From Owenia fusiformis (lineage: Eukaryota), in the NCBI GenBank assembly GCA_903813345.2, contig CAIIXF020000001.1, positions 7,192,001 to 7,256,000 on the forward strand: DNA of 64,000 bases, given 5' to 3'. The notes beneath the pieces are model-generated. The model saw only the letters and a list, made by a program, of their open reading frames with translations, was not told the DNA's origin and searched no databases. Of the stretch, positions 1-64,000 are shown one piece after another. Within the stretch, counting starts at the first letter, position 1, and every line of letters begins with the position of its first letter. Made by a program: the position numbers and the translations under genes.

Positions 1-1330
1 TATATCATTCATTCTGAAATCAATTTTATTCATCATTTAAATCATACTACAATGATTGTAATCAATTTTAGAAAAATTAATATTCATAACATGTTTTATC
101 ATTCTAGTACATGCATGTAGATAAGATAAGAGACAATGGGAAATGAATTATTATTATATCATATTGACTCTAAGCAGGTATCATCTGTCATTTAATTTGT
201 GTAATAATTACCAGCACATGTAGTTTATGTAATTATTAGGCCTAGCGAGTCAGTCCTATGTAACATACAGTCACACCCTAGTGCAGTCTGCTATAACGTC
301 ATATTCTCTATTAAATCGCAAAATCATGATATCATAATGTCTGGTATGCATTTTTGATTATGAAGATGACTAGTACTTTGGTAATCAGAGGTGGCTAGTT
401 GGCATCACGATTTTTGTTGAAACTAGTAAATGCGTCATGCAGTTTTATTTCTACGGTTGTTATTTTCTGAATCACTGTCTTTGTAGATTCAACTATACAT
501 GAACTTCAAGAGATACACATGTTTAAATAGATTTGTAATTACCAATACTTTACAGTATACGCATGATTATATATTGAACGATTTGAAATGAATACGCCTT
601 TTGAGTTTTAGATCATAGCATAAAGAGGCTTATCAAGTTCTTTTGCATTCAGACGTAACATCAGGTAGAAAGTGAATTTTTTAGTTTTAATTTGATTGAA
701 GTATGTAATTAAACACTGCCATTTATTGTGTGTGTAAAATTGGTTCATTGCTTTCAGAGGCCAGATGGCTTTTTTAGGATTGAACAATGCTATTGATATG
801 GTAGGATGGTTGGCGGTCCACTGAACAGGCAGATGTGCTTTGTGATCACGGGGACTTTAATTGAATTAATCAGACCATTGTTTCTTCAACATTTCACACC
901 TGGGTCCTATCTCATAGGCCTTAATGATGCTGGCTCTTATGAAAGGTTAATGTTATCAAGCTGCCTCAGCCCCATGGCCCACTGGAGTTGCCACACTTAA
1001 ATCTAATAAGAACCAGTACTCAAAGAGAAGGTGGATAAATGTCAATAGAGATCAGTGAGGGTACATGCAATTACAAATTCATTACAATCGCTCAGTTTAT
1101 TAATGTCTGGCTTTCTGTTCCATTTGCAGTTGACTGAAGTCCATCCAACTAGAAACACTCTGCACACGTGAGCAATAGACGCAGACAGAGAGTCCACCGC
1201 AACAATATATATCGCGCTACAGTGATAAATGATAGCCCGGGGAGGAAGGCAACATTTGACAAACTCTCATCTCAACATTTGTCATTAGACACATCATTGT
1301 GACACTAAACCTTAATGTGCTCCGGTGGCG

Positions 1331-4300
1331 ATGGCTGATACTCAGATAAAGACAGAGGCTTCATTGGAGGTGATCAACTTGACCAAGAACAATAGTGGCA
1401 TGGATTTAAGCAAGACATCGAATATCACATCTAAGTCCTTAAGTCCATCACATATACAAATGCTTCAACAGCAAGCAAATCCGACAATTTTGTCAATCCC
1501 TGCGCCATTCCAGCAGGCAGCCTACCAGTATACATTCCTCAATCAGGGGGGACTAGCGGGAGTTATGACCCCTGTGAACCTTAATACTACTGCCAAGAAG
1601 GGGAGCGAGGCCCCACAGGTCTTGGACCTCTCGAAGGGGTCCTCAAGTAATCAGAGTTCTGACAGTGAGATTCCATATGATGCAAGGTCCAGATCAAAGC
1701 TGAAAGGACTGGACCCTACCTTTTTAGATAATCAGGCCATGACGCAAGATCTCCTTAATTCTCTTACCCCAGAGGATGCCGAAAATTTGAAGAAACCCCG
1801 TCATGCTGGTAAGTAGAGCTAGTTTAACAAACTAATTAAAATTTTTGAATTTAGAATTTTAGAATAAATTCAGAAATATATTATAATACTTTTTCCTTAT
1901 AGATTACAAATTTAATTACGGTCTTTGTTGAACTCAGTTTGTAAATTTAAATTGAACGCCAGACAGCTATAATATTTCAGGTACAACCCAAAATGTATTT
2001 GATGTAAAATGAATTGAATCAGTTTACAGTTTTCTAAAGCTGACTGAATTTATTGAAAGCATCTTTTTAGCCTAAGCAACTAACTGTCTCGATTCAATAA
2101 GTTTGGGTAATTGCAAAAAAACTATATAGACGCCTTGATTCCCATGAATTGAGAACCGTGATGCAGTTTATACTTATGTGCTCTCAATAAAGTGATAGAA
2201 CTGCATGCGGGTTCCACCTGGCTTAACACAGGGGAAGTTCAGGATTCCAGTGAAAGGGAAATCGAATGTAAAAGTAAAAACTTTTTTTTCTTTTTATGTC
2301 CCAGCTCTAGGATACCAAGAGTGAAAGTTATTATAGTTTCCCTGGAAAACACTCTTTTTTCATTTTATATATTAGTACATACAGTATATACATTCAGGGT
2401 ATAAATCAATATTTGCATTTTCATAGGGGCATCAAAACAATTATATAAAATTCATTGGAGGGGTTTTATATTCATTCCTAATTAAGATTAACAAACTTAT
2501 TAAAATCATTTTTTACATACATGTTCACCTAAATTCTTCATTCTAGGTAGGTTCCAATGTCAAACAAGTGTCCTTAAATGTATCATTTTGGGTTAACTTT
2601 TATTGAAGAAGACAAGAGAGAGATTTTATGATGAGTTTAAATGATCAGATGTTGAATCTTAGTCAGTGATCATTGGTTGATTCAATGAGCCTGAGCATAA
2701 ACCACTACTGAAATTTCAGTTTATTCTCCAAATAATTGGATTTGGTTCACTGACTAGAATACCTTCTGGCTTGGTTTTATTACCTTCCCCATCATTAATA
2801 TGAATTGAGGAATAAAGCGGGAAAGTGTGTGCATCTTCACGGTATGATTTCACTATTGAAATCACTTTATTAACCCAGTTCAATTTCAGCGTTAGTAGTA
2901 GACCTTGTTTCCCCTTCAATTAGCTCTTCAAATTGACATTATTAAAACTTGTTATAAATAAATGTGTTATGAATATGGAGTTTAGTGATATAAACAAATC
3001 ATTCATTGTCTGTTAACCGTGACTACCATTGCAACACATTTCTATGGTTGTCAACACCAGGTATATTAATAGGATCCAATTTCATTTATGTCTCGTAGCT
3101 TGCAATTCAAGTTGAGTTCTAATAGTCCCAAAGGCTGTCAAGAGAGATACTGCATCTCCATACCATAGTTATCAGAACATGCAATATCAAACATTTAATA
3201 TTGCCCCATGGTCTCTTGACTGTTTTGTGCTCTGGGGCTGCTTAGAATTTTAGAATCCTACGTAATGGTTCAATGAATTGATGTTCTTGTAATAGTGAAT
3301 GGTAGAACATGTTTATGTAAAAGTTGTTGGAAGTCATATTCCATGGATTGTCTTCTAAGTCACTGAACCAAACATTGTGGGTTGCAAAGACTCTGCTATT
3401 CCTGAACTAGATTAGACAAGGCACTCTGAACCAGAGATAAATACATGTAGAGTCTGAACCATGGATTACCTTTTAAAGTCACCAAACCAATGATTTGTCT
3501 TTATGTTTATAAATTATGATCTTACATTAGCTCATTAGCTTAAAATAATTAATAATTAGGACTTGATAAATCACTAGTTCTCATGTGATTTAGGTTTATC
3601 TGGGTTATGATGGGCATATTATATATTTTAAATGTATATTATAAATTTTCCCACAGGTATAACATATGAAATGTGAAATAGTGTTCCGCTAAATGAATTC
3701 ATGATTTGGTGCCAGTTTACTATGAACTGAATTTGAGTAATTATGGAACCTATGAATTTAAAGTAGAAAAAAATCAGATTCCTCTTCAAATTTATCATGT
3801 GTGAATATCTAACATACTAGGCCATGTAGTATGCTTTTACATGTCACAAAATATTTTTTATAATGATGATTTAATAAATATACCACTTTTTATGAACTAA
3901 CTTGTGAAAGTCATTCGTTCTTTTCTTAATTAGTAGTGTCAGCAGCCTACCTGTATTCTGAGGCGGGCATTGAATAATTTTCAACTCGTGTGTCATTTGT
4001 TGGAATTTGTAAAGAAGAAAGCAAATTGGTTAAATGAGATGTTTTTCTATATAAAGCTGTCAATGACCATAGCACTTTATATTGTTAAACAAAACATCTG
4101 GTCTTTAAACCGACAATGGTATATTACAGCTACTAATTGTACCATGTATTGATAAACGAACTCATATATTTCCTATGAATCTAATATTTCTGAATGCTAA
4201 ACCCAATTGGAATTAGTGTTAGAGGATCTATGGGATTGAGGCAGTTAGAAATCAATGAGGTGCAACCACAGATGGTTGAGTTGAATGTTAGGACAGAATA

Positions 4301-7300
4301 ATCATTGCTTACTGTTCCTAGGTTAATGATTGCATGATTGATATTTATTGTGCATGTATCTCTAATGTAGATAATGTTATAACTATAGATTTGGCTGGTT
4401 ATGACTTTCACCATGGGCTTCCAATAGAGTATATCGAATGCCCATGCTTTCACTCAGTTTACATTATCCTTAGTCTTGCTTCAAGTCTATCACCCCCCCC
4501 CCCATCTACTTCACAGTCATAGGTGAGGTATACAGGATATGGGTTGACAAGGTCTTGGAGCAAGACTACATCACTTTGGATTTCCAAGGTATGAAGCTGT
4601 CATATTTGAAAATTAAACTGTTACGCTAATGTTATTTAATCCTGGTAAAAACTTCAAATCAATGTGAATAAAAAATTGATCAGTTTTATGGATTAATATT
4701 GTTTTTATAATAGATGGACTAATTGCATGGTCATATACCATGTTGGAATCACATCTAACATATGAACCAGGGAGTTTTAATGACAACAGTTTAGTGAATA
4801 ATTTACCCCACATGCCACATATAATTGAACGACTGCGATTGTTTTTCTGCAATCTGCTGTTTAATTATATATGAATGTAATTGTCATGCATGGTGGTGTA
4901 TATCTGACCACGTTCAGCTGCACATTCTCCTCTCCCTAGGCTGCTTCATATCACTTAGTAATAATATTTCACCTTCTTATCATATAGTGTAAAGTTCACA
5001 TGTGTCATTTGTGATCTTGCCTGTAAATGACATAACTCATTTTCTCATTCAGAAGAAATTATTTAATAGCTTAGAAATTGTTGATATTTTATCTGAAAAA
5101 ATCGGTAATATTTTAGCTGGATTGTTAAATATATGGTGGGGTCTGCAAGGGCAGAAAGGTCTGCAGGAACTTATTATATCGCTCTACTGGTCTCGCTTCA
5201 TGCAAAGTTACTTTCAATCTCAGTGGGTATTTGGGTATTAGCCAGTTGCCATGGTAACTAACACGGTTAATCATCCACAGTTTCTGCACCGGTGGTGCTC
5301 GTATTATGAGGCAATTGCTAGATCCTTTATTCCTCATGCAATACATCCAACATTAATCTCACCGCCATTTACTTTGCGCTCTATTGAGCATTTCTATGAC
5401 GAGCCCAGAGGGTTTGTAAATATTTCTAAAAACAGGAAGATCAAATGGGCTATTATGGAAATAATCAGCAAAATGGATGGAGTGGTAATTATAAACAAGG
5501 CAGCTGGTTATGCCTGATAGTCCCGATCCACTCCACGATTCATGCCACGCAGTGAGATGAAAACAGTTTACGCCTACTGCACACATAACACAGCGAGGTT
5601 GCCACGGTGAATATCTGAGCCATTGAATCATGTAAACCTGTTTTATGAATAGTCATACTTCAGGTTTTATTCAAGTTTTTTGCAAATGTGTTATTTGCAT
5701 GGTTGTCACTCTATTTTGTGTTTAAGGTCATTTCTTTTCATTCCAATGCTTTCATAATCACAAGACCGTGTATTGGATGATCAAAAGATACAGGTTTTTG
5801 AAACTATTTTGGAAACGGGACCAACTGTTTTCCCCCAAAACCTCAGGGTTTCAAATGCTGATGGGAAGGATTCTTGCAGATTGTTTCCAAAAAATTGTCA
5901 AAGGAACACAAAAAAACAGTAAAAAATATGCATGCATTTAAGTTGAATTACATGATTTTATTCCAAAATAAATTTTCAAAGATTTGACAATTTGATTTTT
6001 GAAAGGGGTTGTGCAAATATAGATTCCTCTTAAATGTTCGCAAGGTTGTATTTCACACTTGGACGGAACAGCAATTATCCCTGTCAGACTCTCATACTTT
6101 ACGACGCCTTTCATGGTTGTTGAATACATTTTAGAAAGGATGTAATTTTTTGCAATATTTCACTGTTGTTCAGGTTGACGGCGTTTACACAAAGGAGTTG
6201 ACGTGATATCGTCTTTGTTCACGGAATCTGTAGCACCCACATAAAACCACACTGGTGTGGCGAAGTGAAAAGCCTTTCATTCCAATTCATGGGGCTTGGT
6301 TTTGCAACGTGATCGAACTACAGATTATGATTATTAACATTTCTCCCAAAATATTGTACAAATATATAGGTTCATTTTGGTTCATTAATCTTCAAAGTGA
6401 CATGTCTGAAGTCATCCAAGTGTGCAACCTTGTATTATTAAGGTTTTCCTGCAATTTTTTATGAAAATGTCTTACGGTGATAATAATTATCTTAAAAAGG
6501 GCAGAGCCATGATTCTGATCCTAACTACCCCAATTTTTATACAGATCTTTAACTTTCTCCATCATAATCAAAATAGACTTTGATATCAGCCAGTTCTTTA
6601 GAATATCTAAAATGAAAGCCAATCCAAAATGAGTTAACATTTGCTTATGTGGTGAAGATCTGAGGATCATATATAGGTAATTTGGCTTTTTCATACTTAT
6701 AGTACAGTATATTCATCAGGTTCAAATGATTTATGAGACTACTTGTCAAGTTCAAAAGACATGGATGATGCTTTCTTGAGAGCAGTTTTTAGATTCAACC
6801 ATACGTTTACAACATTCATTGCTTTATTCTTAATTGCGATGAAGATAATGTTTTAGAAAATACAGAGGAAAAGTTAGAGATGATGAATGTTATAAATATG
6901 ACATTATCTGTTTAATCAGATTAACATTTTTATCCTGTCATTGTACTTGTTAAGCTCTTTGACCAGCTTCTTCTTTTTCTGACTTTTACAAGAGGAAAGA
7001 CAATGGCTGTGGGTATCATTATTGTGTCTCTTTTGTCAGATGTGTTTAAAAGGACAATGCAACAATCAGATTGGTCTATTCCCATTCATGTTTGAATTGT
7101 AGTTAAAATAAACTTTTGAAAAGTGATGAGTGTTTACCTCATTGAATTTTTTGATTTATATTCAAACAAAAGAACGGTGGTCGATCTGATACCAAAGTTT
7201 TTTTATTAAACTTCTCTCGTTTTTTATCACTTCGATAATTGGCCAATTATAACCCAAAGACAATTGAAACAAAACTATTAACAAGCATGTTGTTCATGTT

Positions 7301-10300
7301 TAGTAATCAATGCATTGAGTACTGTCATTTGATCACATTTAATCAGCTATCAAATTGCAGACAATGTAATGATTAATATAAATCAAAGAAGAATTTTTAT
7401 GATGACAATTCTCATATTTGCTGAGCCATTTTTTGTATAATATGCCATGATGAATTATGTCTTCATCTCCAATATAGTTGAGTATTTCTTTGAATTTTTA
7501 AGGTAATTAATTTCCTTAAGGATAACATTAACCTTTTTCATTGACCTTAGAATTTAAGTTTCCCGAGATACAGTGTACCTTTATCATTATTATCATTATT
7601 ATAAGGTCACCTGGGTAATAAAGAGCAAGTTTACTTTCAATCTGAGGTGAATTTAGAAATAAATAAATACATTTACCCAATCGTAGAAACTGTATAATCA
7701 TGATAATTTATGGTTGATGAACAGGAATGACCCTCATCTGAACTTAAATTTGCTCAGTCACTTACTCTGATACCAAAATAGTCCTTATTAAAAAGTCTCA
7801 TAACTGCTTTATAACTTGCACTATCAATAGACTTTGCTTCAAATTTTCAGTATTCTTTGCAAATTGCAAGCTACTTAGATTTTAAAAATGGGGCATCATA
7901 GGGGTAATAAGGAACTATGTCGAGAACTATGTGAGATGAAGCTTTTCAAATCATAGCTTGAGAAGTTTGAGATTTTAAGTAATAATGTACTTAAGAAATG
8001 CATATTTTAATTAAGACTCACCAATGAAAAGTAAAATGTGAAAATGAGATATTTTAATATTTAATTGGATGTTTTTGGCAGGTTTGATACCAATTGTTCT
8101 CATCCCTTACAAAAGTTAAAAAAATTATTTATTCACATTCCTTGCAAAATGTACCAGAAAATATTTCTATTCTTAATACCCTGCAGAAAACAAAACTATG
8201 TAGCCTCTTTAACAAGTATATCATATTTTAAAATGAGCATAACAATCATTAATAATATTTTAATCCCAAAACACAAACATTCCATCATTAACTGTGAACA
8301 TTGTATCAAACAGATCATTCACTTAGAGAAAACATGTACGCTATGCTGCACTGTACTGTACTACACTGTACTGTACTGTGCTGTACTGTACTGTACTGTA
8401 CTGTACTGTACTGTACTGTACTATACTGTACTTTGGGTACAAAGGGCCTGGATGCAATACTCTCACTTCACTGCTTACAAGGAAGAAATCACATGGTTGA
8501 TTGGAAAATAATATTTACACCATAGATTAAGTCTTAAGTTACGAATGAAACATTTTCTTTATTAACAGTGTGTACCCACTCATTTATTGACTCAAAGCAT
8601 TTTGTATTGAATTAGTCTTAAGTCCCTGTTTTCACTTGAATGGTTCTTCATGGAACCGAAATGTCAAGCAAAGAGATTGTACGCAACAATGATCCTGTAA
8701 CGTTTCAAAGAATGATATTGGTTTTGTAATTTTGTTTTATTAACCAACCTAGTGGAGCATACTTTATGGTTGGCTGATTGAACCATTCCATTGAATCCAT
8801 TAATGTAATTAACATAATTTATTCACAGTTTATATGCTTTATTGATTATAACATTATTCAGTCCTAGCTTGGTTAATTTCTATAGTTAGCTTTCTGCATG
8901 ATTGGTTAGTATCTCAGAAACACCTGGTCTCCAGTCATTGTGTACAACACATGCTTAGAAAATGATTGGCAATCCAATATCAGTGTAGTGTATGCATAGG
9001 GCCACAATTATACAGGGTACAGTGTACACAGTGTAGCCTAGTCATACACAGCGAGCTCAGCCACTCAGCTTTAACTATATACCATAAAGAGGCTGACTCA
9101 TATTGGGAATCACTAGAGCCACATATACACACACACACTTAGGATATATAACATCATTTCTATGGTTCTGCTTCGTTGAGGTACCTTTATGACAATGGCA
9201 GTGAATCAGACATTAGGTTCAGAAAGAAGCGTATTTGTAATACAGTTAGCACCTCAGAAAACAGTTAATATCAACACTGGAGAGAAAAGTAAAACACAGA
9301 TTAAAATTGAGCCACATTTCAGGCCAATAGCACCTAAGGATCCAAATACTATAAACGAGGATGATGGAGATGATCCTCCTTTATTAGGAAGTAAGTATAT
9401 GATTAATACAAGTCCAGGTGATCATATGTTACAAAGTTGTGTAAGATATTGTAAGGTTAGCATGGTTAAAAGTGCAGTTTTAGCGATCTTTTCTGAGCTG
9501 ACTTCATCACATTTTGTATATCAGACTGACCTACATTACATGGAGATACTGCAGTGTTAAACTCAAGGGTTGTTAGTAATACATTAACAAGTGATGTTTG
9601 TATTGAATTTAAAGCCTTGAAAGCCAATTCGTTGCTATATTTAACATACTGAATTGGTGAATGATTAATTCATATACTTTAATAATGTTAGCTCTAGCTT
9701 TGCTTGTTTATATAGGGAAGTGTGTTCATGGTTTATCAAGTCAACCATGTGTCATAGTCAAAAGTCCACTTGATTTAGTACTTGGAAGGAAATAAGCTTG
9801 TTGTCTAAGAAGTCTACATAGTCTACTGGTCTCTGCTATATATCACCATGTGCCTATTTCACTAATCTGATTCTGTTAAGCTGTCTGTTATTAGTGTTAA
9901 TAAAGAGATTAAAATTCAATTCATTAACTACATTTTGAAATATGAGATTGCTGAAACATGTAATAGCTGCCTGTTCTAAGCCGCCTGTTTTGTTAACTCT
10001 AATTCCAGTGTATAACTAACTGTTTAATATGAGACAGTGTTAACATGTAAGGATGGACTTCCTCATTTAAGTAGAAGGTGCAATATTATCTTTATTTTCT
10101 GTGAAATGTTTATTGTTAATGAATTATATTGCCATCTATATTCAAGATATAGCAATCATCCATGAATTTTTCATGATGAATTGGGAATATCTAAACAATT
10201 ATATTAGAAATTCTCCATTTTGCATGGGCTTTCGAGTCTGTTGATTTTTGGAAACAGTAGAAAATAAAGTCAGGATTTAGCTCATTGATTGAAATTATAT

Positions 10301-13300
10301 TTTAAGTAAAATTATATAATGCCAGCTTTGTCACATAATTATCTCCAAAATGTATAAGAGTGTGATATTTCAATTCGCATATGGGTTTATCAGTTATGCC
10401 TTGGTCACAATTGCTCCGATTTTCACTACAGCGCCTGGCCGATTGAGTAATTAGTTGTTCAAAATTGAATACAATATTGAACAAAACACTCTATCGGCAG
10501 GGTGCCGGCCGTTGGATCGGAGCAAATGTGACCCAGGTATTACTAGTAAATATCATTAATTTGCATTGTGATATCAGATCTTTTATTGTACTAATAATGG
10601 CATAAACATCAGATCGTGCATCATAGGGCTTGGCTTACCACAAATATGTTAAGGTAAAAGAAAAACAGGATGCAATGATGCATGAATATATTGACTTTTG
10701 CTTCTTGGAACCACCTCTGTGTTATATCATATTGATTTATTGCTAACAATGTATAAGTATTCACTGTGACTCTGTAATGTGTTGAGCATTACCAATTGAT
10801 TTTGTCTTGGATGTGCACTCATATAGAACTGATATATTAGTAGCCATTATTAACTGACTTATATAAATAGAATAACTGTCACGGCAACATAATCAATTAA
10901 ATGATGCTTGGTAATATTCATGAAATGTCAGCGCCAGTGACATTTATTTGTTATTGTGATGTCATGCCTAAATGGATCATATCTAGATTCTGTCTACACT
11001 GAAAGTTGAATTACGGTGACAGTTTTTGGAAATCAAATTTTTGGTTTAATTGATTTAAAATATTAATAGCCATTTATCGATATTAAGGCTATCAAAGGTT
11101 ATAAGAGTGCAATTAAAGTATTGGGTGAAGCATTTTCTTTTAAGTTAAAGCCTGGGTTAAACATATTTGATATCTAAAAGGGCTTATGAGTCAATCATTA
11201 CATTGAGCATCAATCCACTGTTTGTTTCCCGTTGCATTCTCTGTCAAACTTGTATTGGGGAAAGAATGCCTGAGACAAGGGTATAGGCTGTTGGGGAACA
11301 CTTTATGCGAGTTACATCCAAACATTCCATTATATAGCCCAACAATCTATTAGCTCTAACCCTGCCTTATTGTGTTTCCAGGTGGGAAAAATGTCAACCA
11401 GTATGGCCGACTTTTCACCAATGGACGCCCTCTGCCAGAACATTTACGTGTGGAGATTCTGCAGTTGGCCCTTCAGGGAATCCGCCCTTGTGAAATAAGC
11501 CGCCAGTTGCAGGTCTCTCATGGCTGTGTCAGCAAAATATTGAACAGGTATGAAAATCAATGGGTTAAGAACATCCAGTATTTTATTATATACATGTACA
11601 TATATGTATGATCATCATAGCTCATATATGAACATATACTTTGAGTATTAGAGCTTTAAAGCATACTCCGATGAATGGTTCTTTAACAGATTTATTACTG
11701 CAGTCATTTTGACAAAAGGAAGTACATATTTACTTCTTTCAGGCTATTCCATGAAAGAAAATTCAAAACCCTATGGATGTTTTTAGTGCTAATGCGCGTT
11801 AATTGAAAACAGGTTACTGTCTTGGTGTAATAATGAAATAAACATTTTATTGTTTTGATGTGTTAATTATAAAGTTATTGTCTGACTTTGTTATTCTCTT
11901 GATATTCTTGGACCCCACCCTGTCGTTATTGTTCACTTTATGTGTTTATCAGGTATCGGCGTACAGGTAGCATTAACCCTGGTCAGATAGGAGGTAGCAA
12001 ACCAAAGGTCACCACCCCTGATGTTGTGGCAAGAGTCAATCAATACAAACTGGCTAACCCCCAAATGTTCGCCTGGGAGATTCGGCAGAAGTAAGTCTCC
12101 CTCAGTCTGTACATCTTTATCTTCTTTATAAAAGTTTTGAAGCTCATATTGAAGCGAAATATTTCCAGCAGTTTTGTTAAAGGCCCTGTCTGAAGTTGTT
12201 TTTTTAAACACTATTGCTCAGCTTTGACATAAATATTTTTATTTATATGTAATGTTTATTTACATATCCTATCACTGCTCCATATTTTGTTAGCAGTAGA
12301 AGAGACTCATGAATCCTTTATTCAAATTGATAATAACGGCCAAACTTCGCCCCTCAAAAGTGGTGAAACCCTAATACCTATAAGTAATCTTGAGAGTGAT
12401 TTGTCTCTTCAGGTGCTTTATAAAATCTGACTCAAAGGCAAACACATCTATTTTGATGTATATGTTGAACTAGACTGATGTGAAATTATTTATTTCTTTG
12501 AGAAACATTAGACAAAACCTTTAAGAATTATTCAATGTGCAAAAGGAAGTTAATAATTTGATGACTGGATATGTGATAATGATACAGGTGCGTATATAGG
12601 GATCTGAGGCACCTACATATGTATACCCAATGACATCATTGGTGTTGTTCTCCACGACATTGCATAAAATAATGTTCAACCACCTTTTCATGTTTTCGTT
12701 GTTGTTAGCTCACATGGTGAGCTTTTGCAATCACTCACTTGTTTTTATATGTAATGTTATTTGTGCAAAGAACTAATCCACTTAAAGTGGCAGCAAAGAA
12801 TAGAGGGAGTAGAATTTTTTCTAAAAGCGTGGCAATGCTACCTTTACAATCTTAATTATGTTATTATCTGGAGAAAAGAAATGAGATACCTGATCAAAAT
12901 TGAAGATTAGGCAAATATATGGAAAAGGAGGCTAATTACAAATAACCCAAAATATCAAGAAATAAAGTCTAAACTGCTAGCCTGTTTAGAGACAATGTGA
13001 TAATTCTCCAGCTCCTCTCTAGTCTTTGTTACCCCTTTAAGTGCTCTGGTTCACAGGGCTGGTAAAGTCTCTTAAATAGAGATAACCCAGTTCTGTACAT
13101 GGCCCAATAGTTTGATTTTGCCGTGTTTGTTATGTGTCTTGCATTGGAGTGAATATTTTTGTTGATGTGAATTTAATGGCTTGATTTAATGTTTTGTGCT
13201 TTATTCTTAACCCTAGGCTTGTAGAGGATGGCTTTTGCATGGTAGATAACATCCCCAGCATAAGCAGCATCAACCGCATCCTCCGAGGTCCTTTACGATC

Positions 13301-16300
13301 GATGAAAGTAAGCGATATAGACACAGGCACCTGCACCCAACACATGTACCATACTAAACCCATTTAAACAATGTCTGAACTGATGTTGGAACAACTCAGT
13401 TCAAATTGCTAACAAATAATCATATCAACTTGTGAGGGATGTTTTCCAATGTTTAATGTTATGTTATAGTTATAAAAGGACTGATTAGTGTTAAATGTTG
13501 TTTTCCATACATGTACTGTTCTTTCAGTTACATGGAAGTTATTGATGTACATGTACATTACAAGAAGTTATTTTGAGAATGTTAAACCAGCTCCTTGTGC
13601 GATGTGCCTCTAAGAAATTATGTCCAGAAATACACCTGAAAACATTCTCATGTTAATTTCTCCCAGAATTAAAACCAATGGTCTGGCCCTAAATTTTATT
13701 TCAATATCAAAATGTGGTGATATTTATTTTGGAAAACACCCCTTTTCATATAGTTTCTAGTTGCAGAGTGCATAAAGGTGGCAAGCTAGGGGAACTAACA
13801 GATTCACTTTGTACAATAGTCTTAGTAAATCCATAGACTATCACCAGTATATGTAGCTAACCTGTACAGTGTATAATAATAACAGGTCATCCAGTCTTCA
13901 AACCATATTGCACATGTCATTGACATTATACAAAAAGAGAAGTATTGTATTATGTAAAGTGATTGAAAATTTATTTTTTCTCACATTTTACTTAATCATT
14001 GATTCCAAATTATGAATCTCTTTGATGTTGTGCTATTGTTATCCAAACAGTGAATGATCAACGATGTTGTTACATGTAGTTCACATTTAATTCTACTAAG
14101 TTTATAGACCTTAACCAATTTTTAACCAACAGGCAAAGATCTAACCAACAGGCAAAGATCTAACCAACAGGCAAAGATCTAACCAATAGGCAAAGATCTA
14201 ACCAACAGGCAAACCCCAAAAGATGCTTTTCACTGCATACCACTAGTGCTAACCACCATTAGATGTATACTAAAAAAATATAGCGATAGATGTCTAACCA
14301 TGCATATCTATTGTTTAGGTTGTTGGATGATGGCATTTGTAACGAACGTAGTATTCCAAGCATTAGTTCTATCAACCGTATCATTAGAGACAAGACTATC
14401 ATGGCTAGAAGGGGCCTATATGCAACAGAAGAGGTTTGTTAACTTCAAAATTCACTAAAGATTTCACAGAGAGTTGGAAAATAGCATCTTTATGTATGGT
14501 GCCCTCTTTAATTGGACTTCAATTCATTTTATGCTTAGAACTGCGCTGCCATCTATATAATAAAGATAATACATTTACTTTTATACAGTGGAGATCATTG
14601 TTTTGTAACTTCCCCTTATGTCTATTATAATTTATGTTCTAGTGTCAAAGAAGCAAAGGCTTGATAAGCCAGAATTGTCAATCACTTTCAAATGTTTAAC
14701 TGCTAATAAGTAAAAATTTTTGTGAAAGATTAGGCTATTCTTGAAAATCAATTTATTTAAAGAAGAAATATTTGTTCGAGATAGCATTTTAATTACTCAA
14801 CACCGATTACCAGTTTAATGGAAGTGGCCCAATGGTCAATAACCCAGATGCGAGTAGAAATAATCTTGATTTACGTCATTAAAAATTAAAAATTCAGTCA
14901 AAGTAATATCATATTTGAAATCTACATGTAAAACTACATCTAGAAATGTGGTTTTAAAAAGTGTTTATCAACTTTGAAAAATTAATTTTCTTTGAAAATG
15001 TGACTTCTAGCTCGGGGAGATTCCCCATAGACCCCATGCTATAAAATCACAAAAAATGAAATATCTTTTCTTTTAGTGGACAGATAATATTTTGCTTTAC
15101 TGGACATATTTTCATTAGTATAAGTATCAGACACATGAGGGTTATATGAAAATTGAGCCACTTAAATTGATAATATTCAAGTTTAAGGGAACTTTCTTAT
15201 ATACCTGCCATGTTAATTGACCCGAATCAGCCACCTGGTGGTGAAACTGGTAACTACTTACTCGCATTTGGGTAATTGAGAAATCATATTTAGGAAGTGA
15301 AAAATTTGTAAACATGAATCAGTTTGTTCATTCATCACTATTCAGGTAAATTTTATGAGTTGGGGGATAAAACAAAATGAAATGTCTACAACTGTTGATA
15401 TTTTGACACCATCCCTAATGGAGGTACTGTTTTGCTTGTTTCAGATGTTTGATGATCAAATCATTGAGAATGCTGCAATGAGTGCATCAATTATGGTCAA
15501 GACTGAGCTGGAAGATTACCAGAGTGACCAGAGCTTTGACAATGAGTCCTATACATCTGCTGAAGCTGACACCTCCACCAACGAGCACATGTCCATGACA
15601 GGCTTTATTAAGGTTGAACCTGAGGAGCAATCAAGCCAGGAAGCTAAAGGAGTTGAGAGGCCAGAGATCACACAGACGACTAGTAGGAGGTCACGCAAGA
15701 GTACACCGTATAAGATCTCCCTTGCAGAGAATAATGATGACGTGGCTAGTCCAAGTAAAGGAGCAACAGTTAATGGGGTTTCTCCAACTACACCCAGCCT
15801 TGTTTCTCCCAGTGTAAAAGCCAGTAGTATTGCACCTACAGTAAATGGTACTGACACCCCACGTACAAGTCAAGCAAGCCCACCATATAAATCACTGGCC
15901 ATCTCCACAGGCTCACCTACACCTCCAACGCAAGCAACCTTAAGCAGTGCATCTGCCTTGGCTGCCCAGATCAAAGCTGCCTCAGCGTCAAACATCGATC
16001 TCTCCAACACTCCTATGCAGCAGAAACAGATTCTGTTGCTCAATGGCCAGCAGTATGAAATTGTTCCCTTAGGCAACGGGATCTGGATCTCAAGGAATGA
16101 GTACATGTTGCTGCGGGAGCTACACACGGTCCAACAACAGATTGCTAACACATCCAACAAGGTGCAGAAGTTAGACAACGCCAAATCTAAATCAGCTCAA
16201 AATGATTCCAAACATAGTGAACAATTCACAAAGCTCAAAGAAAAGCCCATATTGCCACTAACTACTACAGAGCAGGCAAATAGGGCCAATAGTGTAGAAC

Positions 16301-17016
16301 AATTGAACCATCAAACTGTAACACAAAAACTTGCTAACAAACTGGCTGAGAAACTAGGCAGCCAGACCAACATTGCCAAGGCCACTGCTGACGAAACAAA
16401 CTCAGACACAGACAACTCAAACAAACGTAAAGCAGAAAACGACTCAACTGATGATGATGAACACAATGATAAACGTCAGAAAATCGCCAGTGAAAATGAG
16501 ACTATAAAGGATGAAACTGATGATGATGAAGAAAGTAATCTTGTGATAGCCGACCTTGCTGCTGAAAGTTCCCCTGCTGATTCCCCTCGGCTTATGAAGG
16601 CACTGCAGGGGGCTGCCACATACGAAGGTCTGAAGGCTTCCGATGCAAAATCTGAGCAAAGCCCAAAACAAGAAAATGATGTGGAAATGGAGAACAACGA
16701 AAACAATAATGATAAAACAGACACAACAATTGCAGTACCAGGAAAAGGTTAGTCTTAACTGATTTATGTAATGAGACTTCTGCAATGCATTTGATAATAG
16801 ATGTATCGATAAATTTAAATGAACCTTCCAAACAAGGGTTAAAACGGCATTATGAAAGGTTACCAATATAAAATATTAAATTGTTAGCAATTTTGACTAA
16901 AAATGTTTTTCATTTAGGATGTTTGGAATGGTTGTTGAGTTGTTTGGCACTTTCGGACTTTGTTCTAATATTCTGGATTTTGTTTACTTGCAGATTCTAG
17001 CGATGCTTCATCCTAG
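1331..17016 (+). CDS. Paxbeta: Paired-box transcription factor, Pax-beta-like, no recognisable homeodomain; ~740 aa main isoform. Exons: 1331-1808, 11382-11547, 11953-12090, 14319-14433 (or 13217-13307), 15445-16747, 16994-17016
   Basis: All junctions are GT/AG and phase-compatible (1,2,2,0,1). The spliced paired domain reads [127 protein letters not shown]. The [35 protein letters not shown] signature is what I recall for lophotrochozoan Pax-beta. There is an in-frame stop at 1313 upstream of ATG 1331. The last mini-exon (DSSDASS*) is less certain; read-through stops at 16752. Confidence 0.85.
5245..5258. promoter_or_regulatory. Palindromic RFX X-box (GTTGCCATGGTAAC) in Pax intron 1
   Basis: Exact match to the GTTRCCATGGYAAC consensus inside a locally GC-richer, non-repetitive block (~5170-5640). 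Function is inferred only. Confidence 0.35.
8349..8432. repeat. (ACTGT)n pentanucleotide microsatellite
   Basis: Directly visible run of ctgta units; it generates the spurious TVLYC ORFs. Confidence 0.95.
9189..9390 (+). CDS. Paxbeta: Alternative first (or cassette) coding exon of the Pax gene: MTMAVNQ...FRPIAPKDP...PPLLG
   Basis: Open frame ending in a perfect GTAAGT donor at 9391 in phase 1, the phase required by the paired-box exon at 11382. TATA-like sequence near 9075. A weak GAG acceptor at 9180 would instead give a symmetric 210-nt cassette exon. Confidence 0.6.
10393..10543. mobile_element. ~150-bp imperfect palindrome (MITE-like hairpin)
   Basis: ggtcacaattgctccgat pairs with atcggagcaaatgtgacc, gccgattgagt with actctatcggc, and ttgttcaaaattg with caatattgaacaa around a short loop. 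Confidence 0.6.
13217..13307 (+). CDS. Paxbeta: Pax duplicated exon 4a encoding the end of the RED subdomain: [30 protein letters not shown]
   Basis: TAG acceptor ending 13216, phase 2 in; GTAAGC donor at 13308, phase 0 out, or read-through to TAA at 13365-13367. Clearly paralogous to exon 14319-14433. Confidence 0.75.
14122..14213. repeat. 19-bp tandem repeat (CTAACCAACAGGCAAAGAT) x~4.8
   Basis: Units start at 14122, 14141, 14160, 14179 and 14198. Confidence 0.95.
14319..14433 (+). CDS. Paxbeta: Pax exon 4b encoding the end of the RED subdomain: [38 protein letters not shown]
   Basis: TTTAG acceptor ending 14318, phase 2 in; GT donor at 14434, phase 0 out, matching exon 15445. Contains the canonical paired-domain helix [11 protein letters not shown]. 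Confidence 0.85.
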
Positions 17017-17910
17017 GAGAGATGTATGAATGCTCCTGCTTTCCACACAGAGACTTAAACATTCGTTTTTTAGCTTAAGACAATGATATAATAAGGAATT
17101 AGTTAAGATATGGACTCTGTATGAGGTTATGGACACTTGTTGTAGAAGTATCAGTTTCAGAGGAAGATTTGGAAGGATTTGCAATTTTGCTATCTGATTA
17201 AAATATGGACAGAAGTTGATAGTTTTATAATACAATCATTGACCATTATTCACGATATTCCTGTATGACTTTTATTATCTGTTTATATGCATTTATCTGG
17301 CATTTATGCTGTTGAACAAATGAACTTTATTGAAGTTGATTTTTAAAATGGAAATATAAAGTTTAATACACTGTATGTGGTTGATGAAAGCATTTGAGTG
17401 GATCATGATAACACAAGTCATTTCCTGTTTGAGTTTATCTTAATATGTTTATGGAGATACCTGTTTAAAACAGAATATCAACTTATCATAATCATATCAT
17501 GAATTAATTACATTTCCAAATGAAGTGATCACAGACATACATGCATGCTAAAATGTATTACATTTGTGTGTATGTCCTATGCTGTCTAATGAAATTATAC
17601 ATTCTTAACTCAACAATGACATTATTTTGATATACATTAGATATATCTATTCCTTGTGTACAGTAGGAAGAATCTGCTATTGCTGGATCTACTATGAATG
17701 TTTTATAAAACAAAATGTGAAACTTGTTCCAACTAAGAGAGAGCAGGCTTTCAGTTGTGATGTTTTATTCTTTTAATATTTTAATGTCAAATCCTTTTGA
17801 TGTATTCATTGTATATATTCTAGTTGTGCCAAGTCATGGTTAAAGCTTAGGTTCTTAGCATGACAGGAGGGTACTGTCTAAAGATTTCCTACCTATCCTC
17901 ATATCTTATA

Positions 17911-18121
17911 TTATCGTATGATCTGTAAAATGAAGCCCTCTGATTGGTCAGTTCTTGTGCTGTACCAATCTTTATCGTATGATCTGTAAAATGAAGCCTT
18001 CTGATTGGTCAGTTCTTGTGCTGTACCAATCTGTATTGCTACTGAGATTGTTCCCATTGTTCATCTCCGTAGCAATACAGAAAATATTGGTACGAAGGGG
18101 AAAATCTCAGTAGCAATACAG
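17911..18121. repeat. 61-bp tandem duplication followed by a hairpin element in the Pax 3' region
   Basis: 17911-17971 is nearly identical to 17972-18031; ctgtattgctactgagatt (18030) is inverted at aatctcagtagcaatacag (18103-18121). Confidence 0.8.
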
Positions 18122-19670
18122 AATACAGAATATTTCTTAGGGATTATCTCCTAAGTAAAATGTTTTGGCGTAAGATCACACAAGAAAAACGTTCTTGTTC
18201 GTCTCATTCCAATACATAATTTCTCAAGCAGAATATATCCTGTATTGCACTTCAAATCATTCAATAACTTATAGACCATGTTTTTTAAATATTCACTTAT
18301 GGCATATTAAATGGTTTCTTCTGACAGTACCTTCATCACTTTTTCTTTTCCTAATTTCTTGTTATATAATTTGGTATTTTAAATACATGTTATATGTAAC
18401 ATATATGTTTATTGTATGAATGAATGCTGATTCGGAGTTTAATATTACATATTGTAATTTTGATTATTGTACATAGCTATTCAAATTGAGATATAGTATT
18501 TTTAAATATTGGGGTAATATTTATATATATAGAAAAGAAATGTAGATATAGTACATATAGTTAGTTAGCTTTATGTAATGGAAAGAAAAGCTCATACATC
18601 AGCAATGAAGTCAGGTAATTTTCATCAATTTAGATCAAGGCACATAGTTTTAACTCAAACTCAACATTTAATAGTAGCATCTGAAAACATTTTACAATTT
18701 GATTTTACATATTTGTGCCATTTTTATGCTTGCTGCTAAAATTATATAACACTGGTGTGTTTTAAGTCTTATATTTTGTTTTGTTTATTATTGTATTGAA
18801 GCATCTTATGTGCATCTATATGTACTGTACATGTATAGCCATATCAATACAGGTACTTTGTACACTGTGGTATACTCACTTGCATTTGAATGTGTACATG
18901 TATATACAATGACACTATTTTGAAGAGCTATTTTTAAATGATTTGTTATATTCAGCTGGAAATGTATGAAGATTTACTGACAATCCTAAACTTGAGATTT
19001 AAGGAAATATTCATGGAGTTTTTTCTTTGATGATTTTATGTTAGTTTTTATAAACAACAAGGCCCCATTTTTAACTTGCATTAAATACATACTTGCAGAA
19101 ATATAATAGTACCTCAGCATAGGGCGTGGTAACATGAAAGAATATTGTTGGAAATGAAACTCTTGATATTATGAATTATTTCATTATTGATATGTTAGTA
19201 CGATTCTAGTTTCTAGAACATAGTAAATGTACATGTTCATACTATTTGTTCTGGTACATAGTAATATGTATTAGAATTTGCTCTAGTAATAAAGTTCATT
19301 CTAGAATAGTATTTGATAAAGAGTGTAACTAATTAAAGGGGTGTTCAGAAACTTGAAGGACAAAACTGACATACAAGTAACAGTTTTATATCTCCATGCA
19401 CAAAATTCCTGGACACCCAGCACTAGTTGCATTGCTCATAGTCTCTCTGACATTACCATAGAATGAGGGCGTAAATTTTAGAAAAAAGTAGTTCTATCAG
19501 TAGGTCTATTACTTGTAATTGGATTAATAGATAATAATGAAATACACTGTACAGTCATTAGTCAAAACATCAAATTTTCTAATTAATTTCTAAATCTGAC
19601 AATGCAATGGTATTGTAATATAAGATGAAGATTGTAAATCATGAATGGATCAAATTTGTCATAAAATATA

Positions 19671-19676
19671 AATAAA
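19671..19676 (+). terminator. Candidate polyadenylation signal of the Pax gene
   Basis: AATAAA after a long AU-rich UTR-like stretch, followed by T/GT-rich sequence near 19710-19725. Confidence 0.4.
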
Positions 19677-21876
19677 TATACAAGTTTATATTAAATATGA
19701 TTTTAATTATTTTCTTCTTGTGGTTTCCATCAAACAAACAGATGAAGATATGAGACATTTAGTCAGTTACTTTTGGCCTAACACCACCTAGATATTTTCC
19801 TGATATCAGGACTGGCAATGCTATCATCTCACAATTATTGTGTTATAATATGTTACAATCAAAATGATCTGATATTCCATATAATATTGGTATAATCATG
19901 TGGCAATAATACAGCTTGTGTTTAATTTGTTATGAGGACTCCTACATAGCGCATACTGAATTAAAACAAAACAGACTAGTATTGTATTGAGACAAATCAC
20001 AGTCATGGAGTTAATTGTCATATTGTCTTACCCTACATTGGTCTCATTTGGTGATCAACTTCCTGTAAGAACCCCCACCATACCTCTATAATATGAAATA
20101 GATGACAATTGACTGTATATGCTATACAAGTGCAACGTCATACACCCCATTGGTCTCATTTGCAAATCCGCTTCCTTTTTGAAGCTTTCCACACCTCTGT
20201 GAGGGGAAGACTAAAAATTGACAGCAAGCACGAACAAGTACGGCAATCTTAATTTCATGGATCAACTGATTATGTCAGAATGTACAGGAGAATAACATGA
20301 CAAATTACCCATAATTCAGTTTTGACTCGTCACACTTTGAAAGAAAAATGGCCACCATGTAATTTACCCAGCATGCCTATATGGCTACCATATTTATCAT
20401 TTGGGAGAATAAATATGTTCCCTCCATTTTTGCACTTTGAATCCTCTGTAATTTGTATGAGATTGTAAGGAATAGATTGGTAGGTCAATTGTCAATGTTG
20501 CTTGCAATTGTGTCACTCTGTACAATTCTGATTCTGCCTAACGGAAATTAATTTCATCTAAAGATATATTAGACATTAGTCTTTTTCTGAGACTCACTTC
20601 CTTTTAGTAAATAAAGAAACAATATATTTTATTCTAATGGTGACTCAAATAATAATAACAGACATACACTTCCCATCGAACTAACAAACAAATAATTTAA
20701 TTTGTTTTTGTATATTTGTCACTTTATTACAAAAATGGGTGTCATACTTTAATCACTTCTTGGTAGATTTGTAATAAGTACATGTACAACCAATCATGTA
20801 TGACTAAATGTCACCACATGGACAGCTATTGCAAATCGTAACACATTTGTAACAATTTGTATAATTAACATAACATTTCTTTCAGCAATGTAACATTACA
20901 CTGTAAAAATACAAAAAAAGAGATGAATTACATAACTAAGTTTACAATCTAAGTCGTAGATTTGGAAATATCAAATCAGAAGGCACTTTTAATAAAATCA
21001 ACAATATGTCAGGTAACAACTTGAAAGAGAATTGACTAACATTAAAGCAGATATGAAATAGTATTTTTGACCTAAAGGAATCAATACAATTTAAAAAAAT
21101 ATATATTTGGACATGTTTTCTCATCAGTATTGTAGAAAATTATTTCACTCTTACGATTGTTACAGCTGCTTAATAAGCAATATTCGAATTAGTCATGACG
21201 TTATTGGCCCCCACGTGATCTCTCACTGGTCCCCACGTGGCCTGTTTTAGTCCATTAAATCATGATGTCATAATGCCAAGATGTTTTGTTATTTGTTAAC
21301 ACGACAATCATATGGTTGCCGTGATGTCGTGATTACCAAGGGATCAATAAACTAAAACTATATATTATGTATGACGTTACTAATCACGTGGGGGCCAATC
21401 TGATTGATCAGTTAATTTTATAATGTTATGTTTGACCATTGACAGTTGTCTAACATTTCTTTTATAATGGCTATCGCAAGAACTCTAAGTTGGGCTTACA
21501 ATGAAGAAAACCACATTTTTGTAGCTGCAAGTTAAGAAAACCTATTTCAGTTGTCCTTTATATTTTACAAAAATACCATAGTTGACGCAATAGAGTTGCT
21601 GAAACAATGGTATATAAATGATTTCAACTGGTTACTATTAATTGGCAACAACAATAACTGAATGCCCCCCCCCCTCGACTAGCAACATAATATACATAGG
21701 ATTAATATCTCCATTATGACTGAGCATTATAATATCACAAATTAGTGTTCACTAAAATGTTCATGCACCAATACACCATGCACCAATAGCAGTTGGCCCC
21801 TGAAACACTGCCACTTCTCACTGGAATACTGTACACCATATGTACATGTATATTGCACAAGCTGACTCCCAATTTA

Positions 21877-22115
21877 GAGCCAATAGGGAGATTATAAGCT
21901 ACATGTTTTAAAGAGAACTTGTACTTAAATGTATAAGTTTATGATCCCAGGGATAGCTGTCACCCTCTTAATTCATTCTTCCAGAGTTTCAACTACTTTT
22001 CTTAGCCCTTTTTACTTATTGAGCAAGTAATACTCCAAAGGGGAAAACTAATCTCCAGAGGATCGTACAAGTTCTCAAGTTAAAAAGCATGTACATTAAC
22101 ATCCCTAATAACCTC
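21877..22115. mobile_element. Degenerate inverted-repeat element (MITE-like) in the PLEKHM1 3' UTR
   Basis: tacatgttttaaagagaacttgtac (~21900-21923) is inverted at gtacaagttctcaagttaaaaagcatgta (~22065-22093). Confidence 0.5.
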
Positions 22116-22213
22116 ACATTTTACAGACATCTACCTCACATTAATTGATATTCTGAGCAAGTTTACAAGAGAAAGAATCATCCAATCAGGAAGTCGATCT
22201 GACCCAAGTTTCA

Positions 22214-25200
22214 TTATTGCGTGATAAACTGGGGCAGATACCCATAATCCATTGTATCAGGAGTCGTGATACTTTGACCTCCTGATTTCATTTGGCGTTG
22301 TTTTCTGCGTTCACACTTTGGGCAGTTTTTAGAATCTAGTTTACAGTCTTTGTGGAACACAGCTTTGCATTCTTTGCACTGAAATATGCAATCACATACA
22401 TTTATTTAGCTATGATAAATGTTATATTGCTAATTCTGTTGCTAATTGCCAATGTGCTAACTGTAGTCATGGTTAATTTAGTATTTCTAATATATTATTC
22501 TATAACCACCAAAATTCAACTTCACCTACCACAAAAGCTAGAACTTGTGACAAACATGCATGTGTTTCAAACCATATTTCCAATATGAAGTGTTACCAAT
22601 GAAGGGATGTTTAAACTAGAAAAACAGCAACTCCACAGAGTAGCAAATCCCACCGAACAAAACATGTTTTGAGAAATAGCGGCCATATAAAATTTGAACA
22701 AAATCCATCCACTGGTATTTGAGTAATCAAAGATTATGTTTTTTTATGAAACATGGTGGCCATTTTGAAATTCATCTGGCACCTTTAAAATTTCTTCTAA
22801 TAATTACAAGCAACATCTTACCTGTATGGTTATTTCCACTTCAAATGGGAAAATCACTTTAGGGGAATCACAAATCTCACAGAGGAATCCTTTCTGACTA
22901 CAAAGGGTGCAGTCATAGACATGTTTGCTGGCATATTTGATAATCTTCTTTAAACTCTGAGCAAGACCCCCATTCTGCACTTGAAGCAAATCCTGGAAAT
23001 AACAAGAAAACAACATATTTCAAAGGCTCTCACAATATCTGATTCAAGAGTTATCTTTGATAAAATGAATGAGTCTGAATCAGCGGAAGCCCTATTTAGA
23101 ATATTCATATGAACTCTTCCCCCATCCCCAAATATCCCCAGGCAGAGGTAATTAGACACAGGAAACACCATAATGACTTTAAGAGGCAAGGAGGGCATGC
23201 ATTACTTACAGCAAGAGAATACATGTGAATGTCGTTGTAAAGGTACTCCTTGGGCCAGACCCTCTTCCGTAGATCATCAGCTATAGACTGCTTGCAAGTG
23301 AATAAATATGACTTGAGAGAACTTAGTTGTGTTCTCAGCAACTGGAAATGAAAGTTGTAAAGAGAATACAGTAAAACCTGTAAAGTGGAACACCTTTGTA
23401 AATGGAACAATTTTCAAAGTCCTGTTATCCATCATTCTGATACTCAGACCACCTCTGGCAATGCACAAGGAAACTGAGAGAAGGCTGTGATATCTCGAGA
23501 TGGTTATCCATTAACTTAACGTAAAATGAACCTCTGTAAAAGAAACACCTCTGAACAAGTACTATCTAGTACCAAAGGTGTTCCACTGAAGAGATTTTAC
23601 TGAATTAAGAATGTACAGGAACACAAGAAAATTGAACTCATTCTAGAAATTATCAATGACGATGAATTTCAAATAGATTTGAAATATCTCTTGAAAACAC
23701 CTTTAGAAGACATCTTCCAGAAACAAAACTATAAATTGGCTAATTCTAATTCATTTTAATGCGCAACATATATTTATGATCACTATGAAAATGAGTATTA
23801 GACCAAAATAATAATAGAGAAAATGAATGTAACTTACTTTAATATCATTTAGTTCATTGACATGCTCATAAAGTTTAGGATTGCACTGTTGAATGTTGAT
23901 AAGAGGTTGCTCCTCAATCTCATGCAGGAAATCTTTGGTGAACTTACAAACTGCAAACAGAAACAAGGCATGAACATGTGAAATGTCACCACTTGCCATT
24001 TGTTACAGATGCTAAACGTCAATCACCAAATGCCACACCTTTCAACAAAAATCTGGAGACAATAACAATATATCTCCGCTTCTGGTGGTGACATAAAAAC
24101 TGCAGAGTAGGCCTTGATTTGGTACTGTTAAAGCTATCTAAGGGGAACACTGCTGATGAAAAAACGGTTTGCACCAAGAGGTTTTAATAGCTAGAGAGTA
24201 AATGTGAATACCTATGTTTAATTAGTCAACAGTGTATCTGGGCATTGTGTGTGTGGAGCTCAATAAATCATATCAAATTTCTTGCAAACATATAAAAGTT
24301 TTTGCAATACAAAATGAAATAAAATATTCAGTTGATGCATAATGATCTCAATGTCCTTTAAGTTTACATGCTATTTGTAATATATATATTGTAGAACCCT
24401 AGAGGGTTATAATGGTACTTGTACACTGTTACCTTCTAGGTTAAATAAAATGATTAAAAAAAAAAAATGTCCTTAAAAGTGCCTACCTTTATGTTTCCGT
24501 AGGTCCCAGTTCTGGACTATGCGTGAGGGGATTACATATTCATCATTTTCGTGGCATTCATAACAATAATAAGCACCATCATAAGAGCAAACTCTAGCGC
24601 GCCCATATACTGAAACACAATAATGTGTGGAGGAATCTAACTGGAAATGTCACAAAAACCATAAAGCCGGGAATTTTCTTTATTTAATTCAACTATTTTA
24701 ATTTATTTTTGATATTTCAATACTGTACTGTGAAAATACAAAATCAACTTGCTAACATGAAAGCAATATTGTCTTCGATATTTTAATAATGCAAAACTTA
24801 CTTATTCCTATTGGTCTACTGCAGCCCTTGCACTGGTAGTTCTGCTGGTCTAATCCTTTCTCATTACATATGTGGCCTATTACTTGAACCAGGGCCTGTG
24901 TTCGCTGGAACAAAACAATCTGAGAGATGATACACAATACAAGAAATGGAATGAAGTCTGCCATATACAGTACATTATACAACGGACATTGTTATAACAT
25001 AGAAACCATAATATACTGTATGCATTTATTACAATGTCCTGTGTCAAGCCCTTGAGACCCCTCTTCATACAGAGTGAGCCAAAAATGTAACCTAAACAAA
25101 TGTAAATAACTCAGTCACCCAGCATGGGTTTGAAATCATATTTGACAATTGAACCTTGTTCAAGTTTCATTGATTTATTCCCAGTAGTTAGGTCCAAGCT

Positions 25201-28200
25201 GGATGACTGAGTTATTCACATTTGTTTGGGTTAACTTTTTTGGATCACTCTGTACCTCACCAATATAGCAAAACCATGCAATTGTTGTAAAGAATTTGAT
25301 AATTTTCATCGTAATATCTGATGTGATATCGCATATACATATAATATATTATATATATTGAAAGGGTACATAGTTTTCTTTGTATAAGCATTTGAGTAAG
25401 CATTTTCAAAATGATATCTCAGCAATGCAATCATTAGCCATTTTAGCAACTCTCTTACAACTTTATTCTTCCCTTGAAATTTCTGCCACCCATTTGCAAA
25501 CCAGAAACGTAACTATTCAAGATTCGTTTTGCTCTTTATACTGGTATGTTTTTCATGTTAATCTGTTACTCCACAGTAAGTGGAAACCAGTCACTTTATA
25601 CTTGAATCACTCCTGATGGTTATGGTAGCTGTTAGTGAATCAGCAATTCAATAAATTGATGGTACATCTGATTGACTGATTGACTGATTTCACTATTTTA
25701 AATGTGGGGTTAAACTAATTCTAAAATACTATTTAGAACCTATTGTGGGCGCCATTTTTGATTTTTAAAAGTTCTTGTAAGATTTTAAGATGGCCATCAC
25801 AACAGCCCTAGCTAATATCTAACATGGTGAGTACCGAGTACAGGAGAAAATACATAAAATCAAACATAAGTTTGTATGAACACTTCAAATTTTCTGGAAT
25901 CTGTTGAAAAATCATAAAACACATCATAGTCATATACATGTAAATTCTTTCTCTTGATATATATGTTTACTATGTAGGAAATAATTTTCTCCTATACTGA
26001 TAAAGATGTTTTATTTGGGCCGCCATTTTGAAAGAAGGTAGGTCAATATAACATTTTCATTCAATAATTTGAACCATCACAGCTCCAATATTGTATTAAA
26101 AATAGCAATTAGCGTGTTTAAGATATAGCAGCATTAAAACAATTGGACTAAGCTTCCCTTCAAGAATATTTTCATTATAAAGGTAAAATCTATTACAGAG
26201 TGGTGATTAAATTGCAAGCAATGAATTAACCAATGTGATCTTAAAAATATTTAAACATGATCAACATTATCTTATACAACAGAAAAGTTACTAAAGATTT
26301 CATGATTCAAAATTAATGTCAAAACTCAAAATATTAATATGGTGCACCAAAATAGATACATGAAAACAATATGTTAAAATAAAATTAAACCAAGAACTAG
26401 CCTTGCCCAAGTCGGTCTCTTTTACTTATCTTGTTTCTATTATGACCGCCGGTAATAATTCAAGATCAGATAAGTAAAAAATACCGACTTGGGCAAGGCT
26501 AACCAAGAACCAGCAGTTATAATAACACAAATCAAACTTTATCAACAGCACACAAGCACATTTTACAAACACTGCAAAATGCAAACTATTGTAGAAAAAT
26601 AAACAAATGGGATGCCCAGGAAACATGCATTCAGCCTTATCCATGCACGCATTGAACCAATGACTGCTATCTAAAATGGGCTACAGGTATGTAGTAAACA
26701 CATGCTTTGGTATTTTCGATGTTATTAAATAGGTTTATCAATTTTCCTTTTTGTGCAAGATTTCAGTCATCCCAGAGCCAAGTTTCCTGGGTTTGGCTAG
26801 ACTCGCCTCAATGCCCTTGAATGGACAATTAGTGACGAATCAGCCAGGAAGAAAAACACGACGAGGCAAAAAATATTTCCAAACCTTGCAACGCTTGCCT
26901 GGCAATAGAACACAATGATAACCCTTACATAATGAGATTGTTCACAATTGAATCAAAAATTGACGATTTAAGATTAAACATCTATAAAAGTAGTTACAAT
27001 TAATTTACAACTCATCATTGCAGAGGAATATTTCCCGAAGGTTTTTAAAAAAGCGACATGGCAAGCGCCTTGTCTTCCTCATCCTGGCTACTCTCAACAC
27101 AATTGCCAGGTTACTTTAAAATTCATGGTAAAACACCCCTTGGCCCAGCAGCTGTATTACAAAAATTGAGGATTAATCTTATATAACATGGATTAACTAA
27201 ATACAGGTATAATGAGATACAGTAAGGGTTGGGAGGCTAAAGTAGTGTTGTAATAGAAAAGTACATGTTTATTGTCTAACCACAATGAGAGTATAGTGAT
27301 CACATAATGATCAAAAGCAAAGATAGGCTACGGTTCACATAACTGCATTTTGAATTTGAGCCTTTCTGGTTATCAAATGTAAAAGAAAGTAAGCCATATG
27401 AAGTTGTATGAAGAATGTACAGTAAACCCTATCTGAGTGGAACACATTTGGTACCTCTAAAAAAATTGGAGGTGTTCCACTTTTAGAGGTTCATTCAACA
27501 TTAAATGAGTTTGTCTTGGGTCTTGAGACTCTGAGGAGTGTTCCATTACAGAGGTGTAATACTTCTAGAGGTGTTCCACTCTATAGGTTTCACTGTAATT
27601 GCAAAACCAGATGGCAGAGAGGTGCAACTTACAGGGTCTGCAAATTCAGACATAGGGGAGCTTCCTACAGGGATAACTTCATAGTCGCTTGGTGTATCTA
27701 CCATGTCAGCACCACTCTAACAATCACAGCAAATCAATACACTGTATACCCAAGTAATAGACCAATTGCACTATTTTCTGATAATCACATGGGTCTTAAA
27801 GTACTTTATACTCTTATTTACTATATGGCTTTTTAAGGATTTTAAACTAGTTGTGCACAGAAATTTTCAAGGTCTCAAAGTGTGGGGGTACAGTGGGCGG
27901 TTGCAGAGTGGGGGCCTTGGTCAATAAGAGTCACAAAAGTGGTGTACTGAGCATTTAAACTGACAGGGACACAACAGGAGGTAATCAACTTTAAGAAATG
28001 CATATGTATTTGCAATAATCAAGCTTAGACTGGGATAGACATTTTATATTGACAGACATTTAAAAGTAACAAAGGCAAGGAAAGGATTCATTTATGTAAG
28101 ATCAATATATCCCTGAGGATATGTTAATTTCAATTGTCTTTGTGACTGAACTGTAGTATATGCGTGATGAACATGGTTAAAGATGAATGATTAACCAACA

Positions 28201-31200
28201 AACAAGACTACACGTCAACATTAATTTGTAAAATTTTAAGCTACAGAGGAACGAACACACTGGTATATAAGTTTTCAGAGTACAAAGCACACATGCTTGA
28301 ATTCTGGTTTCAGTTGAATACAGTAAAACCTTTCTAATCCAGACACAAATGGAACCAGCCAAAATATCTGAATTAGCATTTCATATTTCAAGGTTGTTTT
28401 CTTAAAATATGAGTTCATGGGAGATTACAAAAAAGGGACTGAGAATAAGTGTTCATATTGAGAGGTGTTTGGATTAAGAGAGGTGTTCGGATATACAGGT
28501 TTTACTGTGCAGTACATTACAAGGCCCGGGTCGTTAAATAAATATCAATTCGAATGCTTCCATTTTCATATCTATGAATCTAGTTGACATTTTTAGATAC
28601 GGTGGTTTATGAGACATAAGTCTGAAATATTCAGTATTAAAGAACTAGAACTAGTATGAGAGACACATGGATCAAAGATCACACAAAATACAATATTTCA
28701 CTTACTGGACTAGATTCCTCTGGGGTGTTGTCATCGAGAATGGGGTGCTGTTCGAGAATGTCAGACATTTTGGCAGAAGAAATAGTGCTGGCATCTGGTG
28801 TGTATTGGCTGAGAAGTGACCGGAAACTTTGAGCTGTTATAAAAAGGAAAGTTAGTTGGAAGAAAATAACAATGAAGTTAACTGATAGTGACAATATAAA
28901 GTCAAAAATTCCATAGATATTCTAAGATACTGGAGAAGTTCTTGGTAAAAACAGGCAGAAGTCTCGTACTAAGATGGTGGGATCAAATGTAATCAATGTA
29001 ATTGCCTTCAATGAGATTTTTTGAATGAAATATTGCGTTGATCAAATAATGATGCTTTGCTGTCTTGAAAACACAAAAAGCAAGAAGAATTGCTTCCTGA
29101 GGTTGCTGCAAAACGAACTTACCTTTAGGTTTTGTAGTTTGACTTTCAGTAGAATCATTTAGTTGGCTATCATTGGCATCTTGGTCACCATCAAACTGAG
29201 AGGACCAACCAGTCATCTGGCCGAGACCAAGGTTATTACCCAGACTTCCAGGTAATATTTCACTCTCTTTACCATCTTCTGAACTTCCCTTGTCATCTTG
29301 ATTTGATTCTTTTTCACGATTACTATCAGTGTCCGAAAAACTTTCACGTAATTTTGATGGAATTGTGACTGGTATTGTTTCAATAGTTGTTGCCATAGCA
29401 GTCGTTGTGACAGGATCCAGTGCTTCAGATTTTATCCTCTCTGACAGTATATCAGGTAGACCTATACCTATAGTTCCTTTTGCTGTTTTTGATGCATCTT
29501 CTTTACTTTCAGCCTCTGCTTTAGATTCAACAGGTTTATCATCCACAGCCTCTCCAGCTAGAACCTTCTCTTCAATCTTTTGTCTCTCCATCTTGAGGAA
29601 TTCCTCAATCGCAGCATCTTCTTCCCGTTTCTTCATCCTTGCTTCATATTTCTCAATTGGTTCCAACTCTGGTTCTATTTGGTCCTGTTGGAGCACATGA
29701 GACTCATCTATAGCCCTACCACGTACATTATCAGGGTCAGGGCATGAGATGGGACTTGCTCCAGAGCTCTCTGAGCCAGCCACAGCATTAACAGCCATTG
29801 CTAGCTTTCTCATGTCTTCAATGTCTTTACCTGTTAAAGCACCAGTTCCATATGGTGTATTAGGTGGAACCTTTGGTGTTGAAAAGTTGGATAGATTTTC
29901 AACAGTCAAAGGGGAACTTTCCACAGATGCAGTCTCAGTGTGATGTTTAGATGGCGCAACCCCGTGGCGGCCACTTCCAGAGCGGGATCGTGGCTTTGTG
30001 CTTCGTACATGTATAGGACTCGTATCCTCTGTGGGTATTTCAATGACAGGAGCAGGAGGGGGTGAGCAGGCCATGTCCGTGGCACTTGATACAGACACTG
30101 AATAAGTAAAAACACAAAATATGAACATTTTTATGACTTATATTTTACATAAAGTAGAATACCTAGCCTTGCCCAAGTCGGTATTTTATTTACTTATCTG
30201 ATCTTGAATTATCATAATAGAAATCAAGATAAGTAAAAGAGACCGACTTGGGCAAGGCTATAAAATACCTGTTGATGTGTAAAACAAAAAATATATAAAA
30301 TCTGGGCCTGTTGCTCCAGTTGCCGAGGATCCTAACATTCACTATCTTTATAAATGAAAATTTGAAACATCTAATTCCTCTTTCCCATTGAATAGCAAAG
30401 ATTTCCCACAAAACTAAAGCCTCAAATCATCCTACTGCCTCTGCCAGACCAAATAAAGACATGGCATGAAATGTTTTAGCTTCCAAAATGACCAGAAGGA
30501 TGTTGTAATTATTGAGCTAGCTACTTATATAATATGATGTTTAATATTTCCATGAATGTAGTTTGAATTTTATTGATTCACATTTGATATACAAAGCCAC
30601 ACTTGAATAGATCTATAGGCAAAAACTAATGGCTTCTATTTTAGCAAAGTGTATATCAGAGACCCTAAACCAAGCCAATATAGACATACTTATTTGTTTT
30701 TTTTTAAAAATACTGGAACGTCAATGGCTTCAGGTTTTGGTTATTTAATAAGGTTTCATTTAATTCAAATTTCTGTCAAAATTTAAGATAAAGTAAAACT
30801 TTCATCTCACGCTCACATCAATTCAATTAAAAAGTTTCAAAGTGTGTAAACAAATTCAAATTTATCCCAAACAAGTGGACCTGTACACTGTATAAATAAC
30901 AATAAAATATTGTCCACCAATGATTGTAAGTTCCACCGCCTCTACTATCCCTTAAAGGGGTATTCCTTGCCAGACCATCTCTCTCCTAATATGGTAGCTA
31001 TAACCATATACATACTTTGCAAGTTTATCAAAAAACAAAAAAATGTTTTGAAATGGTCAATATTGATCACTAAAAAATGTAGTGCTCAATTCCAGTAGGC
31101 TGCCATCTTTTAAAATTTCACTCAGGAAGTGACTCTCAACTTTGCATATAACATTAGGTAAGGAGCTATTAGAATTACTAAACCAGCTGAATATTTTTTC

Positions 31201-34200
31201 AATTTGGTCTACGATTAAAATCCTTTTGATGATCTCTTCTTTAGTTCTAAGTTGACAACTCCTGAACATATTTTTACACAGAAGATAAGGGCTTCTTGTT
31301 TAGAAGAGATTTTGTACTTCTTTCCTATACTGTAATAGACAAGGTTATAACAGGTGAGAGTCGATGACATCACTTCCTGAAAGAAATCTGAAAAGATGGC
31401 AGCTTACTGGGAATGAGTACTACATTTTTAAATGATCAATATTGACCATATGAAAACATTTTCCCATGTTTTGCTAAATATGTAAAGTATATATATGATT
31501 GTAGCTACCATATCAGGGGAGAAATAGTCTGGCAAGGAATGTTCCTTTAAGGGGATTGATGTAGAGGGACTCTCCTAAATCAGAACGATCAGCAATTGTT
31601 CATACACATACATACCTGTCCTTGATACAACTGCCCTTGGCGTTGGTTGGGACTCCAGTAACCCACATAGTATCAAAGGGGTGGGGGTCCAAATATTCAA
31701 GACACTAGAATTGTAGGAGAGTTGGAAAGAGTATGAAGTCAAACTTAGTAGATATGACTTCAGAATTTCTGGTTGTTCTTCATCCCGCAGATATGACGTC
31801 CTCTTATAGAAGTATCTAAAATGAAGCAATCAAGTAATCAATCAACCAATCAATCAAGCAACAAGTTAATGGATCAATCAATCATTCAATAAATAAAGAC
31901 TGATGGCTTATGTTCCGTCATTATATTCCTGACCCCACCTTAATTAGAGATTTAGCCTCTATAGAAGCATTTTACAATCATAACTCACTTTTTATGTTTC
32001 CTTCATTCGGATCTTTCACATTTATATTCTTATTGTACAACTTTCAAACAAAGCTTGTCTGAATAAGTCAGTCATATGCTTTACTTAATAATTCAAGCAA
32101 ATCACAATATGGAAGTACACTGTAGATAGAGAAAGTGAATGGCTTTACTAGGATGAGTACCACTTACTTGACAGTTGCCTTGTCTTTAAGCATTGCATCA
32201 AGGTAGCTCTCCATGAGATAATCATTCAATGCCATCCTGACCCAGGCCTACATTGACAAAATATAAACCCTGCTCAAGTTAAATTGAAATACAAGCATTC
32301 CTAATTTTAGGTATAACACAACTAAGTAAAACCAGTATTATGTGGAACACTGGTGGTTCCTCAAGAGAGAGTTCCACATTGAAGCCTTATAACCTACAGG
32401 TGTTCACTTTATATAAAATCAATGGCATCAGGACTTGAAAAAGTGTTCCACTTAGAGATGTTCCCCTTAAAATGTTTTACTGGACAATTTTAATACATGA
32501 ATATTCTATGAATCAAAGTTAACCACAATAGTCTACAATCCTATATGCTGGTATAGAACTTTCTGTAACAGTTTAGACTTACCCTACACATGCCAACAGT
32601 TGTTGTGATCTGGCCTAGATGGGTAAGCTGAGATATGACATCCTTGTGGGTGAACTTACACAGGAAATTCCAGAAATCCTAGTAATATAAAATTTTCTTA
32701 ATAATAATTTGTCAATACAATTGCATATGTAATAGGTACTATGTATTTCCATTTCTCTTTTCATTATTTAATACATATGACTCGGGACTACATAAAATAC
32801 TACGAGCATTTTTTTATTTAAAATAGGGTAATCTGGTATCTAGCAGACAAATAAGTAAATGAACTATTGTACAAACAAATAAATAATTGTAGTGACCCAA
32901 GTATCACAGAAACAATGTACAGTACACATAGAATAATACAATACATACATGTACATATCAAAAATGAATGCAAAATCTAATGAGTTCAAGGTTTTCATAT
33001 CAGAACCATCATTGAATTTGTAAGGCAGTGTGTCAAGAAATGCACAAAAAAGAAAAATGAAACCAGCTGCCACCTATGTTGATTGACAAAGAAAACATAT
33101 TGCCATTTACCAGTTCATTCTCCTTGATATCAGGGGTAGGTCCTCCTAAGTAGGATGAGATCTGAAATAGTAGGAGGAGCAATTTATACATGTCATCCAT
33201 ACATGGTATGTGGAGTATCCATCCATCGGATGTCTGTTGTTTAATCCCACACTGTAACTATAGAAACCATGATAAATGAATAAGATAACTATAGACTCAT
33301 GAATTAAATTGAGGAATTGTTCCAGAATGAAGCCTTGATTTTGGCATTTCTCATAGTGCGTGTAGGATTACATTCTTTATCTGGTGTTCTCTTACCTTAC
33401 TCCCAATGGATGATTTGAGGCCATGTAGGAAAACAGCCTCCAAAGCACTGCATACTGCATTGGCATGGTCCCCACTAGAAAGGACAATAACACAACTTAC
33501 TCATTAATCATCTTCTGGAGTTCAAAAAAGTTTTGATACAGAAACAATATACAAATCTTGAAATATCACAAATAACCATGAATTCATTTATATTTAAATC
33601 ATGAAAAAACTCACCAAATTTACCAAACCAAATTATATTTCACAGAAACTCAAACATACTGTCTGTTCTTCAGTTAAAGTGTCAACAAGGCCTGTAGAGA
33701 GAAAAATTGAAAAAATTCAGAAGAGGAGTCCCACTTATAGATTTTTAAGATATAATACATTTCAAGATTTTAACTGCAGGAAATTCAGCTGAAATAATTT
33801 TCATTCAGGGGGTTTCTTTATAGATAATGAAAATAGATGTTAGCCTTGATGAAATATCCAAACTTCGATATATTTTAACACTTGGTCCATGATCGTTGGT
33901 AATGTCTCTGCACTAATTGTTGAATCTTTAAATCAGTTTTCTGATTCCTATTAGGATTGCTATACATGTACTAGGATATAATTAAGAGCAAGAATTGATC
34001 ATTGAAACAATGTTTACCTATGAATGACTTCATCTTTGTTGATATGTTCTTTCTGTAAAGCCTTTAATGCTCCAGCAAACTCTGCAGTTATAGTCTTCCT
34101 GATCCAATCTTCTCTACTCAACTCTTCAGGACTCAACTCTACAAATACAACAATATAAACATATACATCGATCCTCTTGGTCTAGCTTCCATCCCTTTTA

Positions 34201-37200
34201 CCCTGCCCCCTCTCCACACACCTGACCTCCTCTACTTAAAGAGATGAAATAAGTAATGGGGAGGTCCAGAAACTCTATAAAAAACTCCACTAAAAACCTC
34301 TCTTCTGTCATTTTCATATGTGACAATCAGAGATTGGTATGGTAATACATGTAATTTTTTTAAATTGTCTGAATTTTACAATCAAAACGCCTGGTATAGA
34401 AAAACTCAAAAATTTTTTTTTTAAGTTACCAGACTTCCAGTCCAGTATATTATAGAAGATAGATGGTGCTGATTATGTAATGTCGAAGTAAATTTTCTAT
34501 CTTTAATACCCCCATTTGATTAGATATTATAGATCATTTTCTCTGCTATATTTGTGATGGGGCAGGGAACTAATTATCTGGCAAACAGAAAAAAGCACTT
34601 CTGTTATTTTTCACCTGACATGTAGCAGCAGCTACATGTACTGACCTTACAATTCATCCATGCGTGCAATATATACTGCATGTTAATATTTCATTGTATT
34701 TTCAGACTCTGTTTATTTTGGCAAGAACTCTAAATGAATCTATGGAAATAATGTGACCCTGATCTTAATGAAATGGCAAACATCCAGAATCAGATTGAAT
34801 GTTATTAAACATCGCCAGATTGTCTTATTATTCCCTAATTACTGATAAATGTGTTCTTGCATAATAGACATAACAAACCAATAAGTTCATCAAAGGTGAA
34901 CAAAATATCAATACTTATTAATTAAAGTCCTCTTTGAGTATTCAACAGCATGTTAAATGGCAAATTGGGAAGGAGAAAGGTAACAGTGTTAAAAAAGCCA
35001 ATAGTATTAGGAAGAATAAAGGATCTTGATTTTCAGTTTTGAAGCAACTCGGCAGACTTTGAGCCAATAGAATTATGGTACAGTGAAATCAGGGTTATTG
35101 TAACATACGTACATTCTCAGAAAAAGTAAGTCACTTTGAATGTATCATACCATGGGATGAAAACCAATGATCATACATGTACTAACAATGGCATTTACTC
35201 ACAAAATCTTACTCAATTTATTCACAGTGTGGAGTTAGAACTTTCTCAAAAAATTCTTTAAGATTTGCACTACAAATCTAAGACGGCAGACTCTCGTTAA
35301 CTTCAACAAGTTAAACTCAATATACAGATATAAAGGAATTCTGGGGGATACAAATGACAAAATATTGAAAAAAAGCCAATAGTATTAGGAAGAATAAAGT
35401 AAAGGATCTTTATTTTCAGTTTTGAGGTTTCGAGGCAACTCGGCAGACTCTGAGCCAATATAATTACGGTAAAGTGAAATCAGGGTTATTGTAACATACG
35501 TACATACTCAGAAAAAGTAAGTCACTTTGAATGTATCATACAATGGGATGAAAACCAATGATCATACATGTACTAACAATGGCATTTACTCACAAAATCT
35601 TACTCAATTTATTCACAGTGTGGAGTTAGAGCTTTCTCAAAAAATCTTTAAGATTTGCACTACAAATCTAAGACGGCAGACTCTCGTTTACTTCAACAAG
35701 TTAAACTCAATATACCGATATTAAAGGAATTCTGGGAGATACAAGTGACAAAATATTGCTTTTGGGATGAGTTCAAACAACTTTGACATATTCTTTACCC
35801 TACCTACTTTGCAATTTAACAATCAACGCAAGTATACATACCACCATATCTAAGCAGATATAGGACAAATTCTAAAAAATATTTTCCGATTGATAAAATC
35901 ATGGGCTTTCAATTAGAGCTCATGATAAAATCATTGATTATAAAACCAGAAGTGTGTGCTCAAAAAAAATTTGAGCCAAAAAAAGCCTTAAGGCCCCCAA
36001 AAGTTGGCCTTTTTGGTCATAAATGGGCCTTCTAAGGCCTTGTTTTTTAATTTTAGGCCAAATTTTGAAGAAAATGGGCCTCAAAATTTCAAAATTTGGG
36101 CCCACTTTTTGGTTTTAGGGGCCCAAAATTTTTTTTTTCTCAGACCAGAAGTTTGGCCCCCCCCCCTTGTTGGTTCCCAGATCCGCCCCTGAGATATGTC
36201 AAATAAGACACTAGATTTACTTGCCAATGGTAATTGAAACCCCATGCTTATTCTTGGGTCAAAGTAGTTCAACAAGTTAAACCTAGTCTGGGCCTTATTT
36301 CTTATCTGACATATCTTGTGGCCCACCCTAGGTTTAACGTCCGTGCCTATTCGGCTCTTGATGCAAAAAAATTAATGGTGGTCTATGGCAGCGCATAGAA
36401 TTACATGCGCGTTTAATTATAGAATTTACAGAGGAACTAGTCCTACATAAACTCAAAAAGCTCAAAGCCTGCAAATCCCCCGGCCCCGATAATATTCCTG
36501 CAAGATTTCTACTGGAATGTTCACAAGAATTAGCCCTCCCTCTCAGTTTGCTTTTTACCAAATCTCTAGATTCAGGAACATTACCACCAATCTGAAAAGA
36601 TGGCGAGATAACGCCCATCCACAAAAAGGGTAAAAGAACAGCTCCCAGCAACTACCGTCCAATATCGCTAACTTGTATCCTGTGTAAGACCATGGAATCC
36701 ATAATTAGGGACGCAATGGTAAACCACATGGTGACGCTGGGCTTATTAACAGATGCCCAACACGGGTTTGTACCCGGGCGATCATGTAGCACCCAGCTGC
36801 TTACGGTACTTGAGGATTGGACAAGTCTACTCGATTCTGGCAACCCAATAGACGTAATCTATTTTGACTTTTCCCGGGCGTTTGACAGCGTACCGCACTG
36901 CAGACTACTTGAAAAACTGAACAGCTACGGCTTCAAGGGAAATCTTCTAAAGTGGCTGACTGCATTCCTGACAAACGATCTTCCCGAGAAAGTTAAAACC
37001 ACATTGAAAATTTTCGCCGATGATACAAAGTTGTACAGTGCTATACCCAGACAAGACGACATCACAAAACTACAAGAAGATATTAACGAACTTGTCAACT
37101 GGTTGGATAAATGGCTCCTCAAATTCGACTCCAGCAAATGTAAAGTTCTCCATCTGGGGAACAATAACAGCAACCACAAATATACACTAGACAACCAACC

Positions 37201-38430
37201 ACTGGAAGAAGTCACCAAAGAACGTGACCTTGGTGTGACCATCGACCAGGATTTAAAGTTCCATGACCATGTCTCCAACTGTGTAAATAAAGCAAATAAG
37301 ATTTTGGGTGCAATTAAAAGAACATTCTCCAACAAAGATGCAGATATTTTCCTCCCCCTATACACGACTCTAGTCCGCCCCCACCTGGAATACTGCACGG
37401 TTGCCTGGAATCCCAGATATCAATCGGACATTAACAAGATTGAGAAAATACAGAGGCGAGCCACCAAACTCATCACCGGCATGACTGACCTGTCTTATGA
37501 AGAACAACTGAAGCAGCTACATCTATTTCCCATGACATATAGGAGGAAAAGAGGAGACTTAATTCAAGTATATAAAATCATGAATGACATAGACAAGATA
37601 AAGCCATCCAATTTCTTTACCCCAAGTCATACCAACACAAGAGGCCACAGCCAGAAATTCTACAAATCCAGATGTAACCTTGCCCTGAGAAAAGGATTCT
37701 TCAGTCAACGTACAGTAGGCGACTGGAACAACCTCCCAGAGAACATAGTTACAGCCCTAACATTAGACGATTTCAAAGCAAAGGTCGACGCCTACTACTA
37801 CCCAGACATGTAAGATCACAGGGAACCTAGGATGATCAGTTCACATTACACTAGTATTTTTGCCCATGTTCAAAATAATTTTAGTGCAACTGTCACATTG
37901 AATTACACACACTACCGTCTTTGGGAAAAAAAATACCAAAGAAATTGAAAACTGCCCCATAAGAATCCATGTAAATAATAAAACCAGAAGGGAGGACAAC
38001 ACAGGACTAACCTTACCCTCCTAAACATGCTGATGATGATAAGCGATAGTGAGGATTTGCAACAAATGAAAGCATAGCACGGAAGTTAAACCCAATCACG
38101 GCAACAAGAACATTCAGATTAATAAATGAAAGCCGTGGTATTGGGTTTAACTTGTTGAACTAGGGTCAAAGGTGTCAACAGCATTGAAATTAATCTCAGC
38201 AGAACAATATAACAACAAAAATAAGTGATAATGTCTGAGTTTGAAATGGAAATACTACTAAATACATGTAGGTCAGGAAAAGAGAGAACAGGAAATCAGT
38301 GACAACACAATTGAACATTCAAAAATTCAGGATTTCAGTGCAGTTTTAAAGATATTTCAAAGAATATAAATGTAAGATATTACGTTTCACAGTTGCCCAG
38401 TTACTCACCTGATCTTCCGAATATATTCAT
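22214..38430 (-). CDS. PLEKHM1: PLEKHM1-like Rab7/Arl8 effector (RUN domain, disordered linker, Rubicon-homology Zn domain), ~880 aa. Exons: 38430-38409, 34138-34018, 33474-33396, 33161-33111, 32678-32583, 32247-32168, 31815-31616, 30097-29123, 28833-28706, 27716-27633, 24904-24802, 24609-24487, 23950-23838, 23341-23210, 22992-22822, 22378-22214
   Basis: 16 GT/AG exons join in frame (2643 nt). RUN motifs: ANAVCSALEAVFLHGL, FWNFLCKFTHKDVI, GMCRAWVRMALND, LTSYSFQLSYNSSVLNIWTPTPL. RH-domain motifs: EKGLDQQNYQCKGC, CSYDGAYYCYECH, IPSRIVQNWD, HVYDCTLCSQKGFLCEIC, CKAVFHKDC...CPKCERR. Confidence 0.92.
23370..23602. mobile_element. Tc1/mariner (pogo-like) MITE remnant with CAGTAAAACC terminus
   Basis: TA+CAGTAAAACCT start and GATTTTACTG end; internal gaacacct/aggtgttcc motifs shared with the 27420, 28321 and ~32325 copies. 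Confidence 0.55.
23961..24099 (+). mobile_element. Short Helentron/HINE-like element, internally deleted relative of 59574-60886
   Basis: Shares the start (aaacaaggcat..acatg..aaatgtcaccac) and the end (ggagac.ataacaatat...tggtggtgacataaaaa) with the long copy. Confidence 0.7.
25070..25252. mobile_element. Tc1/mariner-type MITE with TA target duplication
   Basis: TA|CAGAGTGAGCCAAAAA...TTTTTGGATCACTCTG|TA, with ~55-bp imperfect TIRs. Confidence 0.8.
26398..26501. mobile_element. ~100-bp palindromic MITE with TAG...CTA termini and 9-bp TSD
   Basis: TIR TAGCCTTGCCCAAGTCGGT; TSD ACCAAGAAC at 26389-26397 and 26502-26510. Confidence 0.9.
27420..27595. mobile_element. pogo/Tc1-like MITE
   Basis: TA|CAGTAAACCCTAT...ATAGGTTTCACTG|TA. 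Confidence 0.75.
28321..28508. mobile_element. pogo/Tc1-like MITE
   Basis: TA|CAGTAAAACCT...AGGTTTTACTG terminal inverted repeats. Confidence 0.7.
30164..30260. mobile_element. Second copy, opposite orientation, of the TAGCCTTGCCCAAGTCGGT MITE
   Basis: Same TIR as 26398; 9-bp TSD TAGAATACC/TAAAATACC with one mismatch. Confidence 0.88.
30956..31546. mobile_element. Non-autonomous TIR element with TTAA TSD and AGG termini (Kolobok-like)
   Basis: TTAA|AGGGGTATTCCTTGCCAGAC...GTCTGGCAAGGAATGTTCCT|TTAA, with ~170-bp imperfect TIRs. Confidence 0.8.
34991..35758. repeat. ~380-bp tandem duplication (2 copies) in PLEKHM1 intron 1
   Basis: 34991-35367 and 35368-35758 both run from aaaaaagccaatagtattaggaag to gacaaaatattg with high identity. 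Confidence 0.92.
35945..36191 (-). mobile_element. hAT-type MITE fragment
   Basis: Ends in GATCCGCCCCTG (CAGGGGCGGATC on the - strand), a common hAT-MITE terminus, with internal gggccc/aaaattt repeats. The other end was not found. Confidence 0.45.
36265..38162. mobile_element. TIR DNA element (TAG...CTA termini, 9-bp TSD) containing a CR1-like LINE
   Basis: 19-bp TIR TAGTTCAACAAGTTAAACC / GGTTTAACTTGTTGAACTA; TSD GGGTCAAAG at 36256-36264 and 38163-38171. Confidence 0.85.
36416..38040 (+). mobile_element. 5'-truncated, defective CR1-type non-LTR retrotransposon (RT pseudogene)
   Basis: Motifs KSPGPDNI, NYRPISLT, QHGFVPGRSC, YFDFSRAFDSVPH, IFADDTK, LVRPHLEYC, TRGHSQK, FFSQRTVGDWNNLP. Premature TGA at 36593. 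In-frame deletion near 36975 removes the GVPQGSVLGP motif. (GAT)n tail ends at 38040. Confidence 0.92.
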
Positions 38431-38851
38431 ATTGCTGTCAAGTGTTCAGTATAACGAAGACTAGCATTTTATTATCAATAGGGCCTAGTTGAAAACGACT
38501 CAATCTGTGTTTTTGTTTTTCAAATAGGTCAAAGTTGAAATCCTATCCGCATTTTCGTATAAAACTAAAATCGACACCAATGGTATTTTACTGTTAAAAT
38601 GCGTATTTATTAATTTCCAATTTATTAATATAATATTTTTTTATTTTATCTTCGATATTTGGTCGATAGAGTCACCCTGAAACTGCAACACAAAAAAGGG
38701 AAATTAAAATATGACGTCATGGCTATTGGGAATTACCTTTGTCAAATTTTGACATTTTCAAAATAAATATATTTTTTCATTCTTTTGCTTCGATAAACAC
38801 GGTATTTTTGTTCCGATATTGAAACAAAGTAAAGACATATGGGGAAGAAAG
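38431..38851. promoter_or_regulatory. Putative bidirectional promoter (PLEKHM1 / caspase-like gene) with palindromic CRE ATGACGTCAT at 38711-38720
   Basis: PLEKHM1 ATG at 38430 (-). A + strand AG|GTGAGT donor at 38852 suggests a non-coding first exon of the divergent gene, with an acceptor at 39192 before ATG 39223. Confidence 0.6.
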
Positions 38852-39222
38852 GTGAGTGTAACAAAAGAGCTTGGGAATGGACCAGGTCTTCTATTTTCAA
38901 AAAATTACACACCCCTTTTATCACATTGTCCATCAAGAATGGTATGTTGCAAATGTTACTTACAGTCAGTGTCTATTTTGAGTTTTAATGTTCCAATCTA
39001 CATTCGCTACATAACTAGTCAGCAGACACTTTCAATTATTAGTTCCAGTAGGCCTACTGACAGACTGATTCCCCTAGAGAAAGCCCATGCAAATAGCTAC
39101 AGCTTCAAGATGCACGCCCAATCCGGGCGCCCAATACATTCAAGTTAATGTAAGCTGATGGGCAATTTGTATAACCATGAATTTGTTTGTAGGTTGCAGG
39201 TTATTAAAATAGGTCATATGTC

Positions 39223-42200
39223 ATGGGAAACAAACATGATAAGCCTGGACTCCCAACCATTGAACAAGCCACAGAACCCAATGTTGATATAAACAAAGGT
39301 TCTCAACCTATAAATGGAAGGAACAGTAATGAGGCACATGACAATCATGGAACAGTTGCAACAATACAGGGTGAGCTGAAAGAAACGCAGGGAGATAACA
39401 CTGAAGGTTGGGTTACAATATCATTGGCAACTCAAGATGCCTTGGTATTCAACCCACAGACCAGCTATACATTATGTGCAGGTGAGATAGCAGTATTAAT
39501 GTATATACTAGGTTCAACAGTTGAATGGCATGAACCTCAAAAACTGATTCTTGTAGATATTAAGTGTAATCCCTTTAGTCTGTAAAAAGATGGACTTTAA
39601 CTAGCATCCTCGAATCACCGGGCTTCGAAATCCAGAATACTTCTACCCCCTGCGATAAGCAGTTAGCATTTCCCCGATTAAGAACTCACAATTTGATTCG
39701 CTGTCGCAACTTTGCGACAGCAATCATGTATACTTCATCTGCACATAATTAGATCACATGATTCAGTTAAATACTGGGCGCTTCCAAATTGGTTATAGCA
39801 GGCAGAAAGAAGGAGGTACGGATTCTGAACACCTGCTTAGGAGGATGTTAACTAGAGAATAGTCTGGTATTGCAACCAAGTGTGACTTTGTACTATTACT
39901 ATATTTATTCCAAAATTTCTAGTATGCAGTTTTGATTAAAGTCTGTCTCATTTTGTTTTACTAGGTGTAGGCAGACAGTTGAAGATGGACACAGGCCATC
40001 TAGGCGTAGCGGCAGACAATGATGCTAACCTCATACACTCTGTGTTACACCAGAAATTTGACATTCCAGAGGTAACTGCAATAATGTTAAATTCCTGTAG
40101 TACATGCTTGTCCCTCATACCAATGTGTATTAGACAGACATTTTGGTCGGAAGTATGTGAATTAAGGAGTAATGTTAAGGTCTAGGTGTGATTTTGTTAC
40201 TGTTATGTATTTGTCCCTACACTGATGGTATAATGTGCTATTTTCAGAAAAATTCCACGTTACTCTCGAGTGAAAAAGAAAAACAAGCTACATTAGAAAA
40301 TATACAATGTGAATTACGAGCCAAGTCACAGCTTGTGGGGAAAGATGGTATTTTGGTTTTCCAGTTCTCCGGGCACTGTTACAAGCTGCAAACAGGGGAG
40401 GTGCTATTAGCCCCAGCAGATTGCATGCGCACTAGGAGTACAACTCTTACTATTCAGGACATTATTAACTGCATACAGGGCACTATTGCATCCTACTTTG
40501 TGATGATCGTTGATTGTTGCTATGCCGAACTTGTTGCCGAACAATTTATCCTAAAATGGGAAACATTAGTCCCAACATATATCCTTGCATCTTGCAGCTC
40601 GAAACAGAAATCATTATCTTTCAAAGATTTGAAGAATGGATTTTTTACTTATTTTCTTGTGAAATATTTTGAGGATTATAAAGAAAGGACATTCCCAACT
40701 CTGACAGCTGTTGATTATTGTAAACCTCTCTGTGCAGCCATGAGTACACTTGTCAGGTATGTACAAAATATGTCCATGTGGTCCATTCTTTTCAGCAAGT
40801 TCTGATTGTTTCTTAAGGTAGATCTGCATGGTCACAATATTTAGTTATTATTCATGCTATTGGTTTTAATTATTTCCCACATTTTGTATGTACATGTAGA
40901 TATTTACATGTTGCATGGTAGAGTATTGAACACATTATGTTTTGTTAAAATGTTGAAATGACATTTCCTCAATTGTGAATGTGCATCGTGCAGAACTACC
41001 TCAGTCATATGAAAAAGATTTTCTTACAGTTGTACTTGTAAATGTGTCTGTTGTCTAAGTCTCTACATAAATGATAGAGAATTTATTATAGCACTAGTTC
41101 TAGTTTTTAAAAACATATTAAATACACAAGCTTTATTTCCTTATATTCATCTTGAATTTTCTCTTGTCAATTTCTCCTCGGGTCTATCATAACAGATACA
41201 CTTGTCATGCATTATTTTAGCACCACTGCGGATGATAATGTGGAGTGAGTATGTCATACCATATAGCATTCAATACTTCTCCCTTTGGCATAAGCAATAA
41301 GCATGCATACATGCAAGGAGGGTATATTGCAGTTTTATTGCTGAGCACTGATATTTGCATATGAAGTCTCCTTTAATTTTCCCAGGTTGTGGTATGAGAG
41401 TAGTGAATTTCTGAGATGGGGTGTTTAAATAAACTAATTATGTTCAAAAATGCATGCATTGAATTTTGCACATTAAATGGAATTACTAATTTGGATTTCT
41501 TGAGGCTAACTGCATATTTCCGACATTCATGGAGTGGGTTATAAATTAGTTCTTTACAGGGTGGGAACATTTTTTAAAATAACGCTACCTTTCAGCATTA
41601 TGTAATCCTAAATAATCATGCTTTGTAGTAGCGTTTTTGGGCCAACCTTGTAATATTACAATGCTTTAAGACCTTGGGGAAAATATTAAGGCTTTATATA
41701 GGTTACACATAATCCCTTTATTTTACTTTTTATTACCTTGCACCAAAACTGCTCTTCATAAATCTACATAATGGTAATAGTTCTACTCAGAATTGAAATA
41801 TAAAATCATAGGTTTTAAGCCAGTTCTGAACTGAGGCAGTTTGCATGTTACGTATATGTAGTTTCATATTTTTTATGAACATTCTTTCTATCACCTGAAG
41901 AATATGGATAATATGGCGGTCTCATTGGTGTGAAGATATTAGGACAAACTCAAATATTTTGATATTGTGATTTGTATATACAGCCCAGGGTATGGTGCAG
42001 ATGCAGAGATGTCCCCCAAAGCTGTATTCTGTAACATACAGGTGCTAGAGGAGAGGGTGCTGGTTCATACTGGTGCAGTAGATGACATTGACTTCACACA
42101 GCAAACTGTAAGTGGAAAACACAATGGTTCTATACAGTTGTTACATGTTCTTATAGCTTTGCATTATAAGACCCATTACCAAATCTCCCTTCTTTCTTAC

Positions 42201-45200
42201 TGTTGACTAAAGCCCCCACTGTCAATTCTGTGCATGTTGTCTTCAAAGGAAATACAATATATTTACTATAGATAGTTACTAAAGCACTTGGGTTCTATAT
42301 TGTAATTAGTTTATTTGGCAGCTTAGTAGAAAGGTGACGATGAGCATACATCCTGGAATTAACCATTACATTTCTGTTTTGAGTTAAACTTTTTGATTTC
42401 ATTTTAGTTTCAATGACCATGTTTAATGTTTACAGTATCCTTATGATTTTGCTGTGAAGTACCTGATGTTAGATCAAGCTATTGGGAAAGGCTGTAGTCT
42501 CCCAGAGGTACCACAAGCCGTTAAAGGTAAATAATTTATGGATTGGCAAGCCATACATGTGTTAGTTACTGTAGTCTGCATAAATTTGAAATTAATGACA
42601 CATTAAGGCAGGTCAAGTGTAATGGGAATTATGAATAAACAAAATATCATGAAAAAAATATGTATCTGCCATAATAAAATTGATTTGGAGGCAACATAGC
42701 ATTGGGATATTATGGCAAGCAGGTCCAAAATCAGCAGACCTTAATTAACATATAATAAGATGTTCCTTGTATTATAAATATGTTTAAAACTTCAGTTTGG
42801 TTGATGAATGATGCTACACCTGCCATGGAGAAACTGAAGGGGGCCAGCCTCATCCACCTGCCAGAGATGTTTAGTACAGTGATGGCTTTTCTTGCCCAGT
42901 CTGTGGCCAAACTCATGTACAAGGATGCATTGGACAGTACAGGCTCCCATGAACTCATATTTAGGGTGAGTTGTCTGTTCGTCTTGTCCCACATTAACTC
43001 TCCTTGTGAAGTTGTCACAGAGGAATTTATCATTAATGGTGAATTGTCACACTTATTTTTTGCCTCATACTAATTATCTTTAAGGTGAGTTATCACACAT
43101 CGGTTTACCTTTAGCATGCCATGTTTATCTTTAGGGTGAGTTGTCGCAAAGGAGTTATCATTAGCGTGAATTGTTCCACAGGAAGTTAACATTAGTGAAA
43201 GTTTTTCACACATCTGTTTACATTTAGGAGACCAAGTATATGTATGTTTATTGCCGACCTGTGCCTGAGTCATAAAACCTCTTAAAGAAATATATCATTT
43301 TGTGTCATAAATTTTAGAGTGATTGGTTCATATTGGCTTTCATCAGAGTCAGTGAGGCTTTGAGTCACGTGGATGAGAGTCTGCAGCCAGAGCTTAAAGA
43401 CATGGAACATTTTCTTGAATACTACACAACGAAGGTAATCTTTATAAAATTAATTATGGACCAGTTCACAAATTAGGAATCAGGTATTAGGTTGCAAGTT
43501 TGTGTATTTTGTTACTTTCTCAAGTTTTCTGTGCTATTCATTTTTTCAGAATGTCTTAACAACTATGGATCCATAAATAATGATATTGAACTCAGTGAAA
43601 TATCAAATGTTATTAAAAATATGAAAAGTGGTAAGTCTCCAGGACAACAGTGTCAAGATATAGGGACAGAAAATATTGACATTTTAAAAGTACCGTTTTT
43701 TTCGTTTTGTTATTATGGAAAGTCAAACATGACTATAGATGATGTTTTATGTAGGCATTTATGTATGATACTTAACCATACTCTACGAAGAATGGATGAT
43801 TTTTGTAGGCATTTATGTAGGCATTCTTAAAAAACGTTACTTTGCCTTAAAAACGTTACTTTATTGGACTTTAACTTTTCTCCTCGAAGAATGGATGATT
43901 ATATACTCCAGGACCAAGTGGTATTACAATTGAATTTCTTAAAGCAGCACCTGATATATTATTTCCAATTTTCCTTAATAGACTGTAACCCATTCTGTAG
44001 AAGTGCTCTAAAAATGCAACCTTCCTTACATGAAAGGTTACACATTCCAACCTATTTCAAACCATCTGTATGATTATACTGGACACTTTCTGGGTAGTTG
44101 GACTTTCTATAGGGGTGGCAGACGGCCCTAAGACCAATTTATACCCCTACCCCCAAAAAGCCATGGGGGTACTTTAATACCACCCAATAAAAAGAATACT
44201 AATGTATGTCAGATATTCATTGTTTTAAATTGGGTAGGGCATGTTATGGTTAATAAGTGCCAGAAATTTCCAATCTCTAACTTATATGGTTACCATAGAA
44301 ACAGTATTTATATCTCGAAATATTCACAATTTGACCCCCTCCCAAATGTGTCCCTTTGTTCTCAAAGTGAAATATTTCAAAATCTGTTTGGATTTTATGG
44401 CTGCTACTTGTCAAAATTTGTAAAATTATGTCTATATTAACACTAAAACACTTAAAAGTTGATATAATGATCCTATAAATCAATAATATTTATCAAATAT
44501 AGTCACACATAGCTGTTTTCAGGGAAAAGTGGGCGTGGCACTTTTTGGTACTTGTGCGCTTGTTGCAGCATTAAATGAAAAATGCAGATTACACTAACAA
44601 TAATTGACATTTAATTAGCATCTACTAATGTTGTGTAACATTGTAATATGTTCATTATCATTATTAGACACTTTAAATATTTTATATAAGTGTTATCCTA
44701 ACCCTTCCCTATCATAGGTCATCAATGGTCAAATGAACTTTTAGTTTAAGTCTTATAGGGTCCTCAGTCTTTTAAGTCTGTCAAGAGTCAAGTCTTACTT
44801 ATTCATTGACTTGTTCCTAGAATATGTATGGATAAGTTCAAGTCATCTAGAGCTATGAGTTACAATTAATTAAACCTGCACATCGCTCCAAAACGCAATA
44901 TGTTGACATATATTGTTTTTACATTTTCAAGCTCTAAAATAAAGTTTATGTAAATAAAAATTGTTTTTTTCTGCGTAATATCAAAGAACAATCATTTAGT
45001 TAAAAAAAAAAAGGCGACCGCGGGATTCGAACCCGGGCCTCCCGCGTGCTCAGCGAGAATTCTACCGCTACACCACCGTATTTTTATGAATGATGGAAGT
45101 AATTAAACTCTACTTATTTTGAATGCTATGATTCGGAAGTGATGTCACGTTCTTCATTTAGAAACCTTTCCAAAATCATATCGCCGACTCCGATCGAAGC

Positions 45201-48200
45201 AAATTCAATGAAAAATCTTTGTAATGACACATTTATCGTAAGTATTTCTACACAAGATTTGCCCCATTTGTTCATCATTCTATAATCTTTCATTAAGCTC
45301 AAAATGATAAAGTTCACCCCCGAAACAACCCAAGATTGCGTTTCGGAGCGTAGTCCAGCTTTAATATGCTTGTTCAACAGGCTTCAATATTTAGAACCAT
45401 TTTACCATGTTTACTGCAATTGAAAAGTAATGAACAGTTCAATCCTTTTGGTATGATATTTGATGCCAGTGTGAATTGCATAACATTTATGATTAAACTT
45501 AAATGAACTAATATAACTCTGGCTATCAACCCTTCCCTAGTATCCTTCACATAACCTCTAAATCATCTTCATATCCATGGCCTAAATAGGGAAGGAGGGA
45601 GGGATTACAAATAGTGACCGTGGATAATTTGAATCAAAGCAAGAAGACGTAATACTCAAAACTAGAAAGCTTGGAGACCATTTATACCCTTCCTAATATT
45701 TTGCCTAATACATAACACTAAAATCTATCAGACACTTGCTGATTCTTTTATCAATACCTCAACATCAGGCAATGCATGATCTATCCAATGGATTAAAGAT
45801 TATACTTGATTCTAATATGGAAAAATTAATTTTTCGTATGAATTGCATAGAGCATCATTTTGCAGTTATAATAAAATGCATCCATTCATTCATTGGCTCA
45901 TAGGTAACAAAAAAGCTATTCTCTGCAAAATAATTGCAAGATAAACAATTTACACATGTTTCTGATATGCTGTATTTTCAATGATTCCTTCAATAGTGGT
46001 TCGGTGTGGTCGCCGGGTTGGCCTAGTGGTTAAGGCATTGGTCTGAAAAGCAGGAAGTCTGGCTTCAAGCTGAAAAGAAGAGGTCTTGGGTTCAAACCCA
46101 GGTCACAGCACTTCTTGTGATTTGTCGTTGACCTATGACTGCTGACCTATACCGGCGATTACTAGAGTGCTGCTAACTCGATAAAAGGCTGGCGCTGGCT
46201 AGAATTGTCTATGGTTCTCGCCAGGATAAAGTTACCAGTTCTTCAACTCGACAATGGGAAGAACTGCTCTACCTAAGTGACTAATATGTCATGATATGAC
46301 ATCTAAAGAGTCAATAAAAAGATATATATATGTTTTTGAAATACTTCAAATAATTCCTAAACAAATCTGTTTAGTGTATGAAATCAAAAAAAAGTAGATA
46401 CATTTGTCCCATACTTGGACATGTTTCAGATACATATAGCAGGTTTATAAATACTTACATTTTTATCAGCGGGCAGATATAGCTAATGTCCCGGCCTGAG
46501 AGGGCAGATATATTACACCTGCCCACTAAGTCATAATCATCATTTGTGTATGATTAGCAATGAGGGAAGTAGCATACTTAATACATATGTTAATAATCAA
46601 TGATTCGAGAATATGTAGATGAATACTTAAAAAACAGGAGAATCCTCCTAAGGCCAAGAAAACAAAATTAGACATGAATACATTCACATGGTTGAATTCT
46701 TTCTAACTCTGGCCAATTGAACAATGTGAACCAGATAAGAAAGATTGATATAGGATAAACAGATCATCCTATAGTCAGTTCATGCTATTAGGATTATCCC
46801 TTGGCGAATATAATATATCTTCCCTCAGTACCTAAGGCCTTTGGCCAATAGAAAATATCTTCCCTCGGGACCTACGACCCTCGGCCAGATATATTATATT
46901 GGCCTCGGGATAATTCCAATACCCTGAACCTCATAGAGGATAATCTCTATTCGTCTTCATCAATTATTATTATACATATAAATCGGGATATAGATATAAC
47001 CTAAAGTAAGAAATCACATTCTCTAACCAGTAATATTTAATTTTAAAATTGGTAAATGATGATTTTGTCACAATAGAATTGATGACCATGATTTATTTGA
47101 GAGTAAAACAGACAAGACAAAGGCTAACAAAAATCTTTAAAAATTTGGGTAAAACATAAATATTTTAAAATTGCTTGTTTTTCATCATTATTACTTCGAT
47201 CTCCAAACCCCAAAAATTGAGTGTTACAAATTGTTTCAAGTTAAAGTATGCCTTTCATGAGCAAACGTGTAATCTTGCCTTATCTAATTCATCTTTATAC
47301 AAACTACTAGATTCCAAATGCTATTTTACAGGATGGGTGTTCATGAAAGTAACACTAAACATCAATTTTGTCATAAACTGAACAATGCAGCTAATTGATT
47401 CTCCCATCTAAGCAACAGAGCCTCTTTTAATATATTGTTATTTCAAAATTGCCTCTAATTCAAGTTCTTCAATCAAATCTAAAATGGACACAACTGGTAA
47501 TATCTTTATACCATATGAGTAGAATATTTGTTTCTTTCAAATTCATGCTTTCGTTAGAAACATGGATATCACTAATTTATAGTTTTGATTCATATTTAAA
47601 ATGGTGTGCATTATATATGAGGTTTAATTAATGGGAAGTTTTTAATACAGGGAAATACAATATATCTGAGGGAAATAGAATATACCTCCCCGAGGGTTTG
47701 AGGGTAGAATATTGTATTTCCCAAGGGTTATACCTTGTACCCAAAATTATTATCATATACTAAAATACGAAAATATGAGAAATTACACAGAATGAAATTC
47801 CTGCAGGGGATTACTGACGGGTGATAAACCTGGCGATACATAGAGATTATCCTAAATGAGGTTCAGGATATTGGGACTATCTCGAGGCAAATATAATATA
47901 TCTGCCCGAGGGCGATTATGACAGAGTGGGGAGATATACTATATCTGCCCGCTCGCAACGGGATGTAAAGCTATATCTGCCCCCTGATGAAAATATAAGT
48001 TTTTACAAACCTGCTTTATGTACCTGAAACACAACCAAGTATGGGATAAAGCGGGATATGCAGTACATGTATATCCCAATTCACCTAAGGTATCAATTAT
48101 ATTCATGCATTTTATTTACCTATAACCCCGGGGGGTTCACTGTATATAAAACTCGACGGGGGTCCTAGGCTGAAGCCTCAAATATCAATATGTTCCCATA

Positions 48201-51200
48201 CCAATCTGTCAAATTTTAATATGTTCCCATACCAACCAAAATGACGCCCAAAGGCCATACCAAATGTCCAAATATAGAACCAATGCCATACCAAATGTCC
48301 AAATATAGGACCAATGCCATACCAAATGCCCAATTATGGGACCAATACCATACCAAATGTCAAAATGTAGGACCAATGCCATACCAAATGTCCAAATATG
48401 GGACCAATGCCATACCTTAATTCAAAGTATATGAAATATAGGATCAATGTCATACAAATTTGGAACTACTGGACCAATGCCATACCACGAATGTTAGGTA
48501 ACGTATCTACAATGACCATTCTCATACCAGAAGAGCAAAAGTCCGACCATTGCCATACCTCAGAAGTCAGAAATTTCCGGGCATTCCCATACCAAATCCT
48601 AAAATATGGTTCCATTGCCATACCAAACGTTGAAAAAGGTACCCCACATGCGCCGAGGATCCCCGTCAAGGTTTATATATAGTGAACCCCCCGGGCCTAT
48701 AACACTAAGTATAGGATAAATAACTTTTACTGACAAATTGTATATGTACATGATTACATTAGTCACAACTACTCACTAAAAGGTTAACTTATTGCATGAA
48801 GAAATGTAATTCTACATGAAGATTTCAAATATGATATCACTTATTTGACTGAATTCAAATATGATATCACTTATTTGACTGAATTTTGAATTTTTAATGA
48901 AATAAAGCAAGATTATTTCTACTTGCATCTAAGTCTATTTCATTGTATAAGTCAACAATTAATAAGGCAAATACATATCACTGGCTTCCCTGATTCATTT
49001 AGTTTCCTTGCACTTTTGAAATCATCAATAATTCATATAGGGTTGAACTGTCGAATAATGAAAACGTTGCAAATGATGTGATAGAAGTTTTTATACTATT
49101 TAGCTTGGAAATATTGCTGATATAGTTTTAATGTGATTTTAGGAGATTAAATGTTCTACTGAGGAACTTTGATTATGTTCAATTTTCTATGATCTTTAAC
49201 TTTCTGAAAAGGGTCGGGCTAAATTCTCATTGAGACGATGTTAAAAATCTTAAAGTTGACTTCCTAAATGTTGAATTCTTTTGATTGTCATGAATTTAAG
49301 GTTCACACAAAATCTAAAGATCATCTCGTTTCAAACACAATCTGAATCTCATTAAGTTTGATGTGAAAGCAGTTTTACTTTAATCCAAAATAACAAATAT
49401 GGTAAATCAATATGTGTCTATGGTAGATGCTAGCGTGTAGTCCAACCAGCACAAGTGCTGCCATCTACCTATCCATTCATCAGTTTAGCACCTAATAAGG
49501 TCAGTACTCATGGTAAAGCTTTTGTACCTCGTCTATGCTAAAAATAAATCAAACAGAAATGTTAACTTGACACGATTGGTAATGCCCACCTTGAAGGGTG
49601 TAGTGTAGGGATAAAGGGAAGGGTCAGGATAACACTTATATAAAATATTTAAAGTGTCTAATAATGATAATGAACATATTACAATGTTACACAACATAAG
49701 TAGATGCTAATTAAATGTCAATTGTTGTTAGTATAATATGTATTTTTCATTTAAGGCTGCAACAAGTACACACGTACCAAAAAGTGCCACGCCCACTTTT
49801 CCCTAAAAGCAGCTGTGTGTGACTATATTTGATAAATATTATTGATTTATAGGATCATTATGAACACTTTTCAGTGTTTTAATGTTAAAATATACATATT
49901 GATACCATTTTTGACAAAGTAGCAGCCATAAAATCCAAACAGATTTGCAAATATTTCACTTTGAGATCAAAAGGACACATTTGGGAGGGGTCAAATTGAG
50001 AATATTTCAAGATATAAATACTGTTTCTATGGTAACCATATCAGTTAGAGATTGGAAATTTCTGGCACTTACTAACCATAACATGCCCTACCCAATATAA
50101 AACAATGAATATCTGACATGCATTAGTATTCTTTTTATTGGGTGGTATTAAAGTACCCCCATGGTTGTTTTGGGGTAGGGGTATAAATTGGTCTGAGGGC
50201 CGTCTGCCACCCCTATAGAAAGTCCAACTACCCAGAAAGTGTCTAGTATCATCATACAGATGGTTTGAAATAGGTTGGAATGTGTAACCTTTCATGTAAG
50301 GAAGGAGTTACAATTATCAGAGTGGGCCGTAGTCTATAAGCTATTTCAAACAATCATGAATTCAGGCATTTTTCCTGATCAGTGGACTTTAGCAATTATT
50401 TATGCATTGTTTAAAAAGGGAGATATAAATGTTTCAAATAACTACAGGGGTATATCACTCTTAGACACCATGGGAAAGATATTCACAAAAATAACTAGCA
50501 ATAGGTACATCACTCATATGAAAGAACGGGGACAGTGGTTTGAACAACAAGGAGGTTACAAAGAAAAATATGCAACAGCAGATAATATTTTTGTTTTACA
50601 ATCATTAATTCAAAAGTATGTATCAAAGAAGAAAGGACGTTTATACTGTCTATTTGTTGATTTTTCGAAAGCGTATGATTGTATCCAGCACGATATTTTA
50701 TGGTATGTTTTAATAAAAAATGGGTTTCATGGAAAAAGTCTGAAAGTTCTCAGACACATGTACAGTCAATTACAATCATGTGTTATGACAGAAAATTTTG
50801 ATCTGACTGAAAATTTTGATTGTTCTATTGGCTGTCGGCAGGGCTGTATGCTCAGTCCGACAGCATTTGTCATATTTCTAAATGAATATATAAAAATGTG
50901 TCAAAACTTAGAAGGCATTTTTGTAGATGAGAGTTTGCCAAATATTTCTGTAATGCTCTATGCAGATGACCTTGTTCATGTAGCTGACACTGTACCTAGG
51001 TTACAGAGACAATTAAATTGTCTATCAAGGTTTTGTAAACAGTATGGAATGAAAGTAAATATGTCGAAAACAAAAATAATGGTATTTAGAAGAGGAGGTT
51101 ACCTTAAAGAAACTGAAAAATGGTATTTTAACAATGAAAGAGTAGAAACAATCAATGGTTACAAATATTTAGGTATCATGTTTACACCAAAGTTAAAGTG

Positions 51201-54200
51201 GTCTGGTGCAACGGAATTGCTTGCTGCTCAAGCTAGAAAATCATGTAATATGCTTAAGGTAATGTTCAAAAAATGTTCAACTATTGAGCCAAGTGTTGCA
51301 TTCAAACTTTTTGACAGTATGGTAACACCAATTTTGCTGTATGGGTCAGAAATTTGGGGCTATTATAATGTAAACTCAATTGAAAAGGTCCAAATAAATT
51401 TTTGTAAATTTTTATTGAAGTTAAGGGATAATACTCCAAATGCCACAGTACTAGGTGAAGTAGGGAGATACCCTATGGAAATACTTTATAAAGCAAGATG
51501 TATCAAATTTTGGTTAAAAATTATAATGATGCAAGATACAAGATATCCTAAGCGTGTTTACAGTATGCTATATAATCTAGATGGAGCAGGCAGAGTAACC
51601 TGGGCAACAAAAATTAAAGAGGTATTGAACAATCTAGGTTTTGGATATGTGTGGTTAGCTCAAGGAGTTGGAAATGAAAATTTATTTTTGTTACATTTTA
51701 AGCAAAGATTAAAAGACTGTGCATATCAAAATTGGTTAACCAGCACACAAAACTCAGCAAAGCTCCAGCATTATTGTATTTATAAGACTAAGTTAGAATG
51801 TGAAAAATATTTATCTTGTATTAAACATTTCAAGCATAGAAAAGCATTAACACAATTTAGATGTGGAGGTCATAACCTGCAAATTGAGGTAGGACGATGG
51901 GAAAATATTCCAAGAGAGCTACGTCTTTGTAAATACTGTTTAACAAATGATAAAAACATTGTAGAAGATGAATTCCATTTTATCATAGAATGCCCATTGT
52001 ATGAGTTTTTAAGGAATAACTACCTATCAACTCTTGTTCATTATAATATAAATGAATTTTATAAATTAATGTCATCAAACAATGAAGAAATAATTTGTAG
52101 TTTTGCATGTTTTCTTTATCATAGTTTCAAATTAAGATCATTATTTCTATCAGATCTTGAATAATCATAAAAGTAAGTAATATTCATGATTAGGCCATCA
52201 GCTTCACCCCAAAATTTAGGTTATCGGTATCAAATCAGGGGAATAATCGCCATAGTGATTTTTGGGAAGGTTAAGACCTCTAGAGTAAGAAACTATGTGA
52301 TAGCATTGCAACAATTGTAGCTAAATGGGTATTATCACCCATTTTTCAAAATGGCCGCCGGTGCACATGTTACAATATAAGAGTGAGTATGTCTAAGCAC
52401 ACTGAGATGCAGAAACTGTGACTTTAGGGTCTATGTTAAGGTTTAAGGAGTCAAGGATTTCATTTATGCCAAAATCTAAGTCATCAAGCAATTAGTTCTT
52501 ATAGAAATCCAAGATGGCCACCAAAATGGGTGCCAAAATGAACACCTGTATGTAACCATTGATTTAAGCTCGAAGAACAGTTAAGAACAGTGATTTTGGA
52601 GATCATGTCATAGTTCTAGAGTCAAGGACTTCATTTATGTCTAAATCAGAGTCTTCAAATAATTACCTTTTCATAGAAATACAAGATGGCCACCAAAATG
52701 GGTGCCAAAACGAATATGTGACTATTGATTTAAGCTCAAAGAACAGTGATTTTGGAGATCATGTCATGGTTTTAAGGTTCAAGGATTCCATTTATGTCTA
52801 AATCTAAGTCATCAAACAATTACTTTTTATAGAAATCCAAGATGGCCACCAAAATGAATGCCAAAATGAATATGCAACTATTGATTTAAGCTAAAAGAAC
52901 AGTTAAGAACAGTAATTTTGGAGACTCTGCCTGTTTTGTAGGGGCCAAGGATTTCATTTATGTCTAAATCTTTAGTAATCAAATAATTTCTTTATATAGA
53001 AATCCAAGATAGCCACCAAAATGGGTGCTGAAATGAATATGTAACTATTGATTTAATAAGCTAAAAGAACAGTAAAGAACAGTAATTTTGGTGACTCTGT
53101 CTATTTTGTAGGGGCCAAGGATTTCATTTATGTCTAAATCTATAAGTAATCAAATAATTACTTTTTATAGAAATCCAAGATGGCCTCTAAAATGGGTGCT
53201 GAAATGAATATGTAACTATTGATTTAAGCTCAAAGAACAGTGATTTTGGAGATCATGTCTTGGTTTTAAGGGTCAAGAATTTCAATTTTGTCTATAATTA
53301 AGGCATTCCTTTATTTTGATATCCAAGATGGCCACCAAAATGGCTGCAGTCACGATTTTGAGGACTGATTAAAATGTTTATTTTCATCAAACTCTTTCTG
53401 GTGTATGATACACTTGTCTTTGAGGAATTTCTTGTGCTTGATCTTCTCCATCCAATAATCTACTTCTTCGTATGGGCAGTCAACTTCTTTCTATAGTCAA
53501 TGTTTATGATACTGAGCCACCACAAAACTAAGGGAAAGGAAGGCAAATTACAGTAATATTGCTAATGCGATGATTATACCTAAGATTTTATTACGCAAAT
53601 GTTTATGTAATTGTTTTTTCTTATTTGACCTTTTATAATATTAACACTCTGGCATCCATCTTTAATTCTGATATTAATCACAGATTGTTTCATGGAATAG
53701 CTCTATATAACTGAAATTTTTGACCTCCTTAAAGTAAACATTGCTTACAAAATTATTGTTCTTGGTGATCTATGTGGTTAACTGGATAGTTATACGAATT
53801 CATTTTGGCAGCCATTTTGGAGGCCATCTTGCATATCCATATAAATAAAATATTTGTTAATTTTATTAAAGACAAAATTAAAATCATTGACCACACAAAC
53901 TTGAAAAATCAAAAATTAATGTTCTAACTTCTCTATATGTTAAGATAATAAATCTTATTTTCACTTCGGCAGCAATGTTGGAAGTCACCTTGGATCCAAA
54001 TGAAGGAATTATTTATAGTTTTAGACGTAACTGAAATTCTTGATGCCAAAAATCTTGACATGGTCTCAGATTACTGTTATAAACTTCTTTGAGCTTAAAT
54101 CAACATTTGCTTGTTATTGCAGGCACCCATTTTGGTGACCATCTTGGATTTCTATGAAAAGCAATTATTTTGTTGACTCGGATTTAGACATAAATGAAAC

Positions 54201-55606
54201 CCTTGACCCTTAAGACCTAGACATTGTCTTCAAAATCACTGTTCTCAACTGATTTTTGAGCTTAAATCAATCAGTTAAATATTCATTTTGGCACCCATTT
54301 TGGTGGCCATCTTGGTTTTCTATATAAAGTAATTGTTTGATGACTTAGATTTAGACATAAATAAAATCAGCAGACATGTGCTCCAAAATCACTGTTCTTA
54401 ACTGTTCTTTGAGCTTAAATCAATAGTTGAATATTCATTTTGGCACCCATTTTGGTGGCCATCTTGGAATTTTTATTTAAAGTAATTGTTTGATGACTTA
54501 GATTTAGACATAAGTCAAATCCTTGACCCTTAGAACCTAGATATGGTCTCCAAAATCACTGTTCTTAACTGTTCTTGGAGCTTAAATCAATAGTTACATA
54601 TTCGATTTGGCACCCATTTTGGTGGCCATCTTGGAATTTTTATGTAAAGTAATTGTTTGATGACTTAGATTTAGACATAAGTCAAATCCTTGACCCTTAA
54701 AACCTAGATATGGTCTCCAAAATCACTGTTCTTAACTGTTCTTTGAGCTTAAATCAATAGTTACATATTCGATTTGGCATCCACTTTGGTGGCCACCTTG
54801 GATTTCTATGAAAAGTAATTATTTGATGACTCAGATTTAGACATAAATCAAATCCTTGTCCCCTAAATCGTAGACATGGGCTCCAAAATCACTGTTCTTA
54901 AGTGTTTATGGCATAAACAGTAGTTACATATTCGTTTTTGCACCCATTTTGGTGGCCATCTTGGATTTCTATAAGAAACAATTGTTTGATGAATTAGATT
55001 TAGATATAAATCAAATCCTTAACCCCAAAAACCTAGACATAGGTCCTAAAATCACAGTTTTTGCATCTCAGTGTGCTTAGATATACCCACTCTTATATTG
55101 TGACATGTGCTCTGGCGGCCATTTTGAAAAATGGGTGATAACACCCATTTAGCTACAACTGTTACAATGCTATCACATATTTTCTTACTCTAAAGATCTT
55201 AACCTTCCCAAAAATCACTATGGCGATTATTCCCCTAATTTGATACCGACCAACCCCCCAGGCTGATGGCCTAGATGCCATCTATAATATGTGTACTGTA
55301 TACTAACTAAAATGTATATGGGCCTAAGGCCTTAAATATATGAAATAAATACTATACTACTATACATTTTTTCAGTATAGCAGAGTAAACTCATATTAGA
55401 TTAAGTTTAACATGTTCATTATTTGGCACTAGGTAAAGTGGATGACAGAGGAAGACTGGAGAAGTGAAGACCTGACAGAACTGATTGACTTGTTGAACAA
55501 GGTCAGCAGAGACAATAGGATGGCACAACAAGGCAAACAACCTGTAGATGAGAGCGACCAACTGGATGGATCACTGAAAGAACAGGTAATATTCAGTTCT
55601 ATTTAA
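39223..55606 (+). CDS. Caspase-fold (peptidase C14, metacaspase/prokaryotic caspase-like) protein with unknown helical C-terminal region, ~516 aa. Exons: 39223-39481, 39965-40071, 40248-40756, 41984-42107, 42436-42526, 42796-42965, 43318-43434, 55433-55606 (possible further donor at 55586)
   Basis: Eight GT/AG exons join in frame (phases 1,0,2,0,1,0,0). Ordered motifs: YTLCAGVG, LGVAADNDANLIHSVL..KFDIP, ATLENI, LVFQFSGHC (His 40374), LLAPAD, FVMIVDCCYA (Cys 40518), YILASCSSKQKS, NGFFTYFLV. Confidence 0.8.
39602..39850. mobile_element. MITE-like inverted-repeat element with TAG start and internal hairpin
   Basis: TAGCATCCTC...GAGGATGTTA termini; central gctgtcgcaa/ttgcgacagc stem; no clear TSD. 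Confidence 0.5.
43646..43905. mobile_element. 260-bp unclassified insertion in the LINE with 9-bp TSD
   Basis: CTCCAGGAC at 43637-43645 and 43906-43914. Removing it restores KSPGPSG. No TIR seen; short internal duplications. Confidence 0.8.
44874..45360. mobile_element. Kolobok-like MITE (TTAA TSD) carrying a tRNA-derived sequence
   Basis: TTAA|ACCTGCACATCGCTCCAAAACGCAAT...ATTGCGTTTCGGAGCGTAGTCCAGCT|TTAA. Confidence 0.7.
45013..45082 (-). pseudogene. tRNA-Gly-derived pseudo-tRNA / Pol III promoter
   Basis: - strand GGTGGTGTAGCGGTAGAATTCTCGCTGAGCACGCGGGAGGCCCGGGTTCGAATCCCG closely follows eukaryotic tRNA-Gly(GCC). A and B boxes are intact and a T11 terminator follows, but the acceptor stem is unpaired and the anticodon loop altered. 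Confidence 0.75.
46012..46331 (+). mobile_element. tRNA-derived SINE
   Basis: A box TGGCCTAGTGG, B box GGTTCAAACC, ~220-bp body, AATAAAAA + (AT)n tail. Confidence 0.7.
46403..48050. repeat. Fragments of one repeat family in inverted orientation
   Basis: 46403-46514 is the reverse complement of ~47939-48050, and 46880-46950 of ~47840-47911 (gggcagatata motifs). Confidence 0.65.
48127..48695. mobile_element. MITE with CCCGGGGGG termini, 8-bp TSD and internal ~30-bp tandem repeats
   Basis: TIR CCCGGGGGGTTCACT; TSD CCTATAAC at 48119-48126 and 48696-48703; internal unit ggaccaatgccataccaaatgtccaaatat. Confidence 0.9.
50340..52164 (+). CDS. Reverse transcriptase + C-terminal Zn-binding region of the LINE (uninterrupted ORF fragment)
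   Basis: Corresponds to ORF track 50275-52164, whose first ~21 codons derive from the inserted TIR element. YADD catalytic motif intact; endonuclease domain absent because of 5' truncation. Confidence 0.85.
52191..55273. mobile_element. 3.08-kb foldback DNA transposon with TAG...CTA termini, 3-bp TSD and arms built of ~170-bp tandem repeats (Academ-like)
   Basis: TAGGCCATCAGC...GCTGATGGCCTA; TSD GAT at 52188-52190 and 55274-55276. CCAAGATGGCCACCAAAATGG repeats face opposite ways in the two arms. It interrupts the LINE 3' UTR. Confidence 0.9.
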
Positions 55607-56485
55607 TGAAGTGATTAAGAAGTTTCAGAGATGAAATTGCCATGATCGTTATGGCAATAAGTGTTAATGTTGATGCAATCTAAATTGTTTCTAGAAAACC
55701 CTAGCCAGTGGCACATAGAATTTATCTCCAATATTATCCCCCACATTCTGACACTATATGTTTTGCCTTAACCTTCGAATTTCCTTATGTGTAAGTAGAA
55801 GAGGGAGGAGTTGAGGGACTGAGGTATCTCATGGGTCAAAATGATTTTTAAAAACCTTTTTATAAAAGAGCCATATTTCTATTTGGGAATGTAGGGTTAT
55901 AGAAAGGTGAGGTCTTTTTGGCCAGAAATATGGCATAAATAGCCAAATGTGGACTGCATTGATGGCAAATATGAACTGATCGGATAATGATTTATTTTTC
56001 CAGATCTATATGACTCTAGAAAGCATCCAGGAAGAAATGAAAGCAACATTTTTGCCACCATTACTTGGAGACCACTAAGAACCAGGAAATGCATTTGATT
56101 AGAACTTTCAAATTTACAATCTTCTACTTAAGAGGCATATACTGTTACACTTGCCAATTGGTGTAAAATCTGAACATTATTTTGATGCTTGAAATGCATT
56201 GTTTGAACATTATTTTGACACCCACCTTCCTTGTGGAGTGAGCTTGTCTAAAGTATACTCCCTGTGCACAATACTAGTACATTGTATGTAAAACCAACCA
56301 ACATAAAGTAGAGCACATTTTAACCCATTGCAGTAGCAGCATATCTCATGTACATTCAATTAGGGATTTTAAAGCCCCATACATAGGTTGAAAATGTACT
56401 TTTTAGAAATCCATATTTGCATTTCATATTTACAACTTTCCATGCTGCTTTTAATCAGTTGTATATTTATAATTATTATCAATTA

Positions 56486-57040
56486 CCTTGTTTTATGTGT
56501 AATGTGCAATATGTAATTTGATATTTACCTCAAGTGTATGCTTATTTGATATTAAACTGTACTGTACTGCACTGTACTGTACTGTACTGTACTGCACTGC
56601 ACTGCACTGCACTGTACTGTACTGTACTGTACCATACAATGACATTGATGAATGAAAGAACTACAATAGCGCTATCTATCCCATCATGATACATTAATGT
56701 GTTGTAGAATAGTAGTGAGAGATGTAGTGCTACATTGAAGTGATATTATTCAACATTGTGAAATCATTCCTTGTTTTATGTGTAATGTGCAATATGTAAT
56801 TTGATATTTACATCAAATGTGTGCTTATTTGATATTAAACTGTACTGTACTGTACTGTACTGTACTGTACCGTACTGTTCTGTTCTGTTCTGTACTGTAC
56901 TGTACTGTACTGCAACCATACAATGATATTGATGAATGAAAGAAAGAACTGCAGTAGCGCTATCCCATCATGATACAATAATGCATTATAGAATAGTAGT
57001 GAGCGATGAAGTGATATTATTCAAAATTATAAAATCATTC
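56486..57040. repeat. ~283-bp tandem duplication, each copy containing ATTAAA + (ACTGT)n microsatellite
   Basis: Copies start with ccttgttttatgtgtaatgtgc at 56486 and 56769 and end with aaatcattc. Confidence 0.9.
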
Positions 57041-59573
57041 TTTTATTGATATTAGATGCTGTTCCATTTTGTCCAAGATTAATCTAAGCCTATGACCTAT
57101 GTCATCGGAAGCAATACAATTGTATATAAAATAGTATTACCATAGAAGTATACAATATTGCTTTCCTGATGATATATTCATGCCTTATGGATATTAAATG
57201 ATGTAATTTCTCATTAATTTTACTCTAGAATATACTGTAGTAGTAATTTGAATCATAACCAGACAAGCTTGAAAATCCAACGATTATCATGTAATAGCCT
57301 ACGAACTGTTGGCCATTTTACAAAATAGGCATGATTGTAGCATTGTAAGTTATTCTTAGGAAGTTAGTCGCAATTTGTCTCTAGTTTTTGTTTCATCTTA
57401 AATATTACTGTAAGTCTATAATTTTACATTCCATAAACCAATCGACAATTTAAATGTTGTCTATCAAAAGATATTTTTAAATGAATGATCAAATGCCTGA
57501 GTACATTTTCTCAGATTTCATTCTGCTCTAATTTTTGAATTTCAAAACAGCTGATCTTTTATTCTATATTTTTTATGAAACATACTGTATAAACTGATGT
57601 TGTTTTAAACCTTGTTTTATTTTATAACCATTTATAAAGTGCAATTAACATAATATATGTGTAATATTTTATTATAAATAATTGTTTTATATTTCTTTCT
57701 ATTGCATATAATTCCAATTGTAATTTACAGAAATGAATTGAATTATTTCTTTTATGGACGAAACATATTAACACTGACACAGTGTACATTACTTCTCATA
57801 TTATATATAAATCTCAGAAAAATTTCAAAAAAACAAAAATCTGAAATCTGACTAAAATTAAGCTAAAGGAAATATGTGTGGTGCTATTGCTATTGTAAAG
57901 TGACAGTCACAGTGCTATATTTAACAGGCTACTTCGCTGAGGGCTAAACCATATGGCAGTCATATTTGAGGTAACATACTGTAAATGTAAAGTAAGTAAT
58001 GAAAAGTACTGTTGCCAAAAGTAGTTTCACTGAAATAGCCTCACTGTATAACCAGGCACACCACAAAATTCTACAGAATGGGCAATAATATTTCCCATTC
58101 TGAGTGAACACTAATTGAGTAAAGGTAATATTTTTTGGCACACCCTGTATGATATTTGCAAAATACTGTATTTTAGTCTGAATAAAACATTACCAGCTAA
58201 TAATTGTAATTATTTTCACTGTACTGTTGTTTTAGTGTACTGTCTACATGATTTAAGGATTTAAGTACAACAATCTATCAGATGGACATACGCATGAGAT
58301 TAATTGTAAACATAGTTTTAAACAGCCACCAGGTCATTTACATTTTTCAAGTACAGTTGCTGGCTGAATTCCTGATCTTGACACGTAAAGTGCATACCTA
58401 TCTATGTGAGAAACAAGAACAGTGAAAATGGCTGAACTCTTAAAAGATCTCAAATAGAGGGGGGGGGGGGTGTATGGATACATGTAGTTAGAAATTGCTT
58501 CATATTACAAATTGTACAAATGAAGTCAATGGGAAGAAATAGAAAAATGACAATAAGAACACAATTACAATCATACACATACAATGTATTAAAAACATTG
58601 GACTAAAATTCATAAATTAATCCACAGCTGGTTTTAATGATTTGAACTACATGAATTCACATATATAAATTAATACAATTGGACAAAATATAGTCAAAAT
58701 AAGCGTGGCATTTATAAAGTGCAATAAATATGTATATGGTTTCTATCCATTTTACATGGATGCATATACCTATGCCAAAATCAGAGGCTGTCATTATAAG
58801 GATTTAAAACTTTTTAGCCAAAATTGAAATCAGCCAGTTGCTGTGTCATTTTGTTGTATAAATGCTGAAAAAATCTTTAAGCTAAGCTTGAAACTATCTT
58901 GGCTGGTGCTAATACCTCCCACTCCAAGCTATATCTTCCACGATTGGCAAGAATATGTGGAACATTGTTTCAACATTTTAAGAAATAAAAATCTAACTAC
59001 AGCAGCCCTACAGCTACTCATATATTAATATCATCCAAATTGTACAAAAGCATGAATAAAATACAAGGCAAAGTGGAAGCACAATATGTAAATTCTTAAT
59101 ATAAGGATTCTAATATTTACAATTATTGAGCTAATTGTCTTGGGGACACTACACATTGTACAAAATGTTACACACTGTGATGATGTCTCTCAAATATTGA
59201 GGACGTAGTAAATGAATGCATGAGCAGTATCTCAAAGAAAATCAATTTTAAACGTCCACATTTTAGCCACAGATTAAGAGATACAAGTATGGCTATTAAA
59301 TACATAGTAATTTAATTTGCATATGCACTATGTAGAACCAACAAAAAGGTCACATGTCTCATTTAAAAAAAGCACAACATGGAAACTTACGAAACCAAAT
59401 CTTATCGAACTACATTAGATAAATCTTGATATGACTTTTGTAATGTAAAACTCAAAGAAAATAACCTAATATGGACTTGTACTGTGATTCTCAGTACATA
59501 GCCAGTGAAAAGACAGTGGTCCTTACTTCAAGACCAAGTATTTTATATACTTCCTTTAATAGGGTAACAATGT

Positions 59574-60886
59574 AAACAAGGCATTAACATGACAAAATGT
59601 CACCACCTAAAACAATTTGGTCAATTTAAAGCAAGTTGAAAAATACCTCTTTGACTTTTTTTGACATTGAGAAGGTCATTGAAAGTCAAATGTCAAATGT
59701 AAAGTCAGATTTGAACTTCTGAGAACATGTAGATGATTTTGAAAAAAAAATTAAGTAAATTTGAAGCAAGTTGAAAAAAGACCTTTTTGACCTTGAAAAG
59801 GTCATTGAAGGTCAAATGTCAAATCTAAAGTCAGATTTGAACTTCTGAGAACATGTAGATGATTTTGAAAAAAAAATTAAGTAATTTTGAAGCATGTTGA
59901 AAAAAGACCTTTTTGACCTTGAAGGTCAAAGGTCAAATCTAAAGTCAGATTTGAACTTCTGAGAACTTGTAAAGTCAAATTTGAACTTCTGAAAAGATGT
60001 AGATGATTTTGAAAAAAAAATTTGGTCAATTTGAAGCAAGTTGAAAACAGACCTTGTTGACCTTTTTTGACCTTGAGAAGGTCATCAAAGGTGAAATGTC
60101 AAATCTTAAGTCAGATTTGAATTTCTGAGAACATGTAGATGATTTTGAAAAAAAAAAATTAGTCAATTTGAAGCAAGTTGAAAAAAGACCTTTTTGACCT
60201 TTTTTGACCTTGAGAAGGTCATTGAAGGTCAAATGTCAAATCTAAAGTCAAATCTTAAGTCATATTTGAATTTCTGAGAACATGTAGATGATTTTGAAAA
60301 AAAAATTTAGTCAATTTGAAGCAAGATGAAAAAATACCTTTTTGAACTTTTTTGACATTGAGAAGGTCATTGAAGGTCAAATGTCAAATCTAAAGTCAGA
60401 TTTGAATTTCTGATAACATGTAGATGATTTTGAAAAAAAAATTTAGTCAATTTGAAGCAAGTTGAAAAAAGACCTTTTTGACCTTTTTTGACTTTGAGAA
60501 GGTCATTGAAGGTCAAATGTCAAATCTTAAGTCAAATCTAAAGTCAGATTTGAATTTCTGAGAACACGTAGATGATTTTGAAAATTTTTTTTAGTCAATT
60601 TGAAGCAAGTTGAAAACAGACCTTTTTTTGACCTTGAGAAGGTCATTGAAGGTCAAATGTCAAATCTAAAGTCAGATTTGAACTTCTGAGAACATGTAGA
60701 TGATTTAGATAAAATTGAAGTCAATCTAAACAGTATTTGTTATGTTATAGGAAGTTGTAAGAAATTGTTACAGACGCCGGACGCCAACCGCCGGACACCA
60801 ACCACCAACCGCCGGACGCCAACCGCCGTCGCAAAAAAACGGAGACCATAACAATATGTCACCACTTTTGGTGGTGACATAAAAAA
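59574..60886 (+). mobile_element. Helentron/HINE-like element with central ~120-bp satellite array
   Basis: Subterminal ATGTCACCAC, ~9 tandem monomers (59620-60730), GC-rich microsatellite-like block (60775-60830), 3' hairpin TATGTCACCAC-TTTTG-GTGGTGACATA, A-rich insertion site. Confidence 0.8.
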
Positions 60887-61747
60887 CAGAAAAAATGAGT
60901 ATCGAAGACTACACAAAATATCGATCCTACAAATTGCACAATACAAAAACTGTTGTAAAAAGAAGTCTTTGTACATAAAGATACTCAGCTTATAGACTAT
61001 AAATATAATATCATAAAAAAAAGTAACCCATGCCACTGACAAATATGAACTCATGTGTGTGACTCTTAAGGGGCAGCCAATTAAGGGACATTGTCCCTTC
61101 ATTAACACACAATCTTGTAAACACTGTAAGAATTCAGGAATTAAGCCTTGTTTATAAGCAAATATGAAAAAGCCATAAGTTCTTAAGCACCAGTCTCCCT
61201 TATGTCATAGTTGGGTAGCACTATGCCCTGGCTGTAAAAGTGGTACATTGTTATGTGTTAAGTTGCTCATTTGATGTAATTGTTCATTTCTTATGGTTCT
61301 GTCAATAGGGACTGGGTATGTATCCACTAAATCTGTGGGTTCCTGACTGCTAAGCAATGGTACCACATTCCCCTCAACAGGATGATCGGGAAGTATTGCA
61401 TTTGGCTTTGATGAGCCACTATTGGGTGAGACAAGACTAGCCGTCCCACTGTAACCACTATCTGGTTCTGGAGATTTAGGACTTATCAGCTGTGTGCTAT
61501 CACTGAGAGGTGTCAATACAGTAGTGGGGCTAATGTCATCTACATCCACTACTCCAGGGGAACTTTCAATACGGAGGAGGTCCACAATTGACTGAGAGGA
61601 TTTAACAGGTGGCCACTGTGGGAGCTCTGCAATTTCTTCCTCTACTGCCTCATAATGGTAGCGGTCATCACGGTTCATGCAACGTTGTAATGCATTCTGG
61701 CATTTCTGCCTGATGAGATTAGTGTCTATGAGGAAAGTCTGCAAGTA

Positions 61748-62146
61748 CATGTAATACACACATGCATTTATTGCAATGTTCATGTAATACACATGTGCAT
61801 TTATTTCAATGTTCATGTAATACACACATGCATTTATTTTAATGTTCATGTAATACACACATGCATTTATTTCAATGTTCATGTAATACACACATGCATT
61901 TATTGCAATGTTCATGTAATACACACATGCATTTATTTCAATGTTCATGTAATACACACGTGCATTTATTTCAATGTTCATGTAATACACATGTGCATTT
62001 ATTTCAATGTTCATGTAATACACACATGCATTTATTTTAATGTTCATGTAATACACATATGCGTTTATTTCAATGTCCATGTAATAAACACATGCATTTA
62101 TTGCAATGTTCATGTTATACACACATGCATTTATTTCAATGTTCAT
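61748..62146. repeat. 33-bp minisatellite x~12 at the 3' end of the last ATP13A intron
   Basis: Unit catgtaatacacacatgcatttatttcaatgtt; produces 11-aa repeat ORFs on both strands. Confidence 0.95.
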
Positions 62147-62847
62147 TTACCATGGGTGTCATTTCAAACTTTGTAAATATGGCACCATTCGGTGAGCTCA
62201 CATGATGAAAGACCTAGTAATCTCTCCAAAATGACTCAAAACTGTAATTGAAACCGCCATAAAAAGCAATGTGTTCTTGATCAGGTGATTGGCAGTTTTC
62301 ATCTGAACAACTGGAATTGTTGCCAAGTGGATGGAGGACAGACATACAGAAAGATGAGCTAAAAAGTGTCAGTCACATATTAAACACTTAGTTACTCATT
62401 CTCTAAAAACAAATTACTTTACTCACCTCAAGGAGGAAGCATATGAAGAAGTTTGCGACTGCAATTCCAGGATCAATCTGAAGGGTATAGAGGGTGGCGG
62501 TTGCAGCTCCATGAAGTCTATTATGAATTGCAGGGGGTACACTGTCAACCAGACAGTCACAGCTGTTAGAACTATCAGATTTGCCAGGAACCAGTCTATG
62601 TGGAAAAATAAATAAAAAAAGTCAATGCCTTAATTAATATACCTGTAAGCATATATACTATAGGGTGTTCAATAAGTATTGCTTAATTGTTCAAACTTTT
62701 GTCCTGTTGGTTGGTTGGTTAACTTTTACATTGTTCTGTCAAAATTTTCAACATTATATTATTTTAGACAAAAGTTTGAGTCCAGCACCAAAGTATACAT
62801 ATATGTTTATCTTATGAAATACTAGGGCATATGGTAGGTGATACATT

Positions 62848-63037
62848 CAGGCCCGTAGCCAGAGGGGGAGCTGGGGAAGCTTCCGCTCCCTCCCCCCCCC
62901 TGGCCAGAAATTCTTTCAAAATCATACAGTTTTTCACCATTCTGGGAATTTTTCGCATGATTTTTAGCCAAAATTGTGAAAAAGCCCCCCCCCTGGGAAA
63001 AAGCTCCCCCTGCTGGTAAAAGCTGGCTACGGGCAAG
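62848..63037. mobile_element. hAT-type MITE
   Basis: CAGGCCCGTAGCCAG...CTGGCTACGGGC termini with GC-rich arms; TSD not clear. Confidence 0.65.
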
Positions 63038-64000
63038 CATTGCTAGCTACAATGAAATGTGTGAAGTAATTTATCATTATCGATATAATAAATCTCTTGG
63101 TTAAATTGGAACACATCAATCTTGAATCTCATTGTAATTATAAACAAGGCATTAGTCTCTTGCTTCAGTCTGTTCTCCATGACCAGCAGGCCCAGAAATA
63201 TAAGATCATTTTCCATCTGCTCTCTACAAGGAAAACAAAAATATGTTTGCATGTCCATTATTTATCTCAAAAATATAATAAAACTTGATTGCATTATAGT
63301 ATCTCAATTAAAGTTCATTGTTGGTTAATGAGATCAGGAAAACGGAAAAGAGAATGGGTGTCCAAAAGGATGAATTTGGTTTTGAAAGGAATTGACAGAA
63401 CAGGAATAAGAAACTGTAACATTTTCAGTAGAACAGTCCATCGCATGCCTTACCTCTGAGCTCTTTGTACCTTGACCAGGGACATCTTGGGCAATGGTTT
63501 ATAAGCAACAGCTATCACCCTGTAGCCTTGCTGGGTGTATTGCATTAATACATCATGGAAGTCAACAGGAACTGAAAATACAAAATGTATGAACATTGAT
63601 ATTGGTAAAAAATTCTGCAGGTTTATAGATCTATCCTCATGCCTCCAAAGCTGCGTTATTCAAAGAAAATATACCAAGCGATGAATTCAAGAAGTTTTTG
63701 TTACGGAAGAACATGAATTTGCAATAAATCATCTCACCCTGTAATGCCGTCATCGAAGAACAGTTATCAACAAATTTTACATATACAATTTTGTAAGTAC
63801 ATTTTATTTGATTGGCAAACCTTTGTGTTATACTGTACTATATCTTTTGGGGCTAAAATGAGTCAACGAACAATGTTTTCTCAAAAATGTCACATACCTG
63901 TTTCCTGCCTGCATAATGAGGCCACCATCTCTGGGGCACCTTTTGTATAGAGATCAAAGTGTGTGGAGTCCAGTGTACGTGTGATCACTGACATGCGTTG

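Follow-up and report, generated by a model that had tools for sequence, protein, structure and literature searches.

Pax proteins play a central part in the regulation of development, and alternative splicing of the paired box retunes their DNA binding. Splicing events within the paired box have been described for Pax6 (exon 5a) and for Pax2/5/8; those described there consist of inserted cassettes, a choice between splice sites or retained introns, affecting mainly the PAI subdomain, and mutually exclusive exons figure as a general category only (PMC4488758). Tandem-duplicated exons of the mutually exclusive kind are exemplified by exons 5a and 5b of SNAP25 and by exon 5 of sodium channels. 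Conserved splice sites, reading frame and similar length serve as criteria for such exons (PMC3228551); most human events of this type are ancient and highly expressed (PMC9741552), and unannotated duplicate exons of the same kind exist (PMC9013439).

We analysed a 64-kb stretch of the genome of the annelid Owenia fusiformis (hereafter the window), in which the last paired-box exon of a Pax-beta gene occurs in two copies, designated 4a and 4b. Like the SNAP25 and sodium-channel exons, the two copies are adjacent homologues of the same phases with conserved protein and diverged codons, and their joint inclusion breaks the frame. Unlike in those genes, 4a and 4b differ in length by 24 nt, only 4b is seen in RNA, no competing RNA pairing was found and the duplicate is not common to the other taxa compared. 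As with Pax6 and Pax2/5/8, splicing would change the paired domain itself and potentially its DNA binding, but here homologous exons encoding helix 6 of the RED subdomain would be substituted for each other. Our searches brought up no published example in which homologous exons replace one another within a Pax DNA-binding domain, and the present one would be the first if true. Two lophotrochozoan systems are also comparable. The leech Helobdella possesses two Pax-beta genes (PMC5333810), likewise a lineage-specific diversification of Pax-beta in annelids, although whole genes were duplicated there as opposed to a single exon within one gene here. In the oyster, the RED part of the Pax6 paired domain contains an insertion (PMC5333810); this, too, is a lophotrochozoan Pax with a variant RED subdomain, but the insertion lies in an annotated protein and is no homologous alternative exon.

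The Pax-beta gene of Owenia fusiformis

The features of the locus are the following (positions are those of the window):

1331..1810, + strand, first coding exon of the deposited protein model (MADTQIK...), located by tblastn with residues 1-160 of the deposited protein (100% identity)
9220..9390, + strand, upstream exon joined to exon 2 in RNA and not in the deposited protein; only its 3' end is placed
11382..11547, + strand, paired-box exon 2 (PAI subdomain); Pfam PAX 77.4 bits, covered in 3/3 RNA runs
11953..12090, + strand, paired-box exon 3 (linker, helix 4 and start of helix 5); Pfam PAX 68.5 bits, profile positions 56-101
13217..13307, + strand, exon 4a, extra copy of the last paired-box exon; intact frame, AG acceptor, GTAAG donor
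13365..13367, + strand, TAA that would terminate the 4a frame were the 4a donor unused (ORF reading)
14319..14433, + strand, exon 4b, the copy in RNA and in the deposited protein; joints 12090>14319 and 14431>15443 (cut +2)
15445..16747, + strand, large exon 5, long tail without homeodomain and with a Pax-beta-type motif inside; RNA joint, Pfam, tblastn

The 3' end of the upstream exon is given by positions 9361-9390, an exact match to the loose end that precedes 11382 in the RNA contig of run X15; the donor, GTAAGT, follows directly after 9390. In RNA contigs exons 2 and 3 are joined at 11544>11950 (cut +3; GT..AG), and exon 3 exits in phase 2 (..CAG AA/gtaagt).

Translated, exon 3 has one match at 100% identity, an O. 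fusiformis protein, and shares 83-91% identity with lophotrochozoan proteins versus 69% with vertebrate Pax-8. The whole protein could be aligned with the solved paired domains of Pax-8, Pax5, Prd and Pax-6 (E values from 1.6e-50 to 2.2e-45). Three motifs of molluscan Pax-beta have reportedly been defined by Navet et al.: YDY[NS]LPDRGL, PLDLS and the long ...FGD..E.EI..VGK..W..RNE..L. None of the three exact patterns matched the deposited O. fusiformis protein. A relaxed version of the long motif that keeps its spacing is located at residue 496 of that protein and in 29 of the 46 matches of at least 700 aa; VLDLS occurs at residue 97, upstream of the paired domain. Exon 5 encodes 435 aa, in which Pfam searches detected no homeodomain, and the resulting architecture, with a long variable region behind the paired domain and no homeodomain, is the one by which Pax-beta is recognised, Pax-beta proteins having been described as devoid of a homeodomain (PMC5356317). 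Some of the homologous matches are named 'mucin-5AC' or 'Pax-2-A', both of which have been reported as misnomers for Pax-beta (PMC5333810). Judged by protein similarity, the gene is assigned to Pax-beta, with lophotrochozoan Pax-beta proteins as its nearest relatives.

Two homologous copies of the last paired-box exon

Exons 4a and 4b lie within one intron span, 1011 nt apart with no intervening exon, and both correspond to the C-terminal 23 residues of the PAX domain. Positions 103-125 of the Pfam PAX profile (PF00292) match 4a with 22.1 bits and 4b alone with 20.4 bits, the curated cut-off being 22 bits. The two copies are identical at 15/23 residues and 44/69 nucleotides. When the window was searched by tblastn with four Pax proteins, a single extra PAX-like piece was retrieved (13188/13191-13286; E from 2.4e-5 to 1e-3), and its strand, intron and phase are all appropriate. 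We take the likeness between 4a and 4b to be no product of chance. Reading of the sequence, Pfam and tblastn all confirmed the two paralogous exons with the acceptors, phases and coordinates given in the preliminary description, and the codon differences that it quoted for PSISS are correct. The same description had both exons missing from the list of open reading frames in the right frame, which was not reproduced: at a minimum of 45 aa both are listed (13185..13367 and 14290..14442).

Each exon is preceded by AG and followed by GT, is entered in phase 2 and left in phase 0, and takes up the AA left by exon 3, which ends at 12090. Exon 4a measures 91 nt and encodes 30 residues after the split codon; 4b measures 115 nt and encodes 38. 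Both lengths are thus of the form 3n+1, and the difference of 24 nt is a multiple of three. As had been proposed, inclusion of both exons shifts the frame, and a TGA is met immediately. The splice sites of 4a (ttattcttaaccctag/G and AAA/gtaagc) are no further from the consensus than those of 4b (ctattgtttag/G and GAG/gtttgt). Comparison of the intron after exon 3 with the regions before 4a and 4b revealed no convincing competing RNA pairing of the docking/selector type; the inverted repeats present were rejected as such pairs, being short, AT-rich or misplaced.

Exon usage and distribution among relatives

One contig in each of three transcriptome-like runs (X15, X18 and X10, from three studies) contains the joints 12090>14319 and 14433>15445, and the deposited O. 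fusiformis protein also uses 4b. The use of 4b is demonstrated. Across 13140-13323, which includes 4a, the depth was zero in all three runs; the contigs have a word depth of only 17-20 and omit rare variants, so that zero cover cannot show that 4a is absent. Of the exon junctions suggested earlier for inspection, those of 4b were therefore recovered, with no cover of 4a. The earlier proposal that one gene makes two paired domains holds as far as two intact homologous exons are concerned; its other half, the use of 4a, is so far unsupported, only 4b appearing in the contigs and the deposited protein. No transcript with 4a is seen in the contigs of these three runs; we infer that 4a may nevertheless be in present use.

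Searches for a 4a-type exon retrieved none in 85 homologues, in 46 further cluster members (including RefSeq isoforms from several molluscs and a nemertean) or in 32 metagenomic Pax-beta loci, 20 of which contain exons 3 and 4 with nothing 4a-like in between. The expectation that 4a would be conserved in related Pax-beta loci was thus not borne out, and conservation of both copies across species was not encountered among the homologues and loci compared. Since a 4a-type exon is absent from all of these, the duplicate looks lineage-specific, within a compared set that holds no close (oweniid) relative. One homologue reads ...EIRQKLVEN... and was considered as 4a-like, but it was rejected: the open reading frame runs through the donor into a short intron, and a frame-shifted 4b-type exon comes next. 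A 49-aa read-through query against a set of 5.8 billion proteins yielded two candidates, none of them scored, and hence no longer protein with 4a, at low sensitivity. When 1.84 billion representatives were searched by phmmer with 4a, a single match passed E<=1e-3, and this was a Pax1/9-like protein of generic type; this is a weak negative result, because 4b of the same species would also miss that threshold.

Signature of selection on exon 4a and its possible fates

Over the 23 comparable codons of 4a and 4b, Nei-Gojobori counting gave 12 differences at 14.2 synonymous sites versus 13 at 54.8 non-synonymous sites. Third codon positions agree in only 10 of 23 codons, against 15 identical residues of 23. 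In simulations of neutral decay (20,000 per setting), an identity of at least 15/23 was obtained with frequencies of 5.5e-4 and 1e-4 under two settings. The suggestion of an old duplication under purifying selection is backed by both the counts and the simulations, and 4a and 4b are best regarded as an old tandem duplicate in which the codon-position pattern is that of protein-level selection in both copies. Exon 4a has a GC content of 0.48 and a GC3 of 0.57, versus 0.33 in the introns on either side, and none of the other 91-nt segments of 12091-14318 reaches its GC content. Its match to the general PAX profile is as good as that of 4b. N11 is kept in 4a, as in the EKN of relatives, where 4b of the same species has S; at other positions that vary little or not at all in Pax-beta (E9, K10, I22, D24, K25 and the RR tail) 4a deviates.

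A second individual was available in run X1, which we treated as DNA-like (introns covered, no spliced joints). Its introns differ from the window about every 60-80 nt. Across 13107-13369 the run has neither a difference nor an indel, and no other interval free of events is as long in the intron parts that it covers, although with about 1.2-1.5 events expected in 91 nt the result is not significant for the exon alone. Taken together, 4a does not look like decaying intron.

The interpretation that we favour slightly is that 4a is a selected candidate exon, rarely or conditionally used and mutually exclusive with 4b. It builds on a duplication, intact signals and a selection signature that are demonstrated. 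Exon 4 of this Pax-beta gene would have been duplicated in tandem long ago, inside the annelid's own lineage; the downstream copy, 4b, would be the standard exon, and the upstream copy, 4a, would have been retained by selection on the encoded protein, replacing 4b on rare or particular occasions. Exclusivity could be ensured by the reading frame alone, since with exons of 3n+1 nt the inclusion of both or of neither leads to an early stop.

It is also conceivable, if unlikely, that 4a was functional for long and has recently been retired, being unspliced at present with disabling changes yet to accrue. Lack of cover in all three transcriptome-like runs, absence from the deposited model and absence from every relative compared would agree with this. 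However, synonymous sites between 4a and 4b are saturated and the copy is therefore old; since it is also undamaged, a release from selection would, judging from the rates, have to be very recent. The frame, both splice sites, the exon-like GC content and the identity of the second haplotype are all intact, amid introns that differ between individuals at the spacing given above.

Rather more improbable is the use of 4a as an alternative last coding exon, in which exon 3 would be joined to 4a and, with the donor skipped or the transcript ending in the intron, a paired-only protein would terminate at the TAA at 13365. The frame beyond the 4a donor does remain open for 19 codons up to this TAA, protein-level selection would be accounted for equally well, and short paired-only forms have been reported for a mollusc Pax6 (PMC5333810). 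On the other hand, the donor of 4a is a consensus GTAAG placed exactly in phase 0, as exon 5 requires, no canonical AATAAA was seen in the sequence just downstream and the contigs of the three runs offer no RNA evidence. Of the read-through form proposed in the preliminary description, the stop codon (13365-13367) is present; the paired-only isoform is hypothetical. Very unlikely, in our estimate, is a regulatory 'poison' exon, whereby inclusion of 4a together with 4b would shift the frame, direct the mRNA to decay and tune Pax-beta levels: joint inclusion does produce an immediate TGA, but such a role would not need conservation of the protein, and the synonymous excess and the match to the PAX profile favour translation. 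Least probable is that 4a is an inserted fragment of another Pax gene or a chance similarity, as its Pax1/9-like phmmer match and its ILR and DN residues, reminiscent of other Pax classes, might hint, given that the homology sets in precisely where Pax-beta has its specific phase-2 intron, after EIRQK, and on the same strand, that by manual count 4a shares 16/23 residues with exon 4 of a mollusc Pax-beta (including a 10-residue stretch) versus 12/23 with a Pax-8, and that the tblastn match reaches an E value of 2.4e-5 within the window.

Consequences for the paired domain

A stretch of 10 residues is the same in 4a and 4b, and the residue after it differs only as L/I. The differences fall at the end of helix 5, in the turn before helix 6 (MVDN in 4a vs NERS in 4b) and in the tail after R23, which reads GPLRSMK in 4a and comprises 15 residues in 4b. 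The DK..RR tail of the 4b type is conserved in all Pax-beta relatives. A protein made with 4a would accordingly be predicted to keep the core of helix 6, to have an altered helix 5 end and turn, and to exchange the conserved DK..RR tail for a shorter one containing G-P. In the core of the recognition helix the two exons are nearly the same, and the earlier idea that the DNA-recognition end is swapped overstates the case. Exon 4a may still affect DNA binding. We give about an even chance to the full proposal, in which the gene produces two paired domains through mutually exclusive exons and the 4a form alters the target or the strength of binding by the RED subdomain.

O. fusiformis serves as a point of reference in comparative work on spiralian development, and the locus illustrates that current gene models can overlook duplicate exons that are under selection but unannotated. 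A 4a that is never used would be an unusually well-kept relic of minor interest. If 4a is used, a single gene would yield two RED subdomains by exon substitution, and this annelid would have diversified a transcription factor without gene duplication.

Organization of the Pax-beta locus

The Pax gene occupies the plus strand of the window from about 1.3 kb to 16.8 kb. Its exon 3 is 100% identical at the protein level to a deposited 740-aa protein assigned to Owenia fusiformis; identity is 83–91% to molluscan, annelid and nemertean proteins and to those of a brachiopod, and 69% to vertebrate Pax-8. Pfam searches revealed no homeodomain in the tail following the paired domain. A loose form of the long C-terminal motif described for Pax-beta by Navet et al. 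(PMC5333810, section 12) is present in this tail with unchanged spacing and was found in 29 of the 46 long homologue hits; the exact molluscan motif patterns had no match in the deposited protein. On sequence grounds the gene is filed as Pax-beta.

According to Pfam, the PAX domain is spread over three consecutive exons, the last of which is present twice (4a and 4b), the final 23 profile positions (103–125) being duplicated.

Paired-box exons of the gene, with Pfam scores
11382-11547, plus strand, exon 2, PAX, 77.4 bits
11953-12090, plus strand, exon 3, PAX profile positions 56-101, 68.5 bits
13217-13307, plus strand, exon 4a, PAX profile positions 103-125, 22.1 bits
14319-14433, plus strand, exon 4b, PAX profile positions 103-125, 20.4 bits

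Tblastn searches with four Pax proteins returned 4a as the sole extra PAX-like piece in the whole window (E from 2.4e-5 to 1e-3). Upon re-reading of the sequence, the coordinates, translations and codon differences of the preliminary description, as well as the TAA at 13365, all proved right; its statement that neither copy appears in the ORF track in the right frame did not, since the ORF list at 45 aa contains both in frame. The duplication is confirmed and the interpretation given to it is partly supported. Exon 3 ends with ..CAG AA followed by gtaagt, and 4a and 4b alike start with G after AG and are 3n+1 nucleotides long; therefore, either exits in phase 0 into exon 5 (15445). The reading frame is broken if neither copy is included or, as previously claimed, if both are. 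Each transcript would carry either 4a or 4b, with the frame enforcing exclusivity.

Several other features were observed along the locus. An RNA contig of run X15 extends 5' of exon 2 into an exon at 9220-9390 (plus strand), which ends at 9390 before gtaagt, is joined to 11382 and has an in-frame ATG (MTMAVNQ...) upstream; in the deposited protein, the 5' end differs, exon 1 (1331-1810) being spliced to exon 2. Probably the locus has an alternative 5' exon or promoter, or else the gene model is incomplete. The C-terminus of the deposited protein reads ...AVPGKDSSDASS, but that of the exon 5 open frame reads ...AVPGKG*, and the RNA contigs diverge from the window sequence at 16747; therefore, an additional short 3' exon must lie downstream. 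A neighbouring gene is indicated by long minus-strand open frames at 22200-30140, among them an acidic, serine-rich one of 384 aa (28983-30137) and pieces rich in cysteine near 22214-23019.

The introns contain repeats. The one 3' of 4b holds an element of ∼440 nt (14837-15278) with 21-nt terminal inverted repeats (14836-14856 and 15259-15279, 90% complementary), the extremely high word depth of which in all four sequencing runs identifies it as a repeat family. A contig of run X1 joins 14837 to 15274, so that the insertion is missing from the haplotype of another individual; in appearance it is a polymorphic, MITE-like element. Another short repeat family is probably represented in intron 3 by a high-copy segment at 12588-12771 (word depth from hundreds to 19,000; numerous loose ends at 12705 and 12742). 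About 100 nt 5' of 4b, a 19-nt unit (TAACCAACAGGCAAAGATC) is tandemly repeated in about 4–5 copies (14123-14217).

Use of the two exon copies

Four runs were mapped over 11300-16800: the transcriptome-like X15, X18 and X10, from three studies, and X1. Each of the former yielded a single contig with the joints 11544>11950 (cut shifted by +3), 12090>14319 and 14431>15443 (cut shifted by +2), all of them GT..AG. The latter two joints, found in all three RNA runs, identify 4b as the exon used, and 4b is also the copy in the deposited protein. The junctions proposed earlier were thus recovered for 4b, but depth over 4a was zero in the contigs of X15, X18 and X10, in which word depth is only 17–20 and rare variants are lost, so that a minor 4a isoform would stay invisible. 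Since X1 covers introns, lacks spliced joints and departs from the window sequence at numerous intron positions, it represents DNA of another individual.

Over the aligned codons, 4a and 4b share 15 of 23 residues and agree at 16, 18 and 10 of 23 first, second and third codon positions, respectively. By Nei-Gojobori counting, the 14.2 synonymous sites carry 12 differences and are saturated; the 54.8 non-synonymous sites carry 13. When a copy of 4b was mutated without selection (20,000 runs per setting), identity of at least 15/23 was retained in 5.5e-4 of the runs stopped at the observed third-position divergence and in 1e-4 of those stopped at the observed total divergence. These counts and simulations uphold the proposal of an old duplication under purifying selection rather than decay. 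The GC content of 4a is 0.48 (GC3 0.57), within the 0.40–0.51 of the other coding exons, versus 0.33 in the intron on each side, and none of the other 91-nt windows within 12091-14318 is as GC-rich. Its acceptor tract and GTAAG donor fit the consensus no worse than those of 4b. X1 shows zero differences or indels over 13107-13369, the longest event-free run of the covered intron parts; over the 91 nt of 4a alone the lack of change is not significant. Taken together, the codon pattern, simulations, GC content, splice sites and X1 comparison point to 4a having been translated as protein through most of its history, with no apparent release from selection. Gene conversion was ruled out as a cause of the 4a/4b pattern, because synonymous sites would have been homogenised too.

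Recent retirement of 4a, with which the zero RNA depth would agree, is an unlikely account. That 4a, read through to the TAA at 13365, is an alternative last coding exon yielding a paired-only protein appears somewhat less likely still, given a donor as good as that of 4b, and a poison exon is improbable for a copy with such codon constraint.

Distribution of 4a-type exons

None of the 85 homologue hits of an exon 3 search has a 4a-type exon: 57 are of the 4b type, 6 have another PAX helix 6, 6 stop where exon 3 stops, and the other 16 are ORFs reading into an intron. It is equally absent from 46 further members of ten protein clusters (31 of the 4b type, 15 fragments lacking the region), which include RefSeq isoforms X1–X4 of several molluscs and a nemertean. 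All 32 Pax-beta loci in scanned metagenome contigs, with about eight different exon-4 peptides, possess a single copy of the 4b type, and in the 20 containing both exons 3 and 4 nothing 4a-like lies in between. The expected conservation in other lophotrochozoan Pax-beta loci was therefore not found in homologues, clusters or metagenome loci, and the duplicate looks specific to the lineage of Owenia fusiformis, which is old enough to fit the saturated synonymous sites. In one metagenome contig (L002:1238-1633), paired-box exons 2, 3 and 4 are contiguous and intronless; the sequence comes from a processed copy, from a species poor in introns or from a transcript.

A phmmer search with 4a against 1.84 billion representatives gave a single match, generic and Pax1/9-like. 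That 4a stems from the insertion of part of some other Pax gene, or resembles the paired box by chance, is highly improbable. On balance, we lean towards 4a being a lineage-specific, selected duplicate exon, rarely or conditionally used in place of 4b and kept exclusive by the frame.

A literature search of titles and abstract beginnings found no mutually exclusive duplicated exons within a paired box; the portion of PMC4488758 consulted mentions mutually exclusive exons just in general terms, and the parts of the Pax-beta literature searched describe no alternative exon in such a gene. Mutually exclusive use of tandemly duplicated exons is itself a known kind of arrangement.

Predicted effect on the paired domain

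When aligned with the solved Pax-8 and Pax5 paired domains, exon 4 falls at the extreme end of the domain. In terms of the Pax6 and Pax5 structures, we take it to comprise the last part of helix 5, the turn, and helix 6, which is the RED subdomain's recognition helix. The two copies share an identical 10-residue stretch, followed by L or I, and differ in three places: LVEDGF versus LLDDGI, MVDN versus NERS in the turn, and, past R23, GPLRSMK versus a 15-residue tail. IIRDK followed by basic RR is found in every Pax-beta relative; 4a lacks it and has G-P instead, which should end the helix early. The preliminary description had the copies swapping the DNA-recognition end; they do differ in flanks and tail, but the helix core is shared, so that this wording was overstated. 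As judged from the protein sequences, exchange of 4b for 4a would affect the flanks and tail of the recognition helix, not its core.
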